A DNA stretch of 64,000 nucleotides from Candidatus Poribacteria bacterium (GCA_965205025.1 CBDBFU010000014.1:196041-260040), one strand, 5' to 3'. Shown: positions 1 to 64,000, counted from the stretch's first letter. Made by a program: numbers and translations. The notes: a model not told the origin generated them from the sequence alone.

Positions 1-40
1 TTTTAATTACAAAATTATCACAATCACAGTAATTATTCCA

Positions 41-1564
41 TTAATTATCGAAATCAAATGAGACTTGCTGATCTACATTACCAAACGATAATAACTTTTT
101 GATCTTCCCCGGTTGTGCCCAATTACACTTGCCACTTCCATTAAGTTGACGAAGCAATTCAGGAATTTCTGGATTTTCAAGACCAGTTTTTATCCGTTGG
201 GCATCGTCTTTAGACCAGCACGGTATAAACGCATGCATCGCTTGATTCCCTTGCCACATCTGTCCATTTACATTATCTAAAACAATAGGAGTAAAGTGAC
301 TCTTGCCATAAGCTTGCCAAATCACTTTGTACGGTGCAAAAGAATAAGGACCAACACCCAACATTGCCCACCAATTACCTCTATTCATAGACGCTCGTAA
401 AAGAGTTCCTTTTCGTTCTTTTAATCTATCCTCACTACTAAGTAGATACTTCTTTAGTGTCTCATGTTTTTCGATTTGACTCCAAGACAAAGGTTTTCCT
501 GTATCTCGATTGTAGGGTAAGAGAATCCATTTATTAGGAACTGAATTCTCACCATGCCATATTTCCTTAGTTGCCAATGGAAACATAAATTCATCTGGAA
601 GGTTTTTTGGTTTCTCTTCAAAAATGAAAACACTGTTAGCTCCACATGTATTCACACCCTGGCGAGGTTTTTGCTCAGATGATAATTTAATATCAAAAAT
701 CTCTCCAGGAAGTATTTCATCAGCATTTTGTATAATTCGCCACGGATCGGTACGGTCTCTCAACGGTATAGCTTTATGTTCAACCCAATCGTCGTTCACC
801 TCCCTAAAATATCTAACAGGGAACTTCTGTGGTTTATCACTGATGAATCTGGCACAGCAATATCCAGTATTAACACCTTCAAATACCTTTGTCGTAGAGA
901 ATTCATAAACTGTATCCACAGCAAAATCTCTCTGGGAATTTGAGAGTATATCTGAACTCTTTGAAGAATAATCCCTAAATCCTCTATGAGCACCCTCACC
1001 AAAGAATAATGATGTAGGTATATAGAAATAAGCTGCTCCGTTTTCTTTTAACAGTCTTCCAAGGGCAACCTTTAATACCAATGCTGCAATATCTATCCGA
1101 GAAGATCCCAGCAACATACGTTGGGTATTTTCAACAAGTCCTTCCTGTATAAAATAAGGCTTTAAATGCTCTTTATAAGAATCTGGCAGGTCTCCGAAAT
1201 TTGCCCATGGAGGATTCCCTATAAGTATATCGTATTGTCTATGATGGCGTTGGGTTATGACATCCTGAAAGTGAATTTGCGAGGTAGGAAAGTCTACTGA
1301 GAATTCTGATTGTATGTTCCTCTTAAACTGGTTAAGGAGGGATGGAACCATCTCAATTAGCGTCAAACGAGACAATCGTTCTGTAGTTATGGGTACACCT
1401 TTCTCTTCGGCAATTTGCAACATTGCCAATGCAAATATCCCTTGTCCTGCTGTGGGGTCACATATTTGGGCACCATCAACCCAGGCTTCTATAATATTCC
1501 ACTTGTTGATAAGCCATTTTGCCCAGTTAAGCGGTGTGAAAACCAGTCCAATTTTTTTATTCAT
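41..1564 (-). CDS. N6-adenine DNA methyltransferase, gamma-class (Eco57I/TaqI-like N6_Mtase)
   Basis: 507 aa ORF; N-terminal 'GLVFTPLNWAKWL', motif I-like 'DPTAGQGIF' and motif IV 'GNPPW' (NPPY/F/W) about 100 aa downstream, the gamma-class order; C-terminal 250 aa is a plausible TRD. The gene abuts the window start, so any partner gene would lie off-window. Confidence 0.75.
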   Translation of the reverse strand: MNKKIGLVFTPLNWAKWLINKWNIIEAWVDGAQICDPTAGQGIFALAMLQIAEEKGVPITTERLSRLTLIEMVPSLLNQFKRNIQSEFSVDFPTSQIHFQDVITQRHHRQYDILIGNPPWANFGDLPDSYKEHLKPYFIQEGLVENTQRMLLGSSRIDIAALVLKVALGRLLKENGAAYFYIPTSLFFGEGAHRGFRDYSSKSSDILSNSQRDFAVDTVYEFSTTKVFEGVNTGYCCARFISDKPQKFPVRYFREVNDDWVEHKAIPLRDRTDPWRIIQNADEILPGEIFDIKLSSEQKPRQGVNTCGANSVFIFEEKPKNLPDEFMFPLATKEIWHGENSVPNKWILLPYNRDTGKPLSWSQIEKHETLKKYLLSSEDRLKERKGTLLRASMNRGNWWAMLGVGPYSFAPYKVIWQAYGKSHFTPIVLDNVNGQMWQGNQAMHAFIPCWSKDDAQRIKTGLENPEIPELLRQLNGSGKCNWAQPGKIKKLLSFGNVDQQVSFDFDN

Positions 1565-1882
1565 TCAATTGAGTAAATACCTTAACTAATGTGAGACTTT
1601 CTTGACTTCCATAATATGTATAGCAGGACGTAAACTGTGATGTAGACAAAGATAATCCAGTCCATACATACTTATAAAGTATATCAGAATAACAATTGTA
1701 TTACAAATACCATCAAAGTATATCAGTGGGTGTGTAAACTTTTTTTCACTTTACAACAATGTTTCTTATAAAAACGAATCGTTCGTACAGATAGAATTCT
1801 TCTTCTGTAGGAGAGAACTCCGACTCCCGACTCTTGCGTAATCCGTGATTCAGAAATAACACCTCTTTGTACCACAAACTTT

Positions 1883-1983
1883 ATGAGGATTAAGTAAATA
1901 TTTCGGTAATCCAGTCCATAAACTTATCGTAGGGGCAGGGTTAACCCGTCCGTATATTACCGATTTAATAAATTAATCTTCAT
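1883..1983. mobile_element. MITE-like element (family B variant) with imperfect TIRs ATGAGGATTAAGTAAATATTTCGGTAAT / ATTACCGATTTAATAAATTAATCTTCAT, inserted in the loop of a family-A hairpin
   Basis: Terminal inverted repeats read directly. Flanked by the two halves of the 'GTACCACAAACTT...TAGTTTGTGA' hairpin that is intact elsewhere (2364-2382, 3474-3492, 5418-5439, 63875-63901). Confidence 0.5.
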
Positions 1984-2338
1984 TTAGTTTGTGATCTTAC
2001 TCCTTCCCCTCTCCAAACACTCTTATCCGCGTAATCTGTGTAATCTGTGATGCAGACAACTCAAACATACATAAAAATAAACTAATCTCACAAAATTGAC
2101 ACCAAAGGTGACAATTATTTACACACCCGATCGCGCAGGGTGTGAAAGTATATGACATTAACAAGAAATAAAGGAAACCAATCAAAGAAAAAAAATGAAG
2201 AAAACACCAATCTCTTACAACTAATATACATATATCACAAAAACAGAAAAACATATTAATAATATTTGTAAAAATGAAAATAACGGTGTATAATATTATA
2301 TCGTTCAATATTTATAAACTAAAACTAATACCATTTCA

Positions 2339-2445
2339 AATTGAAAATGTCTCTTTTTTGTACCACAAACTTTCAGTTTGTGACTTGAAAAATGACTAAC
2401 ATAATAACCGCCTAATGAGACAATAATTTATAGAAATGGTATAAC
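2339..2445. repeat. about 105-bp dispersed direct repeat, copy 1 (contains family-A hairpin CACAAACTTTCAGTTTGTG)
   Basis: About 95% identical to 3448-3551 by eye alignment: 'AATTGAAAATGTCTCTTTTTTGTACCACAAACTTTCAGTTTGTGACTTGAAAAATGACTAACATAATAACCGCCTAATGAGACAATAATTTATAGAAATGGTA'. Confidence 0.7.
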
Positions 2446-3447
2446 ACTGTAAATAAGGATATAAGGCGGAAAGATAACAACACAAACTAACAACCAATAA
2501 CTAAAAACTATGAACTATAAGCTAATGACTCTCTATAAAGACGATCCTAATAACGAAGTTTCATATACGTCAAAAAAACATACCTTTTTAACCGTTGGGA
2601 ATCACAAAATCAGGAAGCACAACAATAACACAAAATCACAATTTTTCGAATTTCTTATAAAGTCAATTCAAAGTGGGATAAAGTCAGTCTATGACAGGGG
2701 TTATAGGGATAATTTACACCAATTTCAATGTCACACAGTGTGACAAAAAGTGTAACTTTTTTCATGTTTTCGATGCATAGAGAATGCAACAACAACATGA
2801 TCTACTGTCTGAGTATTTAGGATTAAATGTCTGGTTTTATACACTGTTTTTTGTCTGCATATTAGGATTAAATGTCTGGTTTTATGCATTTTAAACAATC
2901 ATAAATATAAGTTATTAAAGAATGTTCTCAAGACCAATATATGCCAATTATATACAAAGCCTAAAAGTAAAATAATGTCTCAATGATACCGATCAAATAC
3001 GTGAAATATGTGTAATTGGAGTTTTCTATATCAAGAATCCCTTACTCCAGAGGGGTACTATGTGTCTATAGAAAACAATATCGGAACAGTCTGGCACTCC
3101 AGCGGAGTGCTATGTCCCAATACACTTCGTATGAAAAACATATAAGTACTTAATACACACTTAAGTTATAGTTTAGTTAACGTATGTGATTCACGGAGAA
3201 TTGGTCTACTTTAAATTATAAACCCTTATAGAATAAGGCTTCGTAAAATTGCTCCGTGAAGGTTTCCGTGAAAGTGCAATCATCTCAAAACGATAAATAT
3301 TAACACTTTTGCCATTCACAATAGCCATACATCTAATATAATTATGAGATTGACAGATTACCTCCCAATAAATGATTGACAATGGCTAATATTAGATGTA
3401 ATAATTACGATACATTGTGGATGTGATGTTTATATTATACGATTTCT

Positions 3448-3551
3448 AATTGAAAATGTCTCTTTTTTGTACCACAAACTTTCAGTTTGTGACCTGAAAA
3501 ATGACTACCATAATAACCGTCTAATGAGACAATAATTTATAGAAATAGTAT
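3448..3551. repeat. about 105-bp dispersed direct repeat, copy 2
   Basis: Same sequence as 2339-2445 with about 5 substitutions; lies immediately upstream of the ThuA-like gene. Confidence 0.7.
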
Positions 3552-3590
3552 TAGATAGTAATTTTCTACATGAAAACCTTAAGGAGTTTT

Positions 3591-4394
3591 ATGTCAAGCA
3601 GAACAAGAATAGATTTTGTTGCAGGGGGTGCAAGTCATGGGAGTGGATCACATGAACACCCAGCTGGTTGTTCTTTCTTAGCTGATCAATTTAACAATTA
3701 TGTTGATGGCGTTGAAACTGTTGTTCATCAAGGATGGCCAACTGAATCAGATGTATTGGATGATACAGATGCTATCATTGTGTATTCAGATGGAGGTGGG
3801 GGTCATCTCAGCATTCCTCACCTCGATCAAATCTCTACATTGACAGGAAACGGTATCGGATTGGCAATGCTCCACTATGCCGTTGAAGTACCGAAGGGTG
3901 AACCTGGGGATTGCTTTTTGGAATGGATTGGTGGATATTTTGAGACACATTTATCAGTGAACCCACACTGGACTGCGGAATTTACATCTTTTCCAGTTCA
4001 TCCAATCACAAACGGCTTAGACCCGTTTGCGCTTGAGGATGAATGGTATTACCATATGCGTTTTCGCGATAATATGGAAGGTGTAACTCCTGTTCTAAGT
4101 GCTATAGCTCCTGAATCAACACTCACAAGACCAGATGGACCCCATAGTGGTAATCCACATGTAAGAAAGTCTGTTGCAAATGGAGAACCACAACATCTTG
4201 GATGGTGTAGAGAACGACCTGATGGTGGACGTGGATTTGGTTTTACAGGTGGACATTACCACAAGAACTGGGGGGAAGACCATCTCCGTAAGTTCATCCT
4301 TAATGCGATTGCATGGACTGCAAAAGTAGAGATTCCCACAGATGGCATAGATACTCCTTCACCATCAGAAGAAGAATTGAATTCATATTTATAA
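3591..4394 (+). CDS. ThuA-like (trehalose-utilisation family) class-I glutamine-amidotransferase-like protein
   Basis: ORF 3570..4394; better start at ATG 3591, which is preceded by AAGGAG. Motifs 'IIVYSDGGGGH' and 'LHYAVEVP', with length and composition typical of ThuA-family proteins. Family call from memory, moderate. Confidence 0.5.
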   Translation: MSSRTRIDFVAGGASHGSGSHEHPAGCSFLADQFNNYVDGVETVVHQGWPTESDVLDDTDAIIVYSDGGGGHLSIPHLDQISTLTGNGIGLAMLHYAVEVPKGEPGDCFLEWIGGYFETHLSVNPHWTAEFTSFPVHPITNGLDPFALEDEWYYHMRFRDNMEGVTPVLSAIAPESTLTRPDGPHSGNPHVRKSVANGEPQHLGWCRERPDGGRGFGFTGGHYHKNWGEDHLRKFILNAIAWTAKVEIPTDGIDTPSPSEEELNSYL

Positions 4395-4483
4395 TTAAAG
4401 GAAATTAGTGTTGAGCGTCAAAAAAGCAATTCGGTTAATTGTTTTAGGGGCACATATTAAGAAAATGTCTAAGGAGAGATAGT

Positions 4484-5338
4484 ATGGAGCAAGAACAACT
4501 TGATTATCTGTTTGATTTGCAAGGATATCTAATCTTAGAGAATGCGATTTCTGATGAAGATCTTGCAGAGATGAATGAGTGGATTGATAGACATTGGGAA
4601 TATGTTGAAACCCCTTGGGCTCCTGATTCTGATGATAATCGTATCCCGCGTTGGATAGGTAATATTGAAACACATACATATAATATTGAAAATGGTGTAA
4701 ACTTTCAGAATATCATTGAAGGTGGACGGGTATTTGAAAAGCTTATTGACCATCCTTCATGGATAAATCTGATTAGAAAATACATTCATGAAGTAAACGG
4801 TGTTTCGATCCATGAGAATTTTTTGAATGTACGGGGAGAAGGTGGTTTCATACATATACATTGTGGAGGTCATGTCCCACTTAGTTATCTAACTTTTCGA
4901 CAGATAAATACGGGTGAATGGTTGGTAGGACAGATAAATGTATTGATGGCTCTTAATGATATTGGTCCGGGGGATGGTGCTCCTGTATTAATTCCAGGGA
5001 GTCATAAGAGTGCAGAGATTCATCCGCGACTTAAGCATGATGGTAAGGGAATCGTTTATGATGGGATAACCGGTAAACCTGCTGGTACTGCATTTGCTAC
5101 CGAAGAAGTACATCTGAAGGCAGGGGATGTTGTAATGTTTACAGATGCTATTACACACGGTTCAGCCGAACGCACCAACCCTGGATTTCGTCGGTCGATT
5201 GTTTATAGATATTCACCCAGATATGTACGTGAACGTTTTGATTATCCACATTCCGATGAGTTGTTATCCCGTTTGACACCTGATCAGCGTAAGATAATTC
5301 AACCCATGTCTCCGAGACGTCCACCTCAGGTAGCATAG
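4484..5338 (+). CDS. phytanoyl-CoA dioxygenase (PhyH)-family Fe(II)/2OG oxygenase
   Basis: 284 aa; 'LIPGSHK' motif shared with the second PhyH-like gene at 21316..22191; His-rich 'FIHIHCGGH'; SD AAGGAGAG upstream of the ATG. Confidence 0.5.
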   Translation: MEQEQLDYLFDLQGYLILENAISDEDLAEMNEWIDRHWEYVETPWAPDSDDNRIPRWIGNIETHTYNIENGVNFQNIIEGGRVFEKLIDHPSWINLIRKYIHEVNGVSIHENFLNVRGEGGFIHIHCGGHVPLSYLTFRQINTGEWLVGQINVLMALNDIGPGDGAPVLIPGSHKSAEIHPRLKHDGKGIVYDGITGKPAGTAFATEEVHLKAGDVVMFTDAITHGSAERTNPGFRRSIVYRYSPRYVRERFDYPHSDELLSRLTPDQRKIIQPMSPRRPPQVA

Positions 5339-5417
5339 AGTAACGCCAGTTTGATAATAAATGACATCAGTTCAAGAACATATCCTTTCTTGAAGGGCAC
5401 CCCTTACTGTTCTTGTA

Positions 5418-5439
5418 CCACAAACTTTCCAGTTTGTGG
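5418..5439. repeat. family-A hairpin CCACAAACTTTCCAGTTTGTGG (REP-like; probable terminator of the upstream gene)
   Basis: Perfect 9-bp stem; same unit as 2364-2382, 3474-3492 and 63875-63901; preceded by a second hairpin TTCAAGAAC...TTCTTGAA. Confidence 0.6.
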
Positions 5440-5714
5440 TTTACGTACGCAAACTGGAAAGTTTATGCTACAATGGACTTTTATCAAACTCACTATGATG
5501 AATATGGAATTTGGACAGAATTAGATCAGGATTTCGCTGCAGCGGAGATGTTTAGAGTTTTAGAAAAAGAAGAGGTGGCAGCAGATAATGTCAATAGTTT
5601 TTCTTAAAAAATTAGGAAAATTACAGTCTAATCAGATGAATTTAATTGATATTTGTGTTAAAAATTGGCTTGGTTTGGATTGATGTGGAAATAAAGAAAG
5701 ATTCAATTATAAGT

Positions 5715-7205
5715 ATGAAGACTTCTAAAAAAAAACTATGGAGTGGACGATTTAGTGCTGATCCTACCACACAAACCATATCATTTTCACACTCCATAGA
5801 AGCCGATACACGCCTTATCGGATACGATATTTGGGGTAGTCAAGTTCATGCTATAATGCTTGAACGGCAAGGTATCATATCTGAAGATGATTTACAAGAA
5901 ATCTTACATTGGTTAGGAAGAGTAGAGGAAGAGTTTCAATCTGGCAACTTTACGCTTGATCCAAATAAAGAAGATGTCCACATGAATGTGGAGTCGTATC
6001 TGATTGAGAATGCTGGACGCGAATTTGGTGGTAAACTTCACACAGCCCGTTCCCGAAACGATCAAGTTCTTGTGGACGCACACCTTTATATCCGTGAAGA
6101 GATATTGAATGTTCTGCGCGGTATTACATCATTATGTGAAACTTTCTTGAATATAGCGAAAGCACATGTTGATACAGTGATGCCTGGATACACACATACT
6201 CAACATGCCCAACCCATTAGTCTCGGTTTTTGGGCGACAGCCTATGTAAGTATGTTTCTTAGAGACCAGAAACGATTATTGGCAGCCTACAAAATTGCCA
6301 ATACAAATCCACTCGGGGCATGTGCTTTAGCTGGAACAACCTTTCCAATTGATCGGCAATTTACAACCCAACTCCTCGGTTTTGACAACCCCCATGAACA
6401 TGCTCTTGATGTGATTAGTAGTCGAGATTTTATTGCCGAAACCCTTTTCGCTTTGTCAATGGTGATGGCGAATTTATCTCGTTTAAGTGAAGAGATTGTT
6501 TACTGGACTACTTTTGAATTTGGTATGGCAGCACTTGATGATGCTTATAGTTCCGGTAGTTCAATCATGCCTCAAAAGAAAAATGCTGACATCGCGGAAC
6601 TCACACGGGGACGGACAGGTCGTGTTTATGGTGCTTTAATGGATTTGTTAACAAATCTAAAGGGTTTACCTTTGGGATATAACCGTGATTTTCAAGAAGA
6701 TAAACCCCCATTATGGGAAGCGTTTGACATTGTAAATGCCTGTCTTGAGATATTACCGAATCTTCTTCAAACCACTGAATTCAAGACTGAACGGATGGCT
6801 GAATTGGTGAATGCAAATTTTGCAACTGCAACAGAATTAGCTAATTATCTGGTAAAGGAACATCATATAAGTTTTCGGGAGAGTCATGAGATTGTAGGTT
6901 GGCTTGTGGGTGAACTTGTGAGACAGGAATTGACATTTTCAGATTGGGAAGAAACCCACAGATTACTAAAACAGAAGGAAGTAAACATATCAATCCCGAA
7001 GTTGCAACAGATTTTAGATCCGGCATTGGCACTTCAGAATAACCAGAGTCTTGGAGGTACATCTCCTAAAGAGGTTAGTCGGATGATAGATAACTTTGAG
7101 AAACAATTGGATGATTTTGCAATGAATATCTATACAAGTCAGACAAAAATTGATGATGCATACAAGAAGACGATGCATGAAATTGAAAAGGTGTTTAACA
7201 GGTAG
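5715..7205 (+). CDS. argH: argininosuccinate lyase
   Basis: 'LWSGRFS' N-terminus and the lyase-1 signature 'GSSIMPQKKNADIAEL'. The ORF track starts at TTG 5646; ATG 5715 (MKTSKK) matches typical ArgH N-termini. Confidence 0.9.
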   Translation: MKTSKKKLWSGRFSADPTTQTISFSHSIEADTRLIGYDIWGSQVHAIMLERQGIISEDDLQEILHWLGRVEEEFQSGNFTLDPNKEDVHMNVESYLIENAGREFGGKLHTARSRNDQVLVDAHLYIREEILNVLRGITSLCETFLNIAKAHVDTVMPGYTHTQHAQPISLGFWATAYVSMFLRDQKRLLAAYKIANTNPLGACALAGTTFPIDRQFTTQLLGFDNPHEHALDVISSRDFIAETLFALSMVMANLSRLSEEIVYWTTFEFGMAALDDAYSSGSSIMPQKKNADIAELTRGRTGRVYGALMDLLTNLKGLPLGYNRDFQEDKPPLWEAFDIVNACLEILPNLLQTTEFKTERMAELVNANFATATELANYLVKEHHISFRESHEIVGWLVGELVRQELTFSDWEETHRLLKQKEVNISIPKLQQILDPALALQNNQSLGGTSPKEVSRMIDNFEKQLDDFAMNIYTSQTKIDDAYKKTMHEIEKVFNR

Positions 7206-7230
7206 AGAGAATTTACATAAGGAAAATAAA

Positions 7231-7944
7231 TTGAAAGATAGATTGATTGTGGCATTAGATTTAGATGATGGAGAAGATATTTTCTGGTTATCTCAAGAAC
7301 TCAAGGGGACAGTAGCATGGGTTAAGATTGGATTTCAGGCATTAATCTCACTTGGTACCGAAGCATTTGCTTGGTATAGTGAAAATCTATATAAGACATT
7401 TGTTGATCTCAAATACCATGATATTCCAAATACTGTCGCCAGAGATGTTGGAACAATGACTAAACACGGTGCCGATATGATAAATATGCATGCATCCGGT
7501 GGAATGGAGATGATGCAAACTGCACGAATCAGAGCTGAGAATGTTGCTCAGGATAGCAATATTGCCAAACCAATCCTATTAGGGGTAACTATTCTTACCA
7601 GTATTGATGAAGAAGGTTTTCAATCTCAATTTGGTTCAGAAAGACAACTATCGGAACAGGTGGTTTTCCTGGCAAAACAAGCAAAAGAAGCAGGTTTAGA
7701 TGGTGTTGTTGCATCTCCATTAGAGATTGAACCGATCCGAAAAGCCTGTGGGGATGATTTTGTGATTGTCACTCCTGGAATACGTCCAAGATGGGCAGAA
7801 ACTGGAGATCAAAAACGTATTACCACGCCTGCAGAAGCAATTAATAGGGGTGCGGATTTTATTGTTGTGGGGAGACCTATTATTGAAGCAGATGATCCGA
7901 TAGAGGCTGCAGAAAGAATCTTGGAGGAGATTAGAGGAGTATAA
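7231..7944 (+). CDS. pyrF: orotidine-5'-phosphate decarboxylase
   Basis: 'LIVALDLDD', 'VKIGFQA', 'DLKYHDIPNTV' (OMPdecase signature). The track ORF 7150.. overlaps argH; TTG 7231 has AAGGAAAATAAA upstream, so the start is uncertain. Confidence 0.8.
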   Translation: MKDRLIVALDLDDGEDIFWLSQELKGTVAWVKIGFQALISLGTEAFAWYSENLYKTFVDLKYHDIPNTVARDVGTMTKHGADMINMHASGGMEMMQTARIRAENVAQDSNIAKPILLGVTILTSIDEEGFQSQFGSERQLSEQVVFLAKQAKEAGLDGVVASPLEIEPIRKACGDDFVIVTPGIRPRWAETGDQKRITTPAEAINRGADFIVVGRPIIEADDPIEAAERILEEIRGV

Positions 7945-7947
7945 ATT

Positions 7948-9366
7948 ATGAATATTATCTGTATCTGTTTAGACACGTTTCGAGCGGATATAATTGGTCA
8001 AGGAAAGAAGTTTAGCCATGTTCAGACCCCTAACCTTGATGCGTTTGCTTCTGAGAGTGTTCGATTTACAAATGCCTTTGGTGAGGGACAACCTACACTA
8101 CAGATCCGCAGGGGGAATTTCACAGGAATGCGGAGTTTTCCGTGGAGATATAATTTTGACCGACGTGGCCATTGGCATCATGCACCCGGATGGCATAAAA
8201 TACCACCAGAACAAGATACTATTGCTGAGGTGTTGTTGGATCGTGGTTATTTAACTGCTCTCATTGCAGATACATACCACATGTTTAAACCGACGATGAA
8301 TTTCTCGCGGGGATTTGCACATTTTGATTTCATTCGTGGACAAGAATCAGATAATTGGAATAGTGGTGATCCGAGATTGATTGAGGATACTCTACGTAAC
8401 CATGTCAGTGAACCTATTAATTGGAAACGGCATGCAGGATTGGTAAACTACCTCCTATCTCAAAGGCATCGAAAAACAGAAGACGATTACAGTTGTGCGC
8501 GTGTATTTCGTTCTGCTGCTGATTGGCTACAGGATAATCATACGGTTGGACCATTTTTCCTATGGGTAGATAGTTTTGATCCACATGAGCCGTGGGATCC
8601 ACCAAAATCTTACGCGGACATCTATATGTCTGACTATACAGGTAAAGATTTTATTATGGGTGGTGCTTCATCAGAAGAGGAATTAGATAGGGTTGAAGCA
8701 CTCTATCTTGGTGAAGTGACTTTTGTTGATAAATGGGTTGGGGTATTATTAGATAAGATTGAATCACTTAACATCCGGAATGAAACCCTTGTTCTTGTGA
8801 TGTCTGACCACGGCACACAACTTCGGGATCACGGTAGTTTTGGCAAAGGTGCAAATAAACTACATCCCTTCAACACACAACTGAATCTGATGATACGACA
8901 TCCTGAAGGACCACATGACAAAGATATATCTGCGTTTGTGCAGAACCATGATCTTATGCCTACTTTACTAAATATGGTTGATATTCCGTGCGGATGGACT
9001 GATGGTGAGGATATGTGGCAGCTTGTTAAAGGAGAGAAAGCATATCTGCGTGAACGAATTATTACGGGTTGGGCAGGTTTTACAACAGGGAACGCTGTTG
9101 GTCGGGTAAGTGTTCGTGATAACCGCTGGAATTTCTGTACTTCTGTCGGGTACAAAGATGAGAAGGGTGATCAACTATTTGATGTACGAAACGATACTGA
9201 AGAAAAGAATAATATAGTGAATGATCACCCAGATATTGTTTCTGAACGACGTAGGGATGTAGAAGCATTGATAGGGCAGCCATTACCTGGACATTTTATA
9301 GAGGTATGTGATCCTGGACATGCTCCAATGCGGCAATGGCTACAGAAGAAGTTATCAGAGATGTAA
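7948..9366 (+). CDS. sulfatase-like / alkaline-phosphatase-superfamily hydrolase (non-canonical FGly region)
   Basis: 472 aa; N-terminal 'CICLDTFRAD', 'VMSDHGTQL', 'WVDSFDPHEPWDPP'. It lacks a canonical C-x-P-x-R FGly motif (has C-L-D-T-F-R), so a specific sulfatase call is not supported. Good SD (GAGGAG). Confidence 0.5.
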   Translation: MNIICICLDTFRADIIGQGKKFSHVQTPNLDAFASESVRFTNAFGEGQPTLQIRRGNFTGMRSFPWRYNFDRRGHWHHAPGWHKIPPEQDTIAEVLLDRGYLTALIADTYHMFKPTMNFSRGFAHFDFIRGQESDNWNSGDPRLIEDTLRNHVSEPINWKRHAGLVNYLLSQRHRKTEDDYSCARVFRSAADWLQDNHTVGPFFLWVDSFDPHEPWDPPKSYADIYMSDYTGKDFIMGGASSEEELDRVEALYLGEVTFVDKWVGVLLDKIESLNIRNETLVLVMSDHGTQLRDHGSFGKGANKLHPFNTQLNLMIRHPEGPHDKDISAFVQNHDLMPTLLNMVDIPCGWTDGEDMWQLVKGEKAYLRERIITGWAGFTTGNAVGRVSVRDNRWNFCTSVGYKDEKGDQLFDVRNDTEEKNNIVNDHPDIVSERRRDVEALIGQPLPGHFIEVCDPGHAPMRQWLQKKLSEM

Positions 9367-9396
9367 GAATTGTAAGAGAATTAGTTGAAGGATAAA

Positions 9397-11367
9397 TTAT
9401 CTATCAGCAATTCCCATATCTTCTAAATCCCAGAGTAGAAGTGTACCGTTATTACTGCCACTGACAAGAATTGATCCATCAGGTGAAAAGGTGAATTTAG
9501 TCGGTCCTGCACTTTCCTCTGTATTGAATTGATGATATAATGATCTTGTCTCCATATCATAAATTCTGATTACCCCACCGTGTAAGCCAGTGACCATACT
9601 CTTACCATCAGGTGAGATTTCTAATCCCTCTGATGTTCCTCTTGCATCAAGAAAGTCAGCAATGTTTTCTTTAGTATCTGTATCCCACAATTTTATTTCA
9701 CCATTCCAAAGAGCAGTCAATAGTTTATTATCTGGTGTAAAGGTTACTTCTTCAATTCCATTTTCTGCCTGAATAGGTAATGTTGTTTTTGTAAAATCAT
9801 CAAGATTCCACAAATTCACTGTACCATCTTCACTTCCACTTGCAAACCACTTCCCATCAGGTGAGAATGTAACAGATCTTACATCTTCAGTATGACCATC
9901 AAGTGTTTTATATAACTTTCGATTAGGTACATCCCACAAGAAAACTCTCCCACGCCAATGACCACTCCCCAGTAGTTTTTCGTCTGGAGAGAATGCTAAC
10001 GTTAAAACAAACTCACTATATTTTCCAAGTGGTGGATAGAATTTCTGAGTCTCAGCATCCCATAACCGTACCTCACCCCAACACCCAGAAGCCACTGTCT
10101 TTCCGTCTTTTGAAAATATCATGTCAAAAGCATACCAGGGTGGTTTTGTCTGTATGAATTTTTCTGAGATACCTGTTTCATCCATATTTGTCTGTGTTAT
10201 AATACCATCTGAACCACCACTTAGAAGGGTTGCACCGTTATTAATAAAACGTACATCTTTGACAGATCCAGTATGTCCATGAATTGTTAAAAGTTCTTTC
10301 CCAGTATTTACCTCCCACACCTTCGCTGTTCCATCATCACTACCACTTACCAGTTTTTCTCCATCAGCAGAAAAGTGTAGTGCCTTAACTGGAAGAGTGT
10401 GTCCTATAAAGGTACGTTTTATTAACCTATTAGTGTTTTTCCTTTTGTTATTACCTGTAAGTGAACGTAACATCTTGGCTAATGAAGGTGTATTATCTCT
10501 CTCTATATGTGGTGAAGGTTCAAGATGCCATAGATTAATTTTTCCTCCTGTATCACCACTTGCGAATGTATTTCCATCAGGAGAAAATACGATTTTCTCT
10601 ACATTGCGTGTATGACCATCGTATGTAAGTAATTCCTCTCCAGATTTAGTATCCCAGCTTTTAAGAGTTGTAGAACCACCAACAAGTATTTTACTATCTG
10701 GTGAAATAGCTAAAGCCCACCCCTCGTAAGGAATTGTATGGAGTTTTTCTTTGGTGAATGGATCCCATAAGAAAAGCTCGTTTCTTGCAGCACTTGCGAT
10801 GTAATTTGAATCAGATGATAATGCTAAACCGTTAAACAACCCTTCTTGTTCACCAGTAAACGATAACACTTCTCGACTTGATTCAATCTCCCACATATGG
10901 TATTCAACATTACGATTCCAACTTAAGCAAGTAAGTAGTCTACCATCTGGGGAAAATACCAAGGATTTTACACTCCCAATTCTTTCTTTCATTACCGTAA
11001 GGAGTTCACCTTTATTGACATCCCATAATTCTACTGCACCTCCTATAACCCAGTTTCCTATAGCGAGTGTGTTACCATCTGGGGCAAATGCAATACAATT
11101 TACATTCCGAACACCTCGTGGTTTTACCTTAAGGAGAGATATTTCAGTTCCCGTATGCGCGTCATAAATCCAAACACCTATATCCGAAGCCACTGCCAAC
11201 CGTGAACCGTCCGGAGACAATTTCATATCGTTGATTCCTCCTTTACCGATACGCATTATCGCTCCATCAGGTAAGTGCCATTGGTTATAATCTTGGACTT
11301 GACTGGTTGAATGGAATACAATGAATTGCATTAGTATGCAGGTTAGAATAAGAAAAGTCTTCTTCAT
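9397..11367 (-). CDS. secreted WD40-repeat beta-propeller protein
   Basis: 656 aa; N-terminal signal peptide MKKTFLILTCILMQFIVFHS; more than 10 WD40-like units with recurring 'SPDG', 'W(D/N)' and 'GH' patterns. Confidence 0.7.
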   Translation of the reverse strand: MKKTFLILTCILMQFIVFHSTSQVQDYNQWHLPDGAIMRIGKGGINDMKLSPDGSRLAVASDIGVWIYDAHTGTEISLLKVKPRGVRNVNCIAFAPDGNTLAIGNWVIGGAVELWDVNKGELLTVMKERIGSVKSLVFSPDGRLLTCLSWNRNVEYHMWEIESSREVLSFTGEQEGLFNGLALSSDSNYIASAARNELFLWDPFTKEKLHTIPYEGWALAISPDSKILVGGSTTLKSWDTKSGEELLTYDGHTRNVEKIVFSPDGNTFASGDTGGKINLWHLEPSPHIERDNTPSLAKMLRSLTGNNKRKNTNRLIKRTFIGHTLPVKALHFSADGEKLVSGSDDGTAKVWEVNTGKELLTIHGHTGSVKDVRFINNGATLLSGGSDGIITQTNMDETGISEKFIQTKPPWYAFDMIFSKDGKTVASGCWGEVRLWDAETQKFYPPLGKYSEFVLTLAFSPDEKLLGSGHWRGRVFLWDVPNRKLYKTLDGHTEDVRSVTFSPDGKWFASGSEDGTVNLWNLDDFTKTTLPIQAENGIEEVTFTPDNKLLTALWNGEIKLWDTDTKENIADFLDARGTSEGLEISPDGKSMVTGLHGGVIRIYDMETRSLYHQFNTEESAGPTKFTFSPDGSILVSGSNNGTLLLWDLEDMGIADR

Positions 11368-11541
11368 GATATGTTCCTCATATTTATTCTATTTGATTCG
11401 GTTTGGAAACCGAACCTATCGTTGTTTTTATTAAATTATAAGATGTGACATTCAATTCTTAGTATTTGATTACAATACAGTATAACATTATTCAGTAATA
11501 TTGATACAGTTTTCAACGTGACCTATAAATACTGGTTCATC

Positions 11542-12172
11542 GGTGTGTATAGAATTATATACCATAGGCGTCAATTTAGGAGAAAAAATGTTGTATCCCA
11601 GACCGGTAGGTGCGGTTTCCCAACCGCACTATTGGGCCTCAATTTTAGACTATGACTTTATTGGTTTTGAGTCCCGGGGAATGCCTAAATGGCATTCATA
11701 CCGTTGATTTGGTAGGGACGGAATGTCTATAGAAAAAGGATCAATTAACAAAATGAGTCCCGTAGGGACGGAATGTCTATAGAAGTGGTTATCACCAATA
11801 TCCCAAGCCCCGGTGAATGCCATAAGGCATTCATACCCGGTGAACGCCAAAAGGCGTTCATACCGTTGATTCCTTGATTCGCGGGGCGAAAGGTGTGTAG
11901 AAAACGTATAAACACAAAACACTAAGCCCCGGTGAATGACTAATGAAGATTAACTAAATATTTCGGTAATTCTAATTTTCCCAAACCCGGTAGGTGCGGT
12001 TTCCTAACCGCACTGGATCTTTCTCCAAAATTACCGAATTTAAAAATTAATCTTCATATGTCATTCATACCCGGTGAACGCCAAAAGGCGTTCATACCGT
12101 TGATTCCTTGATTCGCGGGGCGAAAGGTGTATCCCTAAATTGACGCCTATGGTGTGTATAGAATTATATACC
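11542..12172. mobile_element. composite non-autonomous element: 17-bp perfect TIRs (ATAGGCGTCAATTTAGG / CCTAAATTGACGCCTAT) enclosing nested palindromic units, flanked by a perfect 22-bp direct repeat GGTGTGTATAGAATTATATACC
   Basis: Direct repeat at 11542-11563 and 12151-12172; TIRs at 11564-11580 and 12134-12150. The interior holds hairpin families C (GGTGCGGTTTCC.AACCGCAC), D (GAATGCC..A..GGCATTC + ATACCGTTGATT), E (GTCCCGTAGGGAC + GGAATGTCTATAGAA) and F (GCCCCAGCGGGGC + GAAATGTGTGTAGAAAAC), plus a 114-bp family-B MITE (11944-12057) inserted inside a D hairpin that is itself inside an F hairpin. Confidence 0.6.
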
Positions 12173-12375
12173 TACCCAATGATAGATCTTTATATGTAAG
12201 ACACCGGTGTGCTATAAAGGGTACATACAACAGAAAAATCCAACGCATCTATGCAAGCTTCTCGGCAAGTCAAATAATTAGTTGTGTCAAAATTAATTGA
12301 TTATGGTATAGGTTTTTAGTATAATATCAAACAGGAAGATAACTCCAAAATTTTCATTATTTTAAGGAAAAGAAT

Positions 12376-13146
12376 ATGCAACGTAAAAGCTCCCGATCAA
12401 AATACTGTATGGGTGAACTGATTGAACGTGAAGATTTTTCTGAAGATTTAGCCGCCTTCAAATTCAAGACTGACCAAAAACTCCCGTTTATTCCTGGACA
12501 ATATGCTACCATCGGTTTTGAAGTGAATGAAAAGATTGTTCAACGACCCTATTCAATTGTATCATCACCTCACGAAGATTTTATGGAGGTGTTTGTAGAA
12601 TTGGTACCGGAAGGTGCTACAACTCCACTGTTTTGGGAATTGAAACTTGGCGATAGTGTTTTTATCAGGGATCGTCTTGTTGGGAAGTTTGTTATGGATG
12701 TGGATAGTGGTATGACCCGTCATGTTATGGCAGGAACAGTTACAGGGGCTGCTCCTTATATCAGTATTGCTCGGACGTTGAAGATTGAACAGGAACAGGG
12801 TAAATCGAACCCGCATGAGATTCTTACTATTGTTGGGGCAAGTCGTTCATGGGAACTTGGGTATTATATGGATGAGCTGAATGAACTTGCTGCTCAGGAG
12901 GAATGGTTTAGTTTTGTGCCTACTGTGAGCCGTCCCTGGGAAGATGAAAAGTGGGAAGGTGAGAGTGGACGTGCTGAAGATGTTATCCGTAAATATGGGG
13001 ACGAGATGGGGTATGATCATACGAATTCAGTTGTTTATGCGTGTGGACATCCACAGATGATTGAGAATTCCAAGGCTATTTGGTCACGTGCACGTTTCCC
13101 TGAGGAACGGATTAAAGAGGAGAAGTTTTTTGTAATTAAGGAGTAG
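12376..13146 (+). CDS. ferredoxin--NADP+ reductase-like FAD/NAD(P)-binding oxidoreductase
   Basis: 'RPYSIVSSP' (RxYS FAD motif), 'GTVTGAAPYISI' NAD(P)-binding region, 256 aa; SD AAGGAAAAG. Confidence 0.65.
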   Translation: MQRKSSRSKYCMGELIEREDFSEDLAAFKFKTDQKLPFIPGQYATIGFEVNEKIVQRPYSIVSSPHEDFMEVFVELVPEGATTPLFWELKLGDSVFIRDRLVGKFVMDVDSGMTRHVMAGTVTGAAPYISIARTLKIEQEQGKSNPHEILTIVGASRSWELGYYMDELNELAAQEEWFSFVPTVSRPWEDEKWEGESGRAEDVIRKYGDEMGYDHTNSVVYACGHPQMIENSKAIWSRARFPEERIKEEKFFVIKE

Positions 13147-13185
13147 GTTTGACGGAGAATTGTTAAAAGATTGCATGTTAAATAA

Positions 13186-13232
13186 ATAGCGGTAACTGAT
13201 GAATTGTGCTTCGGTTACCGCTTTCTTTTTAG
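13186..13232. terminator. bidirectional rho-independent terminator between convergent genes
   Basis: AGCGGTAAC...GTTACCGCT 9-bp stem followed by TTCTTTTT; A-rich on the other side. Confidence 0.55.
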
Positions 13233-13237
13233 TAATA

Positions 13238-15724
13238 CTATTTTACTTTTCTTAGTAAATCTCTAAGATAATTTGAAGGAACAGCGAAGTTGATATTTTG
13301 TGCGCGATTTACTTTTGCTTTCGGATCAACCCTATAGTATGCCAATGTAGCGATTCCCACGACATTACCTTTATTGTCTAATACAGCTCCACCACTACTC
13401 CCTGGTGAAATAGCAGCTGTCATTTGTAACCATTTGCTTTTTCCTGTATCTCTAATGCTACTTATTATACCATCTGAAACAGTTCCTTCTAATCCTTCAG
13501 GATTACCAACAGCATAGATTTTCTCACCTACTTCGACCAGATCGCTATTGGATAAAGATAATGGGTTTGTTGTTGCCCCAGAAACTCTTAGTATAGCAAG
13601 GTCATGTTCTATATCAGTTGCTTCTATGCTCTCTACCTTGAACCTAATAGTCGTATCTACTAATCTTGCCGTTATCAATGAAGATCCTTTAATAACATGG
13701 TAGTTTGTCGCAATTAAATCACGTCGTACAAAAAAGCCACTTCCTAAACCAACTACATCACCCTTCGCATTTAGTCTGTTGAGGAACACAGTTGACGACA
13801 GTGCTTCTTGAGCAATTTGTTGTCCAGTTAGTTGAAGGTTAGATTGTTTTGTTCTTGAATTATCGTTAGGTGTAATGTGTTTATTGGGTAAATCCTTTTC
13901 TTGCTGATGTAGACTCTCTTTAAGTTTGTCCATATTACAGATAAATATTGAACCGTTTTCACAACCAATAATCAATGATCTTTGATCCTTAGAAAAAACA
14001 ATTGAAGTTATTTCACTTGGGTATGGGAGTAATGATATTTGCCCCTTGCTTTCAAAATTCTGTTGATATTGAGCTAATAAAATCTGACCCTTTTTATTCC
14101 CTATGAGAAGTATTGAATCTTCATGTCGATATCCTAAAGCTGATATAGTACCGATTGGTCCTAAATCAATACCATTTCCTATTTCTCTTCCAGTTAAGGC
14201 ATCCCATTTCCTGAGAGTACCATTTTGTTCCCCACTGAATAATATGCTACCATCTGATGAAAATGTTAAAGATGTGATAGGGTGCTGTGCCCCTGTGAGT
14301 TTCTTTAACACTCTTTCAGTTTGAATATTAAATATATAGATGTTCCCGTCGGCACCACCTGTAGCGATCACAGAATTTCTTGGTGATATTGCTAAAGCTG
14401 AGATTCCATGCGGATTTCCATTAAATCTATGAGAAACAGTTGTCGTCTGAATTGAATTTTTGTTACTAAGAATTTTCTGTACTTCAGATAAAAACACAGT
14501 TCCATCATAGCTGCCTCCACTTGCGACATGTCTTCCATCATTAGAAAATATAACGGATTGGGTTAGATCAAAATGATCCCGTATTGTAGAAAGTTCGCTG
14601 CTTGTACCTGCATCCCATATTCTGAGTTTTCCATCTAAACCTGTACCACTTGCCCGAATACGATTATCTTCAGTATACACTAATGCTTTTATCCTACCAG
14701 TATGTCCAGAAATGTCAAACTTTTTCCTCTCTCCAATTACATCCCATACAAACACTGTTCCATCTGGACTTCCACTTACAATAATCTTACTATCAGATGA
14801 ACAGTCAAGTACAGAAACTTGGTCTTTATGGCCTTTTAATGGATTCTGTTGTTCGGTATATGTCTGTGTATTCCATATTCGTATTAACTTGTCAGCACTT
14901 CCAGTAACTAATGAATTACCATTGGATAGATAACTTACTGTATAGACTGGACTCTCATGTGAGATTGTAGAGTTGAGTTTCCCACCGACACCAACTAAAC
15001 TCCATACTCTAACCGTTTGGTCTGTACTGGCACTGACTAACTTTTTTCTGTCAGGCGAAAAAACTACCTGTTCAACAGGTTTTGTATGTTCAGTAAATAA
15101 GTAAATCTGATCACCTGTATTTGCATCCCATACTTGAATAGTTCCATTTACACTACCACCCGCTACTAATTGACTATCAGACGAGAAAGCAACAGTCAAC
15201 ACGGTATCTCTATATGGTAATAATTTCGATTCTATTCTATCCCTATGATGAGCAGGAAAATTTGCAAGATTCCATAGTCTAATATTGTTATCTGCACTGG
15301 CACTTGCAAGTTTTGATCCATCAGGAGAGTATGTTAAATCATATATTTTCTTATTATGTCCCCTAAGAGTGTTTTTTTCTATATCCTGGTTTCTTCTGAC
15401 AAGATTCCATAATCTTATGGTTCTATCTTGATGGGCTGCGGCTATGTACCGTCCATCAGGAGAATATGAGATAGCGTTTGCACCACCCATAATCCCTTCG
15501 AATCTATGCACTTCACGACCTGTCCTGCTATCATATATCCAAATACCAATTGTAGTTGCTACGGCAAATTGGTCCCCATTAGGAGAAAATTTTATATCCT
15601 GAATCCATCCTTTTCCTAAGCGTTCTTCAACGAAGGCTGGAAGATTATCTTGAGCAATTAAATGTGGTGTGATAATTAAAATGAGAACTTCACAGAATAA
15701 TAACAAATACAATAATTTCTTCAT
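13238..15724 (-). CDS. secreted WD40-repeat protein fused to a C-terminal trypsin-like (S1/HtrA-type) serine protease domain
   Basis: 828 aa; signal peptide MKKLLYLLLFCEVLILIITPHLIA; about 600 aa of WD40 units. The C-terminus has 'GSGFFVRRDLIATNYHVI' (His), a D, and 'GSSGGAVLDNKGNVVGIA' (GxSGG catalytic Ser), the trypsin_2 layout. No PDZ domain. Confidence 0.7.
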   Translation of the reverse strand: MKKLLYLLLFCEVLILIITPHLIAQDNLPAFVEERLGKGWIQDIKFSPNGDQFAVATTIGIWIYDSRTGREVHRFEGIMGGANAISYSPDGRYIAAAHQDRTIRLWNLVRRNQDIEKNTLRGHNKKIYDLTYSPDGSKLASASADNNIRLWNLANFPAHHRDRIESKLLPYRDTVLTVAFSSDSQLVAGGSVNGTIQVWDANTGDQIYLFTEHTKPVEQVVFSPDRKKLVSASTDQTVRVWSLVGVGGKLNSTISHESPVYTVSYLSNGNSLVTGSADKLIRIWNTQTYTEQQNPLKGHKDQVSVLDCSSDSKIIVSGSPDGTVFVWDVIGERKKFDISGHTGRIKALVYTEDNRIRASGTGLDGKLRIWDAGTSSELSTIRDHFDLTQSVIFSNDGRHVASGGSYDGTVFLSEVQKILSNKNSIQTTTVSHRFNGNPHGISALAISPRNSVIATGGADGNIYIFNIQTERVLKKLTGAQHPITSLTFSSDGSILFSGEQNGTLRKWDALTGREIGNGIDLGPIGTISALGYRHEDSILLIGNKKGQILLAQYQQNFESKGQISLLPYPSEITSIVFSKDQRSLIIGCENGSIFICNMDKLKESLHQQEKDLPNKHITPNDNSRTKQSNLQLTGQQIAQEALSSTVFLNRLNAKGDVVGLGSGFFVRRDLIATNYHVIKGSSLITARLVDTTIRFKVESIEATDIEHDLAILRVSGATTNPLSLSNSDLVEVGEKIYAVGNPEGLEGTVSDGIISSIRDTGKSKWLQMTAAISPGSSGGAVLDNKGNVVGIATLAYYRVDPKAKVNRAQNINFAVPSNYLRDLLRKVK

Positions 15725-15780
15725 ATTGTTCCTTGATTTATATCTATATTACATCCTATGTTTATTATGAATTCCTAAGA

Positions 15781-17733
15781 TTATTCAGTTATTGCATCTC
15801 TAAGTTGTATGGCAGACTCGTATGTAGCATCAATTTCTAACGCCATATTTACATGATGTAATGCATATTCAAAGGAATCCAACCCATAATACGCAATTGC
15901 TAAGTTAAAATATGCCTTCTTGTATTGGTTGTCTATTTCTATCGCATTCATTAGGGGTTTTATAGACTTTTCATATTCACCCTTATGGATATATGCGAAT
16001 CCTATCTTAGCGTGTATTCTTTTATCATTTCTATCCAGTTCAAGACATTTATTTAATTCATTTATCCCAATATCTAACATGTTCTTATCAATAAAACTTG
16101 ATCCACGGACATAATATCTGTCCTTTATGTCAGATAATAACAATTCTGCAATTTCTAATCCTGGCTTAGTCTCTAATGCTCTTTTAGCAAATGAAACTGC
16201 TTCCTCAAGTTCATCATTATTATAGTGAATTCGACCTTCTTCCACAAATATATCCTCTCTTGTAGGTTCAGGTTTAAGACCATTCTGATCAGAGATATTA
16301 TTTGATTTTCCTACTATACGTCTCTTTATTTCTTGCATTTCATTTAGCATTTCTAAGTTATCACTATAGGCACTTACTCTAAATCTTTTATCTGCAGTAT
16401 CTATTAAATTAATAATTATACTATATATGTCATTTGAATCATCCGTACCATCTGCGATATATGAATAAGCCTTAACTAAATGTAAATAAGAACTAATTAA
16501 ATCCATTCTTTCTATGTACATAGGATATGCATACTCACTAATAAGTATATTGAAATATTCAATTGATTCCTTATAATATTCTTTGTTATTGCCTCCAGCC
16601 ATGTAATAACAATAACCGCACCAATATAGTGCGTAGACTTTGTCATCAGACAATAAATCACTAATTGCCAATCGTTTAAATAGAGTAGCTGCTTCTAAGA
16701 ATTTACCATTAAAACGTAAGGAAGTTGCCTTACGGAAAAGATCTGAGTTATTAGTTTTTGGTCCTACAGTTTCATCCATATCTTCTGGAACAAAATATGT
16801 TTCTTTAGATTTATTGTCCAATAATTGTTTATATGTTGGGTTGTTAGTCCTATCAATTGCTAACTGATAGTATCTTCGTGCCTCAGGATAATTGCTCACA
16901 TCAGTATAGATATCAGCAATTAACTCATAAGCTTTAGATAAATACTGACTATTTGGGTTGTCTGTAATCGTTTTTAACACTAAAAATGCATCGAATGCCT
17001 TATCTTGTTTTTTTAACTCAACGGCTGTTTGATAAAGGGTTTCATCAGTGAGTTGTTTGTTCTCAGCATTTTCGTCCCTATCCACATTGACATTTTGAGT
17101 TTTATTATTTTCCACTAAAAGATTTGATAAACGGTGTTCTATATCAGTACGATAGTTTGTAGTTGGAAATTCATCAATTAGTCGGTTAAACGCAGCATGA
17201 GCTTCTTCATAGTTTCGTGGGTTAGAATTTATTATACCAATTTTATATAATGCTTCTTCAACTAATGAACTCTGAGGATATAGCCGAATAAAGTGAGAAT
17301 ATTTTTCATCAGCTTCCAAAGGCATTTTGTTCTTATATAATATTTCTGCCCATAAGAATGTAAGATTTGACTTATGTCGGATCTCATTAGTGTTTGATAT
17401 AGATTGTCGGATATGATTCAATGCAATCGGATAGTATTTCTGTCTGTTGAAATCACTAATTTCACCCAGTTTTTCATAACACAGTGCAATCTTATAATTT
17501 GCCAGGCCCGTGAAGTCGTTATCAATGAATTTAGGTCTTGCTCCGACTTTGTTGGAGGCTTTTATTGCTTTCTTATAGATCTTTATTGCTTCCTCGTATT
17601 TTCGAATTTCAAATAAATTTTCAGCATGATCATAATGTTTCTCGACTTTCTTTGCACTTCCTAAAACAAGAGGGGATAGTAAAGCAATTATTAATGCCAC
17701 TCCTCCAATTATTCCGAGAGTTTTTGTATCCAT
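15781..17733 (-). CDS. membrane-anchored TPR-repeat protein
   Basis: 650 aa; N-terminal TM 'LGIIGGVALIIALLSPLVLG'; multiple TPR-like A..Y...G patterns. Confidence 0.6.
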   Translation of the reverse strand: MDTKTLGIIGGVALIIALLSPLVLGSAKKVEKHYDHAENLFEIRKYEEAIKIYKKAIKASNKVGARPKFIDNDFTGLANYKIALCYEKLGEISDFNRQKYYPIALNHIRQSISNTNEIRHKSNLTFLWAEILYKNKMPLEADEKYSHFIRLYPQSSLVEEALYKIGIINSNPRNYEEAHAAFNRLIDEFPTTNYRTDIEHRLSNLLVENNKTQNVNVDRDENAENKQLTDETLYQTAVELKKQDKAFDAFLVLKTITDNPNSQYLSKAYELIADIYTDVSNYPEARRYYQLAIDRTNNPTYKQLLDNKSKETYFVPEDMDETVGPKTNNSDLFRKATSLRFNGKFLEAATLFKRLAISDLLSDDKVYALYWCGYCYYMAGGNNKEYYKESIEYFNILISEYAYPMYIERMDLISSYLHLVKAYSYIADGTDDSNDIYSIIINLIDTADKRFRVSAYSDNLEMLNEMQEIKRRIVGKSNNISDQNGLKPEPTREDIFVEEGRIHYNNDELEEAVSFAKRALETKPGLEIAELLLSDIKDRYYVRGSSFIDKNMLDIGINELNKCLELDRNDKRIHAKIGFAYIHKGEYEKSIKPLMNAIEIDNQYKKAYFNLAIAYYGLDSFEYALHHVNMALEIDATYESAIQLRDAITE

Positions 17734-17757
17734 ACTAACTCCTTATTCTTTCGGGAC

Positions 17758-20022
17758 TTAATCTATCGGGTCTGGACCGAGTACTCTTAATGTAAGATCT
17801 TTTTCTGCAATTGTTTTATTTTTACTATCAACCAATGTAATATTCAATTTATTACTTGATGTAACAGCTCTCGTATTAGATGTGATTTTTATATTTATAG
17901 TTTCATTCTTATTCTTGGTTATATTGAATCTATTATTGGGAATAGTAAATTGTAATCCTTTTATGGAATTAGGAGATATCCTCAAACTGATGTTTCTTGC
18001 TGTACTTCCACTATTTGCTATTTTTAGATTTAAACTATAATCCTGTCCAGAAAAGATTTGATTAGATGGTTTCCCATATCTATTTAGCAATGTAGTTTCA
18101 ATTGAAAGTTTGGGCTGAATTTGATTTTTAGAAGTTTTTCTGTTAGAACTAGTATTTGTATCTGAACTGTCCTTATTATGAACTGTCTGATTACTTTGAT
18201 TTTTTCCATCCGTTTGTTTACGATTTGAATCGAAGATATCAAAGAAAGTAAATACATCATACCGATATGCAATAAACAATCCAGCAAAAACTACTAAGAC
18301 TATAGAAGCATACAAAAGTACTTTCTTTCTCTTTTTGTCATTCTTTTCAACCTTTTGAATAAACTTTATCGTCTGAATGATATCCTGCGATGGTTTATGA
18401 TTAGGGTTAAGTGCTAATGCCTTTTCTGCTGCAAGTTTGGCATTAGTATAATCACCCATGGCAAGATAGGTGTCACCTAAACGAGAATGACCATCAATAT
18501 GGTTGGGATCAGTCTGAATAACCTTTTGGAATGAATCAACAGCTTGATCATATTGTTTTATATTTAGAAACACTAAACCCCGTTCCAATTCCTTATCTAT
18601 ATCAATATCTTCTTGAGGTACAATCTCATTTTTAACCTCTTCACCATCAGAATCTTCTGAACGTTCAACCTCTATCTCAGACAACAATTGTTTTGCGTCA
18701 GGTGAATTTTGATCAATCCGTAATACCTCTTGGACTGAACTTTCCGCTTCATCTAATTGCTGGTTCTGAAAGTATGCTTTTGCCAAACCAAGATGAGCAT
18801 CAGCATAATCAGATTTAAGATCTAAAGCATTCTGAAATTCGCTTATAGATTCGTCTATCTTACCGGCATCAAGGTATGCCATTCCAGTTGCATAATGTGC
18901 TTCATGTCTTGGTTGAGTTGTAGTTGTTGAATCTGTAGTTTTTGGTGTAGCATTTTGAGTTTCATCTGTAGTATCGTTAGAATCAGCTTTATATGTAGGA
19001 TCTATTGCTTCTAAAAGTGTCTTAGCAGGTTGATAATTTGGATCAATTGATAATGAATCTTTTGCAGCATTTCTTGCATTGTCAAGTTCACCTAAACCAA
19101 GGAATGTGAGTGCAAGACTATGATGTGCTTCCTTATTCCTTGGATCAAGTGATATAGTTTTTTGCAGATTATCTAATGCTCTAGGATAGCTCTCCAATTT
19201 CAAATGTGCTACTGCCAGATTATATTGTGCAGCAGTATAACCTGGATCAAGGGTAATGACATTCTGGAGTGAGGCTATTGCATCACTATAACGTTCATCT
19301 TTGAGAAATGTGATTCCATTGTTGTAATGTGTTTGTTTAATTGATTCTACAAGAGCATGAATTGGTTGGAATTTAGGATCAAGTCGAAGAGTCTCTATAG
19401 CAGCATTCGTTGCAGCTTCTAAATTCCCTAACTCTCTATGGGCACGAGCAAGGTAGTAGTGTGTTTCTATTTGATTAGGATTTCTAACGATTGCGTCATC
19501 AAGGTATTGAATGGCATCTTGATATTGTTTTATTTCAACAAAAGCATTTCCTATGAGATAATAGACATCGTCATAACTATTGTTAGATGAAATAGAGCTT
19601 TTTAATGAGTCAACTGCTTTCTCATAGTCCTTAAGACCCAGATAAGATCGACCAAGGTTATAATTCGTATCTTTATAATCAGAATCAAGTATTATAACTT
19701 TTTCAAATGTAGTGACTGCATCCTGATAGTTTTTACCTTCTAATAATGTAATACCATTTTCGTAATGTGTGGTTTTTATTGTTTCACTTATGTCTTTCAC
19801 TGAAGGATAATCAGGATTCAGTTTTAAAGCAGCAAGAATAGAGAGTTCGGCTTTGTACAGATCATTTAACTCCAAATAGGCGCGACCGAGTCCACAGTGA
19901 GCATCAATATAATCAGGATCCACTTGAATCACTGCTTCGAATTCTGGAATAGCCTCTTTATACTGTTGATCATTTAGATATGCGATGCCGAGATTGTAGC
20001 GTGCTTCTTTTATGGCATTCAT
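17758..20022 (-). CDS. TPR-repeat protein with a central TM helix and an Asn/Thr-rich C-terminal beta-domain
   Basis: 754 aa; about 12 TPR units ('YNLGIAYL...', 'GLGRAYLEL'); TM 'VLLYASIVLVVFAGLFIAY' near aa 560; the C-terminal 170 aa is a low-complexity N/T/S-rich domain. Confidence 0.6.
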   Translation of the reverse strand: MNAIKEARYNLGIAYLNDQQYKEAIPEFEAVIQVDPDYIDAHCGLGRAYLELNDLYKAELSILAALKLNPDYPSVKDISETIKTTHYENGITLLEGKNYQDAVTTFEKVIILDSDYKDTNYNLGRSYLGLKDYEKAVDSLKSSISSNNSYDDVYYLIGNAFVEIKQYQDAIQYLDDAIVRNPNQIETHYYLARAHRELGNLEAATNAAIETLRLDPKFQPIHALVESIKQTHYNNGITFLKDERYSDAIASLQNVITLDPGYTAAQYNLAVAHLKLESYPRALDNLQKTISLDPRNKEAHHSLALTFLGLGELDNARNAAKDSLSIDPNYQPAKTLLEAIDPTYKADSNDTTDETQNATPKTTDSTTTTQPRHEAHYATGMAYLDAGKIDESISEFQNALDLKSDYADAHLGLAKAYFQNQQLDEAESSVQEVLRIDQNSPDAKQLLSEIEVERSEDSDGEEVKNEIVPQEDIDIDKELERGLVFLNIKQYDQAVDSFQKVIQTDPNHIDGHSRLGDTYLAMGDYTNAKLAAEKALALNPNHKPSQDIIQTIKFIQKVEKNDKKRKKVLLYASIVLVVFAGLFIAYRYDVFTFFDIFDSNRKQTDGKNQSNQTVHNKDSSDTNTSSNRKTSKNQIQPKLSIETTLLNRYGKPSNQIFSGQDYSLNLKIANSGSTARNISLRISPNSIKGLQFTIPNNRFNITKNKNETINIKITSNTRAVTSSNKLNITLVDSKNKTIAEKDLTLRVLGPDPID

Positions 20023-20195
20023 TGTCTCGTTGAAATAGAGAAGAATCAGACAGAGTATATTTTGAACATTTTATTACAATATATGTAAATTATCAAGAAT
20101 GAAATCTAAAAGATGGCAATTATCTTGAAATGTAAAGTTGTTTTTGATAAACTTCCAATTTAGTAGACAAACTTTCTCATAAACGAGGTAAGAAA

Positions 20196-21248
20196 ATGGC
20201 AGAAAAAACATATCGTGTTGGAATTATCGGTTGTGGTGGTATGGGTAGATCACATACCGGTAATTGGAGAGGTACAGGTCGTGCAGAAGTTGTAACTGCA
20301 TCCGATATCAATGAAGAATCCGCAAAGAAATTCGCTGAAGACCAATCACTATCCTCATACTACACAGATTTTGAAGAAATGTGTGAAAAAGAGGAACTTG
20401 ATATCGTAAGTATCACTACTTGGCAAAGTGTCCGAGCAGAACCAACTATCGCTGCAGCAGAAAACGGTGTCGTCGGTGTTATTACGGAGAAACCGATGGC
20501 TGCTTCTGTTGGTGATGCACAAGATATGATGGATGCTTGTGAAAAGAATGGTACCAAACTGGTGGTTGGACACCAACGACGTTTCAGTCCACAAAATTGT
20601 GAAGCACGGAGACTAATCCAGGAAGGTGCTATTGGTCAACCGCAAGCGATGTTACGTCGGGATGGTCATGGTTTGCTAAATCGCGGAACACATGAAATTG
20701 ACGAGATGCGATATATTCTTGGTGATCCTGAACCTCAATGGCTTATTGCTCAAGTTGCACGAAAAACAGATCGTTGGGAACGTCGTGTAAGAACTGAAGA
20801 CCTTTGTATGGCGGAAATCTGCTTTGAAGGCGGTATACGTGGTGTTTATGAAAGTGATTTACCCGGTCCTGGACTCCGGGGTGATGCGGTTTATGGAGAT
20901 GATGGACAACTCCGCCGCGGAGAGAATGGAACGATAGAACTTCTGAATAGTAAAGCAGCAGGATGGCAAACAATCGAACCACGTCAAGGTGAACCGAACC
21001 AATTTACCGAAATGTTAGCGTGGATTGAAGGAGAAGTCGATGAGCATCGGAATGCTGGTAGACACGGTTTTTGTACAATCGAAATTCTGATGGCCTTCTA
21101 CGAATCTTTACGACTACAAGATGTTGTGACATTTCCAATGGAAACGCGGCCAAACCCACTTGATTTGTTGGTTGAAGGTGGAAAATTACCTGTTCATGTT
21201 GAAGGACGGTACGATATTCGTGCCCCGTTTCCTGAAGAGAACAAGTAA
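20196..21248 (+). CDS. Gfo/Idh/MocA-family NAD(P)-dependent oxidoreductase
   Basis: 'YRVGIIGCGGMGRSH' Rossmann N-terminus; 350 aa. Confidence 0.75.
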   Translation: MAEKTYRVGIIGCGGMGRSHTGNWRGTGRAEVVTASDINEESAKKFAEDQSLSSYYTDFEEMCEKEELDIVSITTWQSVRAEPTIAAAENGVVGVITEKPMAASVGDAQDMMDACEKNGTKLVVGHQRRFSPQNCEARRLIQEGAIGQPQAMLRRDGHGLLNRGTHEIDEMRYILGDPEPQWLIAQVARKTDRWERRVRTEDLCMAEICFEGGIRGVYESDLPGPGLRGDAVYGDDGQLRRGENGTIELLNSKAAGWQTIEPRQGEPNQFTEMLAWIEGEVDEHRNAGRHGFCTIEILMAFYESLRLQDVVTFPMETRPNPLDLLVEGGKLPVHVEGRYDIRAPFPEENK

Positions 21249-21287
21249 ACCTATCCTAACGGAACATACCAATACATACAATTTAGT

Positions 21288-21314
21288 AAAGGACGGTAAC
21301 CACCGTCCTTTTTC
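21288..21314. terminator. bidirectional rho-independent terminator
   Basis: AAAGGACGGTAACCACCGTCCTTTTT: 8-9 bp GC-containing stem, 4-nt loop, T-run. Confidence 0.65.
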
Positions 21315-21315
21315 A

Positions 21316-22191
21316 TTAACAATCTACATCTTTTCCATCACTACCATATACACCCATTCTATCCTGTGTAGATATCTCTTCAGAACTTGCAGGTTTATAA
21401 TGTAATTGTAGTGCTCTTCTACGTTTTGGAGTTTGATTTGCGGGACTTCCATGATGTGTTAATCCGTGCCAAAACAGACAGCCACCTGGTTGAAGTGGCA
21501 CAACTGTATCGCGAGCAACAGGAACATCAGTATCACAGATTTGCCAATCCCTTCGTTTGAAATGGATCATTGGACCTTCAATATGTGAACCGGGTATGAT
21601 GTGCATACAACCGTTTTCTGCTGTGGCTTCATCTAAGGCAATCCAAACACCAACAACAATTGTGCTTCTCTGAAGATTGAAGTATGCCAAATCTTGATGC
21701 CACGGTTTTTCTGATCCGAAAATAGGGGGTTTTACTAATGCCATATCTTGGAACAATACAGGTGTATCATCCATAATTCGTTGTAAAATACCGAGTAATC
21801 CTTGATGGTCAGCAATAGCATTCAGCCGAGGTTCGTGACTAACATAGTTGAATATTTTCCGAATAGCATCACGACGTTCGTCAGGATTCATCTCATCCTT
21901 AGCCTTTACAAGTTTAGGTTCAAATTGGATTGCTTTAAAGTCAGGATTGTTCCCATCCATCAGATATACCATACCTTCTAAAGCGGATTTTATTTCCTCC
22001 TGTGAAAAACCATCTTCAATTACAAGATATCCATGTTGATGAAAGTAGGCAATATCATCGTCTGTTACAGAGGAAAATCCACCTGTAATACTGTGAGCAA
22101 TAGTATCGAATCGGTATAGCTCCTCAGGATATGGTATAGGTGGGACAGTAGGATCGGTGTTTTGTGGATTAGTTGATGAATGTTGATTCAT
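21316..22191 (-). CDS. phytanoyl-CoA dioxygenase (PhyH)-family Fe(II)/2OG oxygenase
   Basis: 'FHQHGYLVIED', 'PWHQDLAYF' (HxD), 'IIPGSH'; 291 aa. Confidence 0.6.
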   Translation of the reverse strand: MNQHSSTNPQNTDPTVPPIPYPEELYRFDTIAHSITGGFSSVTDDDIAYFHQHGYLVIEDGFSQEEIKSALEGMVYLMDGNNPDFKAIQFEPKLVKAKDEMNPDERRDAIRKIFNYVSHEPRLNAIADHQGLLGILQRIMDDTPVLFQDMALVKPPIFGSEKPWHQDLAYFNLQRSTIVVGVWIALDEATAENGCMHIIPGSHIEGPMIHFKRRDWQICDTDVPVARDTVVPLQPGGCLFWHGLTHHGSPANQTPKRRRALQLHYKPASSEEISTQDRMGVYGSDGKDVDC

Positions 22192-22202
22192 AATAATACT
22201 CC

Positions 22203-23216
22203 TTAGATTTCACCACGACTTTCTTGGGCAAGTAAAGTCAAGAAGTGCTTAACGCGATTAACAGAATCTTGTGCACGTTCACGGGATGAAGAATCTCTTT
22301 CCTCATCTTCTACCCATCTTTGACGTTCTGGTAACCACTCCTCCTGTAGATATTGTAGTTGATTTTGAAAATGTGGATCCTCAGTTTCACTAACAAAATA
22401 CTCAATTATACCAAGTAAACCGTATTTGCGATTGATCTCCATATCATCTAATTCATTCACCATCTGAGTGAATAAATGTTGATTACGATCTTGTCTTGCT
22501 TGAGCAACTTCCCGCGCAGATTCGGTCAATAGATTGTCAACAAACTCCTGTTTGGAATTAATCCATCTGGGTAAATTTCTGACGTACTCTTCTAAATCCC
22601 AACTTCCACGTTGAAGTGCGAAGTATGCGTGAATATGGATGTTTCTGAAGAAACCTGTATAACCGACATTCGGATCCATAGTATCTGCATCATAAAGAAT
22701 TTGGTTCTCAATGTTTCCATAGAGGAGTTTGAAATTTTCTGCTGTAAGGTTCATCGGTTTAAGATGTGCTAACACTACAGCCGTCGCGGCTTCAACAAAT
22801 TCCTGTTCAAAGTCGTACATTTGTAGGATATTTTCAGTGATAACAGCACCCGATTCGTGATGAACTTTTCCATGAAGATTGTGCTTCTTGTATAGATCGG
22901 TAACTACATTCTGTCCTGCGGGTGTTAGCGTTTCATTAAGCCAGAAACCGTTGTGGTCGAGAATCCTTTTGCCATTGTCATCTGTAAGTATGACACCGTC
23001 ATAACGTTTTGTAATGTCGTGTAAAGTTCCTGCGATTTCCAATAGTTTTACATTACCATTTTCACGTCTTCCAAGTTCCATACTCATTGCTCGGACACGC
23101 ATAGTGTGGTTCCAGGTATAATGTCGCCATTGAAACCCTACTCGGTTGTGTTCCCAAAGATTAAATGTGTCATTGACCAGTGTTTCCAATTCACTCAAGA
23201 CTTGGTCGTAATTCAT
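22203..23216 (-). CDS. HD-domain metal-dependent phosphohydrolase
   Basis: 'HTMRV...AGTLHDITK' (H...HD) and downstream His/Asp residues; 337 aa. Confidence 0.5.
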   Translation of the reverse strand: MNYDQVLSELETLVNDTFNLWEHNRVGFQWRHYTWNHTMRVRAMSMELGRRENGNVKLLEIAGTLHDITKRYDGVILTDDNGKRILDHNGFWLNETLTPAGQNVVTDLYKKHNLHGKVHHESGAVITENILQMYDFEQEFVEAATAVVLAHLKPMNLTAENFKLLYGNIENQILYDADTMDPNVGYTGFFRNIHIHAYFALQRGSWDLEEYVRNLPRWINSKQEFVDNLLTESAREVAQARQDRNQHLFTQMVNELDDMEINRKYGLLGIIEYFVSETEDPHFQNQLQYLQEEWLPERQRWVEDEERDSSSRERAQDSVNRVKHFLTLLAQESRGEI

Positions 23217-23232
23217 AAAAACCTCGTTTCAT

Positions 23233-23988
23233 TTATTCACTATACTTAACTTTGACAAGTGATAAACCGTTCGCGGGAACTGATGGTCCAGCTTTAGATC
23301 TATCTCTTGCATCTACAATACTTTGGAATTGCGTGGTTGCATCTGTGATATTAAATTTTGGATCTTTTATACACTTTAAAATTGTTCCAACTATAGCTCG
23401 TACCATACCTCTTAAGAATGAATCCGCTTCAAATTCAAAAAAGATTAAATCCTCTCTTGTATGACAAAATGCTTTGAAAATATCACAGACAGGATTGCTT
23501 CTATCACTACCCGTTTTTTGAAAGGAAGAGAAATCGTGTTTACCTATTAAACATTTACATATTTCATTAGCGATTTCAATGTTTATGTTCGTAGAAAGAT
23601 GATGGCACGTTCTGTGTATGAGTGCAGAAGGAAATGATCTATTTAGTATTGTATACCTATAATACCTACTTATTGCACTAAACCTCGCATGAAATTCTGT
23701 ATCCACTTCAGTTGCATCAATCACAACGACGTCAGAAGGAAGAAAGGTATTTGTACCTGATTGGAAGGCTGCAATTGGAATTGACGAATTTGTCTGAAAG
23801 TTAGCAACTTGACCCTCTGCATGTACACCCGTATCTGTTCTTCCTGCTCCTATAATCTGTATTGACGAATTTGTCAATTGTCTGATTGCATCTTCAACAA
23901 CACCCTGAACTGTAGGTAGATTGGGTTGTATCTGCCACCCATGGTAATTAGTTCCATCATATTCGAGGACCAGTTTAATATTTCGCAT
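23233..23988 (-). CDS. truA: tRNA pseudouridine(38-40) synthase
   Basis: 'MRNIKLVLEYDGTNYHGWQIQ' and 'GAGRTDTGVHA' (catalytic Asp), the classic TruA N-terminus. Confidence 0.9.
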   Translation of the reverse strand: MRNIKLVLEYDGTNYHGWQIQPNLPTVQGVVEDAIRQLTNSSIQIIGAGRTDTGVHAEGQVANFQTNSSIPIAAFQSGTNTFLPSDVVVIDATEVDTEFHARFSAISRYYRYTILNRSFPSALIHRTCHHLSTNINIEIANEICKCLIGKHDFSSFQKTGSDRSNPVCDIFKAFCHTREDLIFFEFEADSFLRGMVRAIVGTILKCIKDPKFNITDATTQFQSIVDARDRSKAGPSVPANGLSLVKVKYSE

Positions 23989-24121
23989 TTTCTTACATAA
24001 AAGGTCTAAACCTAAACTGTATACAAAATATCATACCATTCTATAGGTGTCAATATGAATTATAGTTTTGAAATATGGTGCATGCAATCATTGTATATGA
24101 TACGATACTAATAGAATTTAA

Positions 24122-25231
24122 ATGAGAGGTAATTTAATAATGAGCCGTGTACGAATAGGTGTTATTGGTAGTGGTGCAATTGCGCAGGTACACCATTTGC
24201 CGAATCTTGCCCAGTTACATAGAGAATTTGAAGTACCCATAATTTGTGACTTATCTGAAAAGACTGTAGAAGCAGCTGCGAAGAGATTTAAAATTCCTGA
24301 ATATGTTACAGATTACCGTAAAATCTTAGATTCAAAGGTTGATGCTGTCTTATTATGTCATGGTGATCCAAAGACAGAAGTTGCTCTTGCTGCATTTGAA
24401 GCAGGAAAACATGTCTTCATTGAGAAACCTGTCTGTTTTTCATTACAAGAAATAGATGCCATGATTGCTGCTCAGAAAAAGGCTAACAAAATAGGACAGG
24501 CAGGTTATATGAAGGTACACGATCCTGCTTTTCAATATGCAAAAACTGAAGTTGATTCAATGGAGAGTTATCGGTTTGTACAAATTAACCATCTACATCC
24601 AAACAACAGATTACATCTGAGTCAATTTGACGTGGAAAGATATGATGACATTCCTGAAAATGCTTTTGAACCTGCACATACTGCTCGCAGACAGGCTGTA
24701 GCAGAAGCAATTGGTGATGTCTCACCAGAAGCAGAACGCGCGTTCTTCTTACTATCAGGAAGTATGATTCATGACCTATACAGTATGCGAGTGATGTTGG
24801 GATCACCATCTGAGGTAGTGAGTGCCGAAGTATGGTCAAATGGACAAGGTGTGAGTATCGTATTTGGATTTCCAAACGGTGCGCGTTGTATTGCTACCTG
24901 GGTTGATTTACCGGATCTGTGGGATTTCAAAGAAACATTAGAGATCTATGGTGATAATAAAAGGGTTGTTGTCTCCTATCCTACAGGATTTTCACGAGGT
25001 ATACTTTCTGAAGTGAATATACACGGAATTGATGCAGTAGGCACAACATATAGTAAAACTCCAGCGATTGAGTGGGAAAGTGCTTTTGTACGCGAATTAC
25101 GCCATTTTCATGCTTGTATTACCGAAGGTGTAGAATGCTATACTTCGATTGAATCTGCACGGAAGGATATTGAATTAATTATTAGTATTGTTAGGTGTTT
25201 TGTTGATAGATCTCCTATAACATGCAATTAA
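24122..25231 (+). CDS. Gfo/Idh/MocA-family oxidoreductase
   Basis: 'RIGVIGSGAIAQVHHLPNL', 'EKP' motif ('FIEKPV'); 369 aa. Confidence 0.7.
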   Translation: MRGNLIMSRVRIGVIGSGAIAQVHHLPNLAQLHREFEVPIICDLSEKTVEAAAKRFKIPEYVTDYRKILDSKVDAVLLCHGDPKTEVALAAFEAGKHVFIEKPVCFSLQEIDAMIAAQKKANKIGQAGYMKVHDPAFQYAKTEVDSMESYRFVQINHLHPNNRLHLSQFDVERYDDIPENAFEPAHTARRQAVAEAIGDVSPEAERAFFLLSGSMIHDLYSMRVMLGSPSEVVSAEVWSNGQGVSIVFGFPNGARCIATWVDLPDLWDFKETLEIYGDNKRVVVSYPTGFSRGILSEVNIHGIDAVGTTYSKTPAIEWESAFVRELRHFHACITEGVECYTSIESARKDIELIISIVRCFVDRSPITCN

Positions 25232-25236
25232 AAATG

Positions 25237-25274
25237 AAAGGGTGGACAATTCTGTTAAATTGTCCACCCTTTGT
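25237..25274. terminator. bidirectional rho-independent terminator (15-bp stem)
   Basis: AAAGGGTGGACAATT-CTGTTAA-AATTGTCCACCCTTT between convergent genes. Confidence 0.7.
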
Positions 25275-25287
25275 TGAAGATAGAGTA

Positions 25288-27390
25288 TTATTCTTCAATT
25301 ACTTCATCATCTATTGCCGGTTCAATTACTTCGTCATCTATTATTGGTTCAATGGGTTGAACTTCGACTTCAATTTCTGTGTCTCCAGTCACAATAAACC
25401 TATTTACGATGAATGGCAGACCAGTAATTGGTACTGGTAATGGTTCCTCAATTTCTTCCTGTAGTTCACCATCGTCAGGTAGTTCACCGTCTTCAGGTAG
25501 TTCACTGTCATCTGGCATTTCACCATCGTCAGGTAGTTCACCGTCTTCAGGTAGTTCACTGTCATCTGGCATTTCACCGTCCTCTGGGAGTTCACCATTA
25601 TCAGGTAGTTCACTGTCTTCACCTATATCAGGTTCTGGTAGGTTCTCGAACAATGTGGTAAAGAATTGTTCAAAGAAATTTTCAAAAAGTTCTTCGATTT
25701 CTGGATCGAGCATTTCAGGTTCATCCTCTAATGCAGCAAGCGTTACAAGGACTAATCCTTTATCATACTGACCATCTTTGAGTTGATATATCAGTTGATC
25801 TAAACTCTCTGGAGATGGAGCATTCTGTATACCAAAAGGATTGAAACCGAAAGTTGTCGCAGAGGTGACGGCTAAACGAGCTGGACCAGGTATGAAGTTT
25901 TCAGGTATTTGGAGTTTAACTTCTCTATACATCTTCCGATTTCTACCAGCAGCACTCCAATGTGGTAACATCTCAACGACAAAAGTTGCTTCTTCACCCT
26001 GTTTAATTTCACCAACAACATGAATATCAGTTATCTCTGTGTGTAGAATATATGGTATATCTATGAGAGATATCTTGACTTCATCAATGGTTGCTCTTTC
26101 AGCACCATTATAGAGAATATTGGATAATGGTTGAATTATTGATTTCATATTTTCCAATACAGCTTTAAACGGGTCTGGTGCGATTGTTCTGAATGATTCT
26201 GTATAGACAGTATCAGTTTCTTTAAAACTAATTGCGACATTGGCTTCAATTGTACCCGGACTAACTTCCATTCGAATTGAATCCAGTGTTGTAGCAACTA
26301 CAACTGGAATTGCCCATTCTTGACCATATGCTACCTCATGGTTTTTCTGAATAGGTACTTGACTGTTGACGGGTTTATAATACACAGTAACAGGAATCAT
26401 ATCAGGTAATTTACCAAGTTCACCTACAATACCAGGCCTAAGGTCTTTGGTAATTGTACCTATTGGATTCCCATAAGCAGAAGCAGATTTATATGCAATT
26501 TCTGTATTCGGAACTATTCCATCAACTACAGCTCTGTATACAGGGAGTGACACCTTGCCAGCACGAAACATGTCATGACCAAAGGCAACAAAATTCCCAT
26601 CATAAACCTGAGTGACAGTTCCAAAACCTATACTGTTTACAACATCACCGGTTGCGATTGCAACACCAATCATGTCACCCGCAGAAAGTTGTAATGTCGC
26701 ATTTGCTGGTGGGGCAACAGGAGCACCGCCTATCCTTGAGAAAAATTGCACAGAATCAAAATGTGTACCGCTAAGATGATCCGAAAGTTGTTGTAACCTG
26801 TTGTTGTCAACACCAGAGATTGTAACTGGAGTCTTCACTTTGGTAAAGGTCGCTTTTATTCCACCGCCTGGAGCAGCAGGTGGATTCAAAATATCACCAA
26901 AGGTTGTATGGTTAATGGTCGCTTCCATAGCTTCAATTGGTGTAACCAAAAATCTATATGGAGCTTTAGCCCAGGCGTCCCCATAAGCAAGAGCACCGAA
27001 CACTCTTCCTGGAGGTCCAACTGGACTACCCGACATACCTTGTGCAACTCCTCCCATTGCTGTCACTGCTTCGTCGGTAAGAACACATTCATAGAGTGGA
27101 AATCCAAATCCAGAAGGTTGAATTCTACGAAATTCAGCTTCAAAAGCTACTTTACTCGTTCCTTCAATGGCAGTAATTACTTCTATACGGGTCTTAGTTG
27201 CAAGTTTACTGACTTCAGCTTCATACATCGGTTCAAGCACTACTTCTCCAACCAAAGGTGCTCCATTAAATACATTTGATACATCAGCAATAGTTGGATT
27301 TTGAACTTCAGGTTGTTCTTCATCCTGAGAACAACCGAATTGTATTATAATTGCTAATGTAATAAAAGCTATAACAAAATATCGTTTCAT
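25288..27390 (-). CDS. lipoprotein with a putative SpoIVB-type (peptidase S55-like) serine-protease motif and a C-terminal acidic Pro-rich tandem-repeat tail
   Basis: 700 aa; signal plus lipobox-like 'LAIIIQFGC'; 'GMSGSPVG...GALAYG...PIEAM' resembles the SpoIVB 'GMSGSP' catalytic-Ser region (from memory, moderate); C-terminus '(ELPEDGELPDDGEMPDDS)n' then 'IEPIIDDEVIEPAIDDEVIEE'. Confidence 0.5.
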   Translation of the reverse strand: MKRYFVIAFITLAIIIQFGCSQDEEQPEVQNPTIADVSNVFNGAPLVGEVVLEPMYEAEVSKLATKTRIEVITAIEGTSKVAFEAEFRRIQPSGFGFPLYECVLTDEAVTAMGGVAQGMSGSPVGPPGRVFGALAYGDAWAKAPYRFLVTPIEAMEATINHTTFGDILNPPAAPGGGIKATFTKVKTPVTISGVDNNRLQQLSDHLSGTHFDSVQFFSRIGGAPVAPPANATLQLSAGDMIGVAIATGDVVNSIGFGTVTQVYDGNFVAFGHDMFRAGKVSLPVYRAVVDGIVPNTEIAYKSASAYGNPIGTITKDLRPGIVGELGKLPDMIPVTVYYKPVNSQVPIQKNHEVAYGQEWAIPVVVATTLDSIRMEVSPGTIEANVAISFKETDTVYTESFRTIAPDPFKAVLENMKSIIQPLSNILYNGAERATIDEVKISLIDIPYILHTEITDIHVVGEIKQGEEATFVVEMLPHWSAAGRNRKMYREVKLQIPENFIPGPARLAVTSATTFGFNPFGIQNAPSPESLDQLIYQLKDGQYDKGLVLVTLAALEDEPEMLDPEIEELFENFFEQFFTTLFENLPEPDIGEDSELPDNGELPEDGEMPDDSELPEDGELPDDGEMPDDSELPEDGELPDDGELQEEIEEPLPVPITGLPFIVNRFIVTGDTEIEVEVQPIEPIIDDEVIEPAIDDEVIEE
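25455..25630. repeat. in-frame 54-bp tandem repeat (about 3.3 copies) encoding an 18-aa acidic unit ELPEDGELPDDGEMPDDS
   Basis: Plus-strand unit GGCATTTCACCATCGTCAGGTAGTTCACCGTCTTCAGGTAGTTCACTGTCATCT repeats with few substitutions. Confidence 0.8.
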
Positions 27391-27743
27391 TACTTTCCCC
27401 TAATTAAAGTATATGAATAATTGAAATGAATTTCTTAATTAATTCATTATTTCTTTAAAAGTATTGAATTCAATAGTTGACTTTTAATTTGACAGACATA
27501 ATTCATCAAAAAATATAAAATCTTATTAATGAACCTTAATCCGATTCATAGATTAAGAATGGATTTTAAACGATATTATATATCTATGAGATATCTTGTT
27601 ATGTCAAATTAAAGTATTGTTTAAAAACATTACTCTGTAGATATTTCAAGAAATAATCTACAATAACTTAACCTAATTGATGGATACAAAATATTAATCT
27701 AATCAAAATATTAGATAGAATCCATGGTTGAATGCCTATAAAC

Positions 27744-28508
27744 CTACCAAGCAACCCAACCCCCATCAACAGCTATTGTCTGCCCTGTGACCCAATTGGC
27801 GGCATCTGATGCTAAGAACAGAACTGCACCGACAACTTCGTCTACTTCTCCAACCCTCCCCATTGGAATACGACGGACAACATCTTCGTAAAATTCTTTT
27901 CTTTGTAATAAGACATTTGCAAGGGGGGTACGTGTGAACGCGGGGGCAACTGCATTGACTGTTACATTATGTGGTGCCCATTCCACGGCAAGTCCTTTCG
28001 TTAATAATACCACACCACCTTTACTACCAGAATAAGCTGTACGTAAAGGACCTCCCACTAAACCCATAGTTGATGAGATATTTATTATTTTTCCACTTTC
28101 GCGTTCTATCATTGGTTTAACAAGAGTTTGTGTCAGGAAGAATAGACCTTTCATATTCAGATCATAGATTGCATCCCAATCTTCTTCTGTTAGTTCTAAT
28201 GCTGGTTTTGGACGGTTGGTACCAGCATTATTGACAAGTACATCAACTCTTCCCCAGATATTGATTGCAGCATGTGCACCATCAGATATAGATTTTAGAT
28301 CACTTACATCAAATACAACTGATTCTGCTTCTCCACCATTATCTTTTATCTCTGCAGCAACTTCGTCAAGATCAGATTGTGTCCTACTGTTTAAGATCAC
28401 TTTCGCACCCATTTGTGATGCTGCTAATGCTATTCCTTTACCTATTCCTTTACCAGAACCGGTAATCAGGATGACTTTATCTGTCAATTCAAATCCTGGA
28501 AATGCCAT
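27744..28508 (-). CDS. short-chain dehydrogenase/reductase (FabG-like)
   Basis: 'ITGSGKGIGKGIA' (TGxxxGIG), 'NNAG', and 'YSGSKGG' (YxxxK catalytic pair). Confidence 0.8.
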   Translation of the reverse strand: MAFPGFELTDKVILITGSGKGIGKGIALAASQMGAKVILNSRTQSDLDEVAAEIKDNGGEAESVVFDVSDLKSISDGAHAAINIWGRVDVLVNNAGTNRPKPALELTEEDWDAIYDLNMKGLFFLTQTLVKPMIERESGKIINISSTMGLVGGPLRTAYSGSKGGVVLLTKGLAVEWAPHNVTVNAVAPAFTRTPLANVLLQRKEFYEDVVRRIPMGRVGEVDEVVGAVLFLASDAANWVTGQTIAVDGGWVAW

Positions 28509-28709
28509 ACATTACTCTCCTATAAATGTAGATCCTTTTCTATAACTTTATATTCTAATTTTGAAAGAATTATAATTCACGCGAGTTCAATGAAAGAGAA
28601 ATGAGAAATTCAATTTCTGAACTCCTGCTATCACTGTGGACCGTGTTTAAATTATCTATCCTCAACTTACTTAATACTTTGTGGATATAAAATGAAGATT
28701 GCAGTTCCT

Positions 28710-29546
28710 CTAAGTTATTGCTAATTTTAGAGTGTTTTCTAATAACATTGCCCTAGTTAATGGTCCTACACCACCCGGTACAGGAGTAATAAACCCTGCA
28801 ACTTTTTGTACTTCATCAAATTTTACATCTCCTACAAGACGATCACTAATACTGTTAATACCTACATCAATGACAGTAGCATTTGGTTTTACCATATCTG
28901 CGGTGATAAATTCTGGCTTACCCACAGCGGCTATAAGGATATCTGCCTGTTTGGTTATCTCTGCTAAATTCATTGTCCGTGAATGGCAATAAGTCACCGT
29001 CGCATTCCTATTTAGTAGCATAATACCTATTGGTTTACCAACGAGATGACTTCTCCCTACACAAACTGCTTTTTTACCTTCAATCGGTAGACCCGTTAAC
29101 TCAATTAATCTAATAATACCTGTTGGAGTACAAGGAGTCACACCTTCACGATTAATAAATAGTTTGCCTAAATTAAGCGGGTTTAAGCCATCTGCGTCTT
29201 TTTCAGGAGGGATAGAATCAATAACAGTTTGCTCATCAATCTGTTCGGGTAGTGGCATTTGCACTAATAGTCCGTGTATGTTTTTTCGAGTACTTAAATC
29301 GGTTACTACCGTGATGAGTTCTTGTTGGGTAGTATTGGCTGGGAGATTGAGAACTTCAGAATGGAAATTAACCTTATCACAATCGCGTTGTTTGTGTTTT
29401 ATGTAGATCGTTGAAGCTGGATCCTCTCCAACTTGGATAACAGCGAGACCGGGAATTATGTTTAGTTTTTTAAGTTTCTTACGTATTTGGCTGCGGATAC
29501 TTTGAGCAAGACGAGTGCCATTTAATATTTCGGCTGACAATACCAT
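28710..29546 (-). CDS. folD: bifunctional methylenetetrahydrofolate dehydrogenase/cyclohydrolase
   Basis: 'PGLAVIQVGEDPASTIYIKHKQR', 'GRSHLVGKPIGIMLL', 'PVPGGVGPLT'. Confidence 0.9.
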   Translation of the reverse strand: MVLSAEILNGTRLAQSIRSQIRKKLKKLNIIPGLAVIQVGEDPASTIYIKHKQRDCDKVNFHSEVLNLPANTTQQELITVVTDLSTRKNIHGLLVQMPLPEQIDEQTVIDSIPPEKDADGLNPLNLGKLFINREGVTPCTPTGIIRLIELTGLPIEGKKAVCVGRSHLVGKPIGIMLLNRNATVTYCHSRTMNLAEITKQADILIAAVGKPEFITADMVKPNATVIDVGINSISDRLVGDVKFDEVQKVAGFITPVPGGVGPLTRAMLLENTLKLAIT

Positions 29547-29737
29547 TCCTCCGATGCACCTGTGAATATGTAAATGTCTTTAAAAAGTGATTAATCACAA
29601 CCCCTTTTAGTTCTTTACATTATACCAAATCAGTTTCGATTTGTCTATATATTGCTATTGATTTTAGCTATTGTCAACTTTGCCGGTCTCTCGATAGATC
29701 CTAATGTGTGAAATAATCAGATTTTGACATCCTCATA

Positions 29738-31714
29738 CTATTCAGAAGTGAGTCGTTTGATTCTGTCCTGTAGGAATTGGATTACTTGTTCAGCACTATG
29801 AATACCAAATGTTGATGCTTCGTCTAAGACTATCTGTATTAGAACATGATTATCTTCCAATGCTTTCTCAGCTTTACGGAAATACTCTATAGCTTTCTCT
29901 ATATCGTTGCTGTCCTGATACATGACTCCTAAGTAAATGTTTGCAGCAGCGAATCTGGGTGAATTGGGACGGTTTTTGATAAACCCTTCAAATGCATACC
30001 GAGCATCAGCGTAACGTTGGTCTTCATAATGTACTCTACCTATACGAAATTGTGCTCTATCAGCAAAACTATCATTATATCCACCAGGAAGATACAATTC
30101 ACGCTCTGGATAACCGATAGTCGTTTGATAGGCACGTAATGCTTCTTCATAACGTTGTAATCTTCGATAAATCTCCCCAACTTGATAGGTAGACATCATT
30201 GCCTGCAGTGTATTCTTATGTTGTTCTATCACAGTATTAAAAGTCTGAAGAGCTGTATTTGGTTTTTCAAGAACATCCGAATATATAACACCAATCCTGT
30301 AATATGCCTCAGCTGCATAAGTTGATTTTGGATTGTATTCAATTACCTTTCTATACCCATCTAATGCTTGCGAATAATCCAACAACTCACGTTCATAAAT
30401 CGTTGCAATTTGAAGCTGAGTTCTACTTTTTTCACCTATGTTTCGATTACTATCTGCAATATGTTCATTAAGCTTCTGTATAGTTGCCAGATGTTCATAG
30501 GATCGGAGTAACGAAGCAGCCTGTTTTGCATATTGGGTATCACGTTCATTGACAATTAAATCTCGTATAAGCGTTAATGCTTGATCATACTGACCATTAT
30601 CCCCATATCTATTGAGTCTATCGAATTTTTGTGAGGGGATCAGTTCTGTCAATGTATTTATCTTCTCTTGTAATAATTCATCCACTTCAGCAATACTTTT
30701 ATCGTACATGGCTACCTGTCCAAGATACATTGGATCAAGTGTAGGTAGGTATACGTGATGAAATATTTTATATGCATTTAATGCATTAGAATACTCTTGT
30801 AGTTCTTCATAACAAATACCTAATGAATAAAAGACTGCATGCATATTCCAGAAGTTCGGGTAATTGTCTACGATTGAATTGTATACTATTAATGCTTGTT
30901 TAAATTGTTTAGCATCTCTATGTAGATTCCCAATATGAAATAGACCTTCGGCAGCAAAATTACTTGTAGGATAATTCTGTGCGACTTTATGGTATTCAGA
31001 AATTGCCTGAGATAACTGATGTAAAGTTGTATGTCTTATATGAGCAATACGCCATTGAGCTTCAGCAGCTAATTTATCGTTTGGATGTTTTTCAAGTAAT
31101 TCTTGATATGTTTCAATAGCTTTTTCAGGTTGATTCAGTTGTGATTGTGTCCGATAAAGTTCTGCGATTTGAAAGAGAGCTACTACATGTATTGGTGTAC
31201 CTTTATATGTACGTAAAATCTCTCTTTGTATCATAAGATCTTTTAATGCCATGCGTATATCTCGGATTCGTTGTTGTCCGAGTTGATGAACAAACTGTGT
31301 ACTTGGAACCATATCAATCAGTGTACGAAAACTTGAAATAGCAAAATCATACTTACCCATCCGACTATATACATCACCTATCTTTATATATGCAAGAAGA
31401 ATCTCAGCGGTTGGTAAACCATCTGCTTCCATTTCAAGAATTGCTTTATATACATTAATAGCCTTAGGATATTGTTGTGTATAATTATAGTACAACTCTC
31501 CAAGTTGGTTGTAATATTGACTTCGTAATTCAACATTATTTGATTTCTCAACAAGTGTTTCTAACATTCTGATAGCATCTGTATACCTCTGCTGCTGAAT
31601 TAAATCCTTCACTTCCTCATTTTGGGCATTTGTTGGAGTTACAATGGAAATTTGCAGCACAAGAATACTGATTACATAAAAAAAATAGTTTGATATACTA
31701 TTTATCTTTTTCAC
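29738..31714 (-). CDS. secreted TPR-repeat protein
   Basis: 658 aa; signal 'ISILVLQISIVTPTNAQ'; numerous TPR units ('AEAQWRIAHI', 'AEGLFHIGNL', 'AEAYYRIGVIY'). Confidence 0.6.
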   Translation of the reverse strand: MKKINSISNYFFYVISILVLQISIVTPTNAQNEEVKDLIQQQRYTDAIRMLETLVEKSNNVELRSQYYNQLGELYYNYTQQYPKAINVYKAILEMEADGLPTAEILLAYIKIGDVYSRMGKYDFAISSFRTLIDMVPSTQFVHQLGQQRIRDIRMALKDLMIQREILRTYKGTPIHVVALFQIAELYRTQSQLNQPEKAIETYQELLEKHPNDKLAAEAQWRIAHIRHTTLHQLSQAISEYHKVAQNYPTSNFAAEGLFHIGNLHRDAKQFKQALIVYNSIVDNYPNFWNMHAVFYSLGICYEELQEYSNALNAYKIFHHVYLPTLDPMYLGQVAMYDKSIAEVDELLQEKINTLTELIPSQKFDRLNRYGDNGQYDQALTLIRDLIVNERDTQYAKQAASLLRSYEHLATIQKLNEHIADSNRNIGEKSRTQLQIATIYERELLDYSQALDGYRKVIEYNPKSTYAAEAYYRIGVIYSDVLEKPNTALQTFNTVIEQHKNTLQAMMSTYQVGEIYRRLQRYEEALRAYQTTIGYPERELYLPGGYNDSFADRAQFRIGRVHYEDQRYADARYAFEGFIKNRPNSPRFAAANIYLGVMYQDSNDIEKAIEYFRKAEKALEDNHVLIQIVLDEASTFGIHSAEQVIQFLQDRIKRLTSE

Positions 31715-31783
31715 AATAATACCTTGTTTCAGATGCCTTGTTTCAGATGCCTTGTTTCAGATGATTGTGTAGGATGGTATCAA

Positions 31784-32401
31784 TCAGAGTTCAGAATTAA
31801 CACTCTTGAGATGTTGATGTGCAACAATTGCCCAATCAGTGCCTTGTGCTTGATCTTTAACTCGATTCAGTTGACTAACTCTATCCCATTTATCGGAATT
31901 TCGTAGGTGTCGATTGCGGAGTACATCTTCCATATTGCGTTGTATCTCCTGATGCCTATACTCTTGTATCTTCAGATGTGCAGAATCAGTTACATTCTCT
32001 TCATAGGTTGACACATATTGAAAGGGATCAGTTAAAAGAAATGTAATTCCAATCACAGCAACAATAAACAGAGAAAATACTGCTGCTTTTTGTTGATATA
32101 TCAGAGTTAGTAGATTCGATACTCGTGCTGCTAAGTTTGAATGTTTTGTAGGTATAACTGTATTCTCAGCAGCGATGCGTTTGTAGAGTTTTGTCTGAAG
32201 GTTTTTTGGCATGCTAAGATTATGAGCGTAAACACCTTCAGCGTCATCAACAAGTTGAAGCACACGTTTATAGGAATTGACCATTCTTGTGCATTTATTA
32301 CAAGTCATTAAATGTACCTTATAATTATCCATTTTAGATGGATCAAATTCACCAAATACATAGTCAATAGCATGCGCCTCAGACATATTACATTTGGGCA
32401 T
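31784..32401 (-). CDS. zinc-finger (HxxxCxxC) anti-sigma factor with a single TM helix
   Basis: 'HLMTCNKCTRMV' ZAS-like motif near the N-terminus; TM 'AAVFSLFIVAVIGITFLL'; immediately downstream of, and co-directional with, the ECF sigma gene. Confidence 0.6.
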   Translation of the reverse strand: MPKCNMSEAHAIDYVFGEFDPSKMDNYKVHLMTCNKCTRMVNSYKRVLQLVDDAEGVYAHNLSMPKNLQTKLYKRIAAENTVIPTKHSNLAARVSNLLTLIYQQKAAVFSLFIVAVIGITFLLTDPFQYVSTYEENVTDSAHLKIQEYRHQEIQRNMEDVLRNRHLRNSDKWDRVSQLNRVKDQAQGTDWAIVAHQHLKSVNSEL

Positions 32402-32412
32402 ATAATTACCTC

Positions 32413-33006
32413 CTATATTTCATTGTTTTCCATTAATGGTCTTAATAGAGTCTGTAATTTCTTCATTGCACGGTGTAAATGAATTTTAACTGTTCCTTCC
32501 GCCATACCTAAAGTTTCTGCTACTTCTCTAATTGGTAAACCTTCATATCGAGTTAGCATAAATACTTCTTTTTGCTTTGATGAGAGTTCGTCCACAGCTT
32601 CACGAATAATACGTCCACGTTCAATATCTTCAACTTGTTTTTCGGGATTACTTGATAAATCTGTTGCTACGAGTTTTGTTTCTAATACCTCTTCATCTTC
32701 CAACACATAGACTGGATGTCGAGACTTAGACCTATGATAATCAATTGAAAGATTTGATGCAATGGTATATAACCAAGTTGAGAATTTTGCTTTCGGTTCC
32801 CATGAAGATAAAGCACGATAAGCTTTAAAAAAGACTTCAAGTGTTAGTTCTTCGGCATCTTCATAATTTCTTACTGATCGTAGGAGATAACCAAAGATTT
32901 TACGTTCATAACGTTTCATCAATTCATCAAATGCTCTTTGGCTTCCTGATTGGAATTGTTTAACGAGTATTTCATCATCTATTAATTTGTCCATATTATG
33001 TGCCAA
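32413..33006 (-). CDS. ECF (sigma-70 family group 4) RNA polymerase sigma factor
   Basis: Region 2 'FSTWLYTIASNLSIDYHR'; region 4 'FMLTRYEGLPIREVAETLGMAEGTVKIHLHRAMKKL'; 197 aa. Confidence 0.85.
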   Translation of the reverse strand: MAHNMDKLIDDEILVKQFQSGSQRAFDELMKRYERKIFGYLLRSVRNYEDAEELTLEVFFKAYRALSSWEPKAKFSTWLYTIASNLSIDYHRSKSRHPVYVLEDEEVLETKLVATDLSSNPEKQVEDIERGRIIREAVDELSSKQKEVFMLTRYEGLPIREVAETLGMAEGTVKIHLHRAMKKLQTLLRPLMENNEI

Positions 33007-33226
33007 TCTTTCGTTTTGATTCCATCATCATATTCATTTAACGGATAAGGGAATAATTAAGTTTACAGTATTTCCTTTTCATAAAGTAATTCTAAATTGG
33101 CAATTTGTGCTTCGATTTCAAGTATGGGTATAAATACATTAAAAACTGAAACATAATTAATTGTGTGGAAATATATTTGTAGTTTGGATAAAATAAAATT
33201 AGATGATTTTATTCGGAGGTATTAAG

Positions 33227-34258
33227 GTGGCAACTACACATAAAAATCCTCAAGGATCACCGTTAGTAATTCCTGCATCGGAAACCGCAGAAAATATGGT
33301 GAAAGTAGCAGTGGATTTTTTGGATGGATTACCAACAGAATTACGAGAGAAAGCATCTGAACCGTTTGACGGTAATGAAAGATTCCGTTGGCATTACATT
33401 CCTATTGAAATGTGGGAACGTCAAGGTGTATCATTACAGGAGTTGGATAGTAAACAAAAGGAATTAGCTTTTGCACTTATGGAAAGCGGTTTGAGTGCAA
33501 AAGGATATGAAAAAGCTCAAGCAATTATTAATTTAGAAACAACACTTGGTGAGATAGAAAAAGCGTCAGGAGATGGGAAACTTGAACGAAATCCTGAATA
33601 CTATTTTTTTACAATCTTTGGTGATCCAACTGGAAATGGGGCATGGGGATGGCGTACAGAAGGACACCATATTTCATTGAATTTTACAATTGTCAATCGA
33701 GAGCTTATTTCACCGAATCCTTTTTTCTTTGGGTCTAATCCTGCAGAAGTTCTACAAGGTGATAAAAAAGGACTACGAGTTCTCTTAGCTGAAGAAGATC
33801 TCGCACGTCAACTTCTCACAAGTTTTACACCGTACCAAAAGACTAATGCAGTTATAGATACGGAGGCACCATCAGATATACTCACAAGGAATGCTCCGAA
33901 AGTAGAGTTTGATGCTGTAGAGGGATTAGCTGTAGAAACAATGGAAACACATCAACGGGAACTGTTGATGCAGCTTCTTAATGAGTATATTGATAGGCTT
34001 CCTGATGAGATGGCTGAGATTGAACGACGAAAATTACGTGAAGGGAGTTTCAACGATATTCACTTTGCATGGGCTGGTGGAGAGGAAAGAAGAATGCCAC
34101 ATTATTATCGATTACATAGTCCATTCTTCTTCGTGGAATATGATAACACACAGAATGATGCCAATCATATCCACTCAGTATGGCGTCATATTGAAGATGA
34201 TTTTGGTGGGGATTTGCTTCGATTACACTACCATAAATCTAAACATCATAGTCATTAG
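33227..34258 (+). CDS. conserved hypothetical protein (possibly DUF3500-like)
   Basis: Track ORF 33203..34258; GTG 33227 follows GGAGG at 7 nt. Motifs 'WHYIPIEMWERQG' and 'WGWRTEGHHISLNF'. The family assignment is a recollection, not verified. Confidence 0.4.
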   Translation: MATTHKNPQGSPLVIPASETAENMVKVAVDFLDGLPTELREKASEPFDGNERFRWHYIPIEMWERQGVSLQELDSKQKELAFALMESGLSAKGYEKAQAIINLETTLGEIEKASGDGKLERNPEYYFFTIFGDPTGNGAWGWRTEGHHISLNFTIVNRELISPNPFFFGSNPAEVLQGDKKGLRVLLAEEDLARQLLTSFTPYQKTNAVIDTEAPSDILTRNAPKVEFDAVEGLAVETMETHQRELLMQLLNEYIDRLPDEMAEIERRKLREGSFNDIHFAWAGGEERRMPHYYRLHSPFFFVEYDNTQNDANHIHSVWRHIEDDFGGDLLRLHYHKSKHHSH

Positions 34259-34272
34259 TATTGACAAAAAAC

Positions 34273-34303
34273 AAAAAAGCCACCAAAAAGGTGGCTTTTT
34301 TGT
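34273..34303. terminator. bidirectional rho-independent terminator
   Basis: AAAAAAGCCACC-AAAAA-GGTGGCTTTTTT: perfect stem flanked by an A-run and a T-run, between convergent genes. Confidence 0.8.
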
Positions 34304-34328
34304 TTGTCATCTATATTCTATACAAAGA

Positions 34329-35186
34329 TTATTTAACGGATTTAATTGTACTCCAGGTAGTGGCTAATTTACCTGCGGGTTCAACTGGGGTAGGAGTGTT
34401 TGAGCTAAGCACAACGAGTCCAGTCTTTTCAGGATTTTTCCCATAGACAACAGCATGGGGGTACCAACCATCCCATCCCTTTTGTCCAGTTTGTCCGCCA
34501 CCCTTATCACCATCATTAACACAAATACCTAATCCAATTTCAAGTCCTGCAGTAAGTGAAATTGAAAGTCCAAAATTTGCAGGTGTGAATTTGAACTCAT
34601 AATATGTCTTCTTAGCGCCTTCATCTCTGACAATAGCAACATCATCTGCTTCGAGTCCAGGAGCACCATTGGTTCTTTCATTCTGTAGAAGGATATCTCC
34701 GTTATCATGTAGTCCAACGTTATAAAGAAAGAATGGTTGTCCACCAGCACGATTCCCACTCGGAACAACAGATAGTTGAGCACCATCACCATTCCAAGCA
34801 GCACCCGCAGCATGTTCATGTTCGTCATCTGTGACGCTTAGTGCCAGATATACTGCATCCGGATTCCAAGCAATCATGAAACATGTTGTATGATCATCAG
34901 CATCATTCCAAACACCTGTTTGGTATGTTTCAAATGTCTTTATGACACCACCGTTAGCTTCGAATTCAAGACCACAAAACGGAGAACCATCGGTACCAGT
35001 GACAGCGTCCATGACACCATCCCATTCATCAAGTTTACCGTCAATGGTCACATCTAATCCAGTAACAGCATTGTATACATCATGAGTTTCACTACGCCAT
35101 TGCGCATCTGCTATGTTTAATGTAAACAGGACTACGAAAATAGTAGTCATAATAAAAACGTATTTTTTCATAAAAGATTTCCTCAA
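34329..35186 (-). CDS. secreted CBM9/DOMON-like carbohydrate-binding-type protein, paralog 1 (C-terminal motif KLATTWSTIKSVK)
   Basis: Signal peptide MKKYVFIMTTIFVVLFTLNIADA; 'IDGKLDEWDG' (CBM9-like DGxLDExxW), 'DDEHEHAAGAAWNGDGAQL', 'GLGICVNDGDKGGGQ'. About 55% identical to the adjacent paralog. Confidence 0.55.
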   Translation of the reverse strand: MRKSFMKKYVFIMTTIFVVLFTLNIADAQWRSETHDVYNAVTGLDVTIDGKLDEWDGVMDAVTGTDGSPFCGLEFEANGGVIKTFETYQTGVWNDADDHTTCFMIAWNPDAVYLALSVTDDEHEHAAGAAWNGDGAQLSVVPSGNRAGGQPFFLYNVGLHDNGDILLQNERTNGAPGLEADDVAIVRDEGAKKTYYEFKFTPANFGLSISLTAGLEIGLGICVNDGDKGGGQTGQKGWDGWYPHAVVYGKNPEKTGLVVLSSNTPTPVEPAGKLATTWSTIKSVK

Positions 35187-35337
35187 TACAGAATTGACCT
35201 TAGGTCGTTATTTTGGTTAGTAGATTTGAAATTACATTATTAATATTCATTATGATATTTCTTCTTATGAAAGAATATCATCGTTTATTTATAGTAAATA
35301 AGTATTAGGCTTACTAATACTTATTTCAGACTAATAC

Positions 35338-36222
35338 TTATTTCAGGGATTTTATATTACCCCATGTGGTTGTTATTTTATTTATAGGATCAACGGCGAG
35401 GGTTTCATCTGTGAGAATTACCAAACCAGTTTTATCTGGATTTTTCCCATGGACAATAGAATGTGGATACCAACCTGACCAACCTTTTTGCCCACCTTGT
35501 CCAGCTGCTTTATCTCCATCGTTAACACATATTCCAAGTCCAAATTGTAACCCTTCTTTAAATGGATCTTTATACCCTAAATTATCTGGTGAAATTCTAA
35601 ATTCATAGTATGTCTTCTTTTTTACTTCATCACGTACAATTACAACATCTTCACCTCCAACAAGACCGGGATTCCCACGGGTTGTTTCATTTTGGAGTAA
35701 TAGGTTTTTGGCATCATCAGACAATCCAGCATTATAGAGTATATCGGTTCTGGCAGGTTGACGTTTCCCAGTAGGTTCAAAAGCGAGTTGTGCACCATCA
35801 CCATTCCATGCTGCTCCTGCTGCATGTTCATGTTCATCATCGGTGACATCCAAAGCAAGATAGACATACTCTGGGGTCCAAAGAATCATAAAACATGTTT
35901 CATGGTCGTCCGGACCTTTCCAATTTCCACCACCGTGTGCTTCAAAAACACCTTGTTCATTTTTAATGCCGCAGAAAGGTTTTCCATCAGTTCCTTTAAC
36001 TGCATCTAAAACACCATCCCAATCATCAAGATTTCCATCTATTTTTATGTCGGTGTCTGCTTGAAGAGCATTATATTTGTCATGTGTTGCATGCCGCCAT
36101 TGAGCATTTACTGATACACTTGTTATGAAAAATAATAGAATTATTATGTATGTAGACTTTCTCATTTCTTTATCTCCTATTTCAGATATATCTTTAAATA
36201 TATATAAGTATAACCTAAACAA
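35338..36222 (-). CDS. secreted CBM9/DOMON-like protein, paralog 2 (C-terminal motif KITTTWGNIKSLK)
   Basis: Signal 'IIILLFFITSVSVNA'; the same conserved blocks as 34329..35186 ('IDGNLDDWDG', 'DDEHEHAAGAAWNGDGAQL', 'GLGICVNDGDKAAGQ'). Confidence 0.55.
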   Translation of the reverse strand: MFRLYLYIFKDISEIGDKEMRKSTYIIILLFFITSVSVNAQWRHATHDKYNALQADTDIKIDGNLDDWDGVLDAVKGTDGKPFCGIKNEQGVFEAHGGGNWKGPDDHETCFMILWTPEYVYLALDVTDDEHEHAAGAAWNGDGAQLAFEPTGKRQPARTDILYNAGLSDDAKNLLLQNETTRGNPGLVGGEDVVIVRDEVKKKTYYEFRISPDNLGYKDPFKEGLQFGLGICVNDGDKAAGQGGQKGWSGWYPHSIVHGKNPDKTGLVILTDETLAVDPINKITTTWGNIKSLK

Positions 36223-36272
36223 AACCTAATAATTAAACGATTTTAACAGTGATTTATTTATTGAAAGTACTG

Positions 36273-37802
36273 TTAACGGTCTTCAAATGATCCAGCACCC
36301 TTGTCTCCACCTAAACAAAAGACATACCGTCCACTTGAACCAATGTATAGATTGCCATTAGCAATTACGGGTGAAGAAATGAACTTTAATCCATTTGAAA
36401 CAGAATTAGCATCATATATCCACTCAATGTCACCATCAGATAGATCCAGTGAGAATATTCTCCCGTCATAAGTTGCAGCGTAAACTGATTGTTCTGTTAC
36501 GGCTGGGGATGAAGCTACAACGGCATTTAGATCCACACTCCAATTTAATTCTCCATCTAAAGCACTGAGATTATAAACATGTCCATCTTTGGAACCAAAT
36601 ATCACCTGTTCGTTTTTAACGCAAATTGCTGACATCACAGCATCCCCAACTTCATATTCCCAAACTTTTTTACCGGTTTCCATATTTAATGCAATTACAC
36701 TACCTTTTGGAATTGGTGCACTTTCTGAAAAATTACCTCTACCGAGTCCAAAATAGATAATGTTGTCATAAGAACTTGGGCTACCCCAAACAGGATAGGC
36801 AGTGGGTGTAGACCAGATTTCCTTCCCCGTCATAGCATCTAAGGCATAGGTACGATATTCACCATAACCTGTACCAAAATAGACCTTCCCATCTTTAACT
36901 ATCGGTGCCATATCTGCATGAACAGCAGGAAAATGCCAAATCTCTTCACCTGCCAGAGCATCTAAACAATACACACCATCTCCACCAGCCGTAAAATAAA
37001 GTCTCCCTTGAATAATATATGGTGTGGATTCTACGTGACTTGCTGTCTTAAAACTCCAAATGGGATCACCTGTATTAGCATCAAGACAGCGGAGTCTACA
37101 CCCAGTATCATAGTGATAGCCTTCACCAATATATACCCGTCCTGCAACAACTGCTGGAGATGATATGATAGGGATATCAGAATCATGTTGCCAAATCAAC
37201 TTATTCGTTTCTATATCAATACAGTAAGTAGCACCGCTAACAGATAAGATCGCTCCATGTGTCGCACCTATAAATAGACGATTCCCAACTATTGCAGGTG
37301 ATGATGAGAGTTCTACTGCCATAGCTTCTTTGGATTTAAATATCCAATTAATGTTATTCGTTAAGGGACCAGGTAGATCGTCTAAATGTCCTGTACGATT
37401 AGCATTACCTCTAAATGTTGGCCAGGATTGTGTGTTGGTTACTAATTCTGTTTTCGATTTCTCAGGTTCTACTGTTATAGGGGGAGTTGGCTTGACATTC
37501 CTACCTACAAGTTGAAAGGTTAACACAGCTAAAATAACTAAAACTAAGATACTAATTAGTGAACCTATTTTGTTGGCGAAAACAAAATTACGTAGTCTAT
37601 AGAATAACATCTTTGTCGTATCACGTGCAAAAACAAGACTGGTTACGACAGCGATTCCAACAAAAGCAAGAATTTGAGGTATTATACTAAGTAGTGCAGA
37701 AAGAGGACCCAGTAGCTGGGGAATGACTGCATAAGCAGATGCTGTAAAACAGAAGAAAACTGAAACGATTATCAAAGGTATAAGTATTCTAATTCTGTTC
37801 AT
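36273..37802 (-). CDS. membrane-anchored PQQ-like beta-propeller repeat protein
   Basis: 2-3 N-terminal TM helices, then repeated 'G.(L/V)Y(F/I)G...G..Y(C/A)(L/I)D' units typical of PQQ/BamB-type propellers. Confidence 0.6.
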   Translation of the reverse strand: MNRIRILIPLIIVSVFFCFTASAYAVIPQLLGPLSALLSIIPQILAFVGIAVVTSLVFARDTTKMLFYRLRNFVFANKIGSLISILVLVILAVLTFQLVGRNVKPTPPITVEPEKSKTELVTNTQSWPTFRGNANRTGHLDDLPGPLTNNINWIFKSKEAMAVELSSSPAIVGNRLFIGATHGAILSVSGATYCIDIETNKLIWQHDSDIPIISSPAVVAGRVYIGEGYHYDTGCRLRCLDANTGDPIWSFKTASHVESTPYIIQGRLYFTAGGDGVYCLDALAGEEIWHFPAVHADMAPIVKDGKVYFGTGYGEYRTYALDAMTGKEIWSTPTAYPVWGSPSSYDNIIYFGLGRGNFSESAPIPKGSVIALNMETGKKVWEYEVGDAVMSAICVKNEQVIFGSKDGHVYNLSALDGELNWSVDLNAVVASSPAVTEQSVYAATYDGRIFSLDLSDGDIEWIYDANSVSNGLKFISSPVIANGNLYIGSSGRYVFCLGGDKGAGSFEDR

Positions 37803-37824
37803 TATTAGATCCCTCGTTATAATG

Positions 37825-38991
37825 TCATTTTATAGTTGCCACAGCAAAATGTATAAGGTTTTCAAGCATATAGCGATTCTTTGCAGCTTTTTCTTTACTA
37901 TTATTATGTAGGTTCGTTATCAGATACATACCTTTCCCATGTCGCAATTTAGCAACAACAATTTCCTTTCCATTGTTTGTTGTTGCAAGTATCTCAAATC
38001 TATCATTCCAACCGCTCCATGAATCATCAAGGGCAAGTTGTCCAGAACGAATACGGTGTGGTGTCTTAAATAATGAACCTGCTAAAGATGTGGACTTGAA
38101 ATCATTTCTGTGATTACTTTCAACCCCATTCAATTTATGTGGTAACCAACCAGTTTTACAAGGATTATCATCATCGCTGTCTTGTCCCGAAACAATGACA
38201 ATACCACCATTTTTTACAAATTCTTTTATTTTTTTCTCTTGATTGTCATTAAGCCTGTACCTCCCATCACGTCCAATAGATCTACATCCAATCCATAATA
38301 TTTCAGCATTACTGAGTCCAGGCAAATTACGATCAGTTGTTTGATGATAAGAAATCCATTGCTTATCTACTTTATTTATCTCCGAGATAATTGGAATTTC
38401 TGCCTGATATCTTTCATCATGAAAAAGATGTAACTGTATAGCATTTTTACCAAGCATCGCATTGAGTTCTTTTTGGAATTCTTGGGTTGAATCTCTTCGT
38501 GTGACTTGGTCTTTATTAAAGTATTTCTCAAAGTGTGTGAATCCCCACCAACCCCATTTTCCATTCTGTCTTGTGACTTGGGTTTGAAACCATTTTCCTC
38601 TTGTGTGTGCAAGACTATCAATTCTTCTATCATTTTTTAAATAAAAGATAATAATTGGTTCATCCACTTTTAGAAATTTGCTAATTTGGTCTCTGTGATC
38701 TTCCTCACCTTTATATACGTCAAACCTGATTTTGATCTCTTTGAAGTCACTTTTTCCTTTTAAATACTTCTCTACATTTACTGTGGCATTTTTTCGCTTA
38801 GTATTAACTTCTTTGACTGTGCCAAAAAGGACATTACTGCTTTCACCAATGATTTGGGGTACAGTATAACGCTTTGTAATATAAGCATTAGCGTTATTCT
38901 GTGAAAAGAGTAATGTAATTAGACATACTGCTATTAAATATAATAGAAATCTGTAATATGATAGTTTAGTATACTTACTTAATATATGCAC
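37825..38991 (-). CDS. hypothetical membrane-anchored protein; the C-terminal half is possibly a class-I glutamine-amidotransferase-like fold
   Basis: N-terminal TM 'FLLYLIAVCLITLLF'; 'KEFVKNGGIVIVSGQ' and 'GKGMYLITNL' vaguely ThuA/DJ-1-like; no confident family. Confidence 0.3.
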   Translation of the reverse strand: MHILSKYTKLSYYRFLLYLIAVCLITLLFSQNNANAYITKRYTVPQIIGESSNVLFGTVKEVNTKRKNATVNVEKYLKGKSDFKEIKIRFDVYKGEEDHRDQISKFLKVDEPIIIFYLKNDRRIDSLAHTRGKWFQTQVTRQNGKWGWWGFTHFEKYFNKDQVTRRDSTQEFQKELNAMLGKNAIQLHLFHDERYQAEIPIISEINKVDKQWISYHQTTDRNLPGLSNAEILWIGCRSIGRDGRYRLNDNQEKKIKEFVKNGGIVIVSGQDSDDDNPCKTGWLPHKLNGVESNHRNDFKSTSLAGSLFKTPHRIRSGQLALDDSWSGWNDRFEILATTNNGKEIVVAKLRHGKGMYLITNLHNNSKEKAAKNRYMLENLIHFAVATIK

Positions 38992-39075
38992 GGCATGTCT
39001 CCTGTAATATCTATATAGTGTGGAATAAAGTTATAGGTTATTAGAAGGTATGTTGGTAATAAATGGTAAATTAAT

Positions 39076-39396
39076 TTAGTCTAACTTCACAGCAGTACCA
39101 GTAGCTGTCACCATTAACATGCCATTACTACTTCCAAGTACCTGATAATCTATATCAATTCCTACTATTGCATCTGCATTCTGTTGTGATGCGATCTGTT
39201 CCATTTCCCGAATTGCAGTTTCACGTGCCTCGGTTAACTTACTCTCATAAGCTTCTGATCTCCCACCGATCATATCAGTTATACCCGCAAGAAAATCACG
39301 GACGATATTCGCACCCATAATTGTCTCACCAGTTACCAATCCCATGTATTCCACGATTTGTCTGCCTTCAATCGAATTTGTTGTCGTCGTAATCAT
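39076..39396 (-). CDS. YbjQ/UPF0145-family protein
   Basis: '[27 protein letters not shown]' is characteristic of YbjQ. Start taken at the internal ATG 39396, whose A is shared with the stop of the upstream gene (TAATG overlap). Confidence 0.7.
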
Positions 39397-40505
39397 TATT
39401 GTGCCTTCCCTCTTGCAGCGATATCCCAACAACATACTACAATGTTGTCTCGAATTCCATAAGACTTGTCATGTAAATTTACGGTAGTGCAACAATGTGT
39501 AGGTAATATTTCAAACTTATCTCCAGGTTTTAAGTTAATATCACCATTGGATACTTCAATTTTTCCATGTTCCTCGGAAAGTCCTACCAATTCAAGATTG
39601 GAAAAACCAATTGGTTGTGGATTGCCAAACTCAGTTGTCAGTACTTTCATTCCTGAATCTACAATAATACGATTCTGTTGGGGTCGACTTACAACTGTGG
39701 TAAGTACGGATAAAGCGTAATCGAATTTCTCACCTATTCCTTCTACTCCACTGTATGTTGAATCCATAAATACATACGAGCCTGCCTGTATTTCAGTCAT
39801 TTCAGGGATACGACTTGTTATATCAAATGTACCGGTTCCACCACCGCTCATTATATTTACAGGGATACCATTATTTTCAAGAAGATTCTTGGATTCAACC
39901 AAGTGTTGCATATCATTTTTTACTGCTTTTTCTCTATCAGCGCGCTCTGTTCTCGCTACTATATGACCTTCATACCCCATCAATCCTTCAAATTCTAAGT
40001 TTGGACTCTTACAAATCTGCTGTGCTAATTCAAGGGTAGGTTGTCCTGGTTCAACTCCACAACGGTTCATACCAATGTTAACTTCAATTAGAATCCTGAC
40101 TTTTACTCCTTTTGACTTTGCAGCATCAGAGATATTCTGCACATTATCGGAGTTATCAACTGCAACCATGATTTCTGATCGAGCTGCAAGGTTGATAAGT
40201 CTTTCTATTTTTTGGACACCAACTATCTGATTGGCAATCAGAACATCATGAATTCCTGTATCAACAACTGCTTCTGCTTCACCTAATTTTGCACATGTAA
40301 TTCCAATTGCACCAGCATCCAACTGTTTCTGAGCAATAATTGGGGTTTTATGTGTTTTTAGATGTGGTCTGAGATCTGTAGAAATACCAGAAAAATAATC
40401 CGCCATATTCTGGATATTACTTTCCAATATATCCAGATTAATTAATAGTGCTGGGGTATCTAATTCAGTCTTGTGTTTTCCAAGAAATGATTGAGTATCT
40501 GACAT
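39396..40505 (-). CDS. alanine-racemase-fold PLP enzyme (D-serine dehydratase DSD1 / D-threonine aldolase-like family)
   Basis: 'RPHLKTHK' PLP-lysine motif near the N-terminus; 369 aa; C-terminal beta-domain. Confidence 0.55.
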
Positions 40506-40515
40506 CTTCGTTCAG

Positions 40516-41469
40516 TTAAAGTTGTTTTACAGGATTTGATAATGTTCCGAAACCATCAATTTCTATTTTTACAATATCTCCGGCAGCCAAGGGAAGGTCG
40601 TTAGGTACGATTATACCTGTACCAGTTGTAACCACTGTTCCAAAGGGTATAGGGTTATCCCGCATCAGGAACTCAGAAAGTTGTTCAAATTTCCAATTAA
40701 TTTGTGAAGTATTAACTTCTCCTACGTATAATTCTTTTTCATCTCGAAGAATAGTACATTTCATCTGAAGGTTGTATGGATCATCCACTTCAGAAGTGGT
40801 TACAAACATTGGACCCAGCGCACAACAGCCAGCATATACTTTCGATTGCGGTAGGTATAACGGGTTGTCGCGTTCAATATCCCAGGCAGAGACATCATTG
40901 CAGAGAGTATAACCTAATATCTCACCATCCATACCAAGTATATATGCAAGTTCTGGTTCTGCTGCTGTAAGATTTGAATCACTACGTATACCTATATATC
41001 CGTTAGGTCCAACGCATCGAGGCGGTGTCGCTTTGAAAAATATCTCAGGTCTATCTGCATGATATACACGACTGTATATATCTTGTTCACTATCATCATC
41101 CCGCATATCAGCACTACGTTTATATGTAACACCACATCCCCAAACCTCAGGTGAATCTATGGGCGACAATAGATAGGGTAAATCATCTGCTGGTGAAATA
41201 TTTAACTTATCTAAGGTTAAACCCCCATCTTCTGATGATTCGGCTTCAGGTATCGGGTTTGTGGGAAATCTGATTGGTTTAGGTGTTGAAGTCTGTTCCT
41301 GTATATCTGCAAGCAATACACCTAAACTAACTCGTTCTTTATTAGCAAGTTCAAGAATTTCTAACACACCAGGTGATTCATCGCTTGTAACATCTATTAC
41401 TTCATTCTCACGGGTAACAATTCCTACACGTTTTCCTATACTTGGCAGATGAAATTGGATTAGTTTCAT
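40516..41469 (-). CDS. fumarylacetoacetate hydrolase (FAH)-family protein
   Basis: C-terminal 'TGTGIIVPNDLPLAAGDIVKIEIDGFGTLSN' is typical of the FAH fold. Confidence 0.65.
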   Translation of the reverse strand: MKLIQFHLPSIGKRVGIVTRENEVIDVTSDESPGVLEILELANKERVSLGVLLADIQEQTSTPKPIRFPTNPIPEAESSEDGGLTLDKLNISPADDLPYLLSPIDSPEVWGCGVTYKRSADMRDDDSEQDIYSRVYHADRPEIFFKATPPRCVGPNGYIGIRSDSNLTAAEPELAYILGMDGEILGYTLCNDVSAWDIERDNPLYLPQSKVYAGCCALGPMFVTTSEVDDPYNLQMKCTILRDEKELYVGEVNTSQINWKFEQLSEFLMRDNPIPFGTVVTTGTGIIVPNDLPLAAGDIVKIEIDGFGTLSNPVKQL

Positions 41470-41579
41470 GATACTCCGAACAAACAGTTATAAACATAAA
41501 GGTAATTAAAATACCATTTAACAAACTTTATATGTAACAAACTTTATATGCCGTATATTTAGACCTGTTTTTATATAAC

Positions 41580-42194
41580 CTATGATGAAGGAACCAGTAA
41601 TGATTTCTCAAGATATAATACGACTTCTTGGGCGGATTCAAGGATATCCAGTTGTGACGTGTCAATGACAACTTCTGCGTTATTAGGAGCTTCGTAGGGG
41701 GCACTGATACCAGTAAATTCCTTAATCTCACCTGAACGGGCTTTCTTATATAGTCCTTTTGGATCACGTTGTTCGCACACATCAAGAGGACAATCCACAT
41801 ATACTTCAACAAATCTATTTTCTGTTAGAAGGTCTCTTGCTTGATCTCGATCTGCGCGGTAAGGAGAAATAAATGCAGTCATGACAATTGTGCCAGCATC
41901 TACAAATAATTTTGCAACTTCTCCTACTCGTCGTATGTTTTCTTCTCTATCTTCTGGAGAAAAACCCAAATTCTTGTTTAATCCATGTCGAACATTATCA
42001 CCATCTAATACATAGGTATGGTGATTGCGTTCGTGTAATAGATGTGCTACTGTGTTTGCTAACGTTGATTTTCCTGATCCTGATAGTCCTGTAAACCAAA
42101 TTACACAACCCTTTTGGTTGAGTAGTTCCTCTCTATCTTCCATAGAGACAGTCATTTCATGCCATGTAATATTAGTTGCTCTCTGTTCTGCCAA
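41580..42194 (-). CDS. cysC: adenylyl-sulfate kinase
   Basis: '[17 protein letters not shown]...[18 protein letters not shown]' P-loop plus the APS-kinase N-terminus; 204 aa. Confidence 0.9.
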
Positions 42195-42730
42195 TCGATT
42201 TTCCCTCGTAAAATATTAAATTATTGCATGCAATATACATTATATAGTTGTCCTTATAATCACATCCTGTATAAATACATTTGATGTATAAGTATACCAG
42301 ATAGAATAGCGAAGTGCAAACTATATTTGAGAGTATTCAATATTTAACGAACTTAGTTACAACGCAGTGTACTATTAACATTTAGTGTTTTACATTTCAC
42401 ATACCCGTCCCGTTTGGGTTCAATTCTAAGACTTTCTGATACCTGAAAACTTCAAAGGTATGAGGGAACTCCTATTCCCAACTACAAACAGGCCACAATT
42501 CGGAGATCGCTCTTACATATATGAACATTTATGAAATGCAACAAAACTGCTGTCTAACTGATACAAAACGATACTAAGTAAATAATATTACTTGAATTTC
42601 GAATTATTGGTTTAGTTGTAATTAAATATGGTTATTTTGGCTTCTATTTTAATTTGGTTTTATAGATATATCATGTTATTATTTATTAACTATATAAGCA
42701 AGATATTATTATGTCATTTTGGAGGTATTT

Positions 42731-43195
42731 ATGGCAGAAAAAGGAAGCGCAGCTCCAGATTTTACTTTATCAGGATCAAATAATCAAGATGATACGGAAG
42801 TTTCATTAGGTGATTATAAAGGGAAGAAATTAGTAGTTTTATTTTATCCCCTTGATTTCTCACCAGTGTGTTCGGAACAGGTCCCCGATTTCAATGAGAA
42901 TTTAGAAGCAATTAGAGCAAAAGGTGCTGACGTAGTTGCTATAAGTCGAGATTCAACCTTTGCACACAAAGCATGGAGTGAAACCCTTGGTGGTGTAGAT
43001 TTTCCACTCCTTTCAGATATGAATCTTGAAGTATCAAAGAAATTTGGAATGGCACTTGAAGAAGTAGGTATTACAACTCGAGGTGTATTTATAATTGATC
43101 AATCTGGAAATATAGCATTTAAACACGTTGAAGATGCACCACCAGATAATACATTGACTGCTAAACAGGTTGTTGAAGAACTTGATAATTTGTAG
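42731..43195 (+). CDS. peroxiredoxin (AhpC/TSA / Bcp-type)
   Basis: 'FYPLDFSPVCSEQ' peroxidatic-Cys motif; ATG 42731 preceded by GGAGG. Confidence 0.85.
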   Translation: MAEKGSAAPDFTLSGSNNQDDTEVSLGDYKGKKLVVLFYPLDFSPVCSEQVPDFNENLEAIRAKGADVVAISRDSTFAHKAWSETLGGVDFPLLSDMNLEVSKKFGMALEEVGITTRGVFIIDQSGNIAFKHVEDAPPDNTLTAKQVVEELDNL

Positions 43196-43398
43196 GTCTT
43201 GCTACATCATGATAGGAAGGGATGGGTAATCTTAATTATCCGTCCTTTCTATATAGTCCACATACGACTTTATCAGAGAGTAGTATAATTCTAAAACTTC
43301 AGTCACATCCTGTCTTTAAACACCTATTTTATTATCTTTTCTATACTATCTATTTCTTGACAATCCACCCATGATATGGTATAATTCCTATGATGGGT

Positions 43399-43470
43399 GC
43401 GGGTGTAGCTCAGCGGTAGAGCATCAGCTTCCCAAGCTGAGGGTCGCGGGTTCAATTCCCGTCACCCGCT
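43399..43470 (+). tRNA. tRNA-Gly (anticodon CCC)
   Basis: Manual fold: acceptor GCGGGTG/CACCCGC, D-stem GCTC/GAGC, anticodon stem TCAGC/GCTGA with loop TTCCCAA, T-arm GCGGG-TTCAATT-CCCGT; CCA not encoded. Confidence 0.8.
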
Positions 43471-43498
43471 TGTAAGTCATAAAATCATTGAGGATATC

Positions 43499-44647
43499 AT
43501 GTCACAAAAAAGACGTATAATGAATGAAGAAATAAAACAAGAGGATAAGTTTATTGATCTTGTTTTTGCATGTTATTCATTCATAAAAGACAATGCTAAG
43601 ATAATTACGATTGTTACTGCAGTGGTAATTGTTGGAGTTGTTGGGTATATTGTCTATAATCAGAATCAGGAAAACACTTACGCTAAGGCATCCGCCCATT
43701 ATTCTGAAGCAATCACTACATATAAAGATGCAGAGAAAGATTTCTTAGACACATCTGCACCCACTGATGAAACTGAAAATAAGGAAGAAACTGAAAAACC
43801 TACATTTCCTGAAGCCGAAGAAAAACTTAAGGCGTTTTTCCAGAAATATCCTAATACTATATTTGCAGATAAAGCACGTTACCAATATGCCAAAAGTCTA
43901 TATTATCAAGAAAAATATCCTGAGGCACGGAATGAATTTCAGGTAGTAGTGGACAATCATAAAGCAGAAAATGAACTTATTGCATTGTATGCACAAAAGG
44001 CTATTGGCAACTGTTACGAACAAGAGAAAAACTACACTAAAGCAATTTCCGCCTATGAAGCAAATTCATTTCCGACAACCTCGAATCTCTCTACACAAAT
44101 TAGACAGTATGTCATAACTGGTGCAAAATTCAATCAAGCTCTCTGTTATGAAAAGCTCAATGAAATTGAAGATGCTAAAGTCGCATATCAAGATGTTATT
44201 GACGAATTTGAAAAAACAATACAGTCTGGTTTAGATCAGAAAAGTCATGATTTACTCAATCATGCAAAAGATGTAATCAGTGTTATTGAAGATTCAATAG
44301 ATCTAACACAAGCCACAAAATTAGAGACTGATGAGCTTTTCTTTGATGCACTTATAGCCTATACAGATGTAATACGGGATTACAAGGTATCAAAGGATAT
44401 TAGCCATGGGTTGCCAAAAGATATTCGTAAACGCATCAAAATTTACGAAGATTTAGCAACATCCTTTATTAAAAATGTACAATTAGCAAAGGAAGCAGAA
44501 AAAAATGAAAACCATAGTTCTGCATTGAATAGTTACAATCGAATTACAAACCTAACAGATTTAGGATTAAATAGAAATGTTTATGAACGCGCTCATCTGA
44601 ATTATGACCGTCTAAATCTTTCAGCACAAGTGGTGTCAAATGAATAA
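43499..44647 (+). CDS. membrane-anchored TPR-like protein (YbgF/CpoB-like architecture)
   Basis: TM 'IITIVTAVVIVGVVGYIVY' near the N-terminus, then TPR-like 'YQYAKSLYYQEKY', 'GNCYEQEKNYTKA', 'ALCYEKLNEIEDA'. Confidence 0.5.
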   Translation: MSQKRRIMNEEIKQEDKFIDLVFACYSFIKDNAKIITIVTAVVIVGVVGYIVYNQNQENTYAKASAHYSEAITTYKDAEKDFLDTSAPTDETENKEETEKPTFPEAEEKLKAFFQKYPNTIFADKARYQYAKSLYYQEKYPEARNEFQVVVDNHKAENELIALYAQKAIGNCYEQEKNYTKAISAYEANSFPTTSNLSTQIRQYVITGAKFNQALCYEKLNEIEDAKVAYQDVIDEFEKTIQSGLDQKSHDLLNHAKDVISVIEDSIDLTQATKLETDELFFDALIAYTDVIRDYKVSKDISHGLPKDIRKRIKIYEDLATSFIKNVQLAKEAEKNENHSSALNSYNRITNLTDLGLNRNVYERAHLNYDRLNLSAQVVSNE

Positions 44648-45647
44648 TTCAAGCTATAATATAATACAAACAAAAGTAAGAAATGCAATTTCATTAACTA
44701 TATTTTGTGTATTGCTGATTTTTCCACTGAATGTTTACGCTCAACCACAAGGTAGAATTGCGTATGCCGTATCTGGATTCAATGACAAAGTAGGTAGATT
44801 AGATTTTAATCTCCATATGACAACTTTCACACCAGATGGGGATTATAAGACCCTACCCTTAAACCAAACAGGAATGTATCCTGCTTGGGGACCAAAAGGG
44901 GATACTCTCTACTTCATTCAGCGCGCTGCCACCCAATCAGATGTATATTCAATAGATATCAATAACCCAAGGAATAAAACGAAACACACCCCTATTAGTG
45001 GGACATACAGATTCCTTGCAGTATCACCAAATGGTAAGAAGTTGGCATTTAACGGCTGGACAAATGAACAAAAACAACAAGACAACCAGATTTGGGTACT
45101 TGATATTGCTTCCGGTGAAATGGAAGTGATGACACAAATTCCTCATTTTGGTAGATCCTTCTTTTTTTGGGGCATTACTTGGTCACCAAATAGTAAACAA
45201 CTTGCCTTCTCTCTGGAAAGATCAGGTGGTTTAGATCAATTATACATATTAGATACTGAAACAAAAGAGATTGATATATTAACAGAACTAAATATTGATT
45301 TATATCCGGTATGGGCACCAGATGGGAAGAGTATTTTGTTCCGCAGATGGAATAGGGAATTTGATACCTTAACTACTATTGATGTTGAGACACGAGCCAT
45401 CAAACCTTTATTTGATGTTGATAAATTTACAGGTATGTGGACAGATTGGTCGTTTGACGGACAACAAATTATCTATTCTCGTTGGGGTGTTTTTTATCTT
45501 CATAATCTTGAAGATGGAAAGACTGAGCAATTGTTTGAAATTGAAGGTAGTATATTTGTGATTTCATGGTGGAAACATGAGGTATTACCTGTGGCACCAC
45601 GAGAAAAATTAGCTACCACATGGGGAACTGTAAAACAAAGGAATTGA
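44640..45647 (+). CDS. secreted TolB-like (PD40/WD40-like) beta-propeller protein (C-terminal motif KLATTWGTVKQRN)
   Basis: Signal 'ISLTIFCVLLIFPLNVYA'; repeated 'SP(N/D)GK.LAF' PD40-like units; 8-nt overlap with the upstream TPR gene. Confidence 0.55.
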   Translation: MNNSSYNIIQTKVRNAISLTIFCVLLIFPLNVYAQPQGRIAYAVSGFNDKVGRLDFNLHMTTFTPDGDYKTLPLNQTGMYPAWGPKGDTLYFIQRAATQSDVYSIDINNPRNKTKHTPISGTYRFLAVSPNGKKLAFNGWTNEQKQQDNQIWVLDIASGEMEVMTQIPHFGRSFFFWGITWSPNSKQLAFSLERSGGLDQLYILDTETKEIDILTELNIDLYPVWAPDGKSILFRRWNREFDTLTTIDVETRAIKPLFDVDKFTGMWTDWSFDGQQIIYSRWGVFYLHNLEDGKTEQLFEIEGSIFVISWWKHEVLPVAPREKLATTWGTVKQRN

Positions 45648-45974
45648 CTGTTTCTCTATTTACTGATAAAACAAACCCAGAATTAGTTCGGAAGTATAGT
45701 GGCACAAATCTGAATGTTCTGTGAACAAAAATTAACACTTTAAAATACTCCGTATAAAATAACAAATTAAATCAAATTCTTATCTGATTAAAGCTTGTAT
45801 TTCCCTCATGGTGAATATGAATCTACATTGAAGAGATAAGGTGTCCGCCTTTAAAAGTGTAGGTAATGGTTGGGTTAAGTTAATTAGGATAGAATTGTTT
45901 TGGAATTTCATTTACTTAGGAGTTTCCATAAATACATCGCCTTAATAGTATTTAGACAATGAAAGGTTACACCG

Positions 45975-48425
45975 ATGATTCCTATCGTAGAACAAGCCTT
46001 AGAATACGATAAAGTCAAAGTACTCCTAAAAAAATATACTGTCTCAGAGCTGGGAAATACGCGGATAGATAATCTTACCCCCTCTAAATCTCTGGACTTG
46101 ATTCGTTATGAATTGACATTATGTTCTGAGGTAAAGAAATTTCAAGAACGCTGCGGAGACCTTCCATTAGCTGGACTAACAGATATAGCTAAAACGCTTA
46201 CCCATGCATCTAAAACAGGTACCATTTTAGATCCAGAAGAATTCCTAAACATAACAAGAGTTGCTCAACTCCCCTCTCAAATAAAGCAAAAAACCTATAA
46301 TCAAAACACAGAAGAATTCCCATACTTATTTGAAATTGTTAGATCACTTCCAAAGTTTGATGAGCTTGTTGACTCTATCAACAATTGTATTAGTTCTGAA
46401 GGTATTTTACTTGACCGTGCAAGTAAAGAACTACGTTCTATCCGGCAAAGACTCAGAAAGATACGTAGTAACATTCATGATAAGTTAGAGACAATTCTTC
46501 GCTCACCAGATCATCAAAAATCCATTCAAGAATCTGTCATAACATCACGAAATAATCGTTTTGTTATTCCAATTAAGCAAGATGCAAGGGCATTTTTCAA
46601 TGGAGTTGTCCAGGGACAATCCACCAGTGGTGCAACGTACTTTATTGAACCATTATCCGTTGTTGAAATGAATAACTCCTTACATGATGCAACTGAAACT
46701 GAACAACGTGAAATTCGACGGATATTACTTGAATTAACTGACCAATTACGAGAACAATTACCAGAACTTGAGCAAGCACTTAATATACTTGGAGATCTTG
46801 ATTTCTTATCAGCAAAAGCACGTTTTAGTCAAGAACTCAATGCCATTGAACCAAAAATAAATAAAAACGGGAATGTCAATCTAAGAAAAGCACGGCATCC
46901 GCTATTGGAATTTCAAACACGTCAAAATCGAGAAACGATACAGAAGAAAACTGATGATTCAATTATATCTGATGAAAAAGATAGATCAAGATTACCAAAA
47001 CGGGTGATTCCAACTAATATTCATATTGGACGAGATTTTAATACACTCGTTATTACAGGACCAAATACCGGTGGAAAAACTGTAGTCTTAAAAACCGTGG
47101 GTTTACTATGTATGATGGTACAGTCTGGTCTCCACATTCCTGCAGCAGCAAATAGTGAGTTGCCAATTTTTGATCATATCTTTGCCGATATTGGTGATGA
47201 CCAAGGGATTGAACATAATCTAAGCACTTTCTCCTCACATATATCCAAAATAGCAAAAATGTTGAAAGAAATTGAAGAATCGGAGTCAACCCATTCCTTA
47301 GTACTGTTAGATGAAATCGGCGCAGGAACAGACCCTACAGAAGGTACAGCCATCGGCATGGCTATCCTCTCATGGCTATCTGAAAGAGATGTTAGAACCA
47401 TTGTTACTACCCATTATGGTGCTCTCAAGGCATTTACACATACACATCATAAAATGGAAAACGCATCTATGGAGTTTGATTCAACTACACTCAGTCCTAC
47501 ATATCGTTTGAGAATTGGGGTGCCTGGGAGTAGCAACGCAATTAAGATTGCTGAACAACTCGGTCTACCTAACAGTATTCTTACAACCGCTGAAACCTTT
47601 TTTGGCAATCATAATATTGCTGTCGAAGATCTATTAATGGAATTACAGGAGACACAACAGGATTTAGAAACAAAACGTAAGGAACTGCAAGAAAAGATCC
47701 ATCTCTCAGAATCAGAACATCAGAAATATAAAGAACTAATTGAATCACTTAATTCGGAACATAAGACACTCCAAGAAAAGGCTGAAAAGGAAGCGTTCGA
47801 AATCATCTCATCCGCTCGAAAAACTGTTGATAATGTCGTATCTGACATTCGACGTGAACAAGCCTCCAAAGAAAGCATTCGGGAGGCATTTAACAAAATT
47901 GAAAACGCGAAAAAACAGCTTAAACCTGCCCCTCCTGTAATACCTCAGACAAAGAAAATACCCATTCTACAAATTGGAGACAAAGTACGAATAATTAAAC
48001 TAAACCGATTCGGTGAGGTAACTGCTATTGCTAAACAAGGACAAACCCCTATACGTATCAGTGTCGGTAAAATGCAGATGAATCTTTCATATAACGATAT
48101 AGACAATGTAGTATCTAAGAAAGAAGCACGACATCTTACCCCATCTGTTCTTGAGTTACAACATAGCAAAGCTAATCAAGTAAAAGAAGAACTTTGTATT
48201 CATGGTATGCTTGTTAAAGAAGGATTAGATATTACTGATAAATATTTGGATGATGCTTACCTTGCCGGATTATTAAAGGTCAGAATTCTTCATGGAAAAG
48301 GTACAGGGGCATTAAGAAATGCAGTACATCAAGTGTTAAACGAAAACCCTCATGTAGGTAATTATGAATATGCCCCGCCAAGTGAAGGTGGCGAAGGTGT
48401 TACAGTCGTAAAATTCAAAGAATGA
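45975..48425 (+). CDS. mutS2: endonuclease MutS2 (MutS domain V ATPase plus C-terminal Smr domain)
   Basis: Walker A 'VITGPNTGGKTVVLKTVGL', 'LVLLDEIGAGTDP', and a C-terminal Smr 'LHGKGTGALR'; 816 aa. Confidence 0.9.
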   Translation: MIPIVEQALEYDKVKVLLKKYTVSELGNTRIDNLTPSKSLDLIRYELTLCSEVKKFQERCGDLPLAGLTDIAKTLTHASKTGTILDPEEFLNITRVAQLPSQIKQKTYNQNTEEFPYLFEIVRSLPKFDELVDSINNCISSEGILLDRASKELRSIRQRLRKIRSNIHDKLETILRSPDHQKSIQESVITSRNNRFVIPIKQDARAFFNGVVQGQSTSGATYFIEPLSVVEMNNSLHDATETEQREIRRILLELTDQLREQLPELEQALNILGDLDFLSAKARFSQELNAIEPKINKNGNVNLRKARHPLLEFQTRQNRETIQKKTDDSIISDEKDRSRLPKRVIPTNIHIGRDFNTLVITGPNTGGKTVVLKTVGLLCMMVQSGLHIPAAANSELPIFDHIFADIGDDQGIEHNLSTFSSHISKIAKMLKEIEESESTHSLVLLDEIGAGTDPTEGTAIGMAILSWLSERDVRTIVTTHYGALKAFTHTHHKMENASMEFDSTTLSPTYRLRIGVPGSSNAIKIAEQLGLPNSILTTAETFFGNHNIAVEDLLMELQETQQDLETKRKELQEKIHLSESEHQKYKELIESLNSEHKTLQEKAEKEAFEIISSARKTVDNVVSDIRREQASKESIREAFNKIENAKKQLKPAPPVIPQTKKIPILQIGDKVRIIKLNRFGEVTAIAKQGQTPIRISVGKMQMNLSYNDIDNVVSKKEARHLTPSVLELQHSKANQVKEELCIHGMLVKEGLDITDKYLDDAYLAGLLKVRILHGKGTGALRNAVHQVLNENPHVGNYEYAPPSEGGEGVTVVKFKE

Positions 48426-48443
48426 GAACTCATAGAAGAAAAA

Positions 48444-50291
48444 ATGGCAACTAACCAATATATTCCACCAGAAGTTATAGATGAAATTCGTACCAGCAAT
48501 AATATTGTGGATGTAATCTCCGATTGTGGGGTACAATTAAAACAGGCTGGTAGGAATTATCAGGCACTATGTCCATTTCACGATGAGAAAACACCATCCT
48601 TTTCTGTTTCTCCTGAAAAACAGATTTTCTACTGTTTTGGTTGTCAAACTGGCGGTAATGTCATAAGTTTTGTACAAAAACATGAAGGGAAAAACTTCAT
48701 TGAAACAATAAAATGGCTGGCAGACCGGGCAAACATCTCATTACCTGAACGGGATTCAAAATCAAATGAGAGACAAAAAAAAATAAATGCTCTAAGTGAA
48801 CTAAATACATTTGCAATTAAATATTATCATGAACTCCTACGCACCGGTCAACATAGCCAACAAGCACGTGAATATCTAAAGAACCGGGGTGTAATTTCAC
48901 AGACGATTAATCAATTCCAACTCGGCTATGCAAAACAACAGAGACAAGACTTTGTTAAAGCTGCAAAACACGAAGGATATACAATACAGCAATTATTAGA
49001 TGTTGGATTAATTAAAAATGAAGACTATGGTCCACAGGATAGGTTTTGGAATCGGATTCTATTTCCAATCCATAATGCACAAGGCAACCCAGTCGGATTC
49101 GGAGGCAGATCATTATCAGAAGAACACCAACCCAAATATCTTAATTCTCCCGCTACAGTCTTGTATGACAAGAGTAAAATCCTATACAACCTTGATAAGG
49201 CGAGACAATCTATATCAAGAAAACAGTCAGCACTTCTCGTTGAGGGTTATATGGATGTATTAATGCTACATCAACATGGGATTGAGAATGTAATTGCATC
49301 ATCAGGTACATCTCTGAGTCAACAGCACGCATCTCTCTTGAGTCGGTATACTCCAGAAGTCGTAATTGTTTTTGATGGAGACAACTCAGGTCTTCAGGCT
49401 GCTCAACGTGGTCTACACTGTTTAGTCGCTGAAGGTATCCGTGTACGTATTGCCTTAGTTCCTGAAGGCGACGATCCTGATTCTTTTGTGAAAGAACATG
49501 GTGCTGATGAATTTGATAATCTCATTGGTAATGCTATAAACCTAATTGAATTTCAGATACAATCTGCCATACAAGGAAATAATATTCGTAATCCAGAAGT
49601 TAAAACCCAGGTATTGAAGGATACATGTGAGATACTTGTTAATATTCAGAATCGAGTTGAGCGTACCGAGTATGTGAAATATGCAGTAAGAGAGCTTGAT
49701 GTAGACGAAGGATTAATTTGGAGAGAATTGCGCGAGTTAGGCTTGAAAGATACACCCATCCCTCGACAGGGTTCCCAACAAAAGATAAATCAAAAAAAAC
49801 TATCACCACGCGAACAAATTGAACTACAATTCGTCCAATCCTTAATCCAATCTCCTGAACATGTATCTACTGTTAGACACGAATTTGATATCAATGATAT
49901 ACAAGATCCTATTCTTGCAAACATCGCTCAAATACTATGGGATGCAGCTGAAACAAATGAAGAAATTGATATACAACAGGTCCTTAATACTATTGAAGAT
50001 GAAAAACTAAGTGGTTTTATAACCAACGCACTTCTGAACAAGAAGGATATTCCCAACTACCATACACGGATTCAAGGGTGTATTGTCAAGTTGAAAGCTT
50101 ACCTAATTCAAGATATTGAGCAACAAGTGAGAAAATCATCACAAGCAGATGATAATGATCTTGATACTCTCAAGGAATTAGTTAACATTTCAAATAGAAG
50201 AAAAAATTATGTTCAAGAGAAGCAATCTGAACAAAAGGAAAATAACAACAAGTCTGAGATAGCAACGGACACACCAGTAAATTCTAAGTAA
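48444..50291 (+). CDS. dnaG: DNA primase
   Basis: Zinc ribbon 'CPFHDEKTPSFSVSPEKQIFYCFGCQTGGNVISF', RNA-polymerase domain, Toprim 'LVEGYMDV...DGDNSG'. Confidence 0.9.
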   Translation: MATNQYIPPEVIDEIRTSNNIVDVISDCGVQLKQAGRNYQALCPFHDEKTPSFSVSPEKQIFYCFGCQTGGNVISFVQKHEGKNFIETIKWLADRANISLPERDSKSNERQKKINALSELNTFAIKYYHELLRTGQHSQQAREYLKNRGVISQTINQFQLGYAKQQRQDFVKAAKHEGYTIQQLLDVGLIKNEDYGPQDRFWNRILFPIHNAQGNPVGFGGRSLSEEHQPKYLNSPATVLYDKSKILYNLDKARQSISRKQSALLVEGYMDVLMLHQHGIENVIASSGTSLSQQHASLLSRYTPEVVIVFDGDNSGLQAAQRGLHCLVAEGIRVRIALVPEGDDPDSFVKEHGADEFDNLIGNAINLIEFQIQSAIQGNNIRNPEVKTQVLKDTCEILVNIQNRVERTEYVKYAVRELDVDEGLIWRELRELGLKDTPIPRQGSQQKINQKKLSPREQIELQFVQSLIQSPEHVSTVRHEFDINDIQDPILANIAQILWDAAETNEEIDIQQVLNTIEDEKLSGFITNALLNKKDIPNYHTRIQGCIVKLKAYLIQDIEQQVRKSSQADDNDLDTLKELVNISNRRKNYVQEKQSEQKENNNKSEIATDTPVNSK

Positions 50292-50310
50292 TATAAAGGA
50301 GAACTAAGCA

Positions 50311-51918
50311 GTGGACTTAGAAACAACCCACCCACTTGATATAACGGAATCGGATAACAGCGATCAAATTGAAATAGATGAGTTAATCGATTTACCCCCA
50401 GGGGAAGTAAGTGAACGGGAGGACCTCATTAAGGTCTATTTACGCGATATGGGAAAAATACCGTTGCTTGATAAAGATATGGAGATCGAATTGTCTCAAC
50501 AAATTGAGATGGGTCACCATCAAGTACAAGAAGCAACATTCACAACGCGATTGGCAATTGCCGAGGTAAGAAAACTATTATATAAGATCATAATTGCCAA
50601 AAAACGTGCTTCTGATCTCATTGATATGAGAATTTCAAGCAATTCCACGCGCGATAAAGAACGGAAACTTCGTAATAAGGTAGAGAAGACTATGCGTGTG
50701 ATTGAAGAACTGGAATTGGAGTATCTTGATGCTGCGAAAAAATCCATCAATGACAATTCTCAGGTGGAACTCCCAACGATAGGAAATCACTCTACATTTT
50801 TAAAGCACATTGAACAACTGAAGATTGACCGTGAAGAAATAAGTAAAATCTCCGGTCAAGTAAAAGATGTGGAACGAAACATAAGTGACCGTGAACAAGC
50901 TATTTTACGCCTTCAAAGTGAACATAAGATCTCTCCCGAATGGTCAAATGGCAGGATTGATGTCAAATTGAAGGAGTTTAAATCTGATGCTGCCAAACAA
51001 GCATATATACAAATTGTACGATATGAACGTGAAATACAGCAATATCTCAACACAATAGGCATATCACGGGATTCCCTCCATAGTATTACAAAACAGATTT
51101 GTTTAGGAGAAGCAAATGCCCAAGATGCTAAAATGGCAATTGTTGAAGCAAATCTTCGATTAGTCGTTAGTATCGCAAAGAAATATAGACATCAAGCTCC
51201 TGGACTTGAATTTCTTGATTTAATTCAAGAAGGCAACATAGGATTAATGCGGGCTGTAGATAAATTCGACTATCAAAGAGGATTTAAGTTCAGTACTTAT
51301 GCAACATGGTGGATTCGTCAGAGCATTACTCGTGCCATTGCTGACCAAGGACGAACAATACGGATACCTGTACATATGCACGAAAGAATCAATAAAATGC
51401 GACGGGCAGAACGCTCATTACTTCAAGAAATAGGTCGAAGACCTACACCCGAAGAAATTGCTGATGATATGGGAATACCACCAGAAAAAGTAAGAGAAGT
51501 ATTAAGAATTGTTCCTGAAACAGTTTCGCTGGAAACACCTATCGGTGATGACGACGATGATAGTCAATTAGGGGATTTTATTGAGGATGTAAGCGTTTTA
51601 TCCCCTTCCACTGAGGCAGAACTCAGTATCCTAAAAGAACGTATACAAGAAGCACTCATTGATCTTTCTGAAAGAGAACGTGAAGTTATTGTTCTTAGGT
51701 TTGGCATTGAAGATGATTCCAATAATCCTCTGTTGTCTGAGCATACACGTCAACGGATAGAAGAATTATGTATCACTACTGGATATCCTAAGACACTTGA
51801 AGAAGTGGGTGAGGTATTTGCTGTTACACGAGAACGTATACGCCAAATTGAGGCGAAAGCACTCCGAAAACTACGCCATCCTGTTCGGAGCCATCGACTT
51901 CGTGGATTCATTGAGTAG
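50311..51918 (+). CDS. rpoD: primary RNA polymerase sigma factor (sigma-70)
   Basis: Region 2 '[42 protein letters not shown]', region 3/4 'IRIPVHM', 'VLRFG...[29 protein letters not shown]'; an extra Asp-rich stretch and about 30 aa inserted in region 4.1; sits in the dnaG-rpoD operon context. Confidence 0.9.
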
Positions 51919-52007
51919 TCATGTATCAGATACTTTGTAGAATCCAACGGATTATTTTATAAAATTCTTGAATTTTAATTATATGGAAGGTATAATTAAG
52001 ATACTAA

Positions 52008-52081
52008 GGGTCCATAGCTCAGTGGTCAGAGCCGTCGGCTCATAACCGACTGGTCCCTAGGTTCGAGTCCTAGTGGGCCCA
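52008..52081 (+). tRNA. tRNA-Met (anticodon CAT; elongator Met versus lysidine-Ile2 is not distinguishable by eye)
   Basis: Acceptor GGGTCCA/TGGGCCC (one G-U), D-arm GCTC-AGTGGTCA-GAGC, anticodon stem GTCGG/CCGAC with loop CTCATAA, T-arm CTAGG-TTCGAGT-CCTAG. It lacks the three G-C pairs of an initiator anticodon stem. Confidence 0.8.
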
Positions 52082-52093
52082 TTCTTCTTTTTA

Positions 52094-52166
52094 GGGGCGT
52101 TAGCTCAGGGGTACGAGCGCTACCTTCACACGGTAGAAGTCACTGGTTCAAATCCAGTACGCCCCA
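52094..52166 (+). tRNA. tRNA-Val (anticodon CAC)
   Basis: Acceptor GGGGCGT/ACGCCCC, D-arm GCTC-AGGGGTAC-GAGC, anticodon stem CTACC/GGTAG with loop TTCACAC, T-arm ACTGG-TTCAAAT-CCAGT. Confidence 0.8.
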
Positions 52167-52223
52167 TTATCAAGAAAACACCCCAATTACCCACTTACTA
52201 TATCTATTTACCCAACAATAACT

Positions 52224-52664
52224 ATGCATGAGCATGAACCCCGTTGGATACAACGTGCAAACAGTTTTAAGAGAGCATTAGCTCAATTGAAATCGGCTGT
52301 TAAACTAAGGGAACAACGTGAACTTTCAGATTTAGAATCACAAGGCTTAATACAAAGGTTTGAATTTACACATGAACTCGCTTGGAAAACTCTGAAAAAT
52401 TTCCTTGAATCTAAAGGTTTGATGAATTTATACGGTTCACGAGACACAACACGGGCAAGAGATGACTTTAGGAATGGATCTGATATTGATTTGACGTTGT
52501 ATGGTGGGGATGAACTAACACACACTGTTGTTTCTCAAATTTCAATTGACCTTGACGATCAATTGCTACCGTATACCATTGATTTATCTATTTTTAAGAA
52601 TCTTCGTAATCCTGAAATGATTAAAGAAATTGAACGCATTGGAAAAATATTCTACAGAAGATAA
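52224..52664 (+). CDS. fused HI0074-like nucleotidyltransferase-substrate-binding domain plus minimal nucleotidyltransferase (MNT) domain
   Basis: N-terminal half 'WIQRANSFKRALAQL...FEFTHELAWKTLKNFLESKG' (HI0074/NTase_sub_bind-like); C-terminal half 'YGS-x13-DIDL' fits the MNT hG[GS]x9-13DhD motif and 'PYTIDLSIF'. Normally these are two separate toxin/antitoxin-like proteins. Confidence 0.55.
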   Translation: MHEHEPRWIQRANSFKRALAQLKSAVKLREQRELSDLESQGLIQRFEFTHELAWKTLKNFLESKGLMNLYGSRDTTRARDDFRNGSDIDLTLYGGDELTHTVVSQISIDLDDQLLPYTIDLSIFKNLRNPEMIKEIERIGKIFYRR

Positions 52665-52808
52665 CGTGAGTTTGATAATAGGTTTATGAACTTCATTTTA
52701 TCTAAAATATTACTCTCATAGACCCGGTAGGTGCGGTTTCCTAACCGCACTGAATTCAAAAATTTGAGTTTTCAAACTCACGTAGAAGATAGATTGTTAA
52801 GGTCATAA

Positions 52809-53579
52809 ATGCAAGAATTCAAAATTGGAAATCACACATATACATCAAGGCTCTTAATCGGCACAGCAGGATATCCGAATTTCCAGATCATGACAGAAGC
52901 AATCTTGGCAAGTGGAGCAGAAATAGCTACTGTTTCGATGCGTAGAGTTAAATTTACTGATTCATCTGAAGAGAATCTATTTACACTTCTAAGTGAACGA
53001 GGAATTACAATACTCCCAAATACTGCTGGGTGTTTTACTGCCAAGGATGCAATCTTAACTGCACAGCTTGCACAAGAAGCACTTGCAACCTCATTGATTA
53101 AACTCGAAGTAATAGGTGATGATCAGACACTATTCCCAGATGTTGAGCAACTACTCTCTGCTGCGGACACTCTTGTAAAGGATGGATTTACTGTTCTCCC
53201 CTATTGCAATGATGACCCTATTACATGTAAGAAATTAGAAGACCTTGGCTGTGTAGCAGTTATGCCGTTAGGTGCACCCATTGGTTCTGGAATGGGGATT
53301 CGAAACCCATATAACATACAAATAATACGTGATAGTGTCAATGTTCCACTTATTGTCGATGCGGGGGTCGGAACAGCATCAGATGCAGCAATCGCAATGG
53401 AATTAGGATGCGATGGTGTATTACTCAACACTGCTGTTGCCAAAGCACACCGACCTGTCCTTATGGCAGAAGCCATGAAGAAAGCTGTAGAAGCTGGCCG
53501 TGCTGCATTCTTAGCAGGACGTATTCCTCGGAAACTCTATGCTACTGCTTCAAGTCCACAAGATGGATTGATAGAGTAA
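52809..53579 (+). CDS. thiG: thiazole synthase
   Basis: '[10 protein letters not shown]', 'IKLEVIGDD', '[28 protein letters not shown]'. Confidence 0.9.
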
Positions 53580-53634
53580 AATTCTGTAAATCATATTCAC
53601 CCAATCTATGGTACAATAAAGTATTAGAAATTAG

Positions 53635-54855
53635 ATGAAAAAAACTACCCTTCCTATTCTGATAGGGATCGCTGTATACACACTCCTGTTTTCCCCATTT
53701 TCGCAACCCACGGATGCACAATTACAAGATCAATTTGGACAAGATCTACAACAGCTTGTGCCACCAACCCCACCAAAGACTGATACAGCTAAACTCACTA
53801 TTGATCCAAATATAACAAATACCTTTAATAATCACATTGAGCTTGGATTGAGTGTTGACCCATACACAAGTAGTCTTGCTGGGCAAGAAAATCCACAGCT
53901 AATTGGGTTAATAAATCGGTTTGGTGTAAACTTTCAAGGTGATTTACCGATTGTAGATAAGAAATTGATGCTAAAATTATCTTATTCTCCGCAATATGAA
54001 AACTATAATGGAGCAGAAGGAAAACTTGATGAATTTGATGCATTTACAGACAGGTCTCTCACTGAGTTAAGCTATAGTCCATTTTCAAATTCTCCTGAAA
54101 TTACATTTTCACACAACCTTAAACGTCTGAAACGAACATTACCTGTCTATAATAATACTGATCGTCAGATAGGACTAAGGTTCGGTCGTTTATTTGAATA
54201 CAACTTTCGTATTCATAGATTTGATGATGAATCTGAACTAAGAGAGGATTTCCTTCTTATTGGTTCAACCAGCCATAGAGCAACAACCCGTTTACAGTTT
54301 GGTTTACTCAGACAGATGATTGGAAAGGTTGAGTATTCGATTGAAAATGCCCGATACCAGACAAATCTAAATAATCTAATATTAGGTATTTCTGGTCTGG
54401 AAGAAGGGGAAATAAGGGGTGATTGGAGACATGCTGGTAGTATAGAATTGTTACAGGTAATCACGAAACGAATTGTATTTCAGGAAGAGGTTAACCTATT
54501 TAATAACCGTTCTAATGTAGATTTTTTTAATTTTCAAAGCACAGAAGCTGCATTTAGTACATTCTATAAGTTAGATACAGAAGATTGGGTTCGAATACGC
54601 CTTTCTCGGCTTTGGGTCGTTTTTGAACACAGAGGAATACGGGATGCAGAAGGTGCTATTATGGAGAATGCAGGAAATCGGAGTGATAGACAATTCAGTA
54701 TAAATACACAAACAAATTGGCAATTCTACGATAATATCTCACTAAATTTAGATTACAAATATACCTATAATGATTCGAATCAGATTGATCCGTTATACAG
54801 TTTTTTAGACTATCAACATAGTATATTAAGCGTAACATTACGCGGTAGTTATTAA
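53635..54855 (+). CDS. putative outer-membrane beta-barrel protein
   Basis: Signal 'LPILIGIAVYTLLFSPFSQPTDA'; alternating amphipathic strands; C-terminal aromatic end '...LRGSY'. Confidence 0.45.
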   Translation: MKKTTLPILIGIAVYTLLFSPFSQPTDAQLQDQFGQDLQQLVPPTPPKTDTAKLTIDPNITNTFNNHIELGLSVDPYTSSLAGQENPQLIGLINRFGVNFQGDLPIVDKKLMLKLSYSPQYENYNGAEGKLDEFDAFTDRSLTELSYSPFSNSPEITFSHNLKRLKRTLPVYNNTDRQIGLRFGRLFEYNFRIHRFDDESELREDFLLIGSTSHRATTRLQFGLLRQMIGKVEYSIENARYQTNLNNLILGISGLEEGEIRGDWRHAGSIELLQVITKRIVFQEEVNLFNNRSNVDFFNFQSTEAAFSTFYKLDTEDWVRIRLSRLWVVFEHRGIRDAEGAIMENAGNRSDRQFSINTQTNWQFYDNISLNLDYKYTYNDSNQIDPLYSFLDYQHSILSVTLRGSY

Positions 54856-54914
54856 AATCAAATCATCATCCCACCCAATTTCCTCAACAAACTCTGTTGA
54901 ATCAATAATTATAG

Positions 54915-56450
54915 TTATCTCTCTCGTTGTCCTTTATAGAGTTTTAACCTTCCTTTAGCATCTATCAGACTATAACATGCTTCAATTTCCTTAGAAACCT
55001 TCTCTGTATTAGGATCACCCCACAATAATAGATAATCAACATTGTCAGCATAATCACATAAATCAATCTGTTCTGATCGCCAATGGACAGTCTGTACCCA
55101 TTCCTTTTCATCGGTTGGTGTTTCAAATGTGGGTTTGAAGTGAACAGGAAAATAGTCAAACTGAACTTCATAGTTTCCAAGATTGATACAGCCGTTATCA
55201 AGACAATAATAATTGGCACCATTGACAAAAATGCCTACTCTTAAGGACTCTCCACCAGAGTCAAACTGTAAAGGAAGAATAACACTATTATCCTCAACTT
55301 TCTCAACGAAAGCATTGAATTCATCTAATTCAGTGTTTAGTTTTTTACAGAGTATACCAATATAGGTGATATTAACTATTGCCAACATTGTTACTGCTAC
55401 TGTAAATACTCTCTTCCAACTACGATTCTCACTTAATCTGAAACATGCAAACAAAGACAACATTGATAGAATCAACAATCTGTCGTTTACCCATCCACCG
55501 GGACCAACGTTATTAGGTAGGATTAGATATAGACCGAACAGGACAACAAATAGAATCAAGAATAGTTTCTGTCCTGTATTCTCCTTGAAGAATTCCATTC
55601 TGCTTTTCCAAAAAGTAAAAATAGTAAGAAAAAGTAAAAATGCAAAAACACAATATGCTATCCAAGATTGATTTTGATTATATGCGACTAACACCTTTAA
55701 ACCGACAAGATTTTCCAATAAACCACCTATTCTTCCAAAATCAATATCTGGGAGTCTACCAGATAATAAATCGGATGTTGGCAAATATACCAAAAACATT
55801 AATGCAGCAGGTAGAACTGAACATCCGGTAAGCAAGATCTTTTTAAAGTTACGTCTATAGTGGACTACGGTGAGCAATGCAATCGAGAATAGAACAAAGG
55901 CATACGAAATCAAATGTGCAAAGTAGGTTATCAGTATTAATAGATTGATATAGATAATTTTTCTCGTATCCAAATTATCCTTGTATTTCCACCAGAACCC
56001 TAATGCTAAGAAAAACAGTGGAACACTCACTGCAAAGTTGTAGAAACCCATTAAGAGAAGATAGTTATAGATGAAGGTAAAACTCAGAATTACTAACGAA
56101 TTCTGGTTTGGTCTCACAGCATTTAGAAAATAATGAATAGATACTGGGAAAAGGATAACATATAGACTCAAGAAAACCTTCTCTGCATATAATGGTGAGA
56201 AGATATACATTAATAATGTCAACGATATATGTGATAACCAGTTAGGGAATGGGAACCAATGAATGTCGTAGTAATCACCAAACTCAAAATCAGGATTATT
56301 ATAATCTGTAATTATGTGTGAGTTATAGACATGGCTTATACCATCTTGTGTAGGGAAGTAGGTGAAAAGCCAAATTGGTAATAGATAGAAAAATATCAGT
56401 GTACCAATTAGCAAATTTGATTTCGTGTAATACCTTGAAAGATCTTTCAT
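54915..56450 (-). CDS. polytopic integral membrane protein (about 12 TM) with a C-terminal soluble domain; function unknown
   Basis: Hydrophobic segments throughout the first 390 aa; possibly a glycosyl/oligosaccharyl-transferase-like (GT-C) topology, with no motif-level support. Confidence 0.4.
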   Translation of the reverse strand: MKDLSRYYTKSNLLIGTLIFFYLLPIWLFTYFPTQDGISHVYNSHIITDYNNPDFEFGDYYDIHWFPFPNWLSHISLTLLMYIFSPLYAEKVFLSLYVILFPVSIHYFLNAVRPNQNSLVILSFTFIYNYLLLMGFYNFAVSVPLFFLALGFWWKYKDNLDTRKIIYINLLILITYFAHLISYAFVLFSIALLTVVHYRRNFKKILLTGCSVLPAALMFLVYLPTSDLLSGRLPDIDFGRIGGLLENLVGLKVLVAYNQNQSWIAYCVFAFLLFLTIFTFWKSRMEFFKENTGQKLFLILFVVLFGLYLILPNNVGPGGWVNDRLLILSMLSLFACFRLSENRSWKRVFTVAVTMLAIVNITYIGILCKKLNTELDEFNAFVEKVEDNSVILPLQFDSGGESLRVGIFVNGANYYCLDNGCINLGNYEVQFDYFPVHFKPTFETPTDEKEWVQTVHWRSEQIDLCDYADNVDYLLLWGDPNTEKVSKEIEACYSLIDAKGRLKLYKGQRER

Positions 56451-56629
56451 AATTTATCCCTTTAGATACGTAAATCCTCTCACGCGACTGATTCTACTTT
56501 CATCTTACCATATTTCTACATTTTAATAATCAACGAATTGATTCTATCACATTCCTATCCTACTGGATAGTCCACGCTAAATTTACAAGTTGTCTTTTTC
56601 GATAGAAGCAATCATACAAAAACCATTAC

Positions 56630-57150
56630 CTCGTCCCGGTAGGTGCGGTTTCATGTAGATTAAGAAAATATTTCGGTAATTCTAATTTTCCCAAACACGG
56701 TAGGTGCGGTTTCCCGGGGAATGCCTTATGGCATTCATACCGTTGATTCACCACGGGGAATGCTAAATAGCATTCATACCGTTGATTTGGATCTTTCTTT
56801 AAAATTACAGAATTTAAAAATTAATCTACATCTAACCGCACTATTAGCGTCAATTTTAGACTATGATTTTATTGGTATTGAGTCCCATAGGGACGGAATG
56901 TTTATAGAAAATGTGTATATCCCATAATTGAGTCCCGGGGAATGCCTAAATGGCATTCATACCCGGTGAACGCCAAAAGGCGTTCAACCGTTGATTCCTT
57001 GATTTGGTAGGGACGGAATGTATATAGAAGTCGTTATCAGCTAATATCCTAAGCCCCAGCGGGGCGAAATGTTTGTAGAAAACGGTTAAACCCACTAACA
57101 AAGCCCCAGCGGGGCGAAATGTGTATCCTGAAATTGATGCTTATGGTTTG
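56630..57150. repeat. cluster of nested palindromic units (C, B-MITE 56653-56830, D, E, F1-19nt-F2 composite)
   Basis: The family-C hairpin 'CCGGTAGGTGCGGTTTC | CTAACCGCACT' is split by a 178-bp B-MITE (TIR ATGTAGATTAAG / CTTAATCTACAT) that itself carries two D-type hairpins. Further downstream are E units (GTCCCATAGGGACGGAATGT) and AAGCCCCAGCGGGGCGAAATGT..TAGAAAAC + 18 nt + AAGCCCCAGCGGGGCGAAATGTGTATCC. Confidence 0.65.
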
Positions 57151-57411
57151 TAAACTTGTTGTCACAAGGGAGGGAGATTAAGCATAATAGTGTATCTATC
57201 TGACTATGGGAAACCTGAAGGGAGGGAACACTGATACCCAATTAAAAACGTATCATGATTCGAAGAACGTACCTTCAAGTGATTCATGCCAAAAACTTTA
57301 CACACCCCATGTAACATGTAACCCTAAATCTTGCTATTATCATCAAACTGTGCTAACATTGCTCAATATGCAGAATCTTGTTTCCCAGATTTCGATATAA
57401 GGAGATTGTCA

Positions 57412-58746
57412 ATGACATTAGATCAGGTAAAACAGATAATTCAAGAGAAAGGCATAGAGTTCTTCCTATGCTCTTTCGTTGAGATGAGCGGTGCACCAAA
57501 GGCAAAAGTCATTCCAGCAACCCATCTTGAGAATATGGCGAATGAAGGTGCGGGTTTTGGTGGGTTTGCCGCTGGTGAAATAGGACAGTCTCCACATGAT
57601 CCAGAGATGGCAAGTATTCCGGATTTTAACTCACTCACTGTTGTTCCGTGGAAGGATAAATTAGCTTGGGTGGCAGGCGATATGTACGTAGAAGGAGAAT
57701 CTTGGCACTATTGTCCACGGACTATTCTAAAAAAGCAATTGGCGAAAGCACATGAATTAGGCTATACCTTCAATGTTGGAATAGAAGCGGAATTTATGTT
57801 GTTAAAACAGGATGAGAATGGAAATTATATCCCGTGGGATACACTTGATACAATGGATAAACCCTGTTATGACCTTAAAGCCTTGTATCGAAATCTTGAT
57901 ATGATGACAACTCTGATAAAATACATGCAAGAACTGGGATGGGAACCTTATGCAAACGATCATGAAGATGGAACATGTCAATATGAACTAAATTGGACAT
58001 ATTCAGATGCTTTAACAACCGCAGATAGACACACATTTTTTAAATGGATGGTCAAAACAGTAGCAGAGGAAAGCGGTCTATTGGCAACCTTTATGCCAAA
58101 ACCATTTTCAAACCTTACAGGAAACGGCGCACATTTCCATATGAGTCTATGGGACGAGGATAATCAGAAAAACCTCTTCTTAGATGAAGATGACCCGTAT
58201 GGTCTTTCACAACTTGGATATTGGTTTACTGGAGGTATCCTTCATCATGCAAGTGCATTGACAGCTGTCACGAATCCTCTTGTAAATAGCTACAAACGCT
58301 TAGTACGAAAAAAACCCCGATCTGGTTCAACATGGGCACCAGTCTATGTCACCTATGGTGCCAATAACCGAACCCAAATGATCCGAATTCCTGCAGAAGG
58401 ACGAATTGAAAATCGATTAGGCGATGGTGCAGCGAATCCGTATCTCGCAGCAACAGTTCTTCTCGCCGCAGGATTAAATGGTATCAAAAATAAGATTGAT
58501 CCGGGTGAGGCAAATGAAGATAACCTTTATGAAATATCCGATCTTGAAATGGAATTTAGAGGGATCTATTCACTTCCTTCCACATTGTTTGAAGCAGTAG
58601 ATTTTCTTGAAGAAGACGAAATTATAAGGAAATCCCTTGGACCGGAATATGCTGACTATTTCATTGAAGTCAAACGGGAAGAATGGCATAACTACAATTC
58701 AAGTGTCAGTCAATGGGAAACCGACAATTATCTAACAGTATATTAA
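57412..58746 (+). CDS. glutamine synthetase family protein (GlnA/GS type I-like catalytic domain; could be a gamma-glutamyl-amine synthetase)
   Basis: 'FMPKPFSNLTGNGAHFHMSLWD', 'NPYL' and 'GxGxHxHxS' GS catalytic motifs; start at ATG 57412 with TAAGGAGATTGTCA upstream (the track ORF starts further upstream, without an SD). Confidence 0.8.
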   Translation: MTLDQVKQIIQEKGIEFFLCSFVEMSGAPKAKVIPATHLENMANEGAGFGGFAAGEIGQSPHDPEMASIPDFNSLTVVPWKDKLAWVAGDMYVEGESWHYCPRTILKKQLAKAHELGYTFNVGIEAEFMLLKQDENGNYIPWDTLDTMDKPCYDLKALYRNLDMMTTLIKYMQELGWEPYANDHEDGTCQYELNWTYSDALTTADRHTFFKWMVKTVAEESGLLATFMPKPFSNLTGNGAHFHMSLWDEDNQKNLFLDEDDPYGLSQLGYWFTGGILHHASALTAVTNPLVNSYKRLVRKKPRSGSTWAPVYVTYGANNRTQMIRIPAEGRIENRLGDGAANPYLAATVLLAAGLNGIKNKIDPGEANEDNLYEISDLEMEFRGIYSLPSTLFEAVDFLEEDEIIRKSLGPEYADYFIEVKREEWHNYNSSVSQWETDNYLTVY

Positions 58747-58750
58747 ATAT

Positions 58751-58974
58751 ACTATAGTTTGGACAATTTCTGAAAGGTGTTTCACCTATTTTTAAAGTGT
58801 TTCTGGTTATTAACCACGTTTCTTACGACAGTCCAACTCTGAGAAAAACAAACTTAGATGCACCTAACAGTAGCCCCAGCGGGGCGAAATGTGTGTAGAA
58901 ACACCATACATCCAAGATCCAAGCCCCAGCGGGGCGAAATGTGTATCGCTAAAAACTGTCCAAACTATAGTAAA
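58751..58974. mobile_element. MITE-like element with 15-16-bp TIRs (CTATAGTTTGGACAA / CTGTCCAAACTATAG) carrying an F1-19nt-F2 palindromic composite
   Basis: TIRs read directly at 58751-58768 and 58953-58974. The interior holds AGCCCCAGCGGGGCGAAATGTGTGTAGAAAC + ACCATACATCCAAGATCCA + AGCCCCAGCGGGGCGAAATGTGTATCGC. It sits between the glutamine synthetase gene and the R-M promoter. Confidence 0.5.
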
Positions 58975-59143
58975 TATAATCTAATGTATAACGGAAACCC
59001 ACACTAATACAAACTCACCCAATTCAATTTTAGTCAATCTCCATAGAAAGAATCGGTATTCATCAATTTTAGTAAATTTATGAATTTATCAATGTAACTA
59101 TAAGAGTTCTTAAACTGTTAATTACGATAACTTATCTTGTATC

Positions 59144-59172
59144 TTGACAATTGCAAATCTGAGTGTTATACT
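59144..59172 (+). promoter_or_regulatory. near-consensus sigma-70 promoter (TTGACA - 17 bp - TATACT) driving the MTase gene
   Basis: TTGACA at 59144-59149, exact 17-bp spacer, TATACT at 59167-59172. The first ATG of the track ORF (59137) lies upstream of this promoter, so translation more likely starts at ATG 59230 (AGGA 7 nt upstream). Confidence 0.6.
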
Positions 59173-59229
59173 CACTTTGTCCAAGAAAAATCCTTCCAAA
59201 ACTATCCTAATTTCATAGTAGGACTTAAA

Positions 59230-60655
59230 ATGTTGCTAAATCTCAAACAAGCAAGTCAATGGGCATCAGACTATCTGAATAAATCCGTCACCACAGCTAA
59301 CATCACTTATCTAATTCAATACGGAAAGATTGACACTATTTCCAATAATGGATCTAAACTAATTCCTTTAGATAGTCTTAAAGAATATTATAGTCAATAT
59401 TGTCGAGAAATGCGTTGGAAAAACGAACTCGGTGAAGACCTTAATTGGGAATTATCTTTCGAAAAATATAAGGAAGCAGAGACTACTAAACATGTCCACC
59501 GTCTACATCCATATAAAGGTAAATTTATACCTCAGTTGGTAGAATATTTTTTAGATCAACATACAGACAACTTTAAGAATGATATATATTTCCAACCAGG
59601 GGATGTTGTGCTTGATCCATTTTGTGGAAGTGGAACAACCTTAGTCCAAGCAAATGAATTAGGTTTACACGCGATAGGCATAGACATTTCTGTTTTTAAT
59701 TCATTCATTAGTAATGCAAAAGTTGAGAATTTCAACCTAACGAAATTGTATGAGGAATCAAAAAAAATAACATCCGCTCTTAAAGTAAAAGTGGCATCCT
59801 CAAATATAGTTGATTTTGATACTAAACTATCCGATATCTTGACAAAATTTAATAATGAGTATTTTCCAATATCCTTCAAAAAACGAGTCAGGAATGGTGA
59901 AATTAATCAAAAGAAATATGGAGCAGAAAAAGAAGCTGCATTTTTAAATACATATCAAAAACTTATAACAGAGTTTGAAATTGATATTCAAATGCCCACT
60001 GATTCAGCACGCTTTATGAAAAAATGGTATCTTCCACGGGTAAAAGCAGAGATAGAATTTGTCTATAATGAAATATGTAAGGTGGAAGATATATCTATAA
60101 AAAACGCTCTAATGCTTATTCTAAGTCGTACTATTCGTTCATGTAGAGCAACAACCCACGCAGATTTAGGCACATTACGGAATCCAGTTACCACAACTTA
60201 CTTTTGTAGAAAACATGGTAAAGTTTGTAAACCACTTTTTTTCAATTTTAGGTTGGTGGGAACGGTATTGTAAGGATAGTATTGAACGATGGAATGAATA
60301 TGGAAAGTTAAAGACGGATACACATCAATATTGTTTAACTGGGGATTCTCGTACAATAAACATCCTAACCATGTTAGAACAGACTAATAAGAAATTAGCA
60401 GAAATTGTTCAGAATAGACGAATAAAAGGTATTTTTACAAGTCCACCTTATGTTGGTTTGATTAATTACCACGAACAACATGCTTATGCTTATGATCTTT
60501 TTGGATTTAAAAGGTTAGACGAATTAGAGATTGGACCTCTCTTTAAAGGAAAGGGTAAAGATGCAAGAGAATCTTATGTCCAAGGTGTCTCAGAAGTTCT
60601 TAGGAACTGTAAACGATTCTTAGCAGATGATTATAATGTCTTTATCGTAGCCTAA
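59230..60655 (+). CDS. alpha-class DNA methyltransferase (N6A or N4C; motif I DPFCGSGTT ... motif IV SPPY), interrupted by a +1 frameshift at a T7 homopolymer (60236-60242)
   Basis: Track ORFs 59137..60273 and 60215..60655 are two frames of one gene. The second frame is open from 60170 and contains 'TSPPYVGLINY'. The only overlap region contains TTTTTTT, and one T fewer (T6) would fuse the frames. This is either phase variation, a sequencing indel, or a recent pseudogene. Confidence 0.6.
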
Positions 60656-60810
60656 TGATAAGTTTAACTTGTATCCAACAATTGCCGAATTAGCTGATAT
60701 GAAGATAATAGATCAACACAAACGTCCGGTCCTAAACCGTACTGAGAAAAATAGAGACACAGCCTATTCGGAGACGATATTTCATTTGAAAGATAATCAG
60801 GTTTGAAGAA

Positions 60811-61581
60811 ATGCTATTACAAAGACGCGAAATGATTAAAGAAAAGATAAAGGAGTGTCTGCGTGATAAATTTCGAGAATATAATCCGGAAACAGACAAT
60901 ATGCCTTTTCATTATCGACTACTCGGAAGAGATAGGATGGCTTTATACTCGTTCATTCATTCAATCAATACCAAATTCGGAATTTCATTTTATGAACCAG
61001 TTGCAATTGCTTTGGCAAAAGAAAGGTTTAAAATAGCAGACACACAAGTTAAACCTGGAGACAAGATAAGTCTTGAAGCACATCAAAGAATACAGACAAT
61101 AATGAACGGGTTAAGTACTGCAGAAAGAAATCCGAACAAGTCATTAGAAATTCAAGAGATAAGGGAAGTCTGTACTTCAGGAAAATTAGAAGACGTTAAA
61201 CTCACTAAAGTTGATGTCTGGTTAGAAACAGATGAAGGTGAATTGTTTCTAATTGACTTTAAAACTGTAAAACCTAACAAAGGTGATTTTCAGAAATTTA
61301 AGAGGACATTACTTGAATGGAGCGCTGCTGAATTAGCAAGAAATCCGGATGGTGTTGTTAATGCTTTAATCGGCATACCATACAATCCTTATGAACCGAA
61401 ACCATATCAACGATGGACTCTTAAGGGTATGTTTGATCTTAAACATGATATATTGATAGCAGAAGATCTATGGGATTTTATTGGTGGACAAGGAAGTTAT
61501 GATGCATTATTGAATGCATTTGAACAAGCAGGGATAGAGTTAAGAAATGAAATTGATGAGTATTTTGCAAATTTTAAATGA
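60811..61581 (+). CDS. putative type II restriction endonuclease (PD-(D/E)xK candidate) partnered with the upstream MTase
   Basis: 256 aa, no other family signal. 'LTKVDVWL...ELFLIDFKTVK' fits a hD ... hhh(D/E)xK core. The size and position downstream of an MTase suggest an R-M pair. Resemblance to the TdeIII family is only a vague recollection. Confidence 0.4.
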   Translation: MLLQRREMIKEKIKECLRDKFREYNPETDNMPFHYRLLGRDRMALYSFIHSINTKFGISFYEPVAIALAKERFKIADTQVKPGDKISLEAHQRIQTIMNGLSTAERNPNKSLEIQEIREVCTSGKLEDVKLTKVDVWLETDEGELFLIDFKTVKPNKGDFQKFKRTLLEWSAAELARNPDGVVNALIGIPYNPYEPKPYQRWTLKGMFDLKHDILIAEDLWDFIGGQGSYDALLNAFEQAGIELRNEIDEYFANFK

Positions 61582-61608
61582 AAATACAAGTTCATTACTC
61601 AATTTAAC

Positions 61609-62352
61609 ATGGAGGACATTATGTCTCAGATAAAATCAGTATTCTTATGGGAAAACCAACGACGGTATATTCGAGAAGCAATAGATGAAGGCACCCTCAA
61701 AGGAGCAATTATACCAACAGGTAGTACAGAACAACACAATGAACACTTGGCAATGTATCACGATACACAAAGTGCAGTCTATGTATCTAAATTGGTCGCT
61801 GAAAAATTGTATCCAAAGGTTGTTGTAACTACACCATTGGCAATTGGGGTTTCAGAACACTGGATGGACCATAAAGGCACACTTACACTTCGCGCGGAAG
61901 TCTTTGGTGAAGTACTATACGATGTAGCTGACAGTATGCGGCGCCACGGAATAGAAAACATATTGATTGTAAATGGCCATGCAGGGAATGCAGGTCCAGT
62001 AACCCAACGATTGGATAGGTATAGAGAAAAACTTGGAATCAACATAGCGTTTCATTCATACTGGGAAGCATATACCAGTGAGTTAGTACAAGAACAGATG
62101 GAATCTGGAGTATGTCCCGGCCATGCTGCAGAATTTGAAACGGCTTTTGCCCTCGCAGCATTTGCAGAAAACGTTGATTGGGATGGGGTTGATTATGATA
62201 GTGCTAAACTAACAATTTCAAACGAAGGACAGGCTCAATCTGATAGAGAATACCATCATCAAGCGAAACTTGCTACAACTGAAAAAGGTCAGGTAATGAT
62301 TGATGTAGCAGTTGATTGGGTTGCTAAAAAAATGCAGAATTTGATGTCATAG
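61609..62352 (+). CDS. creatininase-family amidohydrolase (creatinine amidohydrolase / MftE-like)
   Basis: 'IIPTGSTEQHNEHLAMYHDT' and 'IVNGHAGN' metal-binding motifs; 247 aa. Confidence 0.7.
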   Translation: MEDIMSQIKSVFLWENQRRYIREAIDEGTLKGAIIPTGSTEQHNEHLAMYHDTQSAVYVSKLVAEKLYPKVVVTTPLAIGVSEHWMDHKGTLTLRAEVFGEVLYDVADSMRRHGIENILIVNGHAGNAGPVTQRLDRYREKLGINIAFHSYWEAYTSELVQEQMESGVCPGHAAEFETAFALAAFAENVDWDGVDYDSAKLTISNEGQAQSDREYHHQAKLATTEKGQVMIDVAVDWVAKKMQNLMS

Positions 62353-62377
62353 ATTATATAAAACTTTGTTCATTATG

Positions 62378-62408
62378 AAAGGCGCGTATATTATGCGCGC
62401 CTTCTTAT
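62378..62408. terminator. rho-independent terminator after the creatininase gene; a second GGGGG/CCCCC hairpin at 62448-62480 serves the convergent gene
   Basis: AAAGGCGCGTATA-T-TATGCGCGCCTT + CTTAT; then CCCCCTGATAAGGGGG...GGGGGTTTCTTTAATT. Confidence 0.6.
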
Positions 62409-62529
62409 ACCATTTCTATTTAAATAGTTCACATTACGAATACTCTTAGTAGTCCCCCTGATAAGGGGGATTTAGGGGGTTTCTTTAATTAATAATGGGC
62501 GATCATTATTTAGAAATGGTATTATATTT

Positions 62530-63321
62530 CTAATGACCCTCAAGTGCCTTTCGAAGACCATCACCGTGCTCACGCCACCATCCATATAAGATTGAAATAT
62601 CTGTTCCTATACAGAAATGTCTTACACCCATATCGAGAAATCGTTTTGCCCCATCAGCACTACCAATTTCCGCACGAGGGGGTACACCCATCTCTAAAGC
62701 TGTTTTAAATACTTTCATCTCTGTATCTTGGATTTCTTGTGAACCCCGCTGACCTACCTTCCCAATACTCATAGAATAATCTGATCCACCCCACTGAATC
62801 ATATCTACGCCATCAACAGATAACACCTCTTCAAGATTCTCAACTGTTCCTTTCTTCTCAATCATAATGACTACGACAACATCTCTTAAGGCTTGTACGT
62901 ATTCCGGACCACCACCATATCCCATATACGAAAAACGCCTTGTCGCAACACCATAACTACCCCCATCTTCAGGCGTATCTGCTCTTGTTATCTTTACACA
63001 TTCTTTTACATCATCAACATTTTGACAATCCGCATAGAGAACACTTTGGAAACCGGATCCGATAGCGCGTTGAGCAATGAATCCGCGCGGCTCCTGGTCA
63101 ACTTTGATCATTGTTGAAATGTTATGTAGTTCTGCTGCTCTACACAGATTATCCAAATCGTGGAGATCAAAGGGTCCGTATTCTCCTACAAATTCTACAT
63201 AATCATACATTCCTGTATGACCTATGGCTTCAACAATTGAGGGCCATGTCGTATGAATATGTGTTCCGACAGTAGGTTTGTCAGCATTGAGTAATTCTCG
63301 AAAGGTATTTTCTCTCATCAA
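62530..63321 (-). CDS. HpcH/HpaI-family aldolase
   Basis: 263 aa (beta/alpha)8-like; 'MIKVDQEPRGFIAQRAIGSGFQSVLYADC', 'FCIGTDISILYGW'. Family call at moderate confidence. Confidence 0.5.
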   Translation of the reverse strand: MMRENTFRELLNADKPTVGTHIHTTWPSIVEAIGHTGMYDYVEFVGEYGPFDLHDLDNLCRAAELHNISTMIKVDQEPRGFIAQRAIGSGFQSVLYADCQNVDDVKECVKITRADTPEDGGSYGVATRRFSYMGYGGGPEYVQALRDVVVVIMIEKKGTVENLEEVLSVDGVDMIQWGGSDYSMSIGKVGQRGSQEIQDTEMKVFKTALEMGVPPRAEIGSADGAKRFLDMGVRHFCIGTDISILYGWWREHGDGLRKALEGH

Positions 63322-63398
63322 TCTTCCTTTTCTATAATAATACCATTTCTGGTAATTAAAGTCTCATTAATAGAATCTCTTTAATGTAGCACAAACTG

Positions 63399-63741
63399 TA
63401 TGAAGATTAACTTTTTAAATCGGTAATTCTAATTCCACAGACCCGGTATGCGGGGAATGCTAAATAGCATTCATACCGTTGATTTCTTGAGTCCCGTAGG
63501 GACGGAATGTCTATAGCAAAGGTATATATCCACATAATTGAGTCCCGTAGGGACGGAATGTGTATTGAAGTCGTTATCGCCAATATCCTAAGCCCCAGCG
63601 GGGCGAAAGGTGTGTAGAAAACGTACTAAACCACTAAACCTAAGCCCCGGTGAATGCCATAAGGCATTCATACCGTTGATTTGCGGGGCGAAAGGTGTAT
63701 CCTTAACCCGTATAATACCGAATTAATATATTAATCTTCAT
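63399..63741. mobile_element. family-B MITE (TIR TATGAAGATTAAC / TTAATCTTCATTTA) carrying nested D, E, E, F1, F(D-split) units, inserted into a family-A hairpin; the matching empty site is at 63875-63901
   Basis: Flanks 'GTAGCACAAACTG' (63386-63398) and 'GTTTGTGCAG' (63743-63752) are the two halves of the intact hairpin 'GTAGCACAAACTTTCCAGTTTGTGCAC' found 120 bp downstream (63875-63901). Confidence 0.6.
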
Positions 63742-64000
63742 TTAGTTTGTGCAGTATTTCAAGCCATGCATAAAAAATGTTGATGGGATAAACATTTTTA
63801 GAAATGGTATAACGCCAGTTTGATAATAAATATGTCAGCTCGATAAATAGTATTTTGTCCTGAGAATAGTCTTTGTAGCACAAACTTTCCAGTTTGTGCA
63901 CTCTGGTGTAAACTAAAAGTTTGGGTTACAATGTGTCTTATCAAACTCACGTCATAATAATTAAACGATCTACAACTTGTGATAGTAAAAATCTAATGGT

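Follow-up and report, generated by a model that had tools for sequence, protein, structure and literature searches.

A MITE family with IS630-type termini is found at the tips of unrelated DNA hairpins in Candidatus Poribacteria

Short repeats of a family here called B, present in four copies in the 64-kb stretch of Candidatus Poribacteria DNA analysed (the window) and represented by considerably more than 100 ends across 920 kb of related sequence, are with a probability of roughly 85% MITEs of an IS630-family insertion sequence, mobilised in trans, which insert at the tips of hairpins of any sequence and duplicate the middle base of the loop. All four copies in the window split a hairpin and the hairpins belong to three unrelated families. 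Among 108 unique insertions in the window and related loci, 80 (74%) are bordered immediately by a perfect inverted repeat of 7 bp or more, compared with 5 of 1640 (0.3%) random length-matched control positions. The idea that B targets hairpin loops rather than a sequence motif, put forward in a preliminary description of this DNA, is thus borne out, the stems being unrelated to one another.

Hairpins split by B elements in the window

At 63386–63753 an A-family hairpin is divided by a B element of 342 bp (63400–63741), a composite MITE that goes back to an IS630-family insertion sequence. The left half of the hairpin (63386–63399) reads GTAGCACAAACT plus GT, that is, a GTAG tag at 63386–63389, the stem CACAAACT at 63390–63397 and the loop bases GT; the right half (63742–63753) reads TT plus AGTTTGTGCA and consists of the loop bases TT, the stem AGTTTGTG and then CA. 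The stem at 63390–63397 pairs with 63744–63751 across the element, and the T at 63742 repeats the T at 63399, giving a one-nucleotide target duplication. The preliminary description had correctly recognised that the tag and stem of the intact hairpin at 63875–63901 here flank an inserted element with terminal inverted repeats; the length it gave, 343 bp, has to be corrected to 342, and an extra T and TTA do not belong to the terminal repeat. The repeats, ATGAAGATTAA and TTAATCTTCAT, are perfect over 11 of 11 bases and are accompanied by a subterminal inverted motif (TCGGTAAT and ATACCGAA). The termini, ~28 bp, match those of 1241-bp insertion sequences in loci L009, L088 and L114.

The left part of this B copy is like B copies centred on a D hairpin, the right part like a 101-bp subfamily, and the interior holds a pair each of C elements, F hairpins and E hairpins, which would have entered after B had itself inserted. 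One C element (GGGGAATGCTAAATAGCATTCATACCGTTGATTT, 63452–63485, plus strand) is followed by an F hairpin (GAGTCCCGTAGGGACGGAATGT, 63489–63510, plus strand), the same F element again at 63540–63561, an intact E hairpin (CTAAGCCCCAGCGGGGCGAAAGGTGT, 63588–63613, plus strand) and a second E element (63640–63698, plus strand) whose loop is split by the second C element at 63649–63682. The filled A hairpin is in turn the centre of a tentative, G-like outer carrier repeat at 63340–63810, with ends ATACCATTTCT (63340–63350) and AGAAATGGTAT (63800–63810). Folded as single-stranded DNA, the carrier gives -80.5 kcal/mol (z = -8.5) with concentric helices formed, from the outside inwards, by the carrier ends, the A stem, the B terminal repeats and the small hairpins. 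The region around 63400–63741 is a nest of at least five layers. A search of 62800–64000 against Rfam gave no significant match.

A second A hairpin split by B, at 1869–1996, is as the preliminary description had it: GTACCACAAACTTT and TTAGTTTGTGATC flank a 101-bp element (1883–1983) and the loop reads TT/TT, the stroke here and below marking the element. Hairpin splitting is wider than was seen there, being found also at the B copies 11943–12057 and 56653–56831. The first of these, of 115 bp, fills a C-type hairpin at 11931–12071 (GGTGAATGAC TA/AT GTCATTC) that is itself nested in an E element; the second, of 179 bp, fills a GTAG-tagged D hairpin at 56638–56842 (GGTAGGTGCGGTT TC/CT AACCGCAC), of a type that also occurs as an intact copy inside B copy 2. 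Both components are enriched in the window, the A stem CACAAACT occurring 15 times with 3.0 expected and the B terminus, with at most one mismatch, 13 times with 4.4 expected; none of 100 shuffles reached either count. A hairpins proper, in which GTAG or GTAC stands 5' of the CACAAACT stem, number six. Unfilled ones lie at 2364–2382 (3-nt loop TTC), 3473–3491 (TTC) and 5419–5438 (TTCC), as well as at 63875–63901.

The hairpin at 63875–63901 is intact both in sequence and in fold, as had been claimed for it. It reads GTAGCACAAACTTTCCAGTTTGTGCAC, that is, GTAGCACAAACT-TTCC-AGTTTGTGCAC, in which a 9-bp stem closes the 4-nt loop TTCC, and folds as single-stranded DNA with -9.2 kcal/mol (z = -5.8). 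It does not hold up as the empty counterpart of the filled site, since it sits in a separate carrier (63811–63957 as opposed to 63340–63810) and has a TTCC loop where the filled site points to a 3-nt origin of GTT type. This second carrier is a repeat of ~147 bp (H, terminal repeats AGTTTGATAA and TTATCAAACT), with the unfilled hairpin at its centre; a 90% identical copy is found at 2386–2533 of locus L071, beside a different gene. With the two hairpins in distinct carriers, one of them copied elsewhere, the proposed local duplication of the A hairpin also falls. No B-less allele of the exact 63400–63741 locus was found by a 24-mer metagenome scan (0 matches) or by exact-protein look-ups. In orthologous loci, with a 91–94% identical aldolase and conserved gene order, the upstream DNA is free of A, B and both carrier repeats, and by this comparison the nest at 63340–63957 is lineage-specific as a whole; an allele intermediate between the empty ortholog and the full nest was found neither in these loci nor in the metagenome scan.

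The autonomous partner and the geometry of insertion

A scan for the B terminus (ATGNAGATTAA-N9-TCGGTAAT, one genome per species) returned at least 112 loci, nearly all from sponge Candidatus Poribacteria with a few Chloroflexota among the matches listed; the coding parts of the window are 67–81% identical to the Poribacteria loci. A cyanobacterial origin, with B as a small dispersed repeat or as the Nezha MITE of Nostoc, was rejected on the near restriction of the listed terminus matches to Candidatus Poribacteria. In L009 and L088 termini of B type bound a 1241-bp element with a single ORF, and elements of this length with termini equal to those of B are found in L009, L088 and L113–L132. 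The arrangement ATGAAGATTAA-N9-TCGGTAAT stands at both ends of the window B copies and of the 1241-bp elements alike, the first ~28 bp being common to MITEs and insertion sequence at either end. The ORF (L009:2061-3248) scores 174 bits with NCBIfam NF033545 (cut-off 100) and matches Pfam DDE_3 at 1.9e-22, with HTH domains in addition, profiles that identify its predicted product as an IS630-family DDE transposase. Homologues number 652 at E <= 1e-20, almost all of ~384 aa; in the full-length elements only the DDE gene was found and no Y1 (HUH) transposase gene. An initial reading of L009 2046-3432 as a single element was abandoned, as this stretch is really the insertion sequence (2046-3286) plus a separate MITE in a neighbouring hairpin.

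From the termini that it has in common with an element encoding a DDE transposase, B is established as an IS630-derived MITE. The copies, mostly of 101–342 bp, are non-coding and retain only the ~28-bp ends, those that the transposase would bind, and must therefore move in trans. The transposase gene is known from related genomes and was not found in the 64-kb window, so that the mobilisation of the window B copies is something that we infer. Many of the metagenome contigs that carry the transposase measure exactly 1241 bp, as long as the complete insertion sequence. This is expected of a collapsed repeat, assemblers breaking at the element ends, and copy numbers in draft Poribacteria genomes are for this reason probably underestimated. 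Elements with the same termini are also present in Chloroflexota/Anaerolineae genomes (L031, L033, L053, L085 and L106), those of L053 and L085 again in hairpins, which suggests that the family has been transferred between the two phyla.

The 108 unique insertions, 22 of them full-length elements, were obtained by pairing the ends of elements across the window and every locus retrieved, with duplicate sites removed. Where the flanking stem is at least 6 bp, 61 of 83 sites have precisely two unpaired bases on each side between stem and element, and at 59 of these 61 the base to the left of the element equals that to the right (46 of 47 in a first census, with 14 expected). This two-plus-two geometry and the one-nucleotide duplication identify the target as the middle base of a 3-nt loop and show that TA is not duplicated; only 4 of 86 sites can be read as flanked by TA. 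A TA duplication, or a hidden one of 2–3 nt involving the terminal A and T of the element, is contradicted by the flank statistics and by the unfilled loops. The hairpin-tip rule is obeyed by 18 of the 22 full-length copies. Families A, C, D and F are all represented among the filled stems, as are at least 13 sequences that occur once, and relatives of the transposase at only 61–64% identity are associated with another hairpin family, CACCCC TA/AC GGGGTG and AG/GA, of which an unfilled member (CACCCC-TAC-GGGGTG) is found nearby. As far as the flanking sequences go, insertion is independent of the sequence of the stem. The point of insertion coincides with a hairpin loop in most of the 108 sites, so that the other copies agree with those first described; about a quarter have no clear flanking repeat, and some of these look like recombinants between copies.

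The 3-nt target is borne out by the A family. A survey of A hairpins such as had been called for genome-wide was carried out on the sampled loci with loop positions scored, and it yielded 39 filled and 37 unfilled hairpins, numbers in which occupancy is biased because the loci were chosen for carrying the element. Written in one chosen orientation, the unfilled loops are GGAA (10), AAC (9), GGA (5), AAA (5), GAC (3), CGGA (2), GAA (2) and GCC (1). Of the filled sites, 32 of 39 match a 3-nt loop with a one-nucleotide duplication and no site is explicable by a 4-nt loop; a 4-nt loop is thus found in 0 of 39 filled and 12 of 37 unfilled A-type hairpins (Fisher p = 2.4e-4). Insertion into 4-nt loops without duplication was considered for this family and rejected, as GTTT and TTTT are never found unfilled and TTCC is never found filled. 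It is possible at some D-type sites, where TC/CT could equally arise by one-nucleotide duplication or by entry without duplication into the abundant loop TCCT. Because of this ambiguity of XYYZ loops in some hairpin families, the one-nucleotide duplication is argued chiefly from the A family and from the L008/L082 pair described below. The remaining seven filled A sites are irregular (GT/AC, TT/AA and similar) and may be the product expected of recombination between two oppositely oriented filled sites. A possible instance was seen in L133–L140 and L142, which represent one copy of the insertion sequence in several samples and carry GTAG/GTAC-tagged A halves on both sides, with TT/AC and no one-nucleotide duplication. 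L141 has the same right flank and a regular AA/AC, and the comparison fits an inversion or a recombination between two filled hairpins.

Three homologous repeat pairs differ by the element alone. The unfilled L008 (GTCACAAACT-GGA-AGTTTGTGGTAC) corresponds to the filled L082 (GG[B182]GA), the unfilled L101 with a GTC loop to the filled L087 (GT[B101]TT), and the unfilled repeats at 2325–2442 and 3432–3557 of the window, with a GAA loop, to the filled L013 (GG[B115]GA). These pairs demonstrate that the hairpin is older than the insertion and that a loop XYZ becomes XY[B]YZ. The two window repeats, of a family G, are MITE-like, ~120 bp long, with ends ATACCATTTCTA and TAGAAATGGTAT and an A hairpin exactly at the midpoint; the flanks of the L013 insertion, once joined, match them at 92% identity, and they are clearer copies of G than the carrier at 63340–63810. 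From their central hairpins it follows that A hairpins also ride in larger palindromic elements.

Single genomes contain B copies that share 97–99% identity and occupy hairpins of different families. Of four 278-bp copies in OZ244616.1, three are in D-type hairpins and one is in an A-type hairpin; L041 and L066 form another near-identical pair in different families, and L099 and L111, 99% identical, have opposite orientations relative to the GTAG tag. In two cases, P0032 and P0064, an identical transposase protein is encoded at 10 distinct sites per sample. Taken together, 17 of these 20 sites are in hairpins of at least 8 bp, and in P0064 all 10 are in A-type hairpins with the GTAG tag to the left in five and to the right in five. 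Judged by these identities, the family has been mobile recently, its insertions are independent events, and their orientation is without bias.

Mechanism and alternative explanations

The preferred target would be a 3-nt loop XYZ and the product XY[element]YZ. In an extruded cruciform, the phosphodiester that lies 5' of the loop's middle base would be attacked on both strands by the two 3'-OH ends of the element, which would produce the 1-nt stagger. That the stems are unrelated, that loop length matters and that the stagger is so short favours such a structural target over B-form duplex, and the transposase would then read the extruded cruciform or hairpin rather than merely symmetric duplex DNA. 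A stagger of 1 bp is unusual for DDE transposases and counts against the proposed mechanism. To our knowledge a TA target is otherwise universal in the IS630/Tc1-mariner superfamily. That this clade has lost it, with a transposase that reads the shape of the 3-nt-loop tip of extruded hairpins or cruciforms irrespective of sequence and joins the ends 1 nt apart, we regard as about an even bet.

The alternative that fares best, and which we consider less likely but by no means remote, keeps the same element and the same targets and has a transposase dimer read a twofold-symmetric, bendable duplex in place of an extruded hairpin. Mariner transposases are described as bending the target strongly and flipping bases at the symmetric TA (PMC5481204), and DNA transposons as commonly preferring palindromic targets (PMC2577343). 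However, stems without a common sequence leave nothing for a duplex reader to contact, and the difference between 3-nt and 4-nt loops, together with the 1-nt stagger, would suit a loop tip better.

It is far less probable that the hairpin arms belong to the element, in other words that the composites A::B and D::B had a single origin and multiplied thereafter as whole units, for instance through the machinery responsible for spreading A, with no repeated entry into pre-existing hairpins. Flanks such as CACAAACTGT..TTAGTTTGTG do recur in many genomes and some hairpins do ride in larger repeats, as in the G repeats at 2325–2442 and 3432–3557. Such composites are at odds with the near-identical B copies of one genome, among which flank families are mixed (A-type, D-type or unique), with the full-length copies that have an identical transposase in different hairpins, with the at least 13 sites that have one-off stems, and with the unfilled homologues of filled sites.

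Movement of B by a RAYT, by a Y1 transposase of IS200/IS605 type or by another 'peel and paste' single-strand route, as the preliminary description proposed, is hardly credible, even though hairpins are what B enters, the GTAG tag borne by A and D is typical of RAYT substrates (PMC3733652) and a RAYT-like fragment adjoins A-type doublets in L127. The perfect terminal inverted repeats of B are identical to those of an insertion sequence with a DDE transposase, its stems and loops are variable, and it duplicates one nucleotide and enters in both orientations, not 3' of a fixed tetranucleotide. The mixed flanks and the two orientations count at once against a strand-specific single-strand mechanism and against a single amplified composite. 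Of the earlier proposal the structure-directed part therefore stands, and the transposase class does not apply to B.

Equally hard to credit is random or TA-directed insertion with selection sparing only the copies in harmless hairpin loops. In its favour, REP-like hairpins lie between genes and would probably put up with insertions. Against it, the position is exact to the nucleotide (two plus two at 61/83 hairpin sites, middle base duplicated at 59/61), TA-readable sites are just 4/86, intergenic DNA has many other neutral positions, and A hairpins with 4-nt loops are never filled.

Target repeats, known systems and nesting

The preferred reading, trans-mobilised MITEs entering hairpin tips, leaves a place for RAYTs on the side of the target. 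A and D hairpins have GTAG or GTAC immediately 5' of the stem, and a 5' tag of GTAG type is the signature of GTAG-tagged REPs, the substrates of RAYTs (PMC3733652). Inverted doublets of A, of REPIN type, are seen in related genomes. A truncated ORF for a REP-associated tyrosine transposase is present at 698–1130 of L127, with a match to Pfam Y1_Tnp and 70.9 bits for NCBIfam NF047646, below the cut-off of 80. An A-type doublet is translated in frame inside this ORF (~810–870) and another lies at its 3' end, the latter itself split by a full-length IS630-family element. On these features A is a REP-like repeat with a GTAG tag and was probably spread by a RAYT-type transposase, and the fragment that accompanies the A doublets makes it plausible that the earlier RAYT idea fits the target and not B. 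In tag, dispersal and inverted doublets A and D resemble REP/REPIN systems (PMC3733652, PMC3116915), a likeness that concerns the target and in which the link to RAYTs is one truncated gene at 70.9 against 80 bits.

Elements of the IS200/IS605 and RAYT type have no terminal inverted repeats, carry subterminal hairpins, enter strand-specifically 3' of a fixed short sequence and make no duplication. They too, with their small derivatives, use hairpins and single-stranded DNA; B differs in its 11-bp perfect terminal repeats with a subterminal inverted motif, its variable flanks, its duplication and its DDE partner. The nested C elements, on the other hand, are possibly of that kind. They are ~34–37 nt long, of the form CG-GGGAATGCC-loop-GGCATTCATACC-GTTGATTT, asymmetric and without terminal inverted repeats, and lie at 11676–11712, 11812–11885, 12058–12115, 56716–56790, 56937–57008, 63452–63485 and 63649–63682. 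They are inserted after short stretches rich in C: GCCCC where the host is the E hairpin, GTCCC where it is the F hairpin and CATACC where it is another C copy, the last resulting in C-in-C nesting. From this arrangement C looks like a small derivative of IS200/IS605 or RAYT type, and the single-strand mechanism first suggested for B may fit C instead.

Integration at TA is the textbook property of Tc1/mariner/IS630 elements, which are widely used as genetic tools. Bacterial MITEs derived from IS630 include RUP of Streptococcus pneumoniae and the Correia elements of Neisseria (PMC2817692). Like these and the Stowaway/Tc1-mariner MITEs of eukaryotes, B is short and non-coding, keeps the terminal repeats of its partner and relies on the partner's DDE transposase (PMC2817692); like them it is present in many copies, often nested. 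IS630 itself targets NTAN and elements of its type duplicate TA (PMC5678879), whereas B goes to hairpin tips and duplicates a single nucleotide of arbitrary identity. B thus agrees with the IS630 family in protein and terminal repeats and departs from it in having no TA target.

REPs receive insertion sequences of several families: IS1397/ISKpn1 (IS3), ISPpu9, ISPpu10, ISPa11 and IS621 (IS110) and ISRm22 (IS4), and Tobes and Pareja list IS3, IS110, IS4, IS256 and IS5 as REP-targeting families, IS630 being absent (PMC1525189). Insertion within the palindrome is shared with B (4 of 4 window copies, 74% of the 108), but those elements each recognise one REP family by its sequence (PMC1525189), while the B family uses many unrelated hairpins. 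A further comparison is with IS1272 of Staphylococcus, a 'stem-loop replacing', structure-dependent element whose inverted-repeat targets vary in sequence and size and for which cruciforms have been proposed (PMC5678879). It is likewise a DDE insertion sequence with structural targets of any sequence; its transposase is of a different family, and it deletes the stem-loop and makes no duplication where B keeps both arms and duplicates one loop base, so that the route of B comes close to the hypothetical 'pathway c' (PMC5678879). In the limited literature covered we found no report of hairpin-tip targeting or one-nucleotide duplication in the IS630/Tc1-mariner superfamily, nor of MITEs in Poribacteria. 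Hairpin targeting is thus known in other families, and an IS630/Tc1-mariner case with a one-nucleotide duplication appears to be undescribed.

If this reading is right, target choice in the superfamily can switch from sequence to structure, and the B system would offer structural biologists a contrast to the Mos1 'bend, flip and trap' complex. The hairpins of REPs, MITEs and terminators, even those within earlier insertions, would serve as harmless, self-renewing landing pads, and this renewal would account for the deep nesting of elements in Poribacteria genomes. For sponge symbionts it would explain how concentric palindromes fill the intergenic DNA with the genes left intact. Filled and unfilled hairpins would make a simple marker for strain typing, and in annotation the inverted repeats that flank B-type elements should be taken as split target hairpins and not as long terminal repeats of the element.

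Two further features of the window may be recorded. A composite unit of F hairpin, spacer, E hairpin, spacer and second E hairpin, with C in the E loops, occurs three times, at 11700–12130, at 56880–57050 and, within the 342-bp B copy, at 63489–63700. At 59137–60655 overlapping ORFs of 378 and 146 aa correspond to an N6/N4 DNA methyltransferase of 523–526 aa that is encoded by a single gene, adjoining a HinfI-like gene, in the orthologous loci L143, L146 and L147; the window copy seems to contain a frameshift, which would make it a pseudogene or reflect an error of sequencing.
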